Assembly: GCA_965223505.1 (NCBI GenBank)
Contig: CBDCWP010000042.1
Location: 76,520 to 140,519, forward strand
Reading direction: 5' to 3'
Origin: Planctomycetota bacterium
GTDB lineage: Bacteria > Planctomycetota > PLA2 > JAEUHO01
DNA: 64,000 nt
Shown here: in pieces, positions 1 to 64,000 of the stretch
Layout: each line of letters starts with the position of its first letter
How positions within the stretch are numbered: position 1 is the first letter of the stretch
The notes under the pieces: model-generated
What the model saw: the letters and a program-made list of their open reading frames with translations, nothing else
What the model was told of the DNA's origin: nothing
The model's database searches: none
Program-made: the position numbers and the translations under genes

Positions 1-204
1 GTCGTGGAAGTGAACCTGGAGGTCGTCCGCCTCGAGCGAGGGCAGGTGCTCCCGGGTCCCGTCGGTGGAGAAGTCGTCGACGAGGATGAGCTCCTTCTCG
101 ACCGGTGATGCGCGCACGCGACGAACCAGCTCGTCGATCGTGGCCGCCTCGTTGAACACGGGGATCACGACGCTCAGCACGGGGGGGTCGGTTCGTTCGG
201 TCAT
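1..204 (-). CDS. Glycosyltransferase family 2 (DPM synthase-like), N-terminal part; runs off the window
   Basis: Manual translation from ATG at 204 gives MTERTDPPVLSVVIPVFNEAATIDELVRRV...KELILVDDFSTDGT, with the GT2 motifs SVVIPxxNE and VDDxSTDGT. Not in the ORF track. Confidence 0.85.
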   Translation of the reverse strand, partial: MTERTDPPVLSVVIPVFNEAATIDELVRRVRASPVEKELILVDDFSTDGTREHLPSLEADDLQVHFHD

Positions 205-210
205 GTTCGT

Positions 211-1665
211 TCAGTCGTTGGACTGCATGCGCAGCACGAGATATCTCCCGACGCGTGTCACGAGCTCCTGCCGAAAGATGCCCGCGCCCTCCAAAGTCGC
301 GATCTCGCTGATCTTACTCGCCTCTCCTTTGCGTGGCGCGGCCGCGACGAGGGCAAACGGCTTTCCGGCCGGGTACTGGCCCGCCGGAAAGGTGAAGAGA
401 CGCCGCAGGTCGTCTGCGGTTCGTTCGGAAGGGTAGCGGCGAAGCGTCCAGACTCGCGCGCTTGGAATCACGTCCGCCATCGAGCACTGCAGCGCCGGCT
501 CGTCGTGATGAACGTCGAGGACGATCCAGGCCGAGTCCCCGACGGCGGCGCGCGCGGTCGTCATGACGTCGCGCGACCAGCGCAGGTGCGTGTTGCGGTC
601 GGCGTCGAGACCGAAAAGGCGCGACCCTTCGGGCACGAACGCGAGGACGACGAACACGACTGCGACGGCCCGCGGCATGAGACGCAGCCACTCCCACCGA
701 AGGCGACGTACGCCGGTCAGCCCCGCCGCCAGGAGCAGCGGAACGAGGGCGATGCCCGATGCCCGTCCCGGCTCCCAGTCGAAGTGAAGCCACCCGGCCG
801 CCGCCAACAGGGCGACATGCAGGCCGCCCCCCACGATCCACGCCCGCGTCAAACCCTGTTCGTCGCCGCGCCAGCGCCGCGACGCTCCGCTCGGAATCGC
901 CGGCGTGAAAACGTACGCGGCCGCCATGAGCAGCCAAAGGACCGTTGCCATGCCCCACTGCGCGGCGCTCTCGCCGTGAAGGAGCAGCGCGCGGAAGGCG
1001 AGGATGTGCAGCACGGCGCCGATGGCGGCCAAGGCCCACCCCACGCGCCGTCGCGGCTCGTGCAGCAGGAAGAAGAGGAACAGCAGCGGCGCGTACGGCG
1101 CGACGCCCGCGTGCACGTACGGCAGGACCCAGCTCAGAACGGCGCCGCCCCTTCGCGCGACGGCGCCGTGTGCGAGCAACCACAGCACGAGCAGGAGCCA
1201 CACGACGCCCACGCCCGCCGTTCCCGGCGCGGCGCCGCCGACGTGCCACAGCACCGCCGGATGGAGCGCGGTGAGCAGGCCGGTCCAGCGTGCGGTCGCG
1301 GCGTGCGCGCCGACGCGGAAGAGCACGGCCATCGTCAGGAGCCCGATGAGGATGCCGCAGATCGCGTCGATCCAACGCAGGGCGCCGGTCGGCGACGCGC
1401 CCATCTCGATCGCGATCGCCACGAGCACCGGTACGACGGGGCGATCTGCCGACGGGACGCCGCCCTGCTCCGACGCGAGACGGTCGCCGAGCGAAGCCAC
1501 GCGCGCCGCGGCGCCGTCGACGGGCAGATCGACGGACATCGTTCGCGCGAGGAACCCGATCGCGACGATGACGGCGACCGTGGCCCAGGTCAGACCGCGG
1601 CTCGGCAGCCGCACGCGCAGAAGGAAGTCCTTCTCGCTCTCCTCGCTGTCGCGGCGTTCGTTCAC
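211..1665 (-). CDS. Polytopic membrane protein, possibly GT-C-like and related to surface glycans
   Basis: Many hydrophobic helices; lies in an operon between nucleotide-sugar enzymes and the GT2 gene. Confidence 0.6.
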   Translation of the reverse strand: MNERRDSEESEKDFLLRVRLPSRGLTWATVAVIVAIGFLARTMSVDLPVDGAAARVASLGDRLASEQGGVPSADRPVVPVLVAIAIEMGASPTGALRWIDAICGILIGLLTMAVLFRVGAHAATARWTGLLTALHPAVLWHVGGAAPGTAGVGVVWLLLVLWLLAHGAVARRGGAVLSWVLPYVHAGVAPYAPLLFLFFLLHEPRRRVGWALAAIGAVLHILAFRALLLHGESAAQWGMATVLWLLMAAAYVFTPAIPSGASRRWRGDEQGLTRAWIVGGGLHVALLAAAGWLHFDWEPGRASGIALVPLLLAAGLTGVRRLRWEWLRLMPRAVAVVFVVLAFVPEGSRLFGLDADRNTHLRWSRDVMTTARAAVGDSAWIVLDVHHDEPALQCSMADVIPSARVWTLRRYPSERTADDLRRLFTFPAGQYPAGKPFALVAAAPRKGEASKISEIATLEGAGIFRQELVTRVGRYLVLRMQSND

Positions 1666-1686
1666 AACCGAAGAATCGGTGCGTCG

Positions 1687-2658
1687 CTACGTGTACTTCT
1701 TCGGAACCTTCACGCCCTTGCCGAGATTCTTGCGGTACCACAGCAGACACTTCGCGAGGCCCTCGGCCAGACTCACGCGCGGCCGGTACCCGAGCACCTC
1801 CTGCGCCTTGATGGTCTCCGCGAGGCTGTGCCGCACGTCGGCGGGACGCGCGTCCTCGAAGTCGGGCGTGATTTCCTCGTCGAGCAACGTGCTCAGGTAC
1901 GTGAGAAGGCCGACGACGCTCATGCGGCTGCCGGATGCGATGTTGAAGACCTCGCCCTCGGCTTTCGGCGCCGTGCACGCGAGTCGAAACGCCTCGACGA
2001 CGTCGCTCACGTGGACGAAGTCACGCGACTGCTTGCCGTCGCCGTACACCTTCGGGTTCTGTCCCTTGAGCGCGGCCGCACAGAAGCGCGCGATGACGCC
2101 GCCGTAAGGTCCTTCGTGACTCTGGCGCGGGCCGTAGACGTTGAAGAGCCGCAGGCACACCGTCTCCAGCCGGTACGTCATGTAGAAGACGCGTGACAGC
2201 TCCTCGCCCATGAGCGCCGCGGCGCCGTACGGGCTGTACGGAGCGGCGAGCATGGTCTCTTCCTTCGGCAGCACGGGGCTCTCCCCGTAGACGGCGCAGG
2301 ACGAGGCGTAGATGAAGCGCTTGACCTTGAGATCGCGGGCCGCGCTGAGCGCGTTGAGCGTGCCGCGAAACGACACGTCCAGCGTCGGCTCCGGGTTCTT
2401 GACCGACAGTTCCACGCTGGGGAGCGCCGCCAGGTGCAGCACGAAGTCGCACCCGCGCATCGCCTTGCGCAGCGCCTTCTCGTCGCGGACGTCGCCCTCG
2501 ACGAGGCGTACCTCGGTCTGCTTGTAGTCCTGAACGTTCTTCTTCGACCCCGACGAAAGGTCGTCGTAGACGACGACTTTGTCCCCGCTGGCCACCAACC
2601 CCTCGACAAGGTTGCTGCCGACGAAGCCGGCGCCACCGGTCACGAGGTACTTCGCCAT
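1687..2658 (-). CDS. NAD-dependent epimerase/dehydratase (UDP-glucose/GlcNAc 4-epimerase-like extended SDR)
   Basis: MAKYLVTGGAGFVGS, HLAA, LRLFNVYGPRQ, GDGKQSRDF. Start set at ATG 2658. The YxxxK motif appears as YGAAA. Confidence 0.88.
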   Translation of the reverse strand: MAKYLVTGGAGFVGSNLVEGLVASGDKVVVYDDLSSGSKKNVQDYKQTEVRLVEGDVRDEKALRKAMRGCDFVLHLAALPSVELSVKNPEPTLDVSFRGTLNALSAARDLKVKRFIYASSCAVYGESPVLPKEETMLAAPYSPYGAAALMGEELSRVFYMTYRLETVCLRLFNVYGPRQSHEGPYGGVIARFCAAALKGQNPKVYGDGKQSRDFVHVSDVVEAFRLACTAPKAEGEVFNIASGSRMSVVGLLTYLSTLLDEEITPDFEDARPADVRHSLAETIKAQEVLGYRPRVSLAEGLAKCLLWYRKNLGKGVKVPKKYT

Positions 2659-2806
2659 GGGTGCTCCCGAACGTGAGGAAATGCGGCGTCCCGCAGGGGC
2701 CCTCCGGCCGCGTTTGGGCCGCGGAAGGCAAATGGGTGCCGCAAGGTAGTCGGCAGGGCCCCTTTCGAACAAGCAATTGCCCGATCCGAAACGCGCTGTC
2801 GGGGCC

Positions 2807-3949
2807 CTACAGCAAGCCCCGCACCTCGTCCCAAACCGCAGAACGGCGCGGCTCGTGCGCGCCGTGGGCAATTCCGCCGAGCCAGTCCCGGACGATCCGC
2901 TCGGCGGCGTGCCCGTCCCACGCGCGGGGCCGCCGCCGCAGGCGCAGCGGCTGATCGAGGGCCCGGCGAACGGTGGCGGCCAGCTTGCGCGGATCGTTGC
3001 CGGCGAGGCGATTGCCTCCATGGCTCAAGGTGAGCCGGTGCTCGGTGCGGTCGCGCGCCGTGACGCAGGGCACCCCGAGCAGCGCCGCCTCGACCTGAAG
3101 ACCGCCCGAGTCGGTCACCACCGCAGCGGCGTTCGCGACGGTCGCCAGGAAGGTCAGGTACGGAGCGGGTGCGGTCCGCAGCAGCCCGGACGCGCTCGCG
3201 CCGGCGCGCGGCAGCTGCTTGGCGGTGCGCGGATGCACCGGAAACACGACCGGGATGCGCCGCGAGACCGTTTCGAGGGCGCGCACGTAGGCGGCGAGCC
3301 GTCGGGGATCGTCGACGTTGGCTTGGCGGTGGAGCGTCGCGACCACGTATCCGCCCAGGCCGAACCGACGTTCCGCCTGCACGCGCATGGCGGCGAGCGC
3401 CGGCCGCACGGCGTGCAGCGCGTCCGCCATCACGTTGCCGGGCTTGCGGATCCTGCGCAGCGCGATGCCCTCGCGACGGCAGTTTGGCTCCGCCTGGGGC
3501 TCGCTCAGATGCAGACGGTCGCTCAGCGCGTCGACGAGCACGCGATTGCGCTCCTCGGGCATCGACCGGTCCCGCGCGCGCAGTCCCGCCTCCACGTGCG
3601 CGAGCGGCGCGCGCAGCCGCCGCGCGGCCAGCGCCCCGGCGACCGTCGTGTCGACGTCGCCCACCACGACGACCAGGCCGGGCTTCAGTTCCGCCAGGGT
3701 CGTCGTCAATCGATCGGTCAACGTGGCGATACGGCGTGGCCCCGGTGCAGGCGATCGAAGCGTGGCGACCGGCGGCGGCAGCGCGAGGTCGTCCGTCATG
3801 TTCGCGCTCATCGCGCGCGCGGTGTGTTGGCCGCTGTGGATCCACTTCAACGCGCGCCCACGGGCACGAGAGGCACGGACGAGCGGCGCGAGCTTGACGA
3901 AGTTGGGTCGCGCCCCGCAGACGGCGATCCACGGGCCGCGGCGCGTCAA
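2807..3949 (-). CDS. wecB: UDP-N-acetylglucosamine 2-epimerase (non-hydrolysing)
   Basis: GARPNFVK, HSGQH, HVEAGLR, MPEERNR, TDSGGLQVEA motifs. Confidence 0.92.
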   Translation of the reverse strand: MTRRGPWIAVCGARPNFVKLAPLVRASRARGRALKWIHSGQHTARAMSANMTDDLALPPPVATLRSPAPGPRRIATLTDRLTTTLAELKPGLVVVVGDVDTTVAGALAARRLRAPLAHVEAGLRARDRSMPEERNRVLVDALSDRLHLSEPQAEPNCRREGIALRRIRKPGNVMADALHAVRPALAAMRVQAERRFGLGGYVVATLHRQANVDDPRRLAAYVRALETVSRRIPVVFPVHPRTAKQLPRAGASASGLLRTAPAPYLTFLATVANAAAVVTDSGGLQVEAALLGVPCVTARDRTEHRLTLSHGGNRLAGNDPRKLAATVRRALDQPLRLRRRPRAWDGHAAERIVRDWLGGIAHGAHEPRRSAVWDEVRGLL

Positions 3950-4893
3950 GGCTGCGCGCTCGCCGCTGCGCCGCTACGGAACCATTCGACCGTGCGCTCG
4001 AGCCCCTCGCGCAACGACGTTCGCGGCGCCCACCCGAGCGCGCGCAGGCGCGTCAGGTCGGGCTCCCGCCGCTTCGGGTCGTCGGGGTTCGGATCTGCGT
4101 AGGTGACGTGCGAACTGGTGCCGCACACGTCGATGAGCGTGTGCGCGAAGTCCAGAATGGTCATCTCGCCCTCGCCGCCGACGTTGTAGGGCATGTGGTC
4201 GCCGTGATCGAGCACCGCCAGCACGCCCCGGACCGTGTCGTCCACGTAGCTGAACGTACGTGTCTGCGAGCCGTCGCCGTGGACGGGCAGCGGCTCCCCG
4301 CGCTCGACCGCGTCGACGAATGCCGGAATCACCCGACCGTCGTTCAGTCGCATGCGCGGTCCGTACGTGTTGAAGAGCCGCACGATCTTGGTCTGGACGC
4401 CGTGGATCTTGCGATACGCCATCGTCATCGCCTCGGCGAAGCGCTTCGACTCGTCGTAGCAGCTGCGCTCGCCGATCGGGTTGACCCTGCCCCAGTACGA
4501 CTCGGGCTGCGGGGTGACCTCCGGATCCCCGTAGACCTCGCTCGTGCTCGCCAGCATGTAGATCGCGCCGTTCGCCCGCGCCAGCTCCAGACTGTTCACG
4601 GTGCCGGCCGACCCGACCAGCAGCGTCTCGATCGGATACTTGAAGTAGTCCACGGGCGACGCGGGGCTCGCAAAGTGGAGCACGGCGTCCACCGGCCCCT
4701 CGACATCGAGGCCCTCGGAGACGTCCTGTTCGACGAGATGAAAGTCGCCGCGATCGATCAGGTGCGCGACGTTGCGGTGGTGCCCGGTGATGAAGTTGTC
4801 GACGGCGGTCACCCGGTCGCCGCGGGCCAGCAGCGCATCGATCAGGTGCGATCCGACGAATCCAGCCCCGCCGGTGACTACGACATGCGTCAC
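3946..4893 (-). CDS. UDP-glucuronate decarboxylase family SDR
   Basis: VTGGAGFVGSHL, HFASPASP, ASTSEVYGDP, SCYDESKR, RLFNTYGPRM. GTG start at 4893. Confidence 0.9.
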   Translation of the reverse strand: MTHVVVTGGAGFVGSHLIDALLARGDRVTAVDNFITGHHRNVAHLIDRGDFHLVEQDVSEGLDVEGPVDAVLHFASPASPVDYFKYPIETLLVGSAGTVNSLELARANGAIYMLASTSEVYGDPEVTPQPESYWGRVNPIGERSCYDESKRFAEAMTMAYRKIHGVQTKIVRLFNTYGPRMRLNDGRVIPAFVDAVERGEPLPVHGDGSQTRTFSYVDDTVRGVLAVLDHGDHMPYNVGGEGEMTILDFAHTLIDVCGTSSHVTYADPNPDDPKRREPDLTRLRALGWAPRTSLREGLERTVEWFRSGAAASAQP

Positions 4894-4903
4894 GCGCCCC
4901 TCC

Positions 4904-6244
<1,341 letters not shown>

Positions 6245-6252
6245 GAGGCGAC

Positions 6253-6723
6253 TCAGGCAACCTTGACGCGGAACAGCGGTTGGTCGAACTCGACCGGCTC
6301 CCCGTCTTCGACCAGGATCTCGACGATCTCACCGTCCATCTCGGCCTTGATCTCGTTGTTGACCTTCATCGCCTCCACGATGCAGACGATGGTCTCGCCG
6401 TTGACGTGCTCGCCGATGTTGGTGTACGGGTCGGCGTCGGGGCTGGGCCGACGGTAGAACGTGCCGACCATCGGAGAGACGATCTCGCGTGTGCCCGCCG
6501 GCGGCCCGGCCGGCTCCGCCGGTTCCGGTACGCTCGGGGCATCGGCCGGGGCCGGGGCCGGGTGCACGGCATGCGGCAACGCGTATTGCGGCGGCGCGGC
6601 CGGGGCGACGCCCCCACCGTCCTTGCGCAGGGTCACGCGCTTGCCCTCTTCTTCGATCTCGAGCTCGAGGAGATCGTTGTCGTTCATCAGCTGAACGAGC
6701 TTCTTGAGCTCTCGAAAGTCCAT
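6253..6723 (-). CDS. accB: Acetyl-CoA carboxylase, biotin carboxyl carrier protein
   Basis: SPMVGTFYR and the EAMK biotinylation motif, Pro/Ala linker; directly upstream of accC. Confidence 0.96.
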   Translation of the reverse strand: MDFRELKKLVQLMNDNDLLELEIEEEGKRVTLRKDGGGVAPAAPPQYALPHAVHPAPAPADAPSVPEPAEPAGPPAGTREIVSPMVGTFYRRPSPDADPYTNIGEHVNGETIVCIVEAMKVNNEIKAEMDGEIVEILVEDGEPVEFDQPLFRVKVA

Positions 6724-6888
6724 CTAGGCTCCCGGTGACGTGCCCGCCTCACGCGCGACCCATGATTGTGCGCGTCCTGCCTGGCGAGCGCAACTCCTGC
6801 CGCGTAGGTCCAGCGCGCCGCGCGTGGACACGACGCGTTTCGTAAGGCTATGTCGGGCCAGATCTTACGTGGAACGAGCCGCGGCGCT

Positions 6889-7905
6889 TCACGTCGTCGC
6901 GGCGCGCTGCGTTCGAAAGACGTGTTCGGCGATCTCCACCGCGTTCAGCGCCGCCCCCTTGCGGAGTTGGTCGCCGGTCAGCCACAGGTCGATGGCCCGC
7001 TCGTGTCCCGGGTCGCGGCGCACCCGCCCCACCAGGACGGCGTCGCGGTCCGAGGCATCACGGGGCGTGGGGAACGCCATCGATGCCGGATCGTCCACGA
7101 CCTCCACCCCCGGCGCCCTCGCCAGGATCTCGCGAACCTCGTCCGGCGAGACCGGACGCTCGAACTCGATGTTCACGGCCTCGCTGTGCGCCCGCCGCAC
7201 CGGAACGCGGACGCACGTGCAGCTCACGGCGAGATCGGGACGTTCCAGGATCCGGCGCGTCTCGCGCACCATCTTCCACTCCTCCGTCGTGAGGCCGCCC
7301 TCGGCGAAGGCCTGCACGAACGGGATCGCGTTGGCGTGAATCGGGACCGGGTACGCCTCCGTCACGAGCGGCTCGCCGCTTCGATCCGCTTCGATCTGCT
7401 CTTCCAGCTCGCGAAGCCCGGCGGCGCCCGAACCGGAGACCGCCTGGTAGGTCGAGACGACGACGCGCTTCACGGGCACGGCCCGTTCGAGCGGTCCGAG
7501 CACCATCACCATGATGATCGTCGAGCAGTTCGGATTCGCAATGATGCCCTTGTGCCGCATCGCGGCATCGCCGTTCACCTGCGGCACCACCAACGGAACG
7601 TCGGGATCCATTCGAAACGCGGACGAGTTGTCGATGACGAGCGCGCCTTCGCTCGCCGCGCGGCGCGCCTGGTCCTTTTGGGACGACCCGGCCGAGAAGA
7701 ACGCGACGTCGACGCCGTCAAAGCTCGCGGTGGCCAGGTCCTCGACGACGATCGACGCGCCGTCGAAGTCGATCGTCTTGCCGGCGGATCGCGCGGAGGC
7801 CATCAGGCGCAGCGACGTCATCGGGAACGCGCGTTCCTTCAGGATGCGTAGGAACTCCTGCCCGACGACCCCGGTGGCTCCGGCAACGGCGACGTGAAAC
7901 GACAT
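6889..7905 (-). CDS. asd: Aspartate-semialdehyde dehydrogenase
   Basis: GATGVVG, IDNSSAFRM, IIANPNCST, STYQAVSGSG, CVRVPV, LRKGAALNAV. Confidence 0.96.
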   Translation of the reverse strand: MSFHVAVAGATGVVGQEFLRILKERAFPMTSLRLMASARSAGKTIDFDGASIVVEDLATASFDGVDVAFFSAGSSQKDQARRAASEGALVIDNSSAFRMDPDVPLVVPQVNGDAAMRHKGIIANPNCSTIIMVMVLGPLERAVPVKRVVVSTYQAVSGSGAAGLRELEEQIEADRSGEPLVTEAYPVPIHANAIPFVQAFAEGGLTTEEWKMVRETRRILERPDLAVSCTCVRVPVRRAHSEAVNIEFERPVSPDEVREILARAPGVEVVDDPASMAFPTPRDASDRDAVLVGRVRRDPGHERAIDLWLTGDQLRKGAALNAVEIAEHVFRTQRAATT

Positions 7906-7916
7906 GACTCTACACC

Positions 7917-8417
7917 TCAGCTGTCTTCGTTGGGTGCAACCGCGTCACGTTGCCAGTGACCGGACTTGCCGCCCACCTTTTCCACGAGCCGAATCGACGC
8001 GATGGACGCGGAACGGTCCACGCCCTTGACCATGTCGTACAGCGCAAGCGCCGCGACCGCGGCAGCCGTGAGCGCTTCCATCTCGACGCCGGTTCGGTCG
8101 ATGGCGCGCACCTCGGTACGAATCTCGACGCGATCGCTCGCCGGCGTCAGGTCCACGCGCACGTCCTGGATCCGAAGCGGGTGGCAGAGCGGAATCAGGT
8201 CGGCGGTCTTCTTCGCGCCCTGGATGCCGGCGATGCGGGCCACGGCGAGCGCGTCCCCCTTGGTCAGCGTTCCCCCGTCGACGGCTGCGACGGTCTCGGG
8301 CCGCATGTGCACCGCGGCCTTCGCCACGGCGCGCCTGGCCGTCTCCGGTTTCGCGGAGACGTCGACCATGGACGCGCGGCCTTCGTCGTCGAGATGGGTC
8401 AGCTTGGGCTCGGACAT
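7917..8417 (-). CDS. moaC: Cyclic pyranopterin monophosphate synthase MoaC
   Basis: LTHLD..G.ASMVDVS.K, KGD.LAVARIAGI, LIPLCHP, TGVEMEAL, YDMVK, KVGGKSG. Confidence 0.96.
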   Translation of the reverse strand: MSEPKLTHLDDEGRASMVDVSAKPETARRAVAKAAVHMRPETVAAVDGGTLTKGDALAVARIAGIQGAKKTADLIPLCHPLRIQDVRVDLTPASDRVEIRTEVRAIDRTGVEMEALTAAAVAALALYDMVKGVDRSASIASIRLVEKVGGKSGHWQRDAVAPNEDS

Positions 8418-8487
8418 CGGGCCCATGGTACCGCCGCGGCCTCGCCGCCGCCGCTAACGCGCGCCCGTGGCAGGCGTCTGTCTGGTC

Positions 8488-9573
8488 ATGCTGCGACCGC
8501 TCATCACCCTGGGTCTGGTTTTGTCGTGCGCCCCGGCGGCCTGGAGCAAGGCCTCCCATCCGGCCTTCGATCTCGGCGCGTGCACCCACCGCGCGACGCA
8601 CGTCTTCGCTGCGAACAGCAATGCGAGGGGCGACCGGTTACGGGTCGTCGAGAGCTGGCAGGGTGACCTGGCGCCGGGTGACGAGCTCGAGCTGACGGAG
8701 CTTCGCCCGCTGGAAGCGGCGCGCGGCAAGCGGGTCATCGCCTTCCTCGTGCGCGAGGGCGGCGTCTGGCGCCACGCGTCGGAGGGCTTCTACAAGGTGC
8801 CCGCGACGACGCCTGGACTCGTACGGACGAGCGTCGTCTGGATCGACGGCGGCGTGGTCAAGGGCCTGCAGTCGGGCGAGCGCGGCTCCGTCGTAGGCGT
8901 GGTTGCTCACTACGACGCGCGCACGAAGACGTTCACGCCGTACACGGAAGCGACGCTTCGCCGGGAATGGACGCGGCTACGGGGCTGGCGAACACGCTTC
9001 GAGCGGGCGAAGGCGCTCGCCGACCCGTCGAAGCGCGGGGAAGCGCTGTGCGAGCTCGTCACCACCTCGCCGTTGTCGCGCTACTGGTACGCCTCGTACC
9101 CCCTGATTCGCGATTGCGGCGAGGCCGCGTGGCCGCACGTGCAGACGGCGCTGGACACCCTCTTGAAAGACGGGCACCGCGGTTGGGGCTGGAAGTTCGT
9201 CGAGATCGTCGAGTCCGCCGCGCCGCCGGAGGCCAAGGACCGGCTTGCCGCGTTCCTTCACGACCGGCTGCGTGCGGAGCTTGCGTACTGGAAGAGGAGC
9301 GCGGCCAAGCTCGAGGCGCTACCCGACGGCGCGCTCTACGGCATCCAGCGGGCGTGGCGCGACGGCGAGACGCAGGGGGCGGTTGACGTCGAGATCGCCG
9401 TGCGTTACTTCGCGACGTTCCACCTCGTCGAAGCGCTGCGACGCACGGACGCATCGCGTGGGAAGGCGACGTTCGGCGCACTCGAAGCGTTCTGGATGCG
9501 GCACCAGGACCTCCACAAGGGCTACGTCGACGAGGTCCGTGTGCTCGACGCGATCCGCCGTGCGTCGGTGTAG
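8488..9573 (+). CDS. Hypothetical exported protein
   Basis: Signal-peptide-like N-terminus (MLRPLITLGLVLSCAPAAWS) and natural composition; no family recognised. Confidence 0.7.
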   Translation: MLRPLITLGLVLSCAPAAWSKASHPAFDLGACTHRATHVFAANSNARGDRLRVVESWQGDLAPGDELELTELRPLEAARGKRVIAFLVREGGVWRHASEGFYKVPATTPGLVRTSVVWIDGGVVKGLQSGERGSVVGVVAHYDARTKTFTPYTEATLRREWTRLRGWRTRFERAKALADPSKRGEALCELVTTSPLSRYWYASYPLIRDCGEAAWPHVQTALDTLLKDGHRGWGWKFVEIVESAAPPEAKDRLAAFLHDRLRAELAYWKRSAAKLEALPDGALYGIQRAWRDGETQGAVDVEIAVRYFATFHLVEALRRTDASRGKATFGALEAFWMRHQDLHKGYVDEVRVLDAIRRASV

Positions 9574-9740
9574 GGGCGACCCTCGTGGTCGCCCAACCGT
9601 TCGTCGATCAGGTCCCGACACATCAACGGTCCGGGAGCGGGAGCGGGATGGATGTAGGGGCGACCCTCGTGGTCGCCCAATCATTCGTCGATCAGGTCCC
9701 GACACACGCACGGTTGGGCAGCCACAAGGGCTGCCCCTAC
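9570..9740. repeat. GTAG-family REP cluster (BIME-like) of three 25-bp REPs
   Basis: GTAGGGGCGACCCTCGTGGTCGCCC at 9570-9594 and 9654-9678, each followed by the same TTCGTCGATCAGGTCCCGACACA spacer. Inverted GTAGGGGCAGCCCTTGTGGCTGCCC at 9716-9740. Lies between convergent genes. Confidence 0.88.
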
Positions 9741-12550
9741 TACCTCCGCACGTACTTGCCGCCGTTGGCTGCGGCCAGGCGCTCGAGCAGATCCGAGTCT
9801 CGGCCGATCGAGACGCAGTGGATCGCGATCCGCCGTGACTGGTTCAAGCGGCGCACGCCACGCAGGATGTCCGGGGTCGTCACGAACTTCCCCGATCCCG
9901 GCGCGCCGTCGGACAGGACGAAGATCGTGTCGACGTCGTCCATGAGCAGCGCGAGCTCGACACCGTCGTAGAGATTCGTTCCGCCCGTCGGCTTCATGTC
10001 CAGCAGGTGCTTCTTCAAGATCCCACGGTTGCGGGACGACAGCTTCTGCAGCTTGTCCTTCCACGGGTGGATCGTGGTGTGGAACATCACCACGTTCACG
10101 CGCGCGCGGTCGTTGAGCTTGCCGATGGCGCCGAGCACCTCCCGGACGGCGACGTCGAGCTGATTGAGCCGCTCCTTCTCCTCGTCGTCGAGAGACGCCG
10201 CCGGCGAGCTCATCGAGCCGGACTGGTCGATGACGAACACGACGCGCTCCGTCTTCACCGGAATGCCGTAGAAGCCCGCACCCGTGCCGCCGACGTCCGA
10301 GTCCACCCGCTCGGGAATCTCGACCGGCACCTCGAACGTCGCCTGGTTCTTGTTCCACCAGTCGCGCCAGATGCGCGGATTGTCGTACAGCGGCTGCCCG
10401 GTCAACCGGAACAGCGCGTCCGCGATCGCGTCGCGAATCCGCGGCACGTCTTCGTTCTCGAGCCGGTCGATGAGCGGCTCGATGCCCGACTTGCAACGCA
10501 ACGCCTCGATCGCTTGGATCGCCGCTAGGCGGACCTGCCACTCGTCGTGACGGAGACTCGGCGCGACCTTCTTGCACAGCTGTGTCTGGCCCGACGCCCG
10601 GGCGGCATCGAGCGCCAGGATGCGATCGATACGCCGCTTGGACGTGAGCAGCTTGAGCAAGAACGCGCGCGCCTTGTCGTCGCCCATGCCCACCCGTGCG
10701 AGCGCGCGAATGGCGGCCTGACGCGGGGCGTCCTTGACGGGATCCTTGCTCGCCTTCTTCTTCGCGAATTTCAGCAGCAGAGGGACCGCCGCCGGGTCGT
10801 CGTGATCGCCCAGGGCTTCGAGCTGCGCCGCGCGCGCGTCCGGGTCCTTTTCCTTCTTCGCGCGCTTGAGCAACGCCTTGGTCACGTCCCGGTGCGGGAT
10901 CCCGGCCAGCACCTCCGCCGCGACGGCCCGCAACGCCGGCGACTTGGCGTCGACGGCCTTCACGATCGCGGCGACGCTCTTCGGCGCGCGAATGAACCGA
11001 AGCGCGTCCAGCGCGTTCGACCGGATCTCCTCGTCGAGCCCCTCGCGCTCCAACATGGCCAGCAGCGCTTCCACGCTCTTGGGATCGCCCTGCATGCCGA
11101 GAATCGTGACCACCTCCCGGGCCTCGAATCGCGTGAGCTCGGGATCCTCGGCGAGCCCGATCGCGACGTCGCGCGTCAAGGGGTGCCGCAGGTCGTGCAG
11201 GTCCTCCAGGACCTCCAGGCGCAACCGGCGGTCGTTTGAACGCGCGGCTTCCAGCATGAGCTCCATCGGCGGGCCGCCCTTCAGGTACCGCAGGCCGTAT
11301 CCGTAGAGCGCTTCGCGAACGTCCTTGCGCGACTTGTACGCGTCGAGAATCGCCTTGCGGGACCCGTCGGTGCGCATCCCGGCGAGGTACATCGCGGCTG
11401 AGCGAACGGCCGTCGCCTCGCCCTTCGCCACGATCTTCTCGTAGACCCTCGCGCGATCCGGGTGCCCCATGCCTTGGAGCGCGTAGACGGCGGCGTTCTG
11501 GATGTTCGCGTCGCTCTGGCCGGCATAGCCCATGACGGCGCTGCCGCCGATCTTCAGGTAGCAGGCGTAACCCATGGCCTGGATCGCCTGCTGCCGGATG
11601 TACTTCTCGGCGTCCGCGTCCGCGATCCTCTTCAGCACACGAAACGCGTCGTCCGTGCCCACGCGGCCGATCTCCCGCACGGTGTCGTAGCGGTCCACGA
11701 ACGACTTCGACGTCTTCTTCTCCTTCTCGAAGAGCTGCTTGAGCTCGGCCAGCGACTTGTCGGGTGGCGACGTCTTGCGACCGCTCGACATGACGCCCCT
11801 GTTTTGCCACTTGCGCGGCTTCGCGTCGGGCACGGCCGCGGCTCGAACGAAGGTGAGCGTGCGACCCGAAGCGTCGGTTCGTTTCGCGATCCAGCCCTCG
11901 TCGCCGACGCGGAACGCGACATCGGGCTTGACCTGCTCGTCGTCGGCGCCGTACGTGTCGAACGTGCCGTTGCCGTTCAGGTCGACGAAGACCGTGTCGC
12001 GCGCGTGGTCGAAGCGAAGATCCGAGGTGTTGTCGCACAGCGCGACGAGGCGCAGACGGCCGCCCAGCACGGCACGACCGCGACGGTGCACGTTCGGACG
12101 CACCATCAGGGAGTCGATCGCGAGTTTCGGCCTGTACGTGAAGTGCAGCGAGACGGGCGTCGGCCGCTCGTCCCCCTCATACGAGATCAAGACGGTCTGA
12201 TCGCGTTCGTACTCGTTGCCCTCCTTGCGCATCCAGACGCGCTTCTCGTCGCGGAGCTGTCCGTCCATGTTGTGATCGACCCACAGCCGCGGCCCCTCCG
12301 GGCGCGCGTCCATGGCGATCAACAGCCCCCTGGTGCCGGCCATGACGATGCGGCTGTAGCGCGGCGTGCGAACGGCCGGAAGCGCGGCCAGGCCCTTGGG
12401 CGGGTCCGGTTTCAGCGGGACGCGGTTGGCGCCCAGCGAATCGATGCGGCCCGGCTCGAACGCCAGGTGCGCGACGATCGTCTCCACATCCTCGCCGTCG
12501 GCGCGCGCGGGCAGCGCGACGACGAGGCACGACAGGGCGAGGAGCAGCAT
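9740..12550 (-). CDS. Exported HEAT-repeat protein with a C-terminal VWA domain
   Basis: Signal peptide MLLLALSCLVVALPARA, a long HEAT-repeat array, and VWA/MIDAS motifs FVIDQSGSM, GGTNLYDG, LSDGAP. The upstream part of the track ORF is antisense to the antiporter. Confidence 0.85.
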   Translation of the reverse strand: MLLLALSCLVVALPARADGEDVETIVAHLAFEPGRIDSLGANRVPLKPDPPKGLAALPAVRTPRYSRIVMAGTRGLLIAMDARPEGPRLWVDHNMDGQLRDEKRVWMRKEGNEYERDQTVLISYEGDERPTPVSLHFTYRPKLAIDSLMVRPNVHRRGRAVLGGRLRLVALCDNTSDLRFDHARDTVFVDLNGNGTFDTYGADDEQVKPDVAFRVGDEGWIAKRTDASGRTLTFVRAAAVPDAKPRKWQNRGVMSSGRKTSPPDKSLAELKQLFEKEKKTSKSFVDRYDTVREIGRVGTDDAFRVLKRIADADAEKYIRQQAIQAMGYACYLKIGGSAVMGYAGQSDANIQNAAVYALQGMGHPDRARVYEKIVAKGEATAVRSAAMYLAGMRTDGSRKAILDAYKSRKDVREALYGYGLRYLKGGPPMELMLEAARSNDRRLRLEVLEDLHDLRHPLTRDVAIGLAEDPELTRFEAREVVTILGMQGDPKSVEALLAMLEREGLDEEIRSNALDALRFIRAPKSVAAIVKAVDAKSPALRAVAAEVLAGIPHRDVTKALLKRAKKEKDPDARAAQLEALGDHDDPAAVPLLLKFAKKKASKDPVKDAPRQAAIRALARVGMGDDKARAFLLKLLTSKRRIDRILALDAARASGQTQLCKKVAPSLRHDEWQVRLAAIQAIEALRCKSGIEPLIDRLENEDVPRIRDAIADALFRLTGQPLYDNPRIWRDWWNKNQATFEVPVEIPERVDSDVGGTGAGFYGIPVKTERVVFVIDQSGSMSSPAASLDDEEKERLNQLDVAVREVLGAIGKLNDRARVNVVMFHTTIHPWKDKLQKLSSRNRGILKKHLLDMKPTGGTNLYDGVELALLMDDVDTIFVLSDGAPGSGKFVTTPDILRGVRRLNQSRRIAIHCVSIGRDSDLLERLAAANGGKYVRR

Positions 12551-12649
12551 CTGCTTCAAGGGCCCGGATTCTAGCCGTCGGAGCGCCGCGGCGCTGCACA
12601 CGGGTCCCGTCGGACGGGTGGCGGAGAATCCGGAGCACCCGGAGGCTCC

Positions 12650-14347
12650 GTGCTCGCAACGCTGCTCTTTGAACCCGAGCCTCTCCTGGTCCTGGCGTTG
12701 GTCCTCGTCGTCGGCGTCGCCTCGGGCGCGATCGCGCGGCGTCTGGGCCTGCCCTCCGTCACGGGACAGATCCTCGCCGGCATCTGCCTCGGCCCGATCT
12801 TCCACGTGTTCGAGCACGCGACGATCACGGGCTTCGCCCCCGTCATCGACTTCGCCCTGGGCCTCATGGCGGTCGCGGTCGGCAGCCACCTCCAGATCGC
12901 CCGGCTCAAGTCGGCGGCGCGCCGGCTCTCGCTGCTCATCCTGGCGGAGGCCCTTCTGACGCCGGCATTGGTGTTCGGGGGCGTCATGATCGTCGGCGGT
13001 GTGGAGTGGGATGCCGGATTGATCCTGGCGACGATCGCCGTCTCGACGGCGCCGGCCACGATCCTGGCGATCGTGAAAGAGACGCGCTCGAAGGGGGTCT
13101 TCGTCAAGACGCTCGTCGCGGCGGTCGCGCTGAACAACATCGTGTGCATCGCGCTTTTCGAGTTTGCGCACACCGCGGCGCTGCAAGCCGTCGGCGGAAC
13201 GAACGGCGTCTCGACCTGGGCGCTCTTGCTGGCGCCGCTCGAACAGCTTCTCTTCGCGGTCGTCCTGGGCAGCGGCGTCGCGATCCTGCTCGTCGTCGCG
13301 ACGCGCCACGTGGTGCGCACCGATCAGATGACGACGCTCTCGTTCATCACCATCCTGCTGACGGCGGGACTCGCCGCGCAGCTGGGCGTCTCGTCGCTCT
13401 TGGCCTGTCTCGTCTTGGGCGTCGTCCTCGCCAACCTCACGCCGGACAAGGAAGAGATCGGTCACAGCGTCTTCGAGAGCTTCGAGACGGCGATCTTCGC
13501 GATCTTCTTCACGTTGGCCGGCATGGAGCTGAACTTCGACTACGCGCTGGAGGCCGGCGTGCTGGCGCTGGTCGTCGTCAGCATGCGCGGCGCCGGCAAG
13601 CTGCTGGCCGGACGATTCGCCATGGGCTTGGCCGACACGACCGACCGGGTGCGCAAGAACCTCGGGCTTGCGCTCCTTCCGCAGGCGGGCCTGGCGGTGG
13701 GCCTGATGCTGCTCGTCACGGAAGACACGCGCTTCCCGGAGGAGATGCGCGCGGTCATCCTCGCGACGGTGCTCACGGTCGTGACGATCAACGAGATCAT
13801 CGGACCGGTCTGCACGCGCATCGCGCTCGCGCGCTCGGGCGACATCGGCCGCGACCGATCGCGCCTCATCGACTTCATCCACGAAGAGCACATCGTGACG
13901 GACCTGGAGGCCGAAAGCGTCGAGGAGGCGCTCGAGAAGCTCACGGATGTGCTCGTGCGGACGAACGATCTGCAGGCGAACCGCGACGCCATTCTCGCCT
14001 CGGCGCTCGAGCGGGAGTCACGCGGCTCGACGTGCCTCGGCGACGGCCTTGCGGTTCCGCATGCCGATCTCGAGGAAGGCGACGAGATCGTGGGCGCGGT
14101 CGGCATCAGCAGCGAAGGACTTCACTTCGAAACGCCCGACGGCGCGCCTGTGCACTGCATGGTGCTGATCGCGACGCCGCCGTCCCAGCGCGACCACCGG
14201 CTGGAGGTCATCACGGCGTTTTCGCGCGCGATCTTCAGCGACCGCGGCATCGAGCAACAGCTCTACCACGCCCGGACGCCGGCGCACGCGTACGAGCTCC
14301 TTCATCACGAGGAGTCGGAGGACTTCAACCACTTCCTCGAAGACTGA
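12650..14347 (+). CDS. Cation:proton antiporter (Na_H_Exchanger fold) fused to a C-terminal PTS EIIA (Fru/Ntr-type) domain
   Basis: About 12 TM helices with STAPA, FFTLAG and PQAGLAVG motifs; C-terminal ERESRGSTCLGDGLAVPHA and FETPDGAPV EIIA motifs. Confidence 0.88.
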   Translation: MLATLLFEPEPLLVLALVLVVGVASGAIARRLGLPSVTGQILAGICLGPIFHVFEHATITGFAPVIDFALGLMAVAVGSHLQIARLKSAARRLSLLILAEALLTPALVFGGVMIVGGVEWDAGLILATIAVSTAPATILAIVKETRSKGVFVKTLVAAVALNNIVCIALFEFAHTAALQAVGGTNGVSTWALLLAPLEQLLFAVVLGSGVAILLVVATRHVVRTDQMTTLSFITILLTAGLAAQLGVSSLLACLVLGVVLANLTPDKEEIGHSVFESFETAIFAIFFTLAGMELNFDYALEAGVLALVVVSMRGAGKLLAGRFAMGLADTTDRVRKNLGLALLPQAGLAVGLMLLVTEDTRFPEEMRAVILATVLTVVTINEIIGPVCTRIALARSGDIGRDRSRLIDFIHEEHIVTDLEAESVEEALEKLTDVLVRTNDLQANRDAILASALERESRGSTCLGDGLAVPHADLEEGDEIVGAVGISSEGLHFETPDGAPVHCMVLIATPPSQRDHRLEVITAFSRAIFSDRGIEQQLYHARTPAHAYELLHHEESEDFNHFLED

Positions 14348-14356
14348 TCTCGCGCG

Positions 14357-17300
14357 CTAGCGGAAGTACCAGGGCTGACAGAGGCCGGTTTGCTCACATG
14401 CGTAGCCGAGGCGCTGGATCAACGTCAGGGCCTTGTCGCGGATCGGATGCGAGACGATGCCGCTTTCGCACGTGCCGTAGGTCGACCAGGGACCACCGCA
14501 ATCGGTACCTGTCAGGTTGGGATACGGCATCGGAACCGGCGACGGCGCCGCCGGGGTCACGCACGCACCGAGGCTCGTCGTCAGTCCCTGACCGATCGCC
14601 TGGTTGAGCAACGACTGTGACAACGCGTTGTCGTGCATCACATATGCGTCGATCGGCGTGGATGCGCCGGCGTACGGGCTGTCGTAGGCGTGGGTGGCGT
14701 ACGAAGGGGTACTCCCTGGGCGGTGCGTCGGATCCACCACCAACGGTGCCATCTCGAACGGACTCATGTGTGCGTTCGTCACGAACGCGTCGGACGACGT
14801 CGACGTGCCGCGCGTGGCGTTCATCAGGTTGCTGCCCGCGTCGTGCCGGGTCCCGCGGCCGACGTACAGGGCGGCCCCGACACTGCCTCCGATCTTGAGC
14901 TTGCCGTCCTCGTACCCGATGACCGAGTGGTTCAAAGGCCTTTCGCCCGCGAATGACTCGACCGTCGTCGACGCTTCGTCGCGGAGCTGGAGCTCGAATT
15001 CGAGGCGATTGTCGTGGCACGCGTAGAAGATGCCTTCCTCTTCCATGAGCCGGTTCACGAAGTTCAGGTCGCTCTCGTTGTACCGCGCGTTGTAGACCCG
15101 GCCCGTGATCACCGGCCGATCGGGATCGCCTTCCACGAACATCGTCGCCAGCACCTCGCTCTCGCGCAGGATCAACCCCAGCCCCGCGCCCTGCGCGCCG
15201 TTCCCGGAGCCGGAGACGGCGTACGAGCTGACGCGCGCCTTCTCGAGCTTGATGGTGTAGCGCCCCATCGGATCGGCGGCGTTGATGGGGTCGTTGCCCG
15301 CGAAGGCGAGCGGGTTGCCGTCGGATGCGGCGTCGCCGTACTTCCCCAGGGGATCGCGACAGGCGAACTCCGCGTCTCGGGGGTCGCGGTACCGGGCGCG
15401 GTGGTGGTAGAGCGCGGTGAACGTGTCCCAGCGCCGGCCGTGCTGCAGGAACGGGTTTTCCAGCGGGCTGCCGGCGGTTGCGGCGAGCGTCGTCGCGTCG
15501 TGCACGGAGGGGAAGTCGAGCACGCCGTAGGCGTTGAACTCCACCGGCGCGCCTTGCTCGTTCACGAGGTGCGTGACGTTGCCCGACGGTCCGCGCAGAT
15601 GGAAGAAGTAGGCGTCCGGCGTGATGTCCCTGCCGGAGTCGGCGAACATCGCGTGGATCGAGTCGGTGCCCTCGCCGTAGACGAATTCCCGCGTCAAGGT
15701 CTCCGGCAACGCGGCGGTCGAGACGCGCTCCTCGACGACGTGTTCGCCGTCGTACACGTAGTGCTCCGTGCGCAGGCCCTTGCCGCCGCCGCTGAACTCC
15801 TTGGACACGCGCCGTCCGAGCGCGTCGTAGGTGTTGACGCCGACAACCGCGTTGGGGTTGACCGCGAGCCGAACGGCGCGTAGACGGCCGAACCCGTCCC
15901 ACTGCAGCAAACGCACGGGGTCCTCCGAGCGCATGCCGCAGCCCGTGCCGCCGCCGTCAGCCTGATACGGCGCATCGGCGATCGCGTGCAGCGGCGTGCG
16001 ATTGATCGCCCGGTTGGTGGTCCCGCCCGCGCCCAAGTCCTCGAAGACATTCTTGATCGCCTGCGCGCCGTCATACGTGACGTCGACGTTTCGTTGCGCG
16101 GCGCCGCCGAGGCTCGTGGTCTCCATCGCGTCTTCGGTCGTGAGCCGGCCACGCGAGTCGTAGCTCCAGGCGAACGCCCGCGACATCTGCGGACCTCCGG
16201 GTGTGACATAGGCGTACGCCGCCGTGGTCATCTGGTCCGTGCGATTGCGCGCCGAGATCTGTACGCCGCCGACGCCGGCGCCCGGCTGATCGATGTGCGC
16301 CACGCTCGCGATCAACAGCTTGCCGTCGAACGTCGCGGTCGTTCGGCTGCGTTGCGTCCCGCCGATGAGCCTCTCGACGCGCAGCACCTGCGCCGTCCCC
16401 AGTCGTCGCAGCAGGATCTCGAGACGGTTCGGGGTCGCGGCGGGTTCGACGATGCCGGTCAGCTGATTGTGATCGTCGTACTCGTACCGCAGCACGCGTC
16501 CCTCGGGGAAGTGCAGCGTGCTGCGCCGATCCGCGTCGTAGCTCGTTCCGGTCGCGACGCCGTTTTGCACCTCCTCGACGCGGCGGGAGAGCGAGTCGTA
16601 CAGGAAGCGCACCGTCGCGTCGTCGCCCGCGTCGCCGGGCTCGTTGTTGTCCGTGCAGACGATCTTGCGGGAGAGCCCGTCGTAGTCGTAGGTGAGCTCC
16701 GTCGAGCCGACGTAGAGCGGCAGCGTCCCGCCGGCGATGGTCCGCGTCGGGTCGGGCGCGACGGTGTGACTGCGCAGCCGGTCGAGAGCGTCGTACGTGA
16801 ACGTGTGGACGGTGCCGTTTTCGTCCGTCGACGACGTGACGCGGTGGTCGCGGTCGAACGTCCAGGTGCACACGCCGCCGTCGGGGTTCGTGCGCGAAAC
16901 GCGCCGGTCGATCGCGTCGTAGGCGTACTGCGTCGTGTTGCCGGCGTCGTCTGTGCGCTCGGCGACGCGCCCGTTGGGATCCCACTCGCTCAGGAGCCGA
17001 ATCAGACCGTCGTTGTTGTGGCTGTTCGTAGTGTCGAGCGCGTTGGCGCCCTCGCCGCCGACGCGTAGCTCGCGCGTGACGAGCCACGGGCGATCCACCC
17101 CGTCGTAGTCCACGAACAGACCGTTGCCGTGGCCGTTGATCGGTCCCGGAAACAGCGCGAGCGGGTCGCTGATCAGCACCCCGCGCGCGTCGTACTGCGC
17201 GGTCAGGTTCCCGCGGCTGTCGTACTCGAAGCGCGTGGTCTGTCCCTTCGGATCCGTGACGCGGGTGACGCGGTTCAGGACGTCGTAGACGTAGTGCGTC

Positions 17301-20290
17301 GTGAGCGTCACCGGCGCGACGATCGACATCTCGCTCACGTGCACGGCTTCGGTGCGAACGACGTTGTCGTTCGGATCGTAGAGAAACCGTGTCTCGGTCG
17401 GCGTGGGCCCGGCGGGATCCACGATCGGCAAGCGCCGTGTGATCAGTCGGTCGGCGCCGTCGTAGACCTGCGCGTAGGTCGCGTCCCGGTCCTCGTGACG
17501 AAACGTCATGCGCCCGTTCGCGTCGTACTCCAGGATCGTGTTGATCTTGCCGTCGCCGGGGACCAGCGGCCCTTCCGTGACCGTTGCACCGCTCGAGGGC
17601 GTCACGCCGGTCGCCAGGAACAGATCGCGATCGATGCGGAAGAGTCGGCTGTGCTCGTCGTACAGGAAGTCGCTCCCCGCAAGCAGAGTGTGGGCGCCGC
17701 CGCCCACGGCCGGACCGCGCGCCTCGTAGCGCACGCGGTTCCCCACCGGGTCGTACGCGCAAGTCTCGACGTTGCCTTCGCGGTCGGTGACGGCGATGCG
17801 CCGGTCGAAGCCGTCGTAGTCGTAGCGCGTGACGTCGCCGCCCTCCGCGTCGATGACCTGGACCCGGTTGCGGTTGTCGTCGTACAGGAAGGTTGCCGTC
17901 GAAGCATCGTTGCCTTGCCCGCCGAGCGTTCGGGCGTCGCACAGGTCGCGCGCGTCGTAGCGGAACAGACGGCGGTTCTCGCTCTGTTGGCCGGAGGTGG
18001 ACGCGGGGGTGGCCACCTCGACGACGTTCTGGCTCGCGTCGTAGACGTACCGCGTCTCGAGTGCGGTCGGCTGCGCCGACGCGGGCACGGCCGGATCGCG
18101 CCGCGCATCGTGGGTCGCGGCGATGCGATCGTCGAGGATGTCGTACGCAAAGACGTGCGTGAAGACCGCGAGCCCGGGCACGACCCCACTCTGGTGCGTG
18201 GTTCGGTCGGTCTTCTGATTCTCGACCTCGACACGGACCACGTTGTCGTTGGCGTCGTAGATGACGTCGCGCCGGTAGCCGTGCGACTGACCTGCGTCCA
18301 CGACCGGCGCCTCGACGCGCACGATCTGATCGAGGGCGTTGTAGATCGTGATGAACTCGCTGCCGCGAGCGTCGTCGAATCGAATCTCGTTCCCTCGGCG
18401 GTCGCGCGTGAACGTGTGCGTTAGCGCCAGCGCCGGGCCCGGGTCCTGTCGGCGCGGTCCGATCGACGCGTCTTCGACGACCTGCCGCAGGTATCCGCCG
18501 GTCGTGCCGTTGCGGCCCGGCGTGACGTCCTGGCCGTCGCCGTCGGGGTCGTTCTCGGGGAAGTAGGCAAACGTGTCCTGGTTGCCGCGCGGGTCCTCGA
18601 GCAACGTCAGCTGACCCAGGTCGTTCCAGACACAAAGCACCACGATGCCCTGCAGGTTGTCACCCTCGGTCGCCGCCTGCTCGGACGTGATGTCCAGGTG
18701 CACCGTCGGCGTGTCGACGCGTACGGGATTGCCCATCGACTGGTCGATACGACCGTCGAAGTTCAGGTCGCCCTGGTTGAGCAGGCCGGGCGGGATCGTG
18801 ATGCCGAACTGGGCGGCCTGCGGCGGCGCGACCGTGTTCTCCATCCAGTCGTAGTGGTAGGTCGTGGTGTACCGCGCGGCCGACTGCGGTCCCCCGTTCT
18901 GGGGTAGATACGTGGCGTCGTTACCGCGCGGGTCCGTGACGGTGCGCACGAGGTTGTAGAGCGGCTCGTACGTGTAGGTCGTTCGCAGCTGCAGCTGATC
19001 GCCGCCGCGCCCGTCCGGGACGCAGGTGCGCGAGAGGAGGTTGCCGTGCCGGCAGCGGTCGGGGCTCGTGCTGTCGTACACGAAGTCGACGCGGTTCCCG
19101 AGGGGCGTGGTGATGCGCGTCGGCAACCCGTCGCCGTTGTAGGTCACGTCGGTCGTGAAGCCGCCGCCGGACGGGGACTCGACGGCGCGCAGACAGTGGC
19201 CGTCGCCGTCGTGGAAGTACTGGGTGGTGTTGCCGTTGCGGTCCACGACGGTCGTCATGGACGTCGATCCGGGCGGGCCGGCGACGGCGCCGAAGTCGTA
19301 GGTGTACGACAACGCGCCGCCCGCGGGCTGACCGGACGCGTTCGTCCCGCCGATCGTCTGCGAGACGACGCGGTCGAACCCGAACCCCGCGGCGCCGTAC
19401 GTCACCTGGCGCGCCGGCGTGAGACTGGCATTCGCGACCTCGTTGGGTCGGATGACGCGCAGGAGGTTGCCGTTGAGACGGGGATCGCCGAATCCCGACG
19501 AGTAGGCGTACCGCTCGATCTTTCCGTTGGGGAAGTCGTTGCCCGTCGGTGTGCCGTTCACGGGCGGCGTTGTCACGGCCACGAGATTGCCCGCCGCGTC
19601 GTAGTCGTAGGCGACGACGCGCCCGGTGAAGTCGGTCATCGAACGCAGCCGTCCCTGCCCGTCGTAGACGAAGTCGACGCGGCGGCCGAGCTCGTCGGTA
19701 ATCGAGGTCGGAAGGGCGCCGGTGTAGCTCCATTGCGTTCGGTTGCCGGCACGGTCGTCGCGATGCTGGACGCGTCCCTGGAGATCGAACCGGTGCACCG
19801 TGCCGTGGGGCGAGCGCAACGACCATCCCAGCACGTCCTTCACGAGGGTCTCGAAGCAGCCGGTGACCGGCCCATACGATCCGCCGCCGATGTCCGGGAA
19901 GACGTCGAACCGCCCGGTCCCCCAGTGCACCTCGACGTCGCCGTTCAGCCGTTCGACGAGGCGCACGAAGAGGCTCGCGTCCCATCCGCGCCCCAGCGGA
20001 CCGTTCGCGTCCGACTGGCTGCGGTACACGCGCACGAACCGCCAATCCGCACGCCGACAACGGATGCGCATGTCGACGCGTCGAAGTACGAGCTCGCCGC
20101 TGTGCAGCAACACGCGGCCGACTGCGTCCGACGCATCGATGCCGAAGCTCGGACTGCGCGGAGGCTGGATCACGAACGGCCCGGTCGGCAGGATCAACGT
20201 GGTGCCGCCGCCACCGCCGCAACCCAACGACAACGAGAGCAGGGTCAGCGCGCCCATCCATCGGAGGCACTTCGGGTCGGCGTTGCGCAT
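14357..20290 (-). CDS. RHS/YD-repeat protein with lipoprotein signal, DUF6531-like domain, RHS core and an atypical mosaic C-terminus
   Basis: LLSLSLGC lipobox; VLLHSGELV...GPLGRGW (DUF6531-like); many YxYDxxGR/N repeats; core ending DPLG...NDPINAADPMG (15263-15274). Start ATG 20290 has an AAAGG SD-like site; the track starts the ORF at 20329. Confidence 0.92.
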   Translation of the reverse strand: MRNADPKCLRWMGALTLLSLSLGCGGGGGTTLILPTGPFVIQPPRSPSFGIDASDAVGRVLLHSGELVLRRVDMRIRCRRADWRFVRVYRSQSDANGPLGRGWDASLFVRLVERLNGDVEVHWGTGRFDVFPDIGGGSYGPVTGCFETLVKDVLGWSLRSPHGTVHRFDLQGRVQHRDDRAGNRTQWSYTGALPTSITDELGRRVDFVYDGQGRLRSMTDFTGRVVAYDYDAAGNLVAVTTPPVNGTPTGNDFPNGKIERYAYSSGFGDPRLNGNLLRVIRPNEVANASLTPARQVTYGAAGFGFDRVVSQTIGGTNASGQPAGGALSYTYDFGAVAGPPGSTSMTTVVDRNGNTTQYFHDGDGHCLRAVESPSGGGFTTDVTYNGDGLPTRITTPLGNRVDFVYDSTSPDRCRHGNLLSRTCVPDGRGGDQLQLRTTYTYEPLYNLVRTVTDPRGNDATYLPQNGGPQSAARYTTTYHYDWMENTVAPPQAAQFGITIPPGLLNQGDLNFDGRIDQSMGNPVRVDTPTVHLDITSEQAATEGDNLQGIVVLCVWNDLGQLTLLEDPRGNQDTFAYFPENDPDGDGQDVTPGRNGTTGGYLRQVVEDASIGPRRQDPGPALALTHTFTRDRRGNEIRFDDARGSEFITIYNALDQIVRVEAPVVDAGQSHGYRRDVIYDANDNVVRVEVENQKTDRTTHQSGVVPGLAVFTHVFAYDILDDRIAATHDARRDPAVPASAQPTALETRYVYDASQNVVEVATPASTSGQQSENRRLFRYDARDLCDARTLGGQGNDASTATFLYDDNRNRVQVIDAEGGDVTRYDYDGFDRRIAVTDREGNVETCAYDPVGNRVRYEARGPAVGGGAHTLLAGSDFLYDEHSRLFRIDRDLFLATGVTPSSGATVTEGPLVPGDGKINTILEYDANGRMTFRHEDRDATYAQVYDGADRLITRRLPIVDPAGPTPTETRFLYDPNDNVVRTEAVHVSEMSIVAPVTLTTHYVYDVLNRVTRVTDPKGQTTRFEYDSRGNLTAQYDARGVLISDPLALFPGPINGHGNGLFVDYDGVDRPWLVTRELRVGGEGANALDTTNSHNNDGLIRLLSEWDPNGRVAERTDDAGNTTQYAYDAIDRRVSRTNPDGGVCTWTFDRDHRVTSSTDENGTVHTFTYDALDRLRSHTVAPDPTRTIAGGTLPLYVGSTELTYDYDGLSRKIVCTDNNEPGDAGDDATVRFLYDSLSRRVEEVQNGVATGTSYDADRRSTLHFPEGRVLRYEYDDHNQLTGIVEPAATPNRLEILLRRLGTAQVLRVERLIGGTQRSRTTATFDGKLLIASVAHIDQPGAGVGGVQISARNRTDQMTTAAYAYVTPGGPQMSRAFAWSYDSRGRLTTEDAMETTSLGGAAQRNVDVTYDGAQAIKNVFEDLGAGGTTNRAINRTPLHAIADAPYQADGGGTGCGMRSEDPVRLLQWDGFGRLRAVRLAVNPNAVVGVNTYDALGRRVSKEFSGGGKGLRTEHYVYDGEHVVEERVSTAALPETLTREFVYGEGTDSIHAMFADSGRDITPDAYFFHLRGPSGNVTHLVNEQGAPVEFNAYGVLDFPSVHDATTLAATAGSPLENPFLQHGRRWDTFTALYHHRARYRDPRDAEFACRDPLGKYGDAASDGNPLAFAGNDPINAADPMGRYTIKLEKARVSSYAVSGSGNGAQGAGLGLILRESEVLATMFVEGDPDRPVITGRVYNARYNESDLNFVNRLMEEEGIFYACHDNRLEFELQLRDEASTTVESFAGERPLNHSVIGYEDGKLKIGGSVGAALYVGRGTRHDAGSNLMNATRGTSTSSDAFVTNAHMSPFEMAPLVVDPTHRPGSTPSYATHAYDSPYAGASTPIDAYVMHDNALSQSLLNQAIGQGLTTSLGACVTPAAPSPVPMPYPNLTGTDCGGPWSTYGTCESGIVSHPIRDKALTLIQRLGYACEQTGLCQPWYFR

Positions 20291-20362
20291 CGGGCCGCCT
20301 TTCCGCATTCGTCCGAATGCCGGCAACAAGTATAGGAATTCGCCGTTTGCGGCGGCAATGCG

Positions 20363-21883
20363 CTAGCTTCGAAGGCTGAGGGCTTCGAGCACGTGGGCGG
20401 TACCTACGCGGTCCTCGGCGCACAGATCCGCGATCGTTCGCGCCACCTTGAGACAGCGATGCACACCGCGCGCGCTCAGGCCCAGCCGTCGGGCGCTCGA
20501 GATGAGCTGGCGCTGCGCGGTGTCGTCCGCGCCGACGCCGTCGGGTAGACGCGACGCGGCGATTCGGGCGTTCCAGGGTTCACTCGAGCCGAGCTGTTTG
20601 GCGCGGCGCGCCTGCGCCTTGCGCGCCCGCTGCATCGCACGCGGCTCGAACGGCGTGCTCGCCCGCTCCTTCACGAGCACTTCCGGGTCGACCGGCGCCA
20701 CGTCGACCCGTAGATCGAATCGATCCCGAAGCGGGCCCGAAATGCGCTGCTGATAGCGCAGGCGTGCGCTGCGCGCACAGGTACAGCGTCCCTCGACGCC
20801 GAACCATCCGCACGGGCAGGGATTGGTCGCCGCGATCAGCAGGATGCGCGCCGGGAAGCGTGCGCGTCCGGCGGCGCGTCCGATGACGATCGTTCCGTCT
20901 TCGAGGGGTTGCCGCAGCGCTTCCAACGAGACGCGGTTGAACTCGGCCAGCTCGTCGAGGAACAGCACGCCGTGATGCGCGAGGCTGACCTCGCCCGGTC
21001 GCGGGTGTGTTCCGCCCCCCACCAACCCCGCCGTGCTGGTCGTGTGATGCGGTGCGCGGAACGGGCGGCGCGTCACGAGGCCCCCTTCGAGCAGCCCCGC
21101 AATGCTGTGAATGCGACTGACGTCGACGGCTTCGTCTTTCGTGAGCGGCGGCAACACGCCGGCGAGGTGTCGTGCCAGCAGCGTCTTGCCCGAGCCGGGC
21201 GGACCGGTGAGCAGCAGGTTGTGTCCGCCGGCGGCGGCGATCCACGCCGCGCGCAATGCCGCCGGCTGTCCGCGCACCGGTGGTTCGCGATCACCTTCCC
21301 ACGGCGCGGGTTGCCATGCGCGTGCGGGCTCGGGCTCCAGTGGTTCCTTCTCGGTCAGGTGACCGACGGCGGCGCGCAGCGAGTCGACGCCGACGACCGT
21401 CAACCCGTCGACCGCCGCGGCTTGCGACGCGTTGCTCGATGGCACCAGGGCGCGACGCACGCCGGCGGCGCGGGCAGCCTCGGCGGCGGCGAGCACGCCG
21501 CGCACGGGTCGGACGTTGCCGTCGAGCGTGAGCTCGCCCAGACACAGGCACTTGGCCAGCGCGTTGCGTTCGGCGCCGAGGATGCCTTGGACGTCGAGCA
21601 GACCCAGCGCGATGGGCAGATCGAGTGCGGCGCCTTCCTTGCGCGCGGCGGCGGGCGCGAGGTTGACGGTGACGGGCCGAAACGGCCAGGGCCAGTGGCC
21701 GTGGTGGATGGCGCTGCGGATGCGTTCGCGGCCTTCGCGCAGCGCGCTGTCGGGCAGCCCGACGATGCGAAACGAACCTGCATCGCCCCCTTCCTGCTCA
21801 CCGGCAACGGAGACCTGGACGTCGACGACTTGCGCCGACGCACCGACGACGGCCGCGCCGGCCACCCGGGTGAAGATGCGCAT
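20363..21883 (-). CDS. comM: YifB/ComM family Mg-chelatase-like AAA+ ATPase
   Basis: IVGLPD, VNLAPA, GPPGSGKT, PFRAPHHT, GEVSLAHHGVLFLDE, NPCPCG, ISGPLRDRFD. Confidence 0.93.
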   Translation of the reverse strand: MRIFTRVAGAAVVGASAQVVDVQVSVAGEQEGGDAGSFRIVGLPDSALREGRERIRSAIHHGHWPWPFRPVTVNLAPAAARKEGAALDLPIALGLLDVQGILGAERNALAKCLCLGELTLDGNVRPVRGVLAAAEAARAAGVRRALVPSSNASQAAAVDGLTVVGVDSLRAAVGHLTEKEPLEPEPARAWQPAPWEGDREPPVRGQPAALRAAWIAAAGGHNLLLTGPPGSGKTLLARHLAGVLPPLTKDEAVDVSRIHSIAGLLEGGLVTRRPFRAPHHTTSTAGLVGGGTHPRPGEVSLAHHGVLFLDELAEFNRVSLEALRQPLEDGTIVIGRAAGRARFPARILLIAATNPCPCGWFGVEGRCTCARSARLRYQQRISGPLRDRFDLRVDVAPVDPEVLVKERASTPFEPRAMQRARKAQARRAKQLGSSEPWNARIAASRLPDGVGADDTAQRQLISSARRLGLSARGVHRCLKVARTIADLCAEDRVGTAHVLEALSLRS

Positions 21884-22002
21884 GCGCCATCAACGCGCAA
21901 CGGAGCGTCGGGGTTACGCTTCGCCGGAAGTCGAATATCCGACAGAAAAACCGGGCTTCGTATATTTCCGAACCCCGCCGGTGGTCGCCGTGCACTCTGG
22001 CG

Positions 22003-22530
22003 GTGTCGATGCGGAACGGATCCCGTACGCCCACGAACCTGAAGGCCTTGGAAGCCCTGGTGCGCACGCATCAGGAGCGTCTGTGGCTGTACCTGCGCTA
22101 CCTCGGATGTGACGCTGCGACCGCCGAGGACGTGGTGCAGGACACGTTTCTCGAGGTGTGGCGGCGGCCCTTCGAGGAACGATCCCCCGCTTCGACCCGG
22201 GCGTACCTGCGACGTGTCGCCAAGAACCGATTCCTGATGGCGGTTCGCAGGGGCCGCGCCGTGGTGGCGTTCGATGCCCTCGACGAGGCCGACGCGCTCT
22301 GGGCGACGCAACAGGAAGAAGACGACGGGAGCCGGTACAGCGAGGCGCTGCGCCACTGCCTAGAACGGCTCTCGGACCGCGCACGCCAGGCCATCGATCA
22401 CTTCTATGGCGGCAACGCGTCACGCCGACACGTCGCAGAGCTCCTCGGGCTGAGCGTAGACGGCGTGAAGACACTCCTGCGTAGAGCGCGAAACGCGCTC
22501 AAGACCTGCATAGAGAGGCAGCCTCAGTGA
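22003..22530 (+). CDS. ECF-family RNA polymerase sigma factor
   Basis: AEDVVQDTFLEVW (region 2), AYLRRVAKN, VAELLGLSVDGVKTLLRRAR (region 4). Confidence 0.9.
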   Translation: MSMRNGSRTPTNLKALEALVRTHQERLWLYLRYLGCDAATAEDVVQDTFLEVWRRPFEERSPASTRAYLRRVAKNRFLMAVRRGRAVVAFDALDEADALWATQQEEDDGSRYSEALRHCLERLSDRARQAIDHFYGGNASRRHVAELLGLSVDGVKTLLRRARNALKTCIERQPQ

Positions 22531-23567
22531 GATCGGATCCCCAGCTGCGAATGCTCGAGATCATGCTTCGAGCCACGTTGGGTCGCGAGTCGGCGCCCGA
22601 CGTGTCGGCACGCGTCGTCGGTGAGGCATTGACCTGGCGACGAAAACGGTTCGCGCTGCGCGCCGCCGCGGCCTGCCTCCTCCTCGGCATCGGCCTGATC
22701 GTGTGGCGCGGCACGGATCCGGCACAGGCCCCGCAGCCGGAGCCCCCGGATGGCGAAGCGCCGCGGGGCCCGGCCGTGGCGCTGCTCGTTCAGCGCATGC
22801 GAGTCAGCGAGGCGGACGTCGATCTCAGCCTGCCGGACGCCTATGAGCGAATCCTCGACGGCAAGCGCGCCGCCACGGCGCTACGCGCGGCGCTGTGGCA
22901 GGGCACGGTCACCTGGGACGATCTCCGACCGCATCTTGTGGACCTGCCGACCTCGGACGCCCGCTCGGACGTTCGCCGGCGCATGCTGGACCTGCTGGCC
23001 CTGGACCGCGCGCCGGCCTCGCGGGATCTCGTGCTGGGGGCGCTTCGCAGTGATCCCCGGGCCCTGTCCATCGACGGCATGCTCGCTCTGGCGGACGAGG
23101 ATGGGGAGCCCTATGTTGCGTCGCTCGTCACGAAGCAGCTCGAGGGCGCTCGACACATGGGCCAGATTCTGCCTGCCGCCTGGCACGGTCTGCGCCGCCT
23201 GGAGCCGGGCACGGAGATCCTCCGGTGGGTCGTCTCCGAGGTGCGGTTCAGCAGCGGCATGCCCCATCTCTACTACGCCGCCGCAGCCGCGCTTCGACAT
23301 CGCGATCCGAACGCCTGGCGTGCGCTGCTGGACGACGTGGAAACGCTCGTCGAGCAATACCTCGACGCGCTCGAAAGACAGCCGGAGCTCCTCGAGGCCG
23401 CAGCGGCCCTCGTGCTTCGCGCTCAGTACTTCGAGCGCCACCACCGGCGGGGTCGGCCTGCGGCCCTGTCCTGGCTACCAGAACGCTTGACGGCGTTCGC
23501 GAACCAGGAAGGGGCGGCCCTGACGACACCGGCGTCCATCCGCGCCGCGCTCGCCGCTCTTCGGTGA
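22527..23567 (+). CDS. Putative membrane-anchored anti-sigma factor
   Basis: Overlaps the sigma stop codon (GTGA). Short cytoplasmic N-terminus, one TM helix (AAAACLLLGIGLIVW), a Pro-rich linker, then an alpha-helical extracytoplasmic domain. Confidence 0.65.
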   Translation: MRSDPQLRMLEIMLRATLGRESAPDVSARVVGEALTWRRKRFALRAAAACLLLGIGLIVWRGTDPAQAPQPEPPDGEAPRGPAVALLVQRMRVSEADVDLSLPDAYERILDGKRAATALRAALWQGTVTWDDLRPHLVDLPTSDARSDVRRRMLDLLALDRAPASRDLVLGALRSDPRALSIDGMLALADEDGEPYVASLVTKQLEGARHMGQILPAAWHGLRRLEPGTEILRWVVSEVRFSSGMPHLYYAAAAALRHRDPNAWRALLDDVETLVEQYLDALERQPELLEAAAALVLRAQYFERHHRRGRPAALSWLPERLTAFANQEGAALTTPASIRAALAALR

Positions 23568-23645
23568 ATCTGAGATCGATGAACCCTCCGATCGCGCAAA
23601 TCGCACTTGCACGACGCACGTCCCTCGTGATCCACGGAGTCATCG

Positions 23646-24608
23646 ATGAACCATCTGTCCATCCATCTCAGGTCCGCCACGTTCGTCCTGTCGGCGCTGT
23701 TGTTCTCCCCGCCTCTATGGGCGGACGAAGCACCGGAACGGGGAGAGGCTCCGCGAGCCTCGGACGCGACGCGCGAGGGCAAGCGACTGGCGGAACACCT
23801 GCACGAGCTCACCCAGGAGACCGGCACCGAACCCGCGGAAGGCATGTCGGAGGCGCAGATCATGAAGATGATCCTGACCCGAAAACAAGCCGAGCGGGCG
23901 CCTGAGAGTGTGCTCGAAGTCCTCGCAGAGCACGACCGGCTCTGGCCGAGCGCGCGCGACGCGCTGTGGCGCGCCTTCGACCGCACGACCGACGCAGCGC
24001 TGAAGCGTCGCGCGCTTCGTGTCCTCGTGCGGGACGCGGATGCGGCATCGAAGCGGCGCGTCGCCGCCGAGTTGGCTGCGCGTCCGGGTCTGTTCACGAC
24101 GCGAGCGCTCTTGGTGCTCGCCGAGTCGGGGAGCCGACCGGCCCGCACCCATCTGATCGAGAACGTGCGCGACGCCGACCCGGCCAAGATCATGGGCGGC
24201 GCAACCACCAAGGAAAACCTCACGCTCGTGCTGGCCGGCCTGCACCTCGCGCAGCACGACGACGACAGCGGTCGGAAGGCCCTGCAGTGGGGACGGCGGG
24301 CCACGGCGCCCGGCGCCTATCCATGGGACCTGGCGTCAGCGTACGGGCTCACGCTCCTCGGCGACGAAGCCGCGTACCGCAACGCACGCGACGGCTGCGT
24401 TCGGGTCGTCGCCCGGCTGCTCGACGACGGCAACACCAAGGACGCGGCTCGCGTGGCCCTGCACGTCCTGTTCTTCGACCGGGGCGTGGACGGCAAGGCG
24501 TCGATCGTTCCAACGACCATCACTCGCGACGCGGAGGCCTACGTGGAGGCAAGCGGCATCGACTTGAGCTCGGCGCCGGCAATCCGCGCCGCGCTCGCGT
24601 CGAAGTGA
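23646..24608 (+). CDS. Exported alpha-helical protein, apparent paralog of the anti-sigma ectodomain
   Basis: Signal peptide ending PPLWA-DE; GGAG SD; the C-terminal half aligns by eye with the upstream protein. Confidence 0.7.
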   Translation: MNHLSIHLRSATFVLSALLFSPPLWADEAPERGEAPRASDATREGKRLAEHLHELTQETGTEPAEGMSEAQIMKMILTRKQAERAPESVLEVLAEHDRLWPSARDALWRAFDRTTDAALKRRALRVLVRDADAASKRRVAAELAARPGLFTTRALLVLAESGSRPARTHLIENVRDADPAKIMGGATTKENLTLVLAGLHLAQHDDDSGRKALQWGRRATAPGAYPWDLASAYGLTLLGDEAAYRNARDGCVRVVARLLDDGNTKDAARVALHVLFFDRGVDGKASIVPTTITRDAEAYVEASGIDLSSAPAIRAALASK

Positions 24609-24669
24609 GGATCCGACCCGGATCCTCGCCGCGGCGTCGGCCGATCTGAATCGATCGAGCGCCACGCTG

Positions 24670-27600
24670 CTACGGCAGACCCCACAGCACCCATGCGGCC
24701 CAGTAGTACGGGTGCTTCCACTTGGCCTGGCCACGGACGTGCGCCTGCGCCCCGCGCAAGGCCTCGGCGGCACTGACGCCCGCGCCCGTGTTCCACAGCT
24801 CGTAGAACTTCAGCATGAACGCCTGCGTCGCCGCGTCATCGACGTCCCACAGCGAGCACACGACGCGGGATGCGCCCGCGTACATGAAGGCGCGCGTCAG
24901 ACCGACGATCCCCTCGCTCGCGACCAGCTGCCCCGTGCCGGTCGCACACGCCGAGAGAACCACGAGGTCGGCGGGAATGCGCATGCGCAGGACTTCGAGA
25001 CACGTGAGGAAGCCGTCTTCTCCATCGGCGGCCGAAAGCGCCAACGCCGAGATCGCCGGACGCTCGGGATCGACGATGCCGTGGCACGCCAAATGGACCG
25101 CACGCCAATACCCTTCGCCCGCCAGCGCCTTGCGCAGCGCGGCCTCGTTCGCGTCCGCACCCAGGAGCGCGACGCTTCCGATCTGCGTGGCCTCCTTGCG
25201 CGTCGCGGGGAGCGGCGCGAGCCTGCGCCCGCGTGCGTAGACCTCGCGCGCCTTGTCGGAGACGGAACCGTAGTCCGGATCCCCCACGGCGAGCACCTTG
25301 GTCGCGTCGACCGGTTGCTGCACATCGCGCTGCCAGACATACGCGCTGCCCGACGGCGTGAGCACGACGGGGAGCTCGAACAGCGCGCCGAACGGGACGT
25401 ACCCGAGCGGCCCGTCCGGCGAGACGAGCACCAATTGGGTCGCCGCGTCGAGCTTCAGCGGCGCGACCAACCGTGCCGCGAGCTTCGCGATCCGCGCCGC
25501 GGCATCCTCGGTGCGATCGTCGAATCGCGCGAGCGCACACAGCTCGACGATCGGCATCGCCGCGCCGAGCGATACGACGCGCACCTCGTCGCGCGTCAGC
25601 ACGAACGCGACGACCTCGTCGAGGCAGAACCCGTAGAGCACGAGGACATGACCCGGCGCGAGCCGGCCCTGGATCTCCTCGACGGGCGCCGCGCGCGGGT
25701 AGAAGACGCCCGCCTCGCGTTTCGCCTCGCGCTGGATGCGCTCGGTCACCGTCCGTAGCACCGCGACGGTTCGATCGAGCGTCTCCGCGGCACTCCGGGT
25801 CGCGCGCAGGTTGCCCGTCTCGAGCGCCGCGACGTAGCTCGCGCGCGCGGCCGCGTGCTCGGCGTGGGCCTTCGATTCCAGCTGGCGCAGCTCGGCGGGC
25901 AGATCGGTCCAGCGCATCGACTGTCGCCCGCCGAGCGCTTCGAGCAACGCGCCGGCGCGGCCGTCTTCGATGAACGTCAAGGCCTCCGCCGTTCGCTCGA
26001 GCTGCACCGCCGCGAGCGCCCCCACGGCATAAACGTCGCTGTGCTGGGCGCGCGCGGTCGCGCCCAGCGAGCCACCGAGCCCCTCCAATCCGGAAAAGAC
26101 GTCCTGCAGCTCGCGTGAGGCTTCACGCGCGCGCTCGAGCGCCCGTTGCGGCTCGCCCTGTTCGAGCCAGTGCAGCCCGACGTCGCTCAGCAGCCTGACG
26201 AGGAGCGGTGTCGCGCGCAGCCAACGCGCGTCACGGATCGCCTTCTCGAGGTCTTCGATGCCGGCGGCGTCACCCGACTTCAAACGCAGGACACCCACGT
26301 TGCCGCGCGCGCTCGCAATGGCCGCGCGGCCGCCGATCGACTCGTACATGGCCAGCGCGCGCCGTGCCGTCGTCAATGCCCGCTCGGTGTCCCCGAGGAA
26401 CTCGTACATCACCGCGATGTTGCCGAGTGTGGTCGCAGCACCCGCGACGTCGCCGATGCCCTCACGGGTGGTTCGCGCTCGCTCGTAGAACGTGAGCGCC
26501 TCTTCGTGATCGCCGAGCTCGTGATGCAGGTTGCCCATGTTGCTCAGCGCGACAGCCGCCCCCTGGCGGTCGCCCATCTCGGATTGCAGCGCGTACGCCT
26601 GCTCGAAGAGGGCCAGGGCCCGCACGCGGTCGCCGGTCTTGGCGTAGACGTTTCCGAGATTCACGAGCACGGCCGCCATGCCCTGCCGGTCGCGGGTCGC
26701 CTTGCGAAGCTCGAGCGAACGCTCGTAGCTGCGCAGGGCCTCCGGATACTCGCCGAGCGCGTCGTGCGACATGCCGACATGCCCGAGCGCGAACGCCTGC
26801 CCCCGCCGATCGTCGATTCGAGAATAGAGCGCGAGGGCACGGCGCGCGTGCGCCAGCGCCTTGGGATAGTCGCCGCGCCGGTAGTGCACGACCCCGATGT
26901 TGGCCAGAATCGTCGCCTCGCCGGCGACGTTGCCCGACGTCTGCGCAAGCTGCAGGCCGCGACGTAGATGTTCGAGCGCCGCTTCGTACTCGCCGAGGAA
27001 GCGGAGGATGCTCCCGATCTGCCCGAGCGTGATCGCCGCGTCCGCCGCGTTGCCCCGCGCTTCCTGTTGGGCGAGCGCGCGCTTGGCGTAGTCCAGTGCT
27101 TCGGCGTAGTTGCCCGTCGACTCGTGGATGCCTGCGATACGGGCGGTCATCCGCGTGACCCCGCGTCCGTCCCCGAGCTCGGTACGAATTGCCAGGGACA
27201 CGTTGGCCATCTCGAGCGCGCGGGCGTGCTCACCGAGCAGATAGTGAACGAGGGAGATGTTCTCGTAGAGGACACCGAGGCTGTGCCGGTTCCCGGAGGA
27301 CTCGGCCAGCGCAAGCGCCCGGACGTAGGCGTCCTGCGCGTCCGCAAACGCGCCGAGCTCGCTCTTGAAGTTGCCGAGCGCGACGAGCGCGACGATCAGC
27401 TCGCGTGGGTCCCCGATCGCCTCGCGGATCGCCACGACGCGAGTCAGTGCCGAGCCCGCCCCTTGCACGTCGCCCCGGTGCAGCTTGATGCGACTCGACG
27501 CCGTCAGCAGCGCCGCAGTCTCGCGTCGCCACCCGATGCGTTCCGCCGCGTCGCGCGCAGCCTCGAGCGCCTGCTCCGCCTTCGCGAGCTGATTGGCGTG

Positions 27601-28044
27601 CAGCAGCGCGATGCTCCGACAGGTCATGAGCCGAATGCCGGCCACCGACGGTGCGGTCAGGTCGACGGAATCCGTGAGCGCCAGCACCTCCGCGGAGGCG
27701 CCTGCGTCCCGGGCCTTCTCGACGGTCTGTAGCAGCTTGCGCTCGGCGCCGTCGTGCGCCGCGCCACGTCGCGCCGCGACGTACCCTTCGAGCTCGTCGG
27801 CGACGGACGTTTCTCGCCCGAAAAGGACCGCCGCGTCGTGCTCCCCGCGGGCACACAGCTCGTCCGCAACGAGCCACGGGTCGGGCACCGCGGCGCTGCC
27901 GAGCGCGCGCAGGGACGCCGTGTCCTTTGCTCGAGTGGCCGCGAGGACGCGGTCTGCCGCCTGCGCCGGGGTTGCGGACGGTTCCTTCGCCCACGCGGAT
28001 GCGCCGGCGAGCACACAGAGGAGCATGACGAGTGCCGAGCGCAT
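24670..28044 (-). CDS. TPR-repeat CHAT (caspase-like) domain protein with a signal peptide
   Basis: MRSALVMLLCVLAGASAWA; many GDRxGxAxxLxNxG TPR repeats; catalytic HLACHG and VVLSACATG; C-terminal HPYYWAAW. Confidence 0.92.
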   Translation of the reverse strand: MRSALVMLLCVLAGASAWAKEPSATPAQAADRVLAATRAKDTASLRALGSAAVPDPWLVADELCARGEHDAAVLFGRETSVADELEGYVAARRGAAHDGAERKLLQTVEKARDAGASAEVLALTDSVDLTAPSVAGIRLMTCRSIALLHANQLAKAEQALEAARDAAERIGWRRETAALLTASSRIKLHRGDVQGAGSALTRVVAIREAIGDPRELIVALVALGNFKSELGAFADAQDAYVRALALAESSGNRHSLGVLYENISLVHYLLGEHARALEMANVSLAIRTELGDGRGVTRMTARIAGIHESTGNYAEALDYAKRALAQQEARGNAADAAITLGQIGSILRFLGEYEAALEHLRRGLQLAQTSGNVAGEATILANIGVVHYRRGDYPKALAHARRALALYSRIDDRRGQAFALGHVGMSHDALGEYPEALRSYERSLELRKATRDRQGMAAVLVNLGNVYAKTGDRVRALALFEQAYALQSEMGDRQGAAVALSNMGNLHHELGDHEEALTFYERARTTREGIGDVAGAATTLGNIAVMYEFLGDTERALTTARRALAMYESIGGRAAIASARGNVGVLRLKSGDAAGIEDLEKAIRDARWLRATPLLVRLLSDVGLHWLEQGEPQRALERAREASRELQDVFSGLEGLGGSLGATARAQHSDVYAVGALAAVQLERTAEALTFIEDGRAGALLEALGGRQSMRWTDLPAELRQLESKAHAEHAAARASYVAALETGNLRATRSAAETLDRTVAVLRTVTERIQREAKREAGVFYPRAAPVEEIQGRLAPGHVLVLYGFCLDEVVAFVLTRDEVRVVSLGAAMPIVELCALARFDDRTEDAAARIAKLAARLVAPLKLDAATQLVLVSPDGPLGYVPFGALFELPVVLTPSGSAYVWQRDVQQPVDATKVLAVGDPDYGSVSDKAREVYARGRRLAPLPATRKEATQIGSVALLGADANEAALRKALAGEGYWRAVHLACHGIVDPERPAISALALSAADGEDGFLTCLEVLRMRIPADLVVLSACATGTGQLVASEGIVGLTRAFMYAGASRVVCSLWDVDDAATQAFMLKFYELWNTGAGVSAAEALRGAQAHVRGQAKWKHPYYWAAWVLWGLP

Positions 28045-28142
28045 GAGCCCGCAGGGTAGCCCGGGCGTCGGTGGCCCGGCAAACGTCCTGCGCGCGGCGC
28101 CGTCGGCCGCCACGTGAGGTGGTCCGACGGCTCGTCATCAAT

Positions 28143-28209
28143 ATCGATATTCTCTATTTGATTTGAACGACGAATCGATGGAGCACTTCGCCACACGTCA
28201 CGTCCAATG
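28143..28209 (+). promoter_or_regulatory. LysR (NhaR-type) operator/promoter upstream of the small ORF-nhaA unit
   Basis: T-N11-A dyad ATCGA-TATTC-TCTAT at 28143-28157, ATCGA at 28174 and CACGTCCAATG at 28199. The same three elements occur at identical spacing at 32890. Confidence 0.7.
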
Positions 28210-28249
28210 ATCGAGCGCCGAGCGAGGCGCTACCTTGGAGGTTGCTCCC

Positions 28250-28615
28250 ATGTCTTTCCCCTCCCTCGCCCTACGCAACACGACCGCGCGCAAGACGGCG
28301 CCGACGTCCGCCCCGGCCGGCCACGCGCCGGCTGGGGTCGGGGCGCGTGCGCGGCCGCCGAGCGACGAACGTTCGAAGCTCGTGACGGTCCCCTATGTCG
28401 CCAAGGTGGTCGATCCCTGGTTCCCCTTCCAGCGCCGCCTGCGCGAAGTGGCCCGCGGTGCGGGCGTGCGCGACCACCGGATCACGAAGGACGAACGGAC
28501 ATTCTTCCGTTCGGGCGACGTGCACTTCGAGCTCGAGGCCGAGCCTGCCGACCAGAAGGTCTTCGATCGCCTGTGGCAGCAAATGCTGGAAGGAGTCTGG
28601 GGCAACGCCATCTAG
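28250..28615 (+). CDS. Small hypothetical protein (121 aa) upstream of nhaA
   Basis: GGAGG SD at 28237-28241, ATG at 28250, stop 21 bp before nhaA. Confidence 0.65.
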   Translation: MSFPSLALRNTTARKTAPTSAPAGHAPAGVGARARPPSDERSKLVTVPYVAKVVDPWFPFQRRLREVARGAGVRDHRITKDERTFFRSGDVHFELEAEPADQKVFDRLWQQMLEGVWGNAI

Positions 28616-28636
28616 GCGGGCCCGGAGAACGACGTC

Positions 28637-30040
28637 ATGCAATCCCTACCCGTCACGCCCGCGCTGCCGCGGACCCCGGCCGCGAAGCTCGGTGGCTTCG
28701 TCCGTCACTTCCTGCATCTGGAGTCCGCCACCGGACTCGTGCTGCTCGGCTGTACCGCCGTCGCCCTCGGGCTCGCGAACTCGCCTTGGGGCGCTTCGGT
28801 CGCTGCGTTCTGGGCGCAGCCGCTCACGATCACGCTCGGTCCGATCGAGCTCACGTATCCGATCTGGTATTGGATCAACGACGGCTTGATGGCCCTGTTC
28901 TTCTTCGTGATCGGCCTGGAGATCAAACGCGAGCTCGTCACCGGCGAGCTGTCGAACCCGCGCTCGGTGATCCTGCCGCTGTGTGCCGCCGTCGGCGGCG
29001 CCGCGGTTCCCGCGCTCGTCTTCTTGGCGGTGAACGGCATGGGCGCCGACGCTCGCGCATGGGCGGTCCCGACGGCGACGGACATCGCGTTCGTCGTGGG
29101 CTGTCTGGCGCTTCTGGGTTCCCGGGTGCCTCCCGGGCTCAAGATCTTCCTGCTCTCCCTCGCCATCTTCGACGACCTGTTCGCCGTCATGGTCATCGCG
29201 GTCTTCTACTCGGGCTCGATCGGGATCGACTGGCTCGTCGCTGCCGTGGCGACATTGGCGCTGGTCGTGGCGTTCCAGCGTCTGGGCGTGCGCTCCGTCG
29301 CCATCTACGCGTTCGCCGGCGTCGCCGCCTGGCTCTTCACGCTCAAGTCCGGCGTTCATCCCACCATCGCAGGCGTCGCGCTCGGTCTGTTGACCCCCGC
29401 GCGTCCGTGGCTCTCGTCCAAGCACCTGCGCGACGCGGCCGTTTCCGTACGCGAACAGATCGATCGCGGGAGCCGCGAGGGCAAGCGCGACGCCCTGCTG
29501 AAGCTGCGGTCCGTCGCGCGCGAGAACATCGCCCCCACCGAGCGGCTGGAGGCGGCAATGCACCCCTGGGTGGCGTTCGGCGTCATGCCGGTCTTCGCGT
29601 TCGCGAACGCCGGCGTCGTCATCGATCCTGCCCTGCTCGGCAGCTCGCTCGCGGTCGCCGTCGCGCTCGGTCTGTTCGCCGGCAAGATCGTCGGCGTGAC
29701 GGCCGGCGCGTGGATCGCCGTTCGCTTGCGCCTCGGCGTGCTGCCGGCGGGTGTGGGTTGGCCGGCGCTTGCCGCCGCCTCGGCGTTGGCCGGCATCGGC
29801 TTCACGATGTCGATGTTCATCGCGTCGCTCGCGCTCAGCGGGCAGGCCCTGAACGCGGTCAAGTCCGGTGTGCTGCTGGGCTCCCTGGTAAGCGGCGTCG
29901 TGGGCCTCGTGGCGCTGCGCCTGCTGCTGCCCGACAGGGACGTCGCGGAGCCCGCTCTGCCGGAATCGCCGTCAAAGACCCGTCGATCACCGACGCCTGC
30001 GCAGCCGACCCGAGCGCGCGAGCCTTCGCTCGTCAGCTAG
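28637..30040 (+). CDS. nhaA: Na+/H+ antiporter NhaA
   Basis: WINDGLMALFFFVIGLEIKRE, PTATDIAF, LAIFDD, KSGVHPTIAGV, LAGIGFTMSMFI. Confidence 0.96.
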   Translation: MQSLPVTPALPRTPAAKLGGFVRHFLHLESATGLVLLGCTAVALGLANSPWGASVAAFWAQPLTITLGPIELTYPIWYWINDGLMALFFFVIGLEIKRELVTGELSNPRSVILPLCAAVGGAAVPALVFLAVNGMGADARAWAVPTATDIAFVVGCLALLGSRVPPGLKIFLLSLAIFDDLFAVMVIAVFYSGSIGIDWLVAAVATLALVVAFQRLGVRSVAIYAFAGVAAWLFTLKSGVHPTIAGVALGLLTPARPWLSSKHLRDAAVSVREQIDRGSREGKRDALLKLRSVARENIAPTERLEAAMHPWVAFGVMPVFAFANAGVVIDPALLGSSLAVAVALGLFAGKIVGVTAGAWIAVRLRLGVLPAGVGWPALAAASALAGIGFTMSMFIASLALSGQALNAVKSGVLLGSLVSGVVGLVALRLLLPDRDVAEPALPESPSKTRRSPTPAQPTRAREPSLVS

Positions 30041-31755
30041 GTAGGCCACTCGCTCGACTCGACGAGTCTGGCTAGGATCGCGCCCGGAAGACGATCGGCC
30101 ATCGAGTCCTCGTCCGAAAGCACGAGGTCCACGCCGGCGTCGAGCAGCGCCTTCTTGGACTGCACGAGCGGCGCTCGCGCGGCGGTCCACACGGCAGGGT
30201 TCATGCGGCGCGCGCTCGACACGCCGACGCGGGCCGCCTGGACGTCCGGCATCGTCACGATGAGGGCGAGCGCCTTCTCGATGCCGGCTGCGCTCAAGAC
30301 CGTCGACGTGCGCACGTCACCGAGCACCGCGAAGCGTCCCTGCGATCGAAGCTCGGTGATGGTGGCGGGATTGAGCTCGATGACCGCCGTCGGCAACCCG
30401 GCCGCCTCCATCGCCTCCACCACCGCGCGCCCGACGGGGCCGTAGCCGGCGACGATCACTCGCGCGGGCACGGCGTCCTCGTCGGTCTGGCCGAAGGGCC
30501 GCGCGAGCCGCGTGCGTCCCGCGAACGGCGCCAGCGGAGCTGCGTGCATGTGCGGCGCGATGCGGCGGGCGAGCGCACCTAGCGCCGGCATGAGCAACAA
30601 GCCGACGACGACGACGACGATCAGGATGCCGTGCATGCGCGCATCCAGCACGCCCTTCACCTGCGCCTGCTCCAGCAGGACCAGACTGAACTCGCCCCCG
30701 TGCGCGAGACACGCACCGACGATCAGCGCGGTGCTCGCGTGCGCGCCGCCGCTCCAACAAGCGATGCCGATCGCGATCAGCTTCACGACGACCAGCGCGG
30801 CGACCGCGACGAGCACCCACGGCCAGACGTCGAGCGCGACCGCTGGATCGACGTTCATGCCCAGCGTCGTGAAGAACACCGCCAGGAACAGATCGCGCAC
30901 CGGAACGACCTTGCCGCTCAGCTCCTGCTGGAACGGCGTGTCCGCGAGGATGAACCCCGCAAGGAACGCTCCGAGCTCCAAGCTGAATCCCAGCCCTTCG
31001 CAAGCGCCCGCCGCGCCGAGCGCGAAGGCCATGCCGGCGAGGAAGAGCGCCTCGGTGCCGCCTACACGCAGCGACTCGCGAAGCAGCTTCGGCAGCAGCA
31101 GTCGTCCGACCAGCACGAGCGCGACGACGCCGCCGAGACGCAGGACGATGTCGCCGACGTCGTCGAACGCCCCCGGCCCGTCTTCGACGGCCTCGACGCC
31201 GGCCCAGCGCCCCAGCATGGGCACCAGCGCCAGCATGCCGATCACGGCGAGGTCCTGGATGACCAGGATCGCGAGCGCGAGCCGGCCTGCGGGGAGCGTG
31301 AGCTCCCGACGGCTGGTGAAGTACTTCAGCACGACGGCGGTCGATGACAGGCAGAACGCCATCGCGATGACGAGCGCCTCGGCGGCAGAGCTCGTGAACT
31401 GCGCGGCCACCGGCCACAGCAGCGCCGTGCACGCGACGCACGCGCCGACACCGGCCAGGATCAACCGCGTCGCGCCGGGCCGCAGCGCGTCGAGATGAAG
31501 CTCGAGCCCCACGCCGAAGAGGAGCACGACGATCGCGAGGTGGGCGATGACGCCCAGGGCATCCGGAGCGGGCACCCATTCGAGCGCGTGCGGCCCGATG
31601 AACGCGCCCGTGAGGATCAGCGCCGCGATCGCCGACACGCCGAGGCGCGCGAGGACGAGCACGGCGAAGGCCGCGGCGCCGAGAACGAGGATGAGGTCGA
31701 GAACGACACCCGTCTCGGTTCCGGCGCCGAGTACGAGGCTCGAGGCGGCGTTCAT
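30037..31755 (-). CDS. CPA2/Kef-type cation:proton antiporter with a C-terminal TrkA_N (RCK) domain
   Basis: LFGVGLE, LSSTAVV, LVIQDL, LGAFLAG, GEFSLV; RCK motif IVAGYGPVG. Confidence 0.9.
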   Translation of the reverse strand: MNAASSLVLGAGTETGVVLDLILVLGAAAFAVLVLARLGVSAIAALILTGAFIGPHALEWVPAPDALGVIAHLAIVVLLFGVGLELHLDALRPGATRLILAGVGACVACTALLWPVAAQFTSSAAEALVIAMAFCLSSTAVVLKYFTSRRELTLPAGRLALAILVIQDLAVIGMLALVPMLGRWAGVEAVEDGPGAFDDVGDIVLRLGGVVALVLVGRLLLPKLLRESLRVGGTEALFLAGMAFALGAAGACEGLGFSLELGAFLAGFILADTPFQQELSGKVVPVRDLFLAVFFTTLGMNVDPAVALDVWPWVLVAVAALVVVKLIAIGIACWSGGAHASTALIVGACLAHGGEFSLVLLEQAQVKGVLDARMHGILIVVVVVGLLLMPALGALARRIAPHMHAAPLAPFAGRTRLARPFGQTDEDAVPARVIVAGYGPVGRAVVEAMEAAGLPTAVIELNPATITELRSQGRFAVLGDVRTSTVLSAAGIEKALALIVTMPDVQAARVGVSSARRMNPAVWTAARAPLVQSKKALLDAGVDLVLSDEDSMADRLPGAILARLVESSEWPT

Positions 31756-31983
31756 GGCAGGGGCGTCCGAGGGGCCTGGCGCCACAGTGTGGCGCATCGA
31801 CCATCCAGGGCCCGTCTGAAAACTCCCCGTTACGCGGCCGGAGCACCGGACACGACACTTGGAAGCTCTACAAGACGATCGCCCGAGGCCGCAGACCCTC
31901 GCATGCCGCGGGCGATGCCAAGCTGTCGAGGAGGCTGGATCGGGGAGCGGGGCCGCTTGCGGTCGCGATGCCCGGACAGGCTC

Positions 31984-32880
31984 CTAGGCGAAGAGCTTCT
32001 CCCGGGCGCCCCGGACGATGGCCGTGAGCGCCGCGTGATGAACCCGGCGCTGGAGGGTGATCACGTAGATACGCTCGCGCGCCTCCTCGATGCGTCCCAC
32101 GACGTGCGCGCCGCACTGCCGTCGCACGTCCGCCTCCACGACGGTCGGCAGCGCGAAGAGCCCGAGCCCGTCCGCGGCGAACGCCTTGAGCAACGCCATG
32201 TCCTCGAACTCGGCGCAGGTGTCCGGATGGATGCCTGCCGCGGCGAACCAGCGGTCGAGCTCTCGTCGCATGGCCGTGTTCGGCGTCGGCAGCAGGAAGG
32301 GCGCGCCGTCCAGGCTCCGCGGAAAACCCCTTCGGTACCGCGGCGCGTCCTTGACGGGTGCGAACACCGTCAGGGCGCTCTCTCCCAGCAGATGGTTGAA
32401 CGCGTTGATCTGCTGCCCATCAACGGGCGTATCGGCCACGACCGCGTCCAGTTCCTGCCGCGCAAGCCGCGCGAGCAGCTCGGGCGGCTTGCCCTCGTAG
32501 CAGGCGACGCGCGGACGCTCTTTCATCTTGAGCGCCGGCTGGATGACGTGGTGCACGACCGACTTCGGGACGACGTCGGCGATGCCGAGCCGGAGCCGCT
32601 GCACCACGGGGATGCGGTCCCCGCGCAGCGACCCCTCGAGCTCCGCGCCGAGGCGGAAGATCTCGTCGGCATAGCGATACACGGCGCGGCCGGTCGAGGT
32701 CAGGGAGATGCCGGACCGGCTGCGGTTCAGCAGGCGCTTGCCGACGACCGTCTCCAGCGTCTTCAGATGGGCGGAAACCGTCGGCTGGGAGACGTGGAGC
32801 GCGCGGCCGGCGGCGGAGACGCTGCCCTCGCGCACGGTGGCCCAGAAGCAGCGCAGGTGCGTGTAGTTGATCCAGCTCAT
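31984..32880 (-). CDS. nhaR: LysR-family transcriptional regulator, NhaR-like
   Basis: MSWINYTHLRCFWATVREGSV...VYRYADEIFRLG, LGIADVVPKS, NHLLGES, FPRSLDGAPFLLP, EFEDMALLKAF; close to nhaA. Confidence 0.88.
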   Translation of the reverse strand: MSWINYTHLRCFWATVREGSVSAAGRALHVSQPTVSAHLKTLETVVGKRLLNRSRSGISLTSTGRAVYRYADEIFRLGAELEGSLRGDRIPVVQRLRLGIADVVPKSVVHHVIQPALKMKERPRVACYEGKPPELLARLARQELDAVVADTPVDGQQINAFNHLLGESALTVFAPVKDAPRYRRGFPRSLDGAPFLLPTPNTAMRRELDRWFAAAGIHPDTCAEFEDMALLKAFAADGLGLFALPTVVEADVRRQCGAHVVGRIEEARERIYVITLQRRVHHAALTAIVRGAREKLFA

Positions 32881-32889
32881 GCGCCAAAT

Positions 32890-32956
32890 ATAGAACATTT
32901 CTATGTATTTCAGAAACAGGATCGAGCGACATCGATCGGCATTCGCACGTCCAATG
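32890..32956 (+). promoter_or_regulatory. LysR (NhaR-type) operator and divergent promoter
   Basis: Perfect dyad ATAGAA-CAT-TTCTAT at 32890-32904, 10 bp from the nhaR start; ATCGA at 32921; CACGTCCAATG at 32946. Confidence 0.75.
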
Positions 32957-32987
32957 TGTGACCGCAACGCACTGAAAGGAGTCCCCG

Positions 32988-33170
32988 ATGGTCTCGATCG
33001 TTTCGTCCGTCGTCGTCCGGCAGATGGCCCGCCGCCGCATCGAGGAGCTCGAGCGCCTGCGTCGCGAAGAGCGCTCCAAGACGAGCGACACGCGCCGGGC
33101 CGGAGGCCGCGTCCGCTCCTCCGCGCGCCACGATCGCGCCCGATCCCGCGGCGGACCGCGCGTCCGCTAG
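32988..33170 (+). CDS. Small basic hypothetical protein (60 aa), divergent from nhaR
   Basis: AAAGGAG SD just upstream of ATG 32988, downstream of the conserved LysR promoter. Stop overlaps the ALDH stop (CTAG). Confidence 0.5.
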   Translation: MVSIVSSVVVRQMARRRIEELERLRREERSKTSDTRRAGGRVRSSARHDRARSRGGPRVR

Positions 33171-34702
33171 CCGCGCTCGCCCGGCTCGCCCGGCTCGCCC
33201 GGGCCAGGCAACGTACGTTTCGTTCGGGCGCGGAAGAAGTCTCGAATCGTCTTGACGCGCCGCCGGATCAACAGCGGGAGCTTCACGACGGCGGACACCG
33301 ACCCCAGCTGCAGCGCGGCGATCCGCTCGCCGACGCGACGCAGGTCGCGGTCCATCGGCATCCAGAACATGTCGGGCTTCGAGGACCCGTCGATCAACGT
33401 CGTACGTGGCCGCAGGAACGTCGCCAACGCGTACTCGCTGTTGCTCACGCCGGTGCCCGTCGCCTTCGTGCCGGCCCACGGCAACGCGACGATCGCGCCC
33501 GTGATCGCGTGGTTGTTCACACAAGCAACACCGCAGTCCAAACGGCTCGCGACGCGGCGTCCCGCCGCGAGGTTTCGTGTCCAAACAGATCCGCCCAGCC
33601 CGTACGCGCTGTCATTCGCCAATCGCAGCGCCTCGTCGACGTCCCGCACGCGCGTGACGCAGACGATCGGCCCGAACGACTCGTCACGCATCGCCGTCAT
33701 CTCGGAGGTGCACGCGTCGATGACCGTGGGTTGATACCCGAGCCCTTCTCCGGTGGGACCGCCGCCCACCACGACACGCGCGCCCCTGGCGCGTGCGTCG
33801 TCGACGTGACGCGTCACGATCGCGAGCTGTTGTTCGTTGGCCAGGGGAGAGACGTCGGCCTCGTCACCGGTCGTCTCGAGCCGCGCCCACGCGTCGCCGA
33901 GTCGCTTCACGAATTCGTCGGCGACGGTGTCTTCGACGTACACCCGCTCGATCGCGCCGCAGTTTTGACCGCCGTTGTGGAGCGCCCAATAGGTGATGCC
34001 TGCGACGGTGCGGTCGAGATCGCAGTCCGCGAGCACGATGGCCGCGTCCTTTCCACCCAGCTCGACCGTACAGGGAATGAGCTTGCGCCCGCACGCGGAC
34101 GCCACTTCGCGCCCGCCCGCCGTCGAGCCGGTGAACGTGACCGCATCCACGTCCGACGCGACCAGCGCCTTGCCTGCCTCATCGCCACCCACGACCAGTC
34201 CCAGCAGACCCTCCGGCAGCTCGTGTCGCAGTCGTTCGACGAACCAGCGGCCTGTGCGCGCTCCGTGCTCCGACGGCTTGAGCACCACGCCGTTCCCTGC
34301 GAGCAGCGCGGGGAACACGTAGCGAAAGAGGATCCCGAGCGGGTAGTTCCATGGGGTGATACACGCCACGACACCGCGCGGAACGAGGTCGATCGAAGCG
34401 CGCTTGCGCGGAAAGGCGAACGGGTTGAGACGGACGCGACGGCGCCGGTGGACGCGCCGGAAGATCGACGCCCACTGGCGAAGCTGATCGAGCGGGCCCG
34501 CTGCCTCCGTCATCAGCGTTTCGGTCGGGAGCTTCCCGATGTCGTCGTGCACGTGGCGAAGCGCGTCTTCGCGCTCGACGAGCATCTGCCTCGCGGCGCG
34601 CTTGAGTCGTCGTGTGCGCTCGCGTAGTGAAATCGCCGCCCATTCGGGCTGTGCCGCGCGCGCCGCCTCGACGACGGAGCGAATTTCATCGGATGTGCTC
34701 AT
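33167..34702 (-). CDS. Aldehyde dehydrogenase family protein
   Basis: ITPWNYP, LKPSE, FTGST, VELGGKD, GQNC (catalytic Cys), ESFGP, YGLGGSVW. Confidence 0.93.
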   Translation of the reverse strand: MSTSDEIRSVVEAARAAQPEWAAISLRERTRRLKRAARQMLVEREDALRHVHDDIGKLPTETLMTEAAGPLDQLRQWASIFRRVHRRRRVRLNPFAFPRKRASIDLVPRGVVACITPWNYPLGILFRYVFPALLAGNGVVLKPSEHGARTGRWFVERLRHELPEGLLGLVVGGDEAGKALVASDVDAVTFTGSTAGGREVASACGRKLIPCTVELGGKDAAIVLADCDLDRTVAGITYWALHNGGQNCGAIERVYVEDTVADEFVKRLGDAWARLETTGDEADVSPLANEQQLAIVTRHVDDARARGARVVVGGGPTGEGLGYQPTVIDACTSEMTAMRDESFGPIVCVTRVRDVDEALRLANDSAYGLGGSVWTRNLAAGRRVASRLDCGVACVNNHAITGAIVALPWAGTKATGTGVSNSEYALATFLRPRTTLIDGSSKPDMFWMPMDRDLRRVGERIAALQLGSVSAVVKLPLLIRRRVKTIRDFFRARTKRTLPGPGEPGEPGERG

Positions 34703-34785
34703 CGGTGCCGTTGATAGTCGGGTCGGCGCGAAGAGGGAAGTCCCGAAACACGTCCTGACGCGGGATTCTCGGTCCGAATCGGGTA

Positions 34786-35349
34786 TTGTCACGCGGGTCG
34801 GGGGGGCCTCGCTTGCTGGAACGTCTACGCGTCTTGTCGGGCTGCCTGTTGGTCGCCGCCCTGGCACCCGTTTGGCTGCTGCTCCTGCCGTTCGGGCTGC
34901 TCTGGCACCGCATCCGCATTCGCATGCGACGTGACGAGGGCTTCGTGTTCGTCACCCCCGGCATCGAGCGGACCCTTCGCGCCTACGCCGAAGCGTGGAT
35001 CTCGACGTCGCCGCCCGCCGGCGGGTGGCGCCGCCTCACCGAGCAGACCGACCGCTTCTTCGCGCTGGCCCACGCGCGCTCCTCCCTCGTTCCCGTCGCG
35101 CTGTTCACGCTGATGGAGTGGGCGCCGGTTCTCACGCTGCGACTGCCGTTCTCGAGACTCTCCCTCCGCGCGCGTCGGGCGGTCATCGACCGCCACTATC
35201 TGCAACGCGGATTGCTCTCGCCGCTCACGTGGACGCGGCAGATCTCCCGCCTCGGATACCACTCGACGCAGGAACAAGCACGGCGCGGCGGGTTCGTTCC
35301 CGTCGCGAATCGATCATCGGGGTCGCTGGCCGGGGGCGTTCGCCGATGA
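34786..35349 (+). CDS. Hypothetical protein, possibly a gluconate-2-dehydrogenase subunit-3-like partner of the GMC enzyme
   Basis: ATGA overlap with the GMC gene; FSRLSLRARRAV...LGYH pattern recalls that small-subunit family. Start uncertain. Confidence 0.5.
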   Translation: MSRGSGGPRLLERLRVLSGCLLVAALAPVWLLLLPFGLLWHRIRIRMRRDEGFVFVTPGIERTLRAYAEAWISTSPPAGGWRRLTEQTDRFFALAHARSSLVPVALFTLMEWAPVLTLRLPFSRLSLRARRAVIDRHYLQRGLLSPLTWTRQISRLGYHSTQEQARRGGFVPVANRSSGSLAGGVRR

Positions 35350-36875
35350 CGCGCGACGTTCACACGGACTTCGCCGTTGTCGGATCCGGAGCCGGGGGCG
35401 CAGTGACCGCCTACGCCCTCGCCCGGGCGCACGAGCGCGTGACCGTCGTGGAACGGGGTCGCTTCGTGCCGGCCCACGAAATGCCGGAGAGCGAGCTCGA
35501 GGCCCTCGGGTCGCTCTACAAGGACGGCGGCGCGCAGCTCAACCGCTCGCGCACGATCGCCCTGCTTCAAGGGACCTGTGTCGGCGGCTCGACGGTGCTG
35601 GCCAACATGGTCTGCTTCCGATTGCCGGAGGACGTTCGCCGCGACTACGCGAACGCAGGCTTCGACCTGCGGCCCGACGCGCTCGCACAGAGCTACGATC
35701 GTGTCGAGTCGGTGCTCAACGTGCACGAGACGAAGGAGAGCCGGCTCAACGCGGCTTCGGGCAAGCTCGAGGACGGCATGCGCGCTTGCGGCCTGCGCCC
35801 CCGCCGCTTCCGTCACGCGACCCTGGGGTGCAACGGATGCGGCTACTGCAACGTCGGATGCCGCTTCGGCGCCAAGATGGACGCGGCGCGCACGTGGATT
35901 CCGATGGCGCGGCGGCACGGCGCCGAGATCCTCCCGCGCATGGAAGCGGTGCGGCTCCTGACGCGCAACGGCGCCGTGTCGGGACTGCTCTGCCGGGACC
36001 TCGAACGCGACGAACCGGTGCTGATTCGCGCCAAGCGATACGTGCTCTCGGGCGGCGCGATCAACACGCCGGAGCTGCTGCTCAGGTCGGGCATCCTGTC
36101 CGACCGCGTCGGGCGCCGCATGTCGGTGAACATCGGCGCCATGATGGTCGCGGACTACCCGGAACCGCTGGACGCGTTCGACGGCGTCCAGATGGGCGTC
36201 TATCACCGGCGCGACGGCTACACCATCGAGCAGGATCACAATCCCTACCTCTCGTTCTGCCTGACGCAGCCGCCGTGGCTCGATCGCGAGAGCGCCGACG
36301 CGCCGACGCTCTACCGGCATCTGACCACGGCCGGCGTGTTGGTGCCTACGGCGGCCTCGGGCCGAGTGTCGATGCACCCGCTCAACGCGTTGCTTCCGAG
36401 GGCGCTGCGCCGGGCCCGGGTCGACATCGAGCTCGACGAAGATGCGCGTCGCGCCATGGTCCGCGGCTACAAACAGCTCGCGAAGGTGTTCCTCGCGTCG
36501 GGAGCGCGGCGGGTCCTCGCCCCGACCAACCGGAAGGTGGAGATGCGCAGCCCCGACGACACGCACCTGCTCGACGACGCGCTCGCGGACCGCCGCAATT
36601 TCGCCGGCCTGGGGTCGTCCCACCCGTTCGGCGGTACGCCGATCGGCGACGACGACCGACTCGACGTCGTGCGACCGGACTTCTCGGTGCGCGGCGTCGC
36701 GAACCTGTTCGTCATGGACGCGAGTCTCTTCCCGCAGAGCACCGTCGTGAACCCCGTGCTGACGGTGATGGCCGTGGCCGACTACGCGGCGCGATCGCTC
36801 GGCGACGTCACCCAGCCGGTGATGATCGAGGAAGGCCCGGCGCACGACGCACGGATGCTGAACGCAGTGTCGTAG
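35346..36875 (+). CDS. GMC-family FAD oxidoreductase (long-chain alcohol oxidase-like)
   Basis: VVGSGAGG, VGGSTVLA, CNGCGYCNVGC, GGAINTPELLLRS, SSHPFG, DASLFP...VNP.LT. Confidence 0.9.
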   Translation: MTRDVHTDFAVVGSGAGGAVTAYALARAHERVTVVERGRFVPAHEMPESELEALGSLYKDGGAQLNRSRTIALLQGTCVGGSTVLANMVCFRLPEDVRRDYANAGFDLRPDALAQSYDRVESVLNVHETKESRLNAASGKLEDGMRACGLRPRRFRHATLGCNGCGYCNVGCRFGAKMDAARTWIPMARRHGAEILPRMEAVRLLTRNGAVSGLLCRDLERDEPVLIRAKRYVLSGGAINTPELLLRSGILSDRVGRRMSVNIGAMMVADYPEPLDAFDGVQMGVYHRRDGYTIEQDHNPYLSFCLTQPPWLDRESADAPTLYRHLTTAGVLVPTAASGRVSMHPLNALLPRALRRARVDIELDEDARRAMVRGYKQLAKVFLASGARRVLAPTNRKVEMRSPDDTHLLDDALADRRNFAGLGSSHPFGGTPIGDDDRLDVVRPDFSVRGVANLFVMDASLFPQSTVVNPVLTVMAVADYAARSLGDVTQPVMIEEGPAHDARMLNAVS

Positions 36876-36920
36876 CGACGACCTGCGGCGCGAAGGGACG
36901 GCGGATCCGGTCGCGAAGGG

Positions 36921-37391
36921 CTACTCGGTCGCGCTCTCGCCGAGGTGCGCGTACTTCGGATGGTGGCTCGCGAGCCAACGGAAGACGCCGCGCATGAACC
37001 ACCTGTGCAGGATGACGTCAGTCAAGTACGGAATGACCGCCGAGACGATCACCGAACCCACAAAGGCCGTCACGACGTCGGCGCCGGCGCCGAGGCCCTT
37101 CGTCTGCGCGCGAACGACGTACTCGTTCAAGCACACGAACGCCGCACCGGCCAACGCGCCGAGCACGAACGCGGTGACGGAACGAGTGAGGTGGAAGCTG
37201 GTGTAGCCGAGCGCCGCACTGTAGAGCAGGCCGACCTTCGCGATGAACCACCAGAAGCCGACGAACTCGTTGACGCCGACGAGAACGAGGCCGCCCTCGA
37301 TCACGAGGCCGAGGAGCGCGGCGATGATCATCCAGGGCGCATCACTGAGCTGGATCATCGCCCGGCGACGAAACCAAGAACTGTCGCCCAT
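36921..37391 (-). CDS. Small integral membrane protein (about 4 TM helices)
   Basis: Hydrophobic helices; AGGAGG SD-like sequence upstream. Confidence 0.6.
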   Translation of the reverse strand: MGDSSWFRRRAMIQLSDAPWMIIAALLGLVIEGGLVLVGVNEFVGFWWFIAKVGLLYSAALGYTSFHLTRSVTAFVLGALAGAAFVCLNEYVVRAQTKGLGAGADVVTAFVGSVIVSAVIPYLTDVILHRWFMRGVFRWLASHHPKYAHLGESATE

Positions 37392-37457
37392 CCAGCAACG
37401 CCTCCTTCTATGCTCCCAAGGCTAGCAGTTCGAAGACGCAGCGAGAAGTGCGGCCCC

Positions 37458-38171
37458 GTGAATGAAGCCTCCGTGAACGTCGATCGGGAGTCGGTGCTGC
37501 TTGCCGGCGCGACGGGGCTCGTGGGTGGGCACTGTCTGTCGTACCTCGAGACGGACCCGCGGGTCGATCGCGTTCACGTCGTCGTCCGTCGACCCCTCGC
37601 GCGGCCGACCGCACCTCATGTCGACGTTCACGTCATCGACTTCGCGAACGTCGATGTTTGCCGGGCCTGGCTGCGCACCGTCGACCGGGTCATCGTTTGC
37701 CTCGGAACGACCAAGAAGGAAGCCGGAAGTCGCGAAGCGTTCGAAGCCGTGGAATTCGACCTCGTGGTCGCGCTCGCGAAGCTGGCGGAGGACGAGGGCG
37801 TCGCGCGGTTCGTGGTCATCAGCTCGGCCGGCGCCTCACCGCGATCGTGGTTCCTGTATCTGAGGACGAAAGGGCGCATGGAAGCCGCGATCGAAGCGCT
37901 CGCCTTCGAGACCCTCGTCTTCCTGCGTCCCGCGTCCCTTATGGGCAAGCGCGAGAGGCCGCGCCGGCTCGAGTCCGTCGTCGCCTGCGTGGCGAAGGTC
38001 GTCGGCCCGCTGCTCGTCGGCCCCCTGCGCCGGGTACGCCCGATCGACGCGCAGGATGTCGCCCGCGTGGCGGCCGTGGCGGGTCGTGACGCGTCCGGTG
38101 TGGTCGTGCTCGAATCCCACGCGATTCGAACGCGTGCCCGAGCGGCGCGCGACGCGACGGATCGAGGCTAG
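37458..38171 (+). CDS. Atypical SDR NAD(P)-binding oxidoreductase (TIP30/YraR-like)
   Basis: LAGATGLVG, CLGTTKKEAGS, ISSAGA, YLRTKGRME, RPASLMG. Confidence 0.85.
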   Translation: MNEASVNVDRESVLLAGATGLVGGHCLSYLETDPRVDRVHVVVRRPLARPTAPHVDVHVIDFANVDVCRAWLRTVDRVIVCLGTTKKEAGSREAFEAVEFDLVVALAKLAEDEGVARFVVISSAGASPRSWFLYLRTKGRMEAAIEALAFETLVFLRPASLMGKRERPRRLESVVACVAKVVGPLLVGPLRRVRPIDAQDVARVAAVAGRDASGVVVLESHAIRTRARAARDATDRG

Positions 38172-39097
38172 CCGAAGCCGATCGCGGAGATCAGCGCGCC
38201 GCTGAACGGGGCGAAGATCGGCGCCAGGACGAACGCCTTCGGCGCGATCAAGCCGACCTGCAACGTGTCCCCCATCGCTTCCCGGTCCGCGGCCCATGCC
38301 GACCAGTCGGCGTTCGCCGGGTCTGCGGGCAACGGCCGGTAACTGTCGATGAAGGCGCCGGCGACCTGATTGAAGCGAACGTGGACGGGCAAGTACACGA
38401 TCGCCAGGAGCACGCTGTAGTACGCGCCGTAGGCGAGCAGGAACTCGATCGTGAACGCGTCGGCGGTCCATTCCGTGCCCTCGAAGACGTCCGGAAACGC
38501 CTTGTAGGCGGAGATCTGGGCGAAGCGGCGCGCGCCGGTCGCCAGGATCGCCGTGCCGATCTCCACGCCCAGCACGCCGAGGAAGAAATTCATCTGCCGG
38601 CGCATGTGCATGAGCTCTTTGATGTACGCCGTTCCGATGAGCTTGCTTTCGCGCTCGTGCTCGAGGCGTCCGATGATGAGCCACAGGCCGACCAGCGCGA
38701 AGATACCCACCGACACGCCGGCGGTCGTCAGGAACGCCAGCTTCAGCGCGTGATGCGACAGCGGCCCCGCCGGCTCCAGGAGGATCGAGGGGAGCAGCGC
38801 CGCGACGAGCAGGAGCGCCAGCAGCCCCCACAGCTTGGACGGGATGGTGCGCTCGCCCTTGACCGCCTTGATGTGCTGGAAGACCGGCATGAGCAGGATC
38901 AACCAAAGGGCAAGGAGCACGCCGTCGGCGATGGCCCACAGATAGAACCCGGGCGCCCGAACGACCGCCTTGCTCATGGCGTCGGCGTTCGGATCGATCA
39001 GGACGTCGGCCACGAGGACCGCGACCCCGGCTGCGAACCCCACGACGGCGAGGGTCACGGTCAATCCCAGGTTGGAGAGTCCTCTGCGCTCGCTCAT
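38168..39097 (-). CDS. Hypothetical polytopic membrane protein
   Basis: About 7 hydrophobic segments; GGGGGAG SD upstream of the ATG. Confidence 0.65.
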   Translation of the reverse strand: MSERRGLSNLGLTVTLAVVGFAAGVAVLVADVLIDPNADAMSKAVVRAPGFYLWAIADGVLLALWLILLMPVFQHIKAVKGERTIPSKLWGLLALLLVAALLPSILLEPAGPLSHHALKLAFLTTAGVSVGIFALVGLWLIIGRLEHERESKLIGTAYIKELMHMRRQMNFFLGVLGVEIGTAILATGARRFAQISAYKAFPDVFEGTEWTADAFTIEFLLAYGAYYSVLLAIVYLPVHVRFNQVAGAFIDSYRPLPADPANADWSAWAADREAMGDTLQVGLIAPKAFVLAPIFAPFSGALISAIGFG

Positions 39098-39357
39098 CTC
39101 CCCCCATCCAATCGCAACACACCGCCTGTCGTCCGACGGCGCCGGTATTCAATCCGTCGCCGCCGGTCCGCGCAAGGGTCGACGTCGCGCGACAGCCCGG
39201 AGCGCCCCCGCCGTGGTCCAGCGGCCCGCGGGCGGGACGGTCCCGGGGCAAACGTAAGGGCTTTGCACAAGGCGCGTGGAAGGTTTCATCCTGCACGCCG
39301 GAACCACTGCTACGATTTCGGAGCAAACCTCCATTTCTTCCGCTCCAAGGGCCTAGC

Positions 39358-41823
39358 ATGCCTCGACGTCACCTCTACGCGCCCAGCCTCATCGTCCTGG
39401 GCATCCTGCTCGTTCTTCCGTTCAGCAACGCCAACCAACCGGCTTGGGCCGACGACCTCGACGAGGCGACGGCGTCGCGCACGGTACGAACCCTGCTCGA
39501 GTCCGATCCGGGCATCGATCTTCGCAAGATCTGGAAGCTCTCCGAGTCGCTGTCGTCGGGCGGCCGCCCGGCCATCAGCCCGTTGCGAAAGGAGGCCAAG
39601 GCCGCCAACCCGCAGCAGCGCCTCGCCATCGCTCGCGCCCTCGTTCTGCTCGAGGACTACACGAAGGGACTCGAAGAGCTGAAGGGCCTCGTCCAGTCGG
39701 AACCGGCGGCCATCGAGCTGAAGCTGGCCGCGCTCACGATCATCGGCGAAGAGGGCGAGCTCGAGGAAGCGGAGTGGCTCGAAGACAAGATCGACACCAC
39801 GCTCGAACCGCGCGTGAAGCTCGGCATGGCCAAGGCGCTGTGGACGCTGAACAAGTCGAACAAGGGCAAGGGCAAGGAAGTCCTGCTCCTGTTCCTCAAC
39901 AGCACGGACCCCGACCTTCGAGCCGAAGGCGCCCTCGCTCTCGGTGAGATCGGCGTGGCGGAAGCCAAGCCGGTCCTCGACGAGCTGCGCCGCGAACCGA
40001 CGCCCCAGGGCCGTCTCGCGCACCTGTTGCTCGACATCATGCGCCGCGACGAGGTCGACGAGCAGCGCCTGCGCACACCGCCGCCGGTCGCGCCGGCCAA
40101 TCCGAAGCCCGCGAGCGGCGCCAGCCCGTGGAAGACGCTCGACGAGGTGCATCGGCTCCTGAAGCGCTACTACCTGCACGACGACCGACTCGATCCGAAG
40201 AAGCTCTCCGACGCGGCGGCGGCGGGGTTCACCGAGGCGCTCGATCCGTACACGCTCTACATGTCGCCGAGCACGAACGCGAAGCTCATGGAGAGCCTCG
40301 ACCCGTCGTACGGCGGCGTCGGCGCCTACGTCTTCAACGACGTCGACAACGGTTCCCACTTCACGATCAGCCGCCCCATCTTCGGCGGTCCCGTCTATCG
40401 CGCCGACCTGCGAGCCGACGATATCGTCACGGCGATCGACGGTCAGTCCACGGAGGGCTTGTCGGTCGAAGAGTGCGTGCGCCGCTTGAAGGGCCCGCCC
40501 GGAACGAAGGTCGTCGTCTCGATCTTGCGGCGTGGCTGGCTCAAGGCGCGCGAGTTCGAGCTCACGCGCGCGCGCATCACCATCCCGACGACCGCCTACG
40601 ACGTGCTCCCCGGCAAGATCGGCTTCCTGCAGATTCTGCACTTCTCCGAGGAGACCAGCCGCGAGGTCGGCGAGATTCTCGACAAGTTCGAGAAGACCGG
40701 CGTCGAAGGACTCGTGATCGACCTGCGCTACAACGGCGGCGGGTTCCTCAAGAGCGCCGTCGAGATCGCGAGCAACTTCGTGCCGCGCGGCAAGATCATC
40801 GTCAGCGAGCGCGGCCGGCCGGGCGTGTACGACGGCGAGGTGCACCGCTCGCTCGGCTCCGGCACACACCGTCGCCAGGTGCCGATCACCGTGCTCATCA
40901 ACCAGGGCACGGCCAGCGCCGCGGAGATTCTGGCCGGCGCGCTGCGCGATCACGACGTCGCGCGCCTCGTCGGGAGCATGACCTACGGCAAGGGGTCCGC
41001 ACAGATCCACCTTCCGCTCAAGTCGCGCCCCGGCGAGACGTTCACGGACGAGAAGCGCACGTCGTCGTCGCCGCGTGCGGGCGACACGTTCGACGACCTG
41101 AACGGCAACCGCCGCTGGGACGAGGGTGAGCCCTTCACCTCGACGCCGCGGCGGAACGGCCGCTACGACCCGCCCGAGAAGTTCGTCGACAAGAACGGCA
41201 ACGGCGTCTACGACCGCGGCGAGTCCTTCACCGACGCGAACAAGAACGGCAAGTGGGACGACGGCGAGGACTACGAGGACGCCAACGGGAACGGTCGGTG
41301 GGATCCCGGCGGTGCGCTCAAGCTGACCATCGCCGCCTACTACACACCCGAGGGGTTCAACCCGCGCCGCGAGGTGAAGGTCGTCGACGGCAAGGTGAAG
41401 GTCGTCGGCGGGATCGAGCCCCACCTGGAGGCCAAGCCCAACGGCCTCGACTTCTGGGAGGTGCAGGCGCAGCGCAAGCTCGAGAGCACCGGCCGGGTCA
41501 AGGAGTACGTTCGCCAACTCTTCGAGAGCGATCTCGAGCTGATGCGGCGGCTCTCGCGCTCGGACCGTCGGGACCCCTCGGTCTACCCGGGGTTCGACGC
41601 GTTCTACGACGGCTTGGACACCAAGCTCGACAAGGAGCCCGTTCGTTGGCTCGTTCGGTGGAATGCGCGCCGCGCGCTCGGCGACCGACTGGGCCGCGAG
41701 CTCGTTGGCGACATCATCGACGACCCGGCCTTGCAGGTCGCACTCAAGGACCTGTTCCGAACGCTCGGCAAGGACCTGAGCAAGAACCAAGACCTGAAGT
41801 TCCTGGCCGTCGAGACCAAATAG
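39358..41823 (+). CDS. S41 carboxy-terminal processing protease with N-terminal HEAT repeats, PDZ and a Ca-binding repeat insert
   Basis: Signal peptide; LDPYT, GVGA (PDZ), IDLRYNGGG; catalytic TASAAEI (Ser) and TYGKGS (Lys). Confidence 0.92.
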   Translation: MPRRHLYAPSLIVLGILLVLPFSNANQPAWADDLDEATASRTVRTLLESDPGIDLRKIWKLSESLSSGGRPAISPLRKEAKAANPQQRLAIARALVLLEDYTKGLEELKGLVQSEPAAIELKLAALTIIGEEGELEEAEWLEDKIDTTLEPRVKLGMAKALWTLNKSNKGKGKEVLLLFLNSTDPDLRAEGALALGEIGVAEAKPVLDELRREPTPQGRLAHLLLDIMRRDEVDEQRLRTPPPVAPANPKPASGASPWKTLDEVHRLLKRYYLHDDRLDPKKLSDAAAAGFTEALDPYTLYMSPSTNAKLMESLDPSYGGVGAYVFNDVDNGSHFTISRPIFGGPVYRADLRADDIVTAIDGQSTEGLSVEECVRRLKGPPGTKVVVSILRRGWLKAREFELTRARITIPTTAYDVLPGKIGFLQILHFSEETSREVGEILDKFEKTGVEGLVIDLRYNGGGFLKSAVEIASNFVPRGKIIVSERGRPGVYDGEVHRSLGSGTHRRQVPITVLINQGTASAAEILAGALRDHDVARLVGSMTYGKGSAQIHLPLKSRPGETFTDEKRTSSSPRAGDTFDDLNGNRRWDEGEPFTSTPRRNGRYDPPEKFVDKNGNGVYDRGESFTDANKNGKWDDGEDYEDANGNGRWDPGGALKLTIAAYYTPEGFNPRREVKVVDGKVKVVGGIEPHLEAKPNGLDFWEVQAQRKLESTGRVKEYVRQLFESDLELMRRLSRSDRRDPSVYPGFDAFYDGLDTKLDKEPVRWLVRWNARRALGDRLGRELVGDIIDDPALQVALKDLFRTLGKDLSKNQDLKFLAVETK

Positions 41824-41827
41824 CTCG

Positions 41828-42637
41828 ATGGGCGTCGCCCAACCCGAGGGTTTCGCCCTCACCGGCAGCTCGCTCCCGCTGCTGCAATGCAAGCGCGTGA
41901 ACGGCGTGGAGGGTCTGCGCCACGGCATCACGACACGCGCGGGCGGCAGCAGCTCGGGGCCGTACGCCTCGCTGAACCTCTCGCCCGCGACGGATGACAA
42001 GCCGGAGGTGGTCGAGGCCAACCGCCAGTTCGTGGCCAAGGAACTCGGCTTCGAGATCCTCAAGACGCCGACCCAGGTCCACGGAAATACGGTGCAGCAC
42101 GTTCGCTCGATGCTCGATCGGATCGGCGAGGTGGATGCGCTGATCACCGATGCGAAGGGCGTTCTTCTCGGCGTCCTGGGCGCGGACTGTCCCGGGGTGT
42201 TGCTCGTGGACGAGCGCAATCACGCGCTCGGGCTGGCGCACTGCGGTTGGCGCGGCGTGGCGGCGCGCATCGTTGCGCAAACCGTGCAGGCAATGCGCGC
42301 GACGTTCAAGTCGAACCCGACCGACTTGATTGCGATGATCGGTCCGGCGATCAGCCGCCCGCACTACCAGGTGTCCGGCGAGGTTGGCGACGCGCTGAGT
42401 CACTCGGTCGCACCGCTCGTCCCGAGCTCACGGGCGATCAAGATCACCGGCGACGGCCGAACGTGGGCCGACATCGGAGCGCTCATTCGCATGCAGCTCG
42501 AACAGTGTGGACTGCTGGACAAGTCCATCGTCCGCTACCGCGGATGCACGTTTCACCAGCAGGACATGTTCTTCAGCCACCGCCGCGACGAAGGCGTCAC
42601 GGGTCGCAACGCGGTCGTTGCCGGCTGGGCGGAGTAG
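41828..42637 (+). CDS. pgeF: PgeF/YfiH family protein (purine nucleoside phosphorylase/peptidoglycan editing)
   Basis: TTRAGG.S..PY.SLN, QVHG, DALIT, ADCP, HCGWRG, IGPAI, FFSHRR. Confidence 0.9.
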   Translation: MGVAQPEGFALTGSSLPLLQCKRVNGVEGLRHGITTRAGGSSSGPYASLNLSPATDDKPEVVEANRQFVAKELGFEILKTPTQVHGNTVQHVRSMLDRIGEVDALITDAKGVLLGVLGADCPGVLLVDERNHALGLAHCGWRGVAARIVAQTVQAMRATFKSNPTDLIAMIGPAISRPHYQVSGEVGDALSHSVAPLVPSSRAIKITGDGRTWADIGALIRMQLEQCGLLDKSIVRYRGCTFHQQDMFFSHRRDEGVTGRNAVVAGWAE

Positions 42638-42661
42638 TTCGCGCGGGATCGGACCGGCGCG

Positions 42662-43057
42662 CTACTCGGCGCGGTCGATCTCGACCTCTTGCAGCTCTTC
42701 GGAGAACGCGCCGTCGAACGCCTCGCCGAACGAGAACAGGCCGTGGAAGTCTTCGCGCCGGTCATCGGCGGTCTTCTGCAAGAGATCCGCGTTGATCAGA
42801 TTGAACACGATCTCGCCGAAGTCGGCCGTCGTCGTGACACCCCACTGCGCGAGGACCGAACGCGCGAGGAACCCGAAGTTCTCGAGCGCCAGCAAGCGAA
42901 CGCCTTCCATGATCTCGGCGCCGCTGACGTGACGACGACCGGCGCCGCGACGCTTCAACGTGAAGTCGAGCGCTTCGAACACGAAGTGATACGCCTCCGC
43001 ACCAAATCGTTGGTCATTGGCGACGATGTCGAGGATGGCTCTGTCCTTGTCGATCAT
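42662..43057 (-). CDS. Minf_1886-like PVC-restricted protein
   Basis: EAYHFVFEAL, RHVSGAE, FGFLARSVL.QWG..TT.DFGEIVFNLI, D.REDF pattern. Confidence 0.8.
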   Translation of the reverse strand: MIDKDRAILDIVANDQRFGAEAYHFVFEALDFTLKRRGAGRRHVSGAEIMEGVRLLALENFGFLARSVLAQWGVTTTADFGEIVFNLINADLLQKTADDRREDFHGLFSFGEAFDGAFSEELQEVEIDRAE

Positions 43058-43272
43058 TCGATCCCGTCTCACCTCAGCGGGGAGGAAAACCCTACAAAGG
43101 AAGGCTGATCCGGGGCAGCAAAATGTTCCCGCGGAAGGCCGTCCCTTTGCCAACCGTTCGCTCACCTATCGACAACCGAACGCTCGAGCCGAAGCCCTTC
43201 GTCGAAACGGAATTCACCGCCCGACGACGGCGATCGAGACAGACAGCATGCAAACGGTCGGAGGGTTCGACG

Positions 43273-44223
43273 CTAGGAATCGCGGCTCGTGGCTGCATTC
43301 GTCCGCAGCCGTGACAGGACCTCGAGCAGCACGACCTGAGGCGTCACGTTCGTATGAACGGCCTTCCGAAGCCGCTCGAGAACATCGAGCAGCGCCAGCG
43401 CGTCCTCGGCCCCGAGCGTGGGAAAGAAGTCACTGTCGCGCCCGGCCGCTACGTCGCGGGCACCGACACTGAGCACATAGAGGACGTCGACGAGCAGCCG
43501 GCGGACGACCTGACGCTTGGACGCCGTGTCCGCGTCGGGCTCCGCGTCGGCCGCGGCGGTCAGCGCTTTGAGCGCGCGGTCGGACGCGTCGGCGCAGCCC
43601 GCGTCGACGTCCGTACCGCTCACGGCGAGATCACGCGCAATCTCCTCGAGCTCGGCCCGCGCAAGGACACGGGCGCGCCGCAGTGATCCGCCAGCGTAAT
43701 GCGACAGATCGCTTGCGCGACCCTCTTCGATGCCGTCTTCACGCAGGCGGTTCCGAAGCTCGCTCTCCGGCAACGGAGGAAGGCGCACGCGGCAAACACG
43801 ACTCAGGACGGTTGCCGGAAGTCGTTCGGGCTGCGTCGAGAGCAGGAAGAAGAGGGATCCCGGCGGCGGCTCTTCCAACGTCTTCAAGTAACGCGCGATC
43901 CCTTCGGGTTCCATCGCGTCCGCCGGATCGATGATGAACACCTGGCGCTCGCCTTCGAGCGGCTTCGTATGCGCGCGCTCGAGCACCTCGGTGATCTTGG
44001 CGACCGAGATCACCGTCGCCTTGTCGCGCTCGACCCAGGTGACGTCGGGGTGGTTGCCCTGCATGACGCGTTCGAACGTCTCGTTGCCCGCCGGCGCCGG
44101 CGGCGACGCGCCGAAGATGGACGCGGCGAACACGAGCGCCAGGTCCCGCAGGCCCGACGCGTCGGTGCCTTCGAACAGGTAGCTCGTTCCGAGCTTGTCG
44201 TTTCCGAGCGTACGAAAGAGCAA
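43273..44223 (-). CDS. holB: DNA polymerase III delta-prime subunit-like protein
   Basis: YLFEG, HPDV, VFIIDPADAM, LKTLEEPP, LPATVLSR; follows tmk. The true start may be upstream (CTG at 44292). Confidence 0.85.
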   Translation of the reverse strand: MLFRTLGNDKLGTSYLFEGTDASGLRDLALVFAASIFGASPPAPAGNETFERVMQGNHPDVTWVERDKATVISVAKITEVLERAHTKPLEGERQVFIIDPADAMEPEGIARYLKTLEEPPPGSLFFLLSTQPERLPATVLSRVCRVRLPPLPESELRNRLREDGIEEGRASDLSHYAGGSLRRARVLARAELEEIARDLAVSGTDVDAGCADASDRALKALTAAADAEPDADTASKRQVVRRLLVDVLYVLSVGARDVAAGRDSDFFPTLGAEDALALLDVLERLRKAVHTNVTPQVVLLEVLSRLRTNAATSRDS

Positions 44224-44278
44224 CGCGCCCGGCGGACCGAACGCGTGCAGCGCATGTGCGCCTTCGACGGTGTCGGGA

Positions 44279-44905
44279 CTAGAAGAGGTCAGCGACGGCC
44301 TCCCAGACTCGGTCCCCGACGGTGTCGATCGAGCCGACGGCGGACACGGTGCGCAGTCTCTCCGGATCGGCGTCGAAGATCTCGCGGAAGGCGATCGCGA
44401 CCCCCTCGCGATATGTCGAACCGCGCGATTCGATGCGGTCGAGCGGTCGCCGGATGCGTTCGCCGGTCTCGTCCGACGGCATGTCGAGGAGCACGGCGCG
44501 GTTCGGCTCGGTGCCGGCCGTCGCCCAGGCCGACGTCTCGCGCACCATGTCGGCGGGGGCTCCGGTCAGGTCCCCCTGCGGCGTCGTTTGATACGCCTGC
44601 GTCGCATAGTGCCAGCGCTCGCAGACCACGACGTGTCCCGACGCGAGGGCGGGCCGGATGACGCTCGACACCAGATGAGCGCGTGCGGCCTGGTAGAGGA
44701 AGACCTCGGCGCGCGGGTCCATGCCGCCGGTCCTGGCGTCGAGCAGGACGTCCCGGATGCGCTCCCCCACCTCGGTGCCGCCGGGCTCGCGGGTGTGGAC
44801 CACCGTCCGTCCGAAGCCCTCGATGCGAGCCGCGAGCCGGTTCGCCTGTGTGGTCTTGCCACAGCCGTCGAGGCCTTCGAGAACGATGAAGATGCCGGCA
44901 GTCAT
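44279..44905 (-). CDS. tmk: Thymidylate kinase
   Basis: FIVLEGLDGCGKTTQ, TREPGGT, LYQAARA, VVCERW, AYQ. Confidence 0.94.
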   Translation of the reverse strand: MTAGIFIVLEGLDGCGKTTQANRLAARIEGFGRTVVHTREPGGTEVGERIRDVLLDARTGGMDPRAEVFLYQAARAHLVSSVIRPALASGHVVVCERWHYATQAYQTTPQGDLTGAPADMVRETSAWATAGTEPNRAVLLDMPSDETGERIRRPLDRIESRGSTYREGVAIAFREIFDADPERLRTVSAVGSIDTVGDRVWEAVADLF

Positions 44906-45066
44906 TGGCCCCGCAGGATAGGCGCGCGACAGGACATGGCCCTATCGGCAACCACGAGGGCGGCGTGCTGGGGCGACGGCGCCGCAAAGTGGCGGAGGAG
45001 GCCGCGTGGTCTGCCACGCAACGACGACGGCGCAAAGCGCCGCCGAGCATCCAGCGCGCCGTCTAC

Positions 45067-46395
45067 CTAGATGCGAGCCAGGAGACCGTCGATGGTCTGC
45101 TCGATCCCCGCGTCCGTCTGACGCAGGGCCCGGACCTCGCGGATCGCTCGGCTCACGCTGCTGTGGCTGCGCAGCCCGAACGCCTTGCCGAGCTGTACCA
45201 ACGGCATCGCACACGCGCGATAGACCAGGTACATCGCGATTCGCCGTGGCAGTGCCGCGCTGCGTACCTTCGTCGGCCGGTCGAGCAGCCGCCGTTGGAT
45301 GCCGTAGTGATTCGCGACGAGATCCTTGGCGCGCCGGATGACCTCCTCCGACGCCGTCGCCGTCACACCGGGCGCCAGCTCGTCGAGCCAGCTCGGGTCG
45401 AGCGGCTGACCGACCTCCGCGGACGCGGCCGCCCAGCGATCGAGCAGCTGCACCGCGCCGCGCACCGACGCCGTTCGCGTCAACAACGCGTCGCTGACGT
45501 CGTTCGGAAGCTCGACGTCGAACTGCCGTGCCCGCGCGGCGACGATCTGCTCGAGGTCCGCCCGGTCCGGGACCTGCAGTCGAAGCACGACCCCGCCCAG
45601 CAGCCGCGAACGAAGCTTCGACGAGATGCCTTCGAGCTCGCGCGGATGCCGGCGTCCGGCCATGACCAGCCGCGTCGTGCTGCCGAGACACTCGTCCTGG
45701 ATGCGAACGAGCTCGCTCTGCGTGGCCTGCCGGCCTTCGAGATCGTCCAGACCGTCGAGCACGATCAGGTCGCGCGTGGAGAGGTCGAGACGGAATGCGC
45801 GAAGCGCCGCCACGTCACGCGCGCGTAGCGCCGTCACGTAGCGTTGGGTGAACTCGCGCATCGTCAGGTAGATGCAGGAGCCGGGCGAGCGCCTTGCGGC
45901 CGCGTTGCGCAACCCCTTGAGCAGATGGGTCTTGCCCGAGCCGCACTCTCCGAACAGGTAGAGCGACGGCGGGTCTTCGGCGCCGGTGCCCTGCAGCAGC
46001 CTCTTGAAGAGCATCACGGGGAAGCGGCCGCTCGGCTTCGTGACGAACGCATCGAGGCTCGCCTCGGGCACGCGTCGATCGAGCAGGTCACGCCAGGCCT
46101 CGGGACGGTCGGGCAGGCGGTCGCGCAGCGCACGCTTCTCGTCTTGCGCCGCGGACACGCGCAGATCGATGTGCGTTCCCTCGCCGAGCACGCGGTCGCA
46201 CGCCTCGCGCAGGAGGTCGCCGTAGGTGAACTGCAACCACGTGCGATGCACCTCGGTCGGCACCGCGAGCGTCAACGTGTCTTCGGAAACGTCGGCGACG
46301 GCGGCATCGCGGAACCAGAGACGGAAGCGGTTGCGCCCGACAGCGCGCACCAGCTCTTCGCGCAGCTCGTCCTGGATCTCTCGGTACAGCGTCAC
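45067..46395 (-). CDS. DnaA-like protein (divergent paralog)
   Basis: Domain I (FRLWF), Walker A GECGSGKTHLL, LRSRL..G, SVRG, and domain IV RRIAMYL...LGKAFGLRSHSSV. Confidence 0.82.
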   Translation of the reverse strand: MTLYREIQDELREELVRAVGRNRFRLWFRDAAVADVSEDTLTLAVPTEVHRTWLQFTYGDLLREACDRVLGEGTHIDLRVSAAQDEKRALRDRLPDRPEAWRDLLDRRVPEASLDAFVTKPSGRFPVMLFKRLLQGTGAEDPPSLYLFGECGSGKTHLLKGLRNAAARRSPGSCIYLTMREFTQRYVTALRARDVAALRAFRLDLSTRDLIVLDGLDDLEGRQATQSELVRIQDECLGSTTRLVMAGRRHPRELEGISSKLRSRLLGGVVLRLQVPDRADLEQIVAARARQFDVELPNDVSDALLTRTASVRGAVQLLDRWAAASAEVGQPLDPSWLDELAPGVTATASEEVIRRAKDLVANHYGIQRRLLDRPTKVRSAALPRRIAMYLVYRACAMPLVQLGKAFGLRSHSSVSRAIREVRALRQTDAGIEQTIDGLLARI

Positions 46396-49300
46396 CGTCC
46401 CGCGTCCGCCTCCATCGCCCTTTGCTTCAGCATCAGACCACCAGCGTGCGTGGGGTCAAGTCGAAGAATCGCAAACGCCTGCTCGAGGGCGTCTTCCGCC
46501 CGGTCCAGGTCGAGCAACATGTTGCCCAGCTTGAGCCGGTCGTCGATGACGCCGGCCTCGATCTGCTGCTCTTCCTTGAGCAGACGACCGAGCTCCACCT
46601 GGACCGTGCGCTCGCGCAGCGCCTCTTCGAGACGGCCCAGCTCGAGCAGCGCCTCGGCGTAGTCGCGGTGCAGCTCCATGTCCGGCATCTCGCCACGCTT
46701 GACGTTCGCGCCGAACGGCGTGACGTCCACCATCTCTTCACAGACGCGTACGATCGCCTCGGTGTCCTTGTTGCGCTTGTACCAGGCCTTCAGCTCCTTG
46801 CGCACGCCGTAGTCCTCGGCCGCGATCTTCGCGTAGGCCTCGAGCTCCTCCATCGCCTTCTTCAGGTCGCCGCCGCCGCGATACAGGCGAGCGAGCTGCA
46901 GGTACGGGTTGTCCTTCGCGACGTAGCGCGGGAAGCATGTCTTCGCGGCCTCGAGATGCTTGATCGCGACCTCGGAGTCGCCGCCCTGGGTCAGGGCCCG
47001 CTCGGCGAGGAAGAGCCGCGCACGCAGATCGTCGTGCCCGTCGTCGATGACCTTGCTGTAGTGGCGCTCCGCGAGATCCGCGCGGCGGTTCTTCTGCGCG
47101 ATCGCGCCGAGCAGGAGGCGCACCTCGGGGTGGTCCTCGTCGAGCTTCACGGCCTTCTCGAGCGCGCCGCCGGCGTCGATCTCGTTGTTGCGCTGAAAGT
47201 GGCCCCAGGCGAGTCGCACGTGAGCTTCGATGTCGTTGGGGTTGCGCTTCACGCGCACCTCGAACGCCTCCATGCTCTCCTTGTCCCAGATGGGCACCAT
47301 CTTGTAGCCGCCGACGATCGACCCCACGTACGCGTGGAACATCTCGTCGTACTTGTCGAGGTCGAGGTTCAGGACTTCCTTGAAGACGTCCTTCGTCGAC
47401 TTGTCTTCGGCAAACTTGCGCAGCATCTGCGGGATGACCTCGAAGCCCCGCTCCTGCTGCAAGTGCTCCGAGATCAAGCCGCCCTGGAAGTAGGCGAACA
47501 GGATGTCGGGCCCGCGGAAGGCGCTGTTGATCTCGGACATCTTGAGCAACCGACCGTTGTGCCAGCGGTCGTAGAGCTGCTTCTCCATCTCGCGGCCCCA
47601 GCGCTCGCGCCGGGACTTCTCCTCGTAGACCGACAGGCCCTCGGTGAGCCAGCGCGGCACCTGCCCCTTGCTGAGCTGCAGCGTCATGACGTGCGCGAAT
47701 TCGTGCCACGCCGTGCGCGACCAGGAGAACTGCCCGACCGGCACCGCGGTAGGACCGAGGAGCGTGATCACGCGGCCGAAGCAGACGCCGAGCGCCGGCA
47801 ACCCGGCGGTGCCGACGCTGCGCACGGAGAAGTCGTCCTGGCGGTCGAACGAGTCCGCGTAGGTCGGCGAGACGGGGGTGAACCCGTACTTCTTGCTGAG
47901 CGTGTCGTACGCCTCTTCGAGCAACGGAAGGAGATACGGCTCCATCACCCGCGCCTCGGAGATCGGCATGCGGACGATGAAGTTCTCGGACTTCAGCGTC
48001 TTGAAGCTCGGCAGCGCCTCCGTGAGCACCTCGATCCAGTTGTCCCGGCGCACGTCCTTGTACTTCTTCGACGCGACGCGGCCCTTGCGGAACACCTCGA
48101 GCGCTTCGTCGGTCTCGCCGAGGTTCATCAGGCTCTCGCCCAGGACCGTGTACGCGTCCCGGTCGTTCGCGTCGACGGCGATGGCCTTCTCGGCGAGCTG
48201 TTTCGCGAGGTCGTAGCGGCGCTTGCGCTCCCCCACCAGCTCGGCGCAGATGCGGTACAGCTCTCCGTAGCTCGGGTCGTACGCGAGCAGCTCACGCTCC
48301 AGGGCCGCGAAGCCCGCCGTGTCGCCGCGGATGTACAGCAGCGCCGCCTTGACCGCGCGCGCTTCCTTGTGCGTCGGGTTGATCTTCAGCGCCTGGTCGA
48401 GCGCCTTGCGCGCCGCCACGTAGTCGCCGTTCGAGGTGTTGATGGCCGCCGTGAGCGCCAACGCGGGGACGTGGTTGGGGTTCGTGACGAGCGCGCGCTT
48501 GAGCCCCTCTAGCGCCTTCGACTGCTGATAGAAGACGAGATCGGTGCGCGCGATGCCGACACGCGCGTCGGCGAACTCGGAGTTGGCCTTCAAGATCTCC
48601 GTGTAGTGCTTGCGCGCGCGGCTCTGTCCCTTCGGGCCGCGGTCCGAGCGGTACACCTCGGCCAGCTGGTACTTGACGTCGAAGTCGTCCGGATCCTGCT
48701 TGAGGTACTTTCCGAGCAGCCGCACCGCGGGGTTGAGCATGTCGTCCGACGCGTTCGGCGAGAGCCACGTCGCGCGAATGGCGGCATGCGCGACGTACGG
48801 CAGCGCGGTGTCGTCGGACTCCACCTCTTCGCCGCCGCGAATCATCTTGTTGTATTGCGCGACGACCTTGTCGTACTCGGCCAGCGCTTCCTTGCGGCGC
48901 CCGCGCTCTTCGAGCGTCTGGGCTAGGACGCAGCGCGCGACCATGTTCGAGGGATTGGTCTCGAGCGCGGCGCGGGCGGCGGTCCCGGCCACTTGATGCT
49001 CGCCCGTCGTGAGCAACAGCGAGAAGCGCAGCGCCTCGAGCCGGCGGTCGTCGGGGTGCTTCCCGGTCGCCTCCGTCACCGACTTGAGCGCGTCTTCGTA
49101 GGCGCCGGTGCGTTCCTGCACGCGTCCAATGAGGTAGGGCGCAAGCGCGTTGTCGGGGTCGTAGCGCTTCAAGCGCTTCATCCGCGCCAGCACCTCTTCG
49201 TGGTTGCCGGTGCGGAAGGCCTTGAGCCCCTTCTCGGTGTGGCGCTCGATGGCCTCGAGCCGTTCTTCCTCCTCCTCGGTGAGCGGCGTCTCGTCCGCCA

Positions 49301-49400
49301 GTGCAGGCGGCAGCGCCGCGAGCCAGAGCAGGGCGCCGAAGAGCAAGGCCAGGGGCAGGAAGCGCCGGCGGGGCGCCTCGGAAGTCTCGATTCGCGTCAT
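46392..49400 (-). CDS. Exported TPR-repeat protein with a peptidase MA-like (gluzincin) domain
   Basis: Signal peptide; TPR arrays flank HEFAH...PRWLTEGLS (HExxH plus downstream Glu). Confidence 0.85.
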   Translation of the reverse strand: MTRIETSEAPRRRFLPLALLFGALLWLAALPPALADETPLTEEEEERLEAIERHTEKGLKAFRTGNHEEVLARMKRLKRYDPDNALAPYLIGRVQERTGAYEDALKSVTEATGKHPDDRRLEALRFSLLLTTGEHQVAGTAARAALETNPSNMVARCVLAQTLEERGRRKEALAEYDKVVAQYNKMIRGGEEVESDDTALPYVAHAAIRATWLSPNASDDMLNPAVRLLGKYLKQDPDDFDVKYQLAEVYRSDRGPKGQSRARKHYTEILKANSEFADARVGIARTDLVFYQQSKALEGLKRALVTNPNHVPALALTAAINTSNGDYVAARKALDQALKINPTHKEARAVKAALLYIRGDTAGFAALERELLAYDPSYGELYRICAELVGERKRRYDLAKQLAEKAIAVDANDRDAYTVLGESLMNLGETDEALEVFRKGRVASKKYKDVRRDNWIEVLTEALPSFKTLKSENFIVRMPISEARVMEPYLLPLLEEAYDTLSKKYGFTPVSPTYADSFDRQDDFSVRSVGTAGLPALGVCFGRVITLLGPTAVPVGQFSWSRTAWHEFAHVMTLQLSKGQVPRWLTEGLSVYEEKSRRERWGREMEKQLYDRWHNGRLLKMSEINSAFRGPDILFAYFQGGLISEHLQQERGFEVIPQMLRKFAEDKSTKDVFKEVLNLDLDKYDEMFHAYVGSIVGGYKMVPIWDKESMEAFEVRVKRNPNDIEAHVRLAWGHFQRNNEIDAGGALEKAVKLDEDHPEVRLLLGAIAQKNRRADLAERHYSKVIDDGHDDLRARLFLAERALTQGGDSEVAIKHLEAAKTCFPRYVAKDNPYLQLARLYRGGGDLKKAMEELEAYAKIAAEDYGVRKELKAWYKRNKDTEAIVRVCEEMVDVTPFGANVKRGEMPDMELHRDYAEALLELGRLEEALRERTVQVELGRLLKEEQQIEAGVIDDRLKLGNMLLDLDRAEDALEQAFAILRLDPTHAGGLMLKQRAMEADAGR

Positions 49401-49546
49401 GGGGAACGGGCCTCGGGGAGGTTGAGGTCGGGGACCCCCGATTCTACCCCTCGGTCGTACGTCCGTTGCGGCGCGGCTAGGGGCCGGCCGGCCGGAATTG
49501 CGGCTGAGGGCGCACGACGCCGACGTTTGTATGCTCCGGAGGATCG

Positions 49547-51028
49547 ATGCACGCCCTTCGTCCCGCTCTCCCCGTGCTACTCGCCGTGCTCCTCGTCTGC
49601 GCCGGCGGGTCGATCGCGGACGCCGACGACGTCCCGGTCACCCCCGAGACGATCGACGAGGCGATCGCCAACGCCGTCGGATACCTGCTCGAGGAGCAGA
49701 AGCCGAACGGCACCTGGGGCAACGGCGACAAGGCGCTCGGCCACACCGCGCTGGCGGTCTTCGCGCTGCTGCACGCGGGGGTGAACGAGGCGCAGCGCAC
49801 GCCGGAGGCCAAGCGGCTTCGGCGCGCGTTCAAGTTCCTCGACCGCAACGGACCCGGACGCGAAGGCAAACGCGACGTGGACCCGGGTACGTACACCACG
49901 TCGTTGCTCTTGCTCGTGCTGCGCGACCGCGGTCGCGAGGCCGACCGAACGCGCATGCAGCGGCTGGTAGACCTGTTGTGCCGCACGCAGGCGAAGAACG
50001 GTCAGTGGTGGTACTACGGCCGACCGGCCAAGACGGGCAAGACCGGACCCGACACGGGCGACAACAGCAACACGCAGTTCGCCGTGCTGGCGCTGGGCGC
50101 CGCGGTCGGTGAGGGGCTGAACGTATCGAAGGCGACGCTAGAACGCGCCGCGAAGTGGTGGCACGGCTCGCTCGGCAAGGACGGCGGGTACGGGTACGCG
50201 TCGGGCGGCGGCAAGTCCGCCAGCTCCGCGTCGATGACGGCGGCGGGCATCGCTTGCCTCGCCGTTCTCGAAGCGGCGCTGCCGGTGTCGGAGCCCGCTA
50301 CGCCCAATCCGACGAAGGCGCCGCCGGGCCTCGCCGAAGCGTTGGAATGGTTGGAGAAGCACTACTCCGTCACGAAGAACCACGGACCGGCCAAAGGCCA
50401 GGCCGGTCAGCGCCAGAAGCGCTCCGGCCGCGGCTGGCTGCACTACTACCTGTGGACGCTGGAGCGCGCGATGGTGCTTTGGGGCGCGGACCGCGTCGGC
50501 GAGCACGATTGGTATCGCGAAGGCGCCGCGCAGCTGCTGAAGACGCAGAAGAAGGACGGCTCGTGGCGCGGCGAGGCGCCCGTGTTCGCGACGAGCTTCG
50601 GGTTGCTGTTTCTCACGCGCGCCGCGGATCCGCCGCGCGCGTTCACGCCGAAGAAGAAGCCGTTCAAGGCGCCGGTCACGGGCCCGACCGAGGAAGACGA
50701 AGAGCAACCTGACGAGAAGGACGAGCGCGTGCCGCCGGGGACGGTGCAGGACTGGCTGGCGCTGGACCTACCCGTCGGTGAGCTGGCGTCGTGGTGCCGC
50801 AAGAAGGGGCCGTCGGCGTTGCGCGGACTCGTCGTTGCGCTCGGCGATCCGGACAAGACCAAGCGCCGCCGCGCTTGGGAGGCGCTGAGCGCGCTGTTGC
50901 CGAAGGTACGCTTGGCGCGTGCGGATCGCCATCCGTTGGCGCGGGGCCGGCTGGCTCTTTGGATTCGCAAGCACGAAGACGTCTTGAAGCTGGATGCGAA
51001 GGGCCGGTTCGTTCCGGAAGAGGAGTAG
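49547..51028 (+). CDS. Exported prenyltransferase/squalene-cyclase-repeat (alpha/alpha barrel) protein
   Basis: Signal peptide; Q..NGTW, Q..NGQW.Y, DNSNTQFAVLAL, Q..DGSW repeats. Confidence 0.8.
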   Translation: MHALRPALPVLLAVLLVCAGGSIADADDVPVTPETIDEAIANAVGYLLEEQKPNGTWGNGDKALGHTALAVFALLHAGVNEAQRTPEAKRLRRAFKFLDRNGPGREGKRDVDPGTYTTSLLLLVLRDRGREADRTRMQRLVDLLCRTQAKNGQWWYYGRPAKTGKTGPDTGDNSNTQFAVLALGAAVGEGLNVSKATLERAAKWWHGSLGKDGGYGYASGGGKSASSASMTAAGIACLAVLEAALPVSEPATPNPTKAPPGLAEALEWLEKHYSVTKNHGPAKGQAGQRQKRSGRGWLHYYLWTLERAMVLWGADRVGEHDWYREGAAQLLKTQKKDGSWRGEAPVFATSFGLLFLTRAADPPRAFTPKKKPFKAPVTGPTEEDEEQPDEKDERVPPGTVQDWLALDLPVGELASWCRKKGPSALRGLVVALGDPDKTKRRRAWEALSALLPKVRLARADRHPLARGRLALWIRKHEDVLKLDAKGRFVPEEE

Positions 51029-51106
51029 CGCCTTGCATTGGATCGCCGGCGTTGCCGTGACCGTGCTCGTCGTGCTGGGGCTGCTCTTGAATCCGTTCGT
51101 CGAGGG

Positions 51107-51715
51107 TCACCGCAATCGCATGTGCGCCACGAACTCGTTGGATCGACTCTCGACGGACGCATGCGCGGGCTCGAGTGACTCGATCACGAACCGCGGATCG
51201 AAGACCTCCCGCACCTGCGCGGGCGTGACGTCGAACGGCGGACCGCCGTCCGCGCCGTGGTTCCAGAACAGACCGTAGTACGCGCCGGCCGGCTTCAGGA
51301 CCCCGGCAACGGCCTCCACGTACGCGCTCCGGCGCGCGGGATCGATCGCGCAGTAGCACGTCTGCTCCCACACGGCGTCGAACCGGCCCGACAGATCGTC
51401 GGGTAGATCGAAGAGGTCGTGCTGACGCACCGCGAGCGCGACGCCGGCCTGCTCGGCGCGCTCGATCGCACCTGCAACGGCGCTGGGCGCGTAGTCGATC
51501 GCGGTCACGTGGTGGCCGGCCTTCGCCCAGGCGATCGCGTCATGTCCGAGCCCGGCGCCGGGGACGAAGACGCCGAGCTTCGGGTCGCCGAGATCGTCGA
51601 GCAGCTTCACCAGCGCCGGCGGCGGCCCGCCCAGGTCCCAGCCCGTGTCCGCATTCCGATAGCGGCCCTCCCAGCCCTCGGCCGAGAGCGGGCACCGAAG
51701 CTCGTCGTCGCTCAT
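51107..51715 (-). CDS. TPMT-family SAM-dependent methyltransferase
   Basis: W..RY....TGWDLG, VPGAGLGHD, EQTCYCAIDP..R..Y, GGPPF. Confidence 0.88.
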   Translation of the reverse strand: MSDDELRCPLSAEGWEGRYRNADTGWDLGGPPPALVKLLDDLGDPKLGVFVPGAGLGHDAIAWAKAGHHVTAIDYAPSAVAGAIERAEQAGVALAVRQHDLFDLPDDLSGRFDAVWEQTCYCAIDPARRSAYVEAVAGVLKPAGAYYGLFWNHGADGGPPFDVTPAQVREVFDPRFVIESLEPAHASVESRSNEFVAHMRLR

Positions 51716-51724
51716 GCCCTGTTT

Positions 51725-53191
51725 CTACTTCCCCGGGTAGCGATACGGCGACTGAAGCATGAGAGCGCAGATGCCGGTGATGAAGACGCGCCCTGCGCTG
51801 TTCGAGTAGGTCCCGATCGCATCCCACGAGCCCGCCGCGGATCCGTCCTTGCGCTGCCCCTTCTCGAGCGCGCTCTTCAGGCCGCCGAACCACTTGGACC
51901 ACGCGCCCCCACCGTGCCGGTGCAGCGCGATCGTCGTGTAGTACCAGCTGTACGGATACAGGTTGCCGATCTGCGCGTTGACGACGCGCCCGTCCTTCGT
52001 CTTGACCTTCTTGAATTTCAGCGACCAGACCGGCTTCTTGGCGCCGATCGTCGAGATCTGCTTGGCCTTGTGCGGCGTCGGGCCGTCGACGCCGAGCATC
52101 GCCCGCACGGCCAACGCGGCCGCGGCGTTGGCGGTCGTCGGCGTGTACCCCAACCGCTCGGCGCCGTCGTGGTACTCGCTGCGCCCCGTCTTCGCGTCGA
52201 TGCGCTGATCGAGAAAGGCGAGGACACGCTGAAGCCTCTCCTCGGCGACCGGGATGCCCGCACGACGCGCCTCCCCCAACGCCATGGCGACGGCAGCCGT
52301 CGTGGGCACGCCGCCGACGCCGCCGAAGTAACGCCAGCCGCCGTCCGGCAGCTGCTTCGAGAGCAGCCGCGACACCGCCGTTGCGAGCACGGGCCGAAGC
52401 GCGGGATCCCGCGTCACGACGTACGCATCCGCGACCGCCTGCGTGCAGAAGGCCTGGCCCCAGATCGCGTCGAAGCCGCCGCCGCCCCGCTCCAGCACCG
52501 AGATGCAGAAACGCAGCGCCTTCGCCACGGCTTCGGCGTACGGCCCCGAAACCGGGGTGCTGCCCGACGCCAGCCACGCCATCAGTGCGACCGCCGTCGT
52601 GACGCCGTCGTAGGGACAGGGCACCTTCTCGCCGTGATGACCTCCCCCGGCGCCGTCGCACTTGTCGTCGGCGGGGTCGTGCTTCATGAACTGATCGGCG
52701 TCCAGGCGTCCATCTTCGTCCTGGTGGGCGGCGAGCCAGTCGAGCGCCGCCGTGACGATCTTCTCCGTCGACGGATTGCCGCCGAACTTCGACAAGGCCG
52801 CACGCTTCTTCGCACCCCAGCGCGGACCGGTCGTGCCCGTCGCAACCGACTGGGCGATGCCGGACGCCGGCTCGCTCTCCATGGCGTCGCGTTCGATGAG
52901 CGTCCGCGCGCGCCGATCCAGCCGGTGCGCCCACGCGTACGCGAGCAACGCGTCGCCCTTCTCACCCGACGAGAGGCGCCGGTCGAACGCGACGTGCGGC
53001 GCCTCGCCTTCGATCCGCCGGGCGACGTCGGCTTCCGCGATCTTGCGCGTCCGTGTTGCGGTCTCGACGTGGAGACGCCCCTTTTCGGACTTCACGACGT
53101 GCCCGAAGACGATCTCGCCGTCCTTCAGACGCAGCTCGTCGGCGTTCAGAGGCGCGCCGCAGAGCAAGACGACGGCGACGGTCCAGGGCAA
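51725..53191 (-). CDS. Exported prenyltransferase/squalene-cyclase-repeat protein
   Basis: ALDWLAAHQDEDG, KQLPDGGWRY, GQRKDG...GSWD repeats. The start may be ATG 53198 if there is a 1-bp error at 53183-53184. Confidence 0.8.
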   Translation of the reverse strand: MPWTVAVVLLCGAPLNADELRLKDGEIVFGHVVKSEKGRLHVETATRTRKIAEADVARRIEGEAPHVAFDRRLSSGEKGDALLAYAWAHRLDRRARTLIERDAMESEPASGIAQSVATGTTGPRWGAKKRAALSKFGGNPSTEKIVTAALDWLAAHQDEDGRLDADQFMKHDPADDKCDGAGGGHHGEKVPCPYDGVTTAVALMAWLASGSTPVSGPYAEAVAKALRFCISVLERGGGGFDAIWGQAFCTQAVADAYVVTRDPALRPVLATAVSRLLSKQLPDGGWRYFGGVGGVPTTAAVAMALGEARRAGIPVAEERLQRVLAFLDQRIDAKTGRSEYHDGAERLGYTPTTANAAAALAVRAMLGVDGPTPHKAKQISTIGAKKPVWSLKFKKVKTKDGRVVNAQIGNLYPYSWYYTTIALHRHGGGAWSKWFGGLKSALEKGQRKDGSAAGSWDAIGTYSNSAGRVFITGICALMLQSPYRYPGK

Positions 53192-53220
53192 ATCTCATGC
53201 GCTTGCAAACGTCTCCCGCG

Positions 53221-55071
53221 CTACTTGTTCACACCCTCGATTCCGAGCGCCGTCGTCACGTTGCGCTGGTGGGACGGAATCCACACCGCGTCCTCCCACG
53301 ACGCGCCCGCGCCCGCGACCACGTTCATGATCGACGTGGGGTGCTCGGTGTCGTGGCCGCAACCGCACAGATGGCCGTACTCGTGCGACAACGTCAGCCC
53401 CACGGCGCTGGCGAAGCCGTCGATGAGGCAGCGGATCTCGTCCGCGCGACGGTTGTTGGCGCGGTCCTCGCCCCAGCGGTAGGACCCGTCGAGCAGATGC
53501 TTGTCCTCGGCGGAGATCGGCGGCTCGAGCTTGCGTCGCTCGTACATCGTGCGCTTCAGAAACGTCGAGTAGACCTGCACCCACCCACCGAACGCGCGGC
53601 CACCGGCCGCTTCGTCGTCTCCGGCCACGAGCGCCATCCACACCTTGCCGCGCGAGAGCTGCTCCGGGTTCGCGAACGTCAGACCCAGCCCCCACGACCA
53701 ACCGGGAATGGGCGAGCCGTCCGGTTCGCGCCGGAACAGGCGATTGGCGATGCGGATCGCGCGCGCGAGCACCTCGTCGCGCACGAACGCGTCGAGCTCC
53801 GGGAGCTTGCCGTTCGTCGACAGTCCGAGGGCCAGAAGGTCCGCTTCGATCGTGCGCTTCTCGCCGTCGCCGTACGTCAGGTAGCCCATCTTGCCCTTGG
53901 GGTTGATCGCCGCTGGCGGCGGTCGCCCGAACCCGAGCGGCGGGCCGCACCCCACCGTCGGCAACAGACCCTGCGGCCACAGCTCGAACTCGCCTTTGCG
54001 TACGCGCCAATAGGCAAAGGGAAACAGGCGGATCCCGCCGTGGGGCTCGAAGTGAAGCGGCAGCACTCCTGGAATCGGCTTGCGCTCCTGTGGAACGAGC
54101 TTCTCCCAGACTTTTCGGAACTTCGTCGATCCCGCTGCCGCGACCGCCGCGAGCACGCGTCGCGCGCCCTCGAACGAACGCACGGACGCGACGTCGATCG
54201 GGCGCCCCGCGCGCTCGAGGTCGGCGATGAGGTCCTCGCCCATGCGTCCCTGCAGCTCGGGATCGGGACCGTCGAGGAAGACGCAGCCCTCGAACTGCTC
54301 GGGTGCGAGCGCGAGCATGCTCTCGTTGCGCGCGGCGTCGCAGAACAGCGCGTTCGGATGCCAGCCCGTCTCGGCCAGACCGCGCGCGAAGCGCTGCGCG
54401 TGAACGCCGGTCATGGCCACGTAGAGCCAGTCCGCCTCGAAGCCCTCCAGGTGCGCGATCACGTCCTTGGCGTCGTCGTGCGCTTCCCAGACGCGCACGC
54501 CGTCCAGCGAGATCCGCGACGACAAGTTGCGCGCGAACGCAGCCGCGAGCGTGGTACCGAGCTCGGTCGGCTCCTGGACGACGGCGACGCGGCGCGCGGC
54601 GACGGGTGCGATCATGCTGTCGGCCGCGGCGACCGCCTGGCTGACGGGCGTCGGGCCGAGCAGAAGTACGTTGCCGGGATTGCGCGTCGCATCGGGCGCC
54701 ATCGCGGAGACGACGAACCACGGCACGCGTACGGAGCGCGCCGCCTTCCAATACGCGGCGTGCATGTGACCGCCGGGGACGGCGACGACGCCCGCCGGCG
54801 AGGCGCTCTTGAGCTCGCGAAGCGTCTTCTTGAGGCTCTGCGTGGTGCCGCCGTCGTCGAAGGCGACCACCTCGATGCCGTCTTCGAAGAACGCGTTCGC
54901 CGCGAAGCGCTTGGCGGCCAACCGGGCGCCCTCGACGGCCGCCTGGAGACGGTTGCCGTCGTCCGCGGCGCCGATCACGGCGAGGGTGACGGGCTTGGGC
55001 GCGGCCCGCGCGGGCATGGGCGCTGCCCCGATCAGGAGGATCCCCGACAGCAGCAAGACCACCCGCCTCAT
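53221..55071 (-). CDS. Periplasmic type-I (LivJ-like) substrate-binding domain fused to a C-terminal metzincin protease motif
   Basis: Signal peptide MRRVVLLLSGILLIGAAPMPARA; N-terminal binding-protein-like fold; HEYGHLCGCGH at 53353-53385 followed by SIMN (Met-turn). Confidence 0.72.
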   Translation of the reverse strand: MRRVVLLLSGILLIGAAPMPARAAPKPVTLAVIGAADDGNRLQAAVEGARLAAKRFAANAFFEDGIEVVAFDDGGTTQSLKKTLRELKSASPAGVVAVPGGHMHAAYWKAARSVRVPWFVVSAMAPDATRNPGNVLLLGPTPVSQAVAAADSMIAPVAARRVAVVQEPTELGTTLAAAFARNLSSRISLDGVRVWEAHDDAKDVIAHLEGFEADWLYVAMTGVHAQRFARGLAETGWHPNALFCDAARNESMLALAPEQFEGCVFLDGPDPELQGRMGEDLIADLERAGRPIDVASVRSFEGARRVLAAVAAAGSTKFRKVWEKLVPQERKPIPGVLPLHFEPHGGIRLFPFAYWRVRKGEFELWPQGLLPTVGCGPPLGFGRPPPAAINPKGKMGYLTYGDGEKRTIEADLLALGLSTNGKLPELDAFVRDEVLARAIRIANRLFRREPDGSPIPGWSWGLGLTFANPEQLSRGKVWMALVAGDDEAAGGRAFGGWVQVYSTFLKRTMYERRKLEPPISAEDKHLLDGSYRWGEDRANNRRADEIRCLIDGFASAVGLTLSHEYGHLCGCGHDTEHPTSIMNVVAGAGASWEDAVWIPSHQRNVTTALGIEGVNK

Positions 55072-55201
55072 GGGGGCACGGTGCCCGCGCCAAAGGGCTC
55101 CGTCAAGCGCTCCCCATCCGACCGAGTCCTTGTTAGGTTGCCTCCGCCACAAAAGTCCCGGGGAAGCGAATCGGGGCTCCAACACGTTTCTGGGAGGAAG
55201 C

Positions 55202-56002
55202 ATGTCTCGTTTCGTATTGTCGGCCGCGCTCGTGGCCCTTTTGGTGACGCCGGCACTCGGCGCCGATGAGGACTGCCAGCGGCTCGACATGGAGGTGCGC
55301 TGCGCCGTCGAACCGAGCACGACCGTACTGGTCGGCGACCCGTTCACCGTCACGGGCACCGTCAAGAACACCGGTACGCTGGCCCTGACCGAGGTCACGC
55401 TGGCCATCAGCGGCACCGCCGGACTCACGCACGTCGGCACCGGCTCCCTCAAGCTGCTCATCCCCAAGCTCGAGGTGGGCGAAGAGCAGAGCCTGAGCGC
55501 CGAGTTCGTCTCCGAGACGGTCGGTCCGAAGTCGGTGAGCGCTCACGCGCGCGACAAGCGCGGCTGGGCGGCGGCGGGCTGCAACTGCCCGATCCAGATC
55601 GACGGTCTGCCGGCTATTCAGGTCGAGATGATCGACGTGGACATCAGCCGCGAGGCCAAGGGCATTTTCGTGGTCGGCGAAGAGTTCATCTACACCCTCG
55701 AGGTGTTGAACGACGTCGGCACGGCGATCACGCCCGACCTGAAGGTCAACTGGGAGCTGCCGGCCGAGCTCGAGTTCGTGCGCGGCGTCGGCGACCGCGG
55801 TACGACGGTCAGCGGCTCGGGCCAGACGGCCTCGTCGTCGCCGTTCGTGCTCGCGCCGAACGACGTACAGCGGTTCGAGATCACGGTGCGGGTGTTGTCC
55901 GTTCCGCCGCGCAACCTGATTCAGACGCGTGCATCGGTGGTGAGCGCCGCCGGCGGCACCGAGCTGGCGACCGAGACCGAGTCGACGACGTTGAAGAACT
56001 AG
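55202..56002 (+). CDS. Secreted protein with two Ig-like (DUF11/CARDB, OmcB-like) domains
   Basis: GGAGG SD, signal peptide, VGDPFTVTGTVKNTG and VGEEFIYTLEVLND...LPAELEFV, ending TESTT. Confidence 0.78.
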   Translation: MSRFVLSAALVALLVTPALGADEDCQRLDMEVRCAVEPSTTVLVGDPFTVTGTVKNTGTLALTEVTLAISGTAGLTHVGTGSLKLLIPKLEVGEEQSLSAEFVSETVGPKSVSAHARDKRGWAAAGCNCPIQIDGLPAIQVEMIDVDISREAKGIFVVGEEFIYTLEVLNDVGTAITPDLKVNWELPAELEFVRGVGDRGTTVSGSGQTASSSPFVLAPNDVQRFEITVRVLSVPPRNLIQTRASVVSAAGGTELATETESTTLKN

Positions 56003-56034
56003 CCTCGACCGAGAGCTACGCGAATCACGCCTCG

Positions 56035-56064
56035 AATGGCCGCGCCGATGGGCGCGGCCATTTT
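56035..56064 (+). terminator. Rho-independent terminator
   Basis: AATGGCCGCGCC-GATG-GGCGCGGCCATT, a 12-bp stem ending in a TTTT tract, about 33 bp after the stop at 56002. Confidence 0.75.
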
Positions 56065-56073
56065 CGTGTCGCA

Positions 56074-56169
56074 GTAGGGGCAGCCCTTGTGGCTGCCCAA
56101 TTGGGCGACCACGAAGGTCGCCCCTACAGGTCGCTCGATCAATTGGGCGACCACGAAGGTCGCCCCTAC
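56074..56169. repeat. Second GTAG-family REP cluster (BIME-like) of three 25-bp REPs
   Basis: GTAGGGGCAGCCCTTGTGGCTGCCC at 56074-56098; inverted GTAGGGGCGACCTTCGTGGTCGCCC at 56103-56127 and 56145-56169. Lies between convergent genes. Confidence 0.88.
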
Positions 56170-56172
56170 GTC

Positions 56173-57018
56173 TCAGTGCTGAGCATACGGCGTCGCGTCG
56201 CGCATCTTCCACATCTGCCAACACAACCAGATGCCGAACCAACACGCCGTCGCCATCGTCGCCGCGCCGACGATCTTCAACAAGACGGCGATGTTCTCAT
56301 CCTGCTTCAGCAACCCCGTCATCGTGAGCAGGTTGTACCAATCGTGCATGTCCTTATCGACGGTGAAGCCGACGCCGGGCGCCACCAGCGGCAGCTGCCG
56401 CGTGCGCGCGTCCGCGACGTAGATCCCGACGTTGAAGAAGTTCGTCGAGAGCCAAGCGAGGGAGAAGGCGACGCCGAAATAGTCGCGCTGCTTGCGCCAC
56501 AGCATGATGCCCGCGATCACCGGAATCAGGCACTGCAGCAGCGTGCCGCCGAAGATGGTCATGAAGCGCCCGAACGGCCGGAACACGTAGTGGCCCAGCT
56601 CGTGGAAGCCCAGGTTGATCGCGTCGAACCAGCACATGTAGCTGTCGTGCGGCGCCGGATGCAGCGGCTGAATGAGGTATCGCATCGCCGCATAGGCGAA
56701 GTAGAGGATCAGCGGCGTACGAATCCACCAAGAGCGGCCGCGGCACCAGTGGCGCGCGTCGGTCAGGAACTCGGTCCAGAATCCGCCCTCCGCGGCCCAC
56801 TTCGACGGCTTTCTCCCGCCCGTTGACGGCGGCGCCTCAGCGGACGCGCCGATCGATTGCGGCGTGGCAGGCGTCGACTCGCGCCGGGCCGGCGGCCCTT
56901 TCGCTGCGAGGTCGCGAGCCCGCGCCACACAGGCCGCACAGAGAACGAGTCCCTCGTGCGCGAGCATCCCCTCCGCAGGGACCGACTGCATGCAGCGGGG
57001 ACAGAGGCGCTTCGACAC
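56173..57018 (-). CDS. Membrane protein with an N-terminal Zn-ribbon and an M50-like HExGH motif
   Basis: CPRC...CAAC; FHELGH, GGTLLQ, Y.ADA, HDWYNLL; several TM helices. Confidence 0.72.
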   Translation of the reverse strand: MSKRLCPRCMQSVPAEGMLAHEGLVLCAACVARARDLAAKGPPARRESTPATPQSIGASAEAPPSTGGRKPSKWAAEGGFWTEFLTDARHWCRGRSWWIRTPLILYFAYAAMRYLIQPLHPAPHDSYMCWFDAINLGFHELGHYVFRPFGRFMTIFGGTLLQCLIPVIAGIMLWRKQRDYFGVAFSLAWLSTNFFNVGIYVADARTRQLPLVAPGVGFTVDKDMHDWYNLLTMTGLLKQDENIAVLLKIVGAATMATACWFGIWLCWQMWKMRDATPYAQH

Positions 57019-57063
57019 GGCACCCGAATGCTGCCAAGGCGCACCGACACCGGCGCGCCCGGT

Positions 57064-58359
57064 CTACGCGTCGGAGGCGAGATCGGACGGGGCGTAGCCG
57101 TACTTCACGTCGCCGAAGCGGCCCCGCAAGGCGGCGACCTCGCTGCGCACGTCGCGCTCGTGCACGCACACCTGGTGGATCACCTCGGCGATCGCGTCCA
57201 TCTCGTCCGGCCCCATGCCGTTGCGGGTCATCTCCTGCACGCCGAGCCGGATGCCGCGCGGATTCATGGCCGCCTTGGCCGGCTCGCCGGGAAGCATGTT
57301 CATGTTGCAGATGATGTCCTGCTCGCAGAGACGGGCGCTGACCTGCTTGCCGCCGCCGTAGTCTTGGACGTCGAGCGCGACCTGGTGCGTCTCGGTGAAC
57401 CCCTTGTCGGCGCACGCGACCGTCATGCCCCGGCGGTGCAGCGCCTGTGCGAGCGCCTTGGCGTTCGAAATGGTCGCGTCCGCGTAGGCTTCGCCGAACG
57501 CCTCCACCTCCAACGCCGAGATGAGCAACGCCGGAAGCGTGAACAGGTGATGGTTGGACGACGACCCCGGAAACACGCCCTTGTCGAGCGTCTTGCACAG
57601 CGCGTCGTCGTCGCCCCGAGAAAGAACGAGTCCGCGCTGCGGGCCGAAGAACGTCTTGTGCGTCGAACCCGTGAGGACGTCCGCGCCTTCGGCCAGCGGG
57701 TCCTGCAACCGCCGACCGGCGATGAGCCCGAGCACGTGCGCGCCGTCGTAGAAGAGCCGCGTGCCCGTCTCCTTGCACACGTCCGCCAGCGCTTCGACCG
57801 GCTCCGCGAAGAGGAACAAGCTGCGGCCGACGACGGCCATCGCGGGTTCCTGCCCACGAATGGCGTCCTTGGCCGCGTCCGTGTCGATCGTGTAGCCGTC
57901 GTCTTGCATCGGCCACGGGACGATGTTCTTCGTGCGCTTGCCGAGGCTGCCCATGCGCGCGTGCGAGATGTGGCCGCCTGTCGCGACCGTGTGCGCGAAG
58001 ACCGTGGCGCCTTGCGGAACCAGGCGCGAGAACACGGCTTCGTTCGCCACGGTGCCCGAGATCGGTCGAACGTCGGCCCACTTGGTCCGGAAGAGCCGGC
58101 ACATGACCTCTCGGCACAGCAGCTCGACCTCGTCGACGTAGCGCGTGCCTTCGTAATAGCGGAAGCCCGGATGCCCCTCCGCGTAGCGGTGCATGAGGTC
58201 CGAGTCGATGACACTGCGCGCCGCGGTCGAGAGGATGTTCTCCGACGCGATGAGATTGAGCGTGCGCCCGCGCCAACGATCGTTGTCGTCGAGCACCGCG
58301 CGGACGCGTTCGAGGAGGGCCTTCGACTGTGTCGAGGACTTGATGGCACCGGTCGACAT
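57064..58359 (-). CDS. glyA: Serine hydroxymethyltransferase (archaeal-type signature)
   Basis: NLIASEN, RYAEG..G.RYYEG, GGHISH, YDGAHVLGLIAG, STHKTFFGPQ, VFPGSSSNHHL, GIRLG. Confidence 0.9.
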   Translation of the reverse strand: MSTGAIKSSTQSKALLERVRAVLDDNDRWRGRTLNLIASENILSTAARSVIDSDLMHRYAEGHPGFRYYEGTRYVDEVELLCREVMCRLFRTKWADVRPISGTVANEAVFSRLVPQGATVFAHTVATGGHISHARMGSLGKRTKNIVPWPMQDDGYTIDTDAAKDAIRGQEPAMAVVGRSLFLFAEPVEALADVCKETGTRLFYDGAHVLGLIAGRRLQDPLAEGADVLTGSTHKTFFGPQRGLVLSRGDDDALCKTLDKGVFPGSSSNHHLFTLPALLISALEVEAFGEAYADATISNAKALAQALHRRGMTVACADKGFTETHQVALDVQDYGGGKQVSARLCEQDIICNMNMLPGEPAKAAMNPRGIRLGVQEMTRNGMGPDEMDAIAEVIHQVCVHERDVRSEVAALRGRFGDVKYGYAPSDLASDA

Positions 58360-58430
58360 GGCGCGAAGTGTAGCGCCGGGGCCCGCGGGACAGAGGGCAA
58401 TCTAGGGTGCCGCCGCCCCGAACGCCGCCC

Positions 58431-60494
58431 CTACTTCCAGCCCTCGGCCCGCCCACGCTGGACGGCCTGGCGCGCCAGTGGGTCCCGCTTGACCACCGCC
58501 GCCAGCATGTCGAACAGCGTGCGCTCCGCGTCGATCGACCGATAGGTTCGCGCGAGTGCTTCGGCCAGCGCCGCCTTGAGCCGGCCGGGGTTCTCGCCGT
58601 TCTCTCGTCGGTGCAGCACGCGGCGGCGATCACGCAGGATGTCGATCACCAACGTCTGCTCGAGATCGGCCTGGACCTCCTTGGCCTTGCCCTTCGCGAT
58701 ACGCCCCATCGCCTCAGCCAGCGCCGCGCCGAGGTTGCAGGTGCGCTCGTAGTCCACGTACGTGACGGTCTGGCCGCGCAGGCCCTTGAACCGCCGCGCG
58801 TTGTCGGACAGCGCCCAGCGCACGTCTTCGATGTTGTCGGCCGATCCCAGCCGAGCGACGGAAAGCGCCGCCTGCTTCAACAAGAACGCGTCCGACTCGG
58901 AGCGCAGCACGTCGCCGAGCACGTTGACCGCCTCGGGATCCTGCCACCGTCCGAGGAGCCACGCCGCCCAAGCCCGTGCGAAGACCGGGTGCTTGCGCTC
59001 CATGACGAGCGCGTGCACGGAGGCGCGATCTTCCGACGGACCGCGGAAGCCGCTCGCGAGCACGCGCGCCGCGGGCTCGGCGTCGACACGTCCCGCGCGC
59101 ACGATCGCGAGCAAGTCCTCGAACGACGGATTCGATGGCAGCGTCGCGCCCCAGCCGCCTGCGGGATCGCCGAACGCCTCGATTTCGTGCTTGTCGGGCG
59201 CACGGGCGAAGGACCACTGCGGCCAGGCCGACGCGGCTTTGGCCCGCCGGCGCGGTTTGATGTAGCGAAACAGGTCCGCCGCCGCCGCCGGCGGAAATCC
59301 GTGTCCCTCCTTCGGCAACAGGCAGAAGACAAAGTCCTCCTTCGACTTGAGCAATCGTCGCGCGACCTTCTCGACGGGCGCCAACGGAACGACGTCGTCG
59401 TCGTCGCTGTGGTACATCCACAAGCCGGTGCCCTTCCCCACGATCGTTCCGTGTCCGGACGGCGCACCCGCGGCGGCGACTCCGACGGACGCCAACTGCT
59501 CGGCGTAGCGGCTCCCGAAGAACCACGCACCGTCGCCGCCTCCGCTGTGCCCGACGACGTGGACGCGGTTCAGGTCCACGCTCCACAAGGAGGCCACCTC
59601 CGCAATGACGTTCTGGATCCAGTCCGCGTTGACGGTCGTCTTCCATGGGGCCTCGACGGCGGTGGGCGCCACCAGGATCATGCCCGACGCCTCCGCGCCG
59701 GCCTGGAAGCGCGCCACGGCGTCGCGGCCGGAGCCGACGACCTTGTCCTCCGCCTGCATGATCCCGCCGCCGTGCAGCGCGACGAGGAGCGGCAGCGGCT
59801 CGAGCGGGTCGTACGCGAGCGGCACGAACAGCGAATAGGTGCCGCCGGGGAAGTCCGCGTTGCGGCGCGTTATCGGCACCTTGTTCGTGACACCGCGATC
59901 CTGGTGCAGGCTGCGGGCCATGCGTTCGACGAGATGCGCGGGCACCGCGGCCCCGGTGTCCCGGGCGAGCCGCTCCGATGCCGTGCGCCTTGCCTCCCCG
60001 CTGTCGAGGCGAATGATCGAGCGCAGTCCCGAGGTCAGCTGCCGATCGAGGTGCAGGTGCCCCTTTCGAAGCTGCTGCCACTTCGCCTCGCCGCGCAACA
60101 CCTTCAGCGCCTCTTCGTTCTTCGGATCGAGCAGCAGCAGCTCGGCGGCGGCGCGCTGCGCTTCGTTCTTCAGTCGTCGCCCGAGGGCCCAACGCATCAG
60201 CGCGAGGCGTCCCGCCGCGTCGTCGGGACGAAGCGTGTCGAGCTGCCGGAAGAAGCCGCTGCTGTCGGCGTCGTAGCGCACCTCGAGCACGTCGCGCTTG
60301 CGAAAGCGGCGAATGCCCAGCGTCATCGCCGGCACGGAGCAACCGAACTCGTTGAGTCGCATCTCCTCGCCGCCGCCTTGGAAGACGTAGCCGCGATGCA
60401 CTTTGTTGTCGCGCGTGACGAGCTCGTCGGCCGCCGCACGCTGCCCGCCCCCCACCGCCAGAGCAACGGCAACGAGCAGCAGGCGCGACTTCAT
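58431..60494 (-). CDS. Exported alpha/beta hydrolase with HEAT repeats
   Basis: Signal MKSRLLLVAVALAVGG; YDP..PLPLLVALHG, nucleophile GHSGG, HSDDDDVVP, GHGF. ATGA overlap with the lgt stop. Confidence 0.82.
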   Translation of the reverse strand: MKSRLLLVAVALAVGGGQRAAADELVTRDNKVHRGYVFQGGGEEMRLNEFGCSVPAMTLGIRRFRKRDVLEVRYDADSSGFFRQLDTLRPDDAAGRLALMRWALGRRLKNEAQRAAAELLLLDPKNEEALKVLRGEAKWQQLRKGHLHLDRQLTSGLRSIIRLDSGEARRTASERLARDTGAAVPAHLVERMARSLHQDRGVTNKVPITRRNADFPGGTYSLFVPLAYDPLEPLPLLVALHGGGIMQAEDKVVGSGRDAVARFQAGAEASGMILVAPTAVEAPWKTTVNADWIQNVIAEVASLWSVDLNRVHVVGHSGGGDGAWFFGSRYAEQLASVGVAAAGAPSGHGTIVGKGTGLWMYHSDDDDVVPLAPVEKVARRLLKSKEDFVFCLLPKEGHGFPPAAAADLFRYIKPRRRAKAASAWPQWSFARAPDKHEIEAFGDPAGGWGATLPSNPSFEDLLAIVRAGRVDAEPAARVLASGFRGPSEDRASVHALVMERKHPVFARAWAAWLLGRWQDPEAVNVLGDVLRSESDAFLLKQAALSVARLGSADNIEDVRWALSDNARRFKGLRGQTVTYVDYERTCNLGAALAEAMGRIAKGKAKEVQADLEQTLVIDILRDRRRVLHRRENGENPGRLKAALAEALARTYRSIDAERTLFDMLAAVVKRDPLARQAVQRGRAEGWK

Positions 60495-61382
60495 TCGTGG
60501 ACTTTCTCGACCTCGTCCGTCGTCTTCTTGCGACCGCACAGGAACAGCACGATCGCGCCGACGATCATCATGCCGAAGCACAACTCCTGCCCCCGGGTGA
60601 ACACGCCCAGGGTCACGAACCCGAGCTGCGGGTCCGGCTCGCGCGTGAACTCGATGGCGAAGCGCACGAGGCCGTAGCCGATCAGGAACAGCCCCGCGAT
60701 GCGTCCGCCGCCGACGCCCCTCTTCAACATGAGCCAGCGCAAGATGAAGAAGAGCAGCAGTCCCTCGCCGAAGGCTTCGTACAGCTGGCTGGGATGCCGC
60801 AGGTCGTCCAACATCGGCTGGTTCGCCTGCTCCCAGTACTCCGGGCCGCACTTGCGCTGGCTGTCGGCGACGACGCACGCGTTCTCGTAGTCGGGAAAGC
60901 GCATCGCCCAGGGGCCGTTCCACACGCGGCCGAACAGTTCCGCGTTGACGAAGTTGGCGAGGCGGACGAAGAAGATGCCCAGGGGCGTCGCCAGGGTGAG
61001 GCCGTCGAACAGCTCGCCGCGCGGCGTCTTCGTCTTCCACCGAGTAGATCCAGTACGCGACGATCACGCCGAGCAGGCCGCCGTGGAACGACATGCCGCC
61101 TTCCCAGACCTTGTACCAGCGCGACGCGTCGAACTCGTCGTAGAAGAAGATGTAGCCGAGGCGGCCGCCGATGAAGACGCCGAGGATGCCCCAGAACAAG
61201 ACGTCGGCCACCTTCGCGGGCTCGACGGGCCAGCGCTTGCGCTTGGCCAGGTGGGTGAGAACGACGTAGGCGCCGACGAACGCGAACACGTACGCCAGCC
61301 CGTACCACCGGACCTTGACCGCGCCGAACGAGACGATGATCGGATCGATGCGCGGGTACGGGACTTCAGCCAACCAGTGCAC
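60491..61382 (-). CDS. lgt: Prolipoprotein diacylglyceryl transferase, with a +1 frameshift near 61040 (probable sequence error)
   Basis: The first frame has IDPI...RWYGLAY, GGRLGY, WEGGMSFHGG. The second frame has RLANFVNAELFGR, RHPSQLYE, RFAIEFTREPD, TRGQEL. Confidence 0.9.
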
Positions 61383-61457
61383 GGATTTCCTCTCGTTCTG
61401 TTACCCGGCCGGACACCGGATCGGGCGGCCATTCTGCCCGTACATGGGGCGGGGCGA

Positions 61458-62776
61458 TTACGGTTTCTCCGACGCCGTCACGACGGTGCGCCGCGCCCGC
61501 TCACGGCGCCACCAATCGCGCCAGATGCGCGCGTCGGGTGCGAGCCCCTCGTCGGTCAACGCCTGCAGGCCCTGCATGACCGGCTCGGCGCCCCGCCCCG
61601 CCGAAGCTCTGGGATCGCTCCAGCGCCTCCATGAGCGGTTTGGCGAGCGGCGCGAGCGGACGCCCCACGGACCGATCGCGAACCATGGCGATGGCCGCGA
61701 GGGCCGCGCGCCGCAGGGACGCATGTCCTTCGGCCAGCGCATCCGCGAGCACGCCCATCGCCTCGGGGTCGTCGCCGCGGCCGACGAACTCGTTCGCCAC
61801 GATCAGGTGGATCGGCGCCACCGTCTGGACGGCGCGGCGCATCGAGCGCAGCGGCTCGGCAGCCAGCGGCTCGTACCCCTTCGGAACGACGACGACCTTG
61901 CCGGGCCGCACGGGCAAGCGAACCGAGCGCTCCTCGTCGCCGACCCGCATGCGCGTCGGGCGCAGGGTGCCCGAGACCTCGAGCACGCGCAGCCCGGAGA
62001 TCGCGTCGCCCGCCTCCTCGACGGGGATACGCGCCGCCGCCTCGTGCACGTCCCGGCCTTGATCCGGATCGGGCCGGAGCCGGGCTTCTGTAGAAACAGC
62101 GTCTGCGTCCAGTTGCGCTTGAGCGTGGTTGCGAACACGTCCCGGTCGCGCCGGGTGATCTCGAGGGTGATCGCGGACGGCGAGATCGCCGCGACGCCCG
62201 TCGACGCTTGCTGCGGCGCGAGCAAGACGACGTCGACCCCCGAGACGTTGCGGATGCGGATCCGGAAGTCGACCGGGTTGCCGAACGTCACGTAGTCGCG
62301 GACGGGCCGCGCCTCCACGCGCAACAGCTCCACCTGCGCCTTCTTCATGCGCAGCGTCATCTTCAGCTGGCGCAGCCGGTTCGCCACGCCTGCGGCGGTT
62401 CCTGTTGCAGGGCGTTGTTGATGATCTGAAGCGCCGCATCGTCGTACCCCGCCTGCACGTAACGCGACGCGAGCTCGAGCTTTTCCCCCCAACCGGCCTC
62501 GCGATCGTCCACGGGCCGACGGTCGCGCAGCGGGTCGTTGGCGCCGCCCCGAACGTTGGGGTTGGGGATCACGATCGGTTCGAAGCCGGGCGCGATCGGC
62601 CCCTCGGGCTGCGCCTCCGGCTCGGCGGTCTCGTCGTCGGGCTGGGTGCTGCTGCAGCCGCAAAGCAACGCGCAGGATGTGAGACCAACGAGAACGAGCC
62701 GACGCAAGGCGCCGGCTCGTTTCGGATGAGCAATGTGACGTGCGTACACGTTCGTAGAATGACGCCGAGGCGTCAT
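61458..62776 (-). CDS. Hypothetical lipoprotein with a C-terminal HEAT repeat, split by three frameshifts (about 62384, 62052, 61617)
   Basis: LLCGC lipobox; a coherent protein can be read across four track ORFs and ends WRDWWRRE, like other HEAT proteins in the window. Confidence 0.6.
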
Positions 62777-62783
62777 ATGGCCG

Positions 62784-64000
62784 TCACTCGGACTTGGGCT
62801 CGTCACCCTCGGCTTCGGCTGGCGTCTCCTCGGCGGCGGCCTCGGCGGGCGCCTCTTCGGCAGGCGCTTCCTCTGCGGCGGCCGCGGCGGGCGCCTCTTC
62901 GGCAGGCGCTTCCTCGGCCGGGGTCTCGTCGGCGGAGGCCTCGACCGGCGCCTCTTCCCCAGGCGCTTCCTCGGCCGGGGTGTCGTCGGCGACGGCTTCC
63001 GCCGGCGCTTCCTCGGCGGGGTGTCTCGTCCGCGGCGGCCTCGGCAGGCGCCTCCTCCGTCGCTTCGGACGACGCCTCCTCGGCGTCCTCGATCGTGGGA
63101 TCGATGGACTCCGTGTCGACCTCCGCGCCCTCCGCCGCCGCCGCGGCGGCGATCGCCTTCTGCGCGGCCGCCTCGACGACCTTGGCCTTGCTGTCCGACA
63201 GCAGCGCCTTGGCGATCTCCTCGTCGCGCACCAGCGTCAGCGCGATCTTGCGATCGTCGGTGTCGAGACGCAGCACCTTGACGGCGACGGCGTCGCCGGG
63301 CTGCAGGTTGTCGGCGGGCGTGAGCTCGGAGATGTGCAGCAGGCCCTCGAGGTCCTGATCGAGCTGCACGAAGATGCCGAAGTTCGTCACCTTCGTGACG
63401 GCACCGGCATGCTCGGTCTCGGGCTTGAACTTCTCGAGAATCTCCTTCTGCCACGGGTCGAGCTCGAGCTGCTTGAGGCCGAGCGCGATCCGCTTCTTGT
63501 CCGGGTGCACCGACAGCACGACGGCGCGCACCGTGGAGCCCTTGTCCATGACCTCGGCCGGGTTCGCGATCTTCTTCGTCCAGGACATGTCCGAGACGTG
63601 CAGGAGCCCGTCGATGCCGTCCTCGATCTCGATGAACGCGCCGTAGCTCGTGAGGTTGCGCACCATGCCCTCGACCAGCGTGCCGGGGGGGAAGCGCTTG
63701 TCGACGTCGTCCCACGGGTTGCCGTCGGCCTGCTTCATGCCGAGCGAGATCTCTTGCTTCTCGCGGTTGATGTCGAGCCACGACGACCTCGACCTCGTCC
63801 TGCACCTTGACGATCTCGTTCGGGTGGTTGACCCGCTTCGACCAGGACATCTCGGAGATGTGCACGAGACCCTCGATGCCGTCTTCGAGCTTCACGAACG
63901 CGCGTAGGGCATCACGTTCACGACCGTGCCCTTGACGCGGCTTCCGACGGGGTACTTGAGCTCGACGGTCTCCCAGGGGCTGGGAACTTCTGCTTGAGGC
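62784..64000 (-). CDS. rpsA: 30S ribosomal protein S1, C-terminal part, with four single-base frameshifts (about 63983, 63903, 63778, 63020)
   Basis: S1 domains [51 protein letters not shown]...EGLLHISE; the corrected tail ends [11 protein letters not shown] at 62784. Confidence 0.9.
62805..63090 (-). repeat. Coding tandem repeats (EEAPA/DETPA units) in the acidic tail of rpsA
   Basis: Repeated minus-strand GAGGAAGCGCC/GAAGAGGCGCC units with 15- and 33-bp periodicity. Confidence 0.75.

What the first reader, a model, noticed from the sequence alone, without database searches (positions are those of the whole stretch)
14357..15262. RHS cargo is an in-frame mosaic of short peptides resembling type VI secretion structural proteins (Hcp, VgrG, PAAR-like)
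Seen: after the RHS autocleavage motif (NDPINAADPMG) come 300 stop-free codons with no nuclease, deaminase or ADP-ribosyltransferase motif that I can recognise. Four short segments resemble conserved T6SS sequences. YTIKLEKARVSSYAVSGSG (15203-15259) is like the Hcp/TssD Y..I.L....VSSY..SG strand. FVEGDPDRPVITGRVYNA (15086-15139) is the VgrG gp5 OB-fold signature. YNESDLNFVNRLMEEEGIFY (15023-15082) is the VgrG gp27-region QY.ESD..F..RLMEEEGI.Y motif. CVTPAAPSPVPMPYPN (14516-14563) is the DUF4150 PAAR-like C.TP..P.P.PYPN motif, and a weaker GIVSHPIRDKA follows at 14429-14461. Known: these motifs belong to three different genes, and each piece is far too short to fold as its parent domain. Inference: four sense-strand, in-frame 48-60-nt pieces from one machine suggest fragment capture plus selection. 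This may be an undescribed system that accretes foreign gene snippets into an RHS-encapsulated payload, for example decoy or dominant-negative peptides against rival T6SS or contractile tails, or a diversification/memory cassette. The function is speculation.
Basis: partly seen in the sequence, partly recalled or inferred. Interest (0 to 1): 0.92.

Follow-up and report, generated by a model that had tools for sequence, protein, structure and literature searches.

The report
Rhs tail built from T6SS scraps
The tail of a giant Rhs shell protein in an uncultured high-GC bacterium really does contain short in-frame pieces of type VI secretion genes, but it looks like a one-off recombination scar, not a system that collects gene snippets.

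Summary
The minus-strand gene 14357-20329 encodes a 1990-aa Rhs/YD-repeat protein. Its Rhs core domain ends at DPMG (residue 1689). The 301-aa tail that follows carries short T6SS-like pieces, numbered here from the start of the tail:
- Residues 35-59 match the end of the VgrG OB fold.
- Residues 60-102, directly abutting, match the VgrG gp27 helix-hairpin. The order is reversed relative to VgrG.
- Residues 233-251 match the start of the PAAR-like DUF4150 domain, with a weak collinear second piece at 266-279.
- Residues 2-23 match an Hcp strand. Only a targeted profile supports this; Pfam and the PDB search do not.

No protein anywhere shares the tail. I searched 1.84 billion representative proteins, metagenome and genome contigs, and 60 relatives. 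The genome has no Hcp, VgrG, PAAR-like or TssC gene and no donor DNA. None of 30 other Rhs loci, and none of the 25 tails I scanned, shows such pieces. There are no repeats and no downstream immunity gene.

Junctions sit at shared short peptides (RVY, a Gly-rich run). In this GC3-rich genome, 61-73% of short microhomologies between genes are in phase, so in-frame joins need no selection.

Best reading: a unique scar of illegitimate recombination at the Rhs cassette site. A snippet-capture or decoy system is not supported.

The parts
14357..20329 (-). rhs gene: 1990-aa YD/RHS-repeat shell protein, from the TTG at 20329 (first ATG at 20308) to the stop at 14357-14359
   Evidence: ORF list and translation. 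Pfam RHS_repeat E 2.8e-62 in 9 stretches. TIGR01643 YD_repeat_2x E 3.2e-61.
20219..20308 (-). Likely Sec signal peptide with a lipobox-like ...LSLSLGC ending (residues 8-37)
   Evidence: Read from the translation; inference only, no predictor was run. The paralog on contig C5 has a similar ...LLCTGCGGGGG N-terminus.
19910..20107 (-). DUF6531 domain (residues 75-140)
   Evidence: Pfam PF20148, E 5e-09, 36.8 bits, cut-off 24.1.
15263..15463 (-). Rhs-associated core domain ending in the autoproteolysis-type motif ...NDPINAADPMG (residues 1623-1689)
   Evidence: TIGR03696, 35.1 bits, cut-off 32.5, profile positions 13-75 of 76. Relatives end their cores at the same DPxG position.
14360..15262 (-). 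Cargo or tail: 301 codons (residues 1690-1990, q1-q301), an orphan sequence
   Evidence: No hit at E<=1e-10 among 1.84 billion representative proteins. Only a self match in the own genome. In-frame GC3 is 0.72-1.00 in every 25-codon window. Codon usage lies within the range of host genes.
15194..15259 (-). Hcp-like piece, q2-23 (YTIKLEKARVSSYAVSGSGNGA), matching Hcp profile positions 94-115
   Evidence: Profile of 32 phylum Hcps: 10.3 bits, and 0 of 1000 shuffles reach it. Not found by Pfam or the PDB search.
15086..15160 (-). End of the VgrG gp5-type OB fold, q35-59 (SEVLATMFVEGDPDRPVITGRVYNA), matching VgrG 434-457. It probably extends back to q23 (nt 15196).
   Evidence: Pfam DUF6484 E 0.0087. 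tblastn to one VgrG covers q23-58 at 45% identity.
14957..15085 (-). VgrG gp27-region helix-hairpin, q60-102 (RYNESDLNFVNRLMEEEGIFY...), matching VgrG 150-192. It abuts the previous piece, in reversed order relative to VgrG.
   Evidence: Pfam Phage_GPD 34.8 bits. TIGR03361. PDB 8qja, q57-98 to 145-186. Own profile, 42.9 bits.
14567..14956 (-). Middle of the tail with no recognisable relative, q103-232; rich in Ser, Thr, Ala, Gly and Pro
   Evidence: No Pfam or PDB hit at E<=10. Against 160 VgrG loci with flanks the best tblastn score is 23.5 bits, while 200 shuffles have a mean best of 24.5 bits.
14510..14566 (-). PAAR-like (DUF4150) N-terminal motif, q233-251 (ACVTPAAPSPVPMPYPNLT), matching profile positions 12-30
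   Evidence: Pfam PF13665, E 0.013-0.026. Profile of 11 domains: 0 of 1000 shuffles reach the score.
14426..14467 (-). Weak second DUF4150 piece, q266-279 (ESGIVSHPIRDKAL), matching profile positions 67-80 and collinear with the first piece
   Evidence: domain score -3.0 bits. The segment q255-301 scores 2.3 bits, and 1 of 1000 shuffles reaches that.
14360..14509 (-). Cys-rich end of the tail, q252-301 (4 Cys; a fifth, q234, lies in the PAAR-like piece), no relative found
   Evidence: Translation. No family other than the DUF4150 match.
12650..14347 (+). Convergent neighbour: a Na+/H+ exchanger fused to a PTS EIIA domain. Its stop lies 9 nt from the rhs stop, which leaves no room for an immunity gene.
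   Evidence: Pfam PF00999 E 1.6e-25 and PF00359 E 1.3e-22, the latter reaching residue 553 of 565. Sequence.

Best explanation
The gene is an ordinary Sec/lipoprotein-type Rhs (YD-repeat shell) protein. It is not a T6SS-delivered one. Its 3' end, exactly at the position where rhs genes swap toxin cassettes, carries a unique chimeric tail.

The tail was produced by non-programmed, microhomology-mediated illegitimate recombination: deletions, plus at least one duplication-type or template-switch join. These events collapsed parts of a T6SS effector neighbourhood (hcp, vgrG, a DUF4150 PAAR-like gene) onto the end of the Rhs core.

What is shown:
- The fragments are real.
- They abut one another.
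- Their order is hcp, then vgrG, then PAAR-like, with one reversal inside vgrG.
- The tail is unique.
- The genome has no T6SS.
- No immunity gene follows.

What is inferred:
- The joins arose at short shared sequences (a Gly-rich run, and RVY).
- In-frame continuity is a by-product of the strong period-3 composition of this genome.
- The tail is evolutionary debris packed in, or hanging from, the shell. It is not an active classical toxin or a purpose-built decoy.
For: Fragments and order.
- The pieces are Hcp 94-115, then VgrG ~421/434-457, then VgrG 150-192, then DUF4150 12-30, then DUF4150 67-80.
- The two DUF4150 pieces are collinear, with about 36 profile positions replaced by 14 residues. 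That is what an internal deletion leaves.
- hcp lies upstream of vgrG on the same strand in both relatives looked at, G038 and G057.

Junctions.
- The OB motif ends in GRVYNA. In the VgrG of a same-order relative the gp27 motif starts RVYCVQY, and the two sites share CG(G/C)GTCTAC at DNA level.
- The Hcp|VgrG join lies in a Gly-rich run that both families have.

Frame.
- Same-strand exact matches of 8, 9, 10 and 11 nt between 7 genes of this window are in the same codon phase in 61%, 65%, 68% and 73% of cases. Chance would give 33%.

Uniqueness.
- 0 of 1461 library hits reach E 1e-10, and the 150 listed are VgrG-type matches within q12-233.
- The 80+80 best loci from metagenome and genome contigs match only within q1-232.
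- 0 of 60 relatives share the tail.
- Among 31 Rhs loci only this one has such pieces. 0 of 25 other tails hit a T6SS family.

No machinery.
- No repeat family involves the tail.
- The neighbours are ComM-like and Na/H-exchanger genes.

No T6SS and no donor in the genome (92.5% complete).

Context.
- Relatives carry unrelated 87-422-aa tails at the same DPxG boundary.
- A paralog in the same genome has its Rhs core cut short and fused in frame to a secretin C-terminal half. So in-frame 3' fusions of rhs genes occur in this genome.

Literature.
- C-terminal toxin cassettes of polymorphic toxins are exchanged by recombination (PMC3482391; search listing with the start of the abstract).
- Recombination hot spots within the conserved vgrG domain and at the 3' end of hcp operons generate mosaics (PMC8546570; passages read).
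Against: - Every junction is in frame, and GC3 stays high in this frame throughout. With 4-6 joins at about 65% each, the chance is only roughly 0.1-0.2, so some selection for an open frame cannot be excluded.
- The VgrG motifs are close to the family consensus: 16 of 18 and 17 of 20 residues against my consensus, which was built from hits picked by similarity to the query. This argues against long neutral decay.
- Three of the four main pieces coincide with the most conserved block of their family. That fits microhomology or detection bias, but would also fit selection on those motifs.
- No intermediate, donor or less-collapsed relative was found, so the path is inferred and not observed.
- Codon usage of the pieces is fully host-like: q1-102 scores 0.73 against a host mean of 0.63. 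The event is therefore not a recent import from a compositionally different donor.
- About 60% of the tail (q103-232 and q252-301) is unexplained.
Confidence: 0.6

Rival explanations
1. The tail contains a real but undescribed toxin or effector domain in q103-301 (the unexplained middle plus the Cys-rich end). The T6SS-derived pieces at its start are only a relic linker. The immunity gene lies elsewhere, or the target is absent from the producer.
For: - The tail sits exactly where relatives carry their toxins. Relatives have, for example, an M35 aspzincin and a PT-HINT plus AHH nuclease.
- 22 of 25 other tails also match no Pfam family, so an orphan sequence is normal for Rhs toxins.
- The DPMG cleavage-type motif is intact.
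- The frame is open and codon usage is host-like.
Against: - There is no immunity ORF; a convergent gene ends 9 nt away.
- No homolog of q103-301 was seen. The 150 library hits listed, all at 44 bits or more, fall within q12-233 and are VgrG-type. The contig scans matched only within q1-232.
- There is no confident fold, though the single-sequence AlphaFold2 model (pLDDT 31) says little either way.
- The PAAR-like pieces interrupt this region.
Confidence: 0.22
2. One reading: the mosaic is selected. It would be a payload of decoy or dominant-negative peptides against rivals' T6SS or contractile tails, or the output of a system that accretes foreign gene snippets into Rhs cargo.
For: - All pieces come from one machine, on the sense strand and in frame.
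- The producer has no T6SS of its own, although Hcp occurs in 98 of 401 genomes sampled from its phylum.
- The motifs stay close to consensus, and three are the most conserved block of their family.
- A paralog carries another secretion-machine part, a secretin.
Against: - There is a single instance with no relative anywhere.
- It does not recur in 30 other Rhs loci or in the 25 other tails scanned.
- No repeats, spacers or linked enzymes were found.
- The in-frame joins are explained by phase-biased microhomology.
- The secretin on the paralog is a whole collinear domain, 45% identical to the genome's own secretins. It is not a snippet.
- Isolated 14-43-residue strands of beta-rich domains are unlikely to fold or to compete. 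This last point is inference.
Confidence: 0.07
3. The mosaic is an assembly chimera of a low-coverage metagenome.
For: - Word depth is only about 5.
- In run X2 the contigs break at 15112-15128, inside the OB-motif piece.
- Conserved T6SS motifs could in principle share k-mers between organisms.
Against: - One Logan contig of run X1 (10,850 nt) spans 13800-15800 with 0 differences.
- The X2 contigs cover 13800-15112 and 15128-15800 with 0 differences.
- X3, a different sample of the same study, holds 14086-14349, 14462-14597 and 14615-14778 with 0 differences. That range includes the PAAR-like piece.
- No joints or indels were reported.
- Frame, GC3 and codon usage are continuous with the host gene.
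- Caveat: X1 and X2 are one sample and may be the source of the assembly, so they are not independent data.
Confidence: 0.04
4. The resemblances are chance or convergence, and the tail is one ordinary collinear domain.
For: - The Hcp piece gets no Pfam or PDB support.
- The PAAR-like piece is Pro-rich and scores below the Pfam cut-off.
Against: - The VgrG matches are far beyond chance: E 8.4e-15 with NCBIfam and above the Pfam gathering score.
- Shuffle controls reach the observed score 0 times in 1000 for both the Hcp and the PAAR-like piece.
- No family covers the tail collinearly.
Confidence: 0.03

Closest known systems
Rhs / YD-repeat polymorphic toxins (shell, Rhs_assc_core with DPxGL autocleavage, variable C-terminal toxin cassette)
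   Same: It has YD/RHS repeats, DUF6531 and an Rhs_assc_core ending in DPMG. A variable tail follows at the same boundary as in relatives. Cassette exchange by recombination is the known way these tails diversify (PMC3482391; abstract start seen).
   Different: The tail is not a toxin fold. It is a patchwork that includes fragments of T6SS structural genes. No immunity gene follows. The N-terminus looks like a Sec/lipoprotein signal, not PAAR or another T6SS adaptor, and the genome has no T6SS.
Recombination mosaics and orphan modules in T6SS hcp/vgrG loci (Agrobacterium, Vibrio cholerae)
   Same: [quoted passage not shown] PMC5361080 I saw only as title and abstract start. Here the fragments come from those same genes and conserved blocks.
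   Different: The known mosaics keep whole, functional genes inside T6SS loci. Here 14-43-residue fragments are fused into one ORF behind an Rhs core in a genome without T6SS.
VgrG-Rhs fusion proteins and 'evolved' VgrG, Hcp and PAAR effectors (e.g. PDB 8qja)
   Same: VgrG and Rhs sequence occur in one polypeptide. 8qja matches q57-98 and q28-60, and P0161 and P0163 carry Phage_GPD plus RHS.
   Different: In those proteins a complete VgrG (gp27, OB fold, beta-helix) sits N-terminal to the Rhs shell and serves delivery. Here two short VgrG pieces sit C-terminal to the shell, in reversed order.
Acquired interbacterial defence clusters with orphan immunity genes and toxin-gene fragments (recalled from memory, not from any call)
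   Same: A T6SS-less or T6SS-targeted bacterium keeps pieces of rivals' T6SS loci.
   Different: Those clusters hold immunity genes, often with a recombinase. Here there is no immunity gene and no recombinase, and the fragments are of structural genes.

Membership tests
Rhs / YD-repeat polymorphic toxin | Many YD/RHS repeats forming the shell | tested here: met
   PF05593 E 2.8e-62 in 9 stretches. TIGR01643 E 3.2e-61.
Rhs / YD-repeat polymorphic toxin | Rhs-associated core domain ending in the DPxG(L) autoproteolysis motif | tested here: met
   TIGR03696 scores 35.1 bits against a cut-off of 32.5, over residues 1623-1689; the motif reads DPMG. Cleavage itself is not testable here.
Rhs / YD-repeat polymorphic toxin | C-terminal toxin domain of a recognisable or conserved family | tested here: not met
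   No toxin family in Pfam, NCBIfam or PHROGs. No homolog of the tail.
Rhs / YD-repeat polymorphic toxin | Cognate immunity gene immediately downstream | tested here: not met
   The convergent Na/H-exchanger-EIIA gene ends 9 nt from the rhs stop.
T6SS-delivered Rhs effector | N-terminal PAAR or other VgrG-binding module, and T6SS genes in the genome | tested here: not met
   No PAAR-type domain at the N-terminus. No Hcp, VgrG, DUF4150 or TssC in the 92.5%-complete genome.
VgrG (TIGR03361 / Phage_GPD plus gp5 OB fold) | Complete gp27-like hub followed by the OB fold, in that order | tested here: not met
   54.3 bits against a cut-off of 186.35. Only profile positions 434-457 and 150-192 are present, in reversed order.
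Hcp (PF05638) | Full Hcp beta-barrel domain of about 130 positions | tested here: not met
   No Pfam match. Only 22 residues align to positions 94-115 of my own profile.
PAAR-like DUF4150 (PF13665) | Full domain of 108 positions | tested here: not met
   15-16 bits against a cut-off of 31. Only positions 12-30 and, weakly, 67-80 are present.
Programmed sequence-capture or diversification system (CRISPR-like array, DGR, cassette array) | Repeats flanking the captured units, a template repeat, or a linked integrase or reverse transcriptase | tested here: not met
   No repeat family involves 14357-15262. The neighbours are ComM-like, Na/H-exchanger and HEAT/VWA genes.

The most novel reading that the evidence does not exclude
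The tail is a selected payload. In this reading, a T6SS-less bacterium packs an Rhs shell with a string of the most conserved interface peptides of rivals' Hcp, VgrG and PAAR-like proteins. These peptides would poison assembly of T6SS or other contractile injection machines in neighbouring cells. Alternatively, the tail is the first visible product of a process that writes fragments of foreign secretion-system genes into Rhs cargo.
Probability: 0.06. Interest if true: 0.85.

Novelty: new variant of a known kind. Interest (0 to 1): 0.35.

Why it matters
If the recombination-scar reading is right, the finding is a clean natural example of three things:
- The cassette site at the 3' end of rhs genes can fuse with whatever lies downstream.
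- Fragments of T6SS structural genes can survive inside an open reading frame long after the machine itself is gone.
- In very GC3-rich genomes, microhomology-mediated joins between genes are mostly in frame (61-73% in this window). This makes chimeric ORFs easier to create than the usual one-in-three expectation.

The result is also a caution for annotation. Short above-threshold Phage_GPD/VgrG hits in an Rhs tail do not indicate a T6SS effector.

It would matter much more if the small remaining chance of a selected anti-T6SS payload proved true.

Tried and rejected
- AlphaFold2 on the tail, without an alignment because no homologs exist: mean pLDDT 31.2, pTM 0.17. This says nothing about fold. 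I ran no fold search on it.
- The idea that the 'Hcp' piece is really an earlier strand of the VgrG OB fold. My VgrG profile does not align q1-34 to the OB region. It gives -1.9 bits at an unrelated place, and 7 of 500 shuffles reach that. The independent Hcp profile does align it. One VgrG aligns back only to q23. Rejected for q2-22.
- The idea that q103-232 continues the VgrG gp27 domain. Long 29%-identity alignments to two VgrGs are carried by the motif alone. q103-232 on its own scores 23.5 bits at best against 160 VgrG loci, while 200 shuffles have a mean best of 24.5 and a maximum of 32. The VgrG profile gives -5.1 bits, and 221 of 500 shuffles reach that.
- A single-sequence DUF4150 profile gave no usable scores. 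I replaced it with an 11-sequence profile.
- Other reading frames and the opposite strand over the tail: no family at E<=0.1.
- PHROGs: no phage hub or spike family.
- Donor search in the same genome by blastn, tblastn and three profiles: only the locus itself.
- Earlier findings of this scan: nothing on this place or topic.
- Literature search for Rhs tails made of VgrG fragments: one search with five terms. None of the 15 listed titles describes such a thing. This is not proof that it is not in print.
- Read cover: X3 does not cover 14805-15541. That gap is not evidence either way.
Full report
**What is there.** The feature lies on the minus strand. ORF 14357-20329 encodes a 1990-aa protein.
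- It has RHS/YD repeats (PF05593, E 2.8e-62; TIGR01643, E 3.2e-61) and a DUF6531 domain at residues 75-140.
- Its N-terminus reads like a Sec signal with a lipobox-like LSLSLGC. This is read from the sequence and is inference.
- The Rhs-associated core domain (TIGR03696, 35.1 bits, cut-off 32.5) covers residues 1623-1689 and ends at ...NDPINAADPMG.
I number the tail q1-q301.
- Nine nucleotides beyond the stop, a convergent gene ends at 14347. It encodes a Na+/H+ exchanger fused to a PTS EIIA domain, and its Pfam match reaches residue 553 of 565. There is no room for an immunity gene.
- Upstream of rhs lies a ComM/Mg-chelatase-like gene.

**Are the resemblances real?** The two VgrG pieces are beyond doubt.
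- Pfam Phage_GPD scores 34.8 bits (cut-off 30.1) on q55-82.
- NCBIfam TIGR03361 gives E 8.4e-15 in two stretches, though only 54 bits against a cut-off of 186.
- PDB VgrG1 structures align q33-61 to residues 426-454 and q57-87 to residues 143-173. The VgrG-Rhs protein 8qja aligns q57-98 to 145-186.
- A profile that I built from 80 VgrGs places q35-59 on positions 434-457 and q60-102 on positions 150-192, with no residue between them. That profile is biased, because its members were picked by similarity to the query. The library profiles are not.

The PAAR-like piece is moderately supported. Pfam gives E 0.013-0.026 at 15-16 bits, against a cut-off of 31. A profile of 11 DUF4150 domains from the phylum, chosen by Pfam, scores 16.9-19.8 bits, and 0 of 1000 shuffles reach that. 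One of 1000 shuffles reaches that score.

The Hcp piece is the weakest. Pfam finds nothing at E<=10 and the PDB search finds no Hcp. However, a profile of 32 Hcps from the phylum aligns q2-23 to positions 94-115 at 10.3 bits, and 0 of 1000 shuffles reach that (maximum 4.6).

I tested whether the Hcp stretch is instead an earlier strand of the VgrG OB fold. The VgrG profile does not support this. One VgrG aligns back only as far as q23.

The first 102 residues of the tail are thus three abutting pieces: Hcp 94-115, VgrG ~421-457 and VgrG 150-192. The rest of the tail matches nothing:
- q103-232 has no Pfam, PDB or PHROGs match.
- q252-301 matches only the weak second DUF4150 piece.
- q103-232 is no more like 160 VgrG loci and their flanks than its shuffles are.

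**Is the DNA real?** A Logan contig of run X1 spans 13800-15800 with no difference. X2, from the same sample, covers the stretch in two contigs that break at 15112-15128. X3, from another sample of the same study, holds three identical stretches between 14086 and 14778. No joints or indels were reported. Depth is about 5, and X1/X2 may be the source of the assembly. This is support from another assembler, not independent data.

In-frame GC3 is 0.87 over the whole tail and 0.72-1.00 in every 25-codon window, as in the rest of the gene. Synonymous codon usage scores 0.52 per codon. That lies inside the range of 32 windows of host genes (0.47-0.81), and the T6SS-derived part scores 0.73.

**Is it a family or a system?** No.
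- Among 1.84 billion representative proteins, 1461 hit at E<=1e-3 but none at 1e-10. All 150 listed are VgrG-type matches within q12-233.
- Scans of metagenome contigs and of one genome per species returned only VgrG genes. All 160 loci match within q1-232.
- None of 60 related genomes has the tail. The closest Rhs proteins share only the shell, at 38% identity at best.
- At the same DPxG boundary, relatives carry unrelated tails of 87-422 residues.
- None of 30 other Rhs loci (28 from relatives, 2 from this genome) contains a VgrG, Hcp or DUF4150 piece by my profiles. None of the 25 other tails scanned hits a T6SS family in Pfam; 3 of the 25 hit any family at all.
- No repeat family touches the tail.
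- The genome (5.15 Mb, 92.5% complete) has no Hcp, VgrG, DUF4150 or TssC, and no DNA or protein donor for the pieces.
- Hcp is present in 98 of 401 genomes sampled from the phylum. DUF4150 is present in 9 of 401.

**How it most likely arose.** The order of the pieces (hcp, vgrG, PAAR-like) follows the usual order of those genes. hcp lies upstream of vgrG in both relatives I looked at. The exception is that the end of the VgrG OB fold precedes the gp27 motif.

That reversed join is what a duplication-type or template-switch event between two short repeats gives. The OB motif ends GRVYNA. In the VgrG of a same-order relative the gp27 motif begins RVYCVQY, and the two sites share CG(G/C)GTCTAC. 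The Hcp|VgrG join lies in a Gly-rich run that both families have. The two collinear DUF4150 pieces look like the two sides of an internal deletion.

This is much less surprising in this genome than it seems. Between seven genes of the window, same-strand exact matches of 8-11 nt are in the same codon phase 61-73% of the time, because the period-3 composition is so strong. Three of the four main pieces are the most conserved block of their family. That is where microhomology between diverged genes, and our power to recognise a fragment, are both greatest.

A paralog on contig C5 shows that in-frame 3' fusions of rhs genes happen in this genome. Its core is cut short before the DPxG motif and continues into a complete secretin domain.

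Published work describes cassette exchange at the C-termini of polymorphic toxins (PMC3482391; abstract start only). It also describes recombination hot spots inside the conserved vgrG domain and at the 3' end of hcp operons (PMC8546570; passages read).

**What remains open.**
- The path is inferred. No intermediate or donor was found.
- The motifs are close to consensus and the frame is intact. Some selection, or a fairly recent origin in a donor with similar codon usage, cannot be excluded.
- About 60% of the tail is unexplained and could hold an undescribed toxin.
- The decoy idea could not be tested.

My odds are: recombination scar 0.6; orphan toxin with a relic linker 0.22; selected decoy or capture system 0.07; assembly chimera 0.04; chance 0.03.

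**Verdict.** The fragment origin is supported. The proposed snippet-accreting system is not. This is a new variant of a known kind: an Rhs protein whose cassette site carries a unique chimeric tail. It is of moderate interest.

Noticed in passing
G000 contig C5:77-5941, minus strand (partly in L047:77-3352): A paralog of this Rhs protein with the same lipoprotein-like N-terminus. It lacks the DPxG motif and is fused in frame to a complete Secretin domain (PF00263, 83.8 bits, profile positions 1-168 of 169). The secretin part is 45% identical to the genome's own secretins on contig C44. An Rhs shell joined to an outer-membrane secretin is unusual, and none of 28 Rhs loci of relatives has it. 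The gene ends 74 nt from a contig edge.
   Followed up: partly
window 9569-9741 and 56073-56172: A REP-like palindromic repeat (GTAGGGGCGACCC..GGTCGCCC..) occurs in two or more copies at each of two intergenic sites. The arms are 88-97% complementary.
   Followed up: no
L048 (G000:C26:111728-115372): An orphan 365-aa Rhs C-terminal fragment with its own DPLGL motif and a 171-aa tail. It lies directly downstream of a 392-aa ORF that reads like a transposase or integrase, which I did not test.
   Followed up: no
G009, G020, G014 (relatives; loci L060, L064, L065, L076, L078, L079): Some family members carry 9-21 matches to the end of the Rhs core, many of them in short ORFs clustered on one contig. 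These are arrays of orphan rhs 3' cassettes. The window's genome has only three such matches.
   Followed up: no
window 62758-63039: A run of overlapping 42-nt-period direct repeats (7 copies in register), GC-rich and coding-like, sits near the window's end.
   Followed up: no
window 14345-14359: The stop codons of the convergent rhs and Na/H-exchanger-EIIA genes are only 9 nt apart. There is no space for a terminator hairpin between them.
   Followed up: partly
window 9740-13891 (-) versus 12650-14347 (+): The 1383-aa HEAT/VWA ORF overlaps the exchanger gene by 1.2 kb on the opposite strand. Its Pfam matches begin only at residue 975, so its real start is probably far downstream of the listed GTG.
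   Followed up: no
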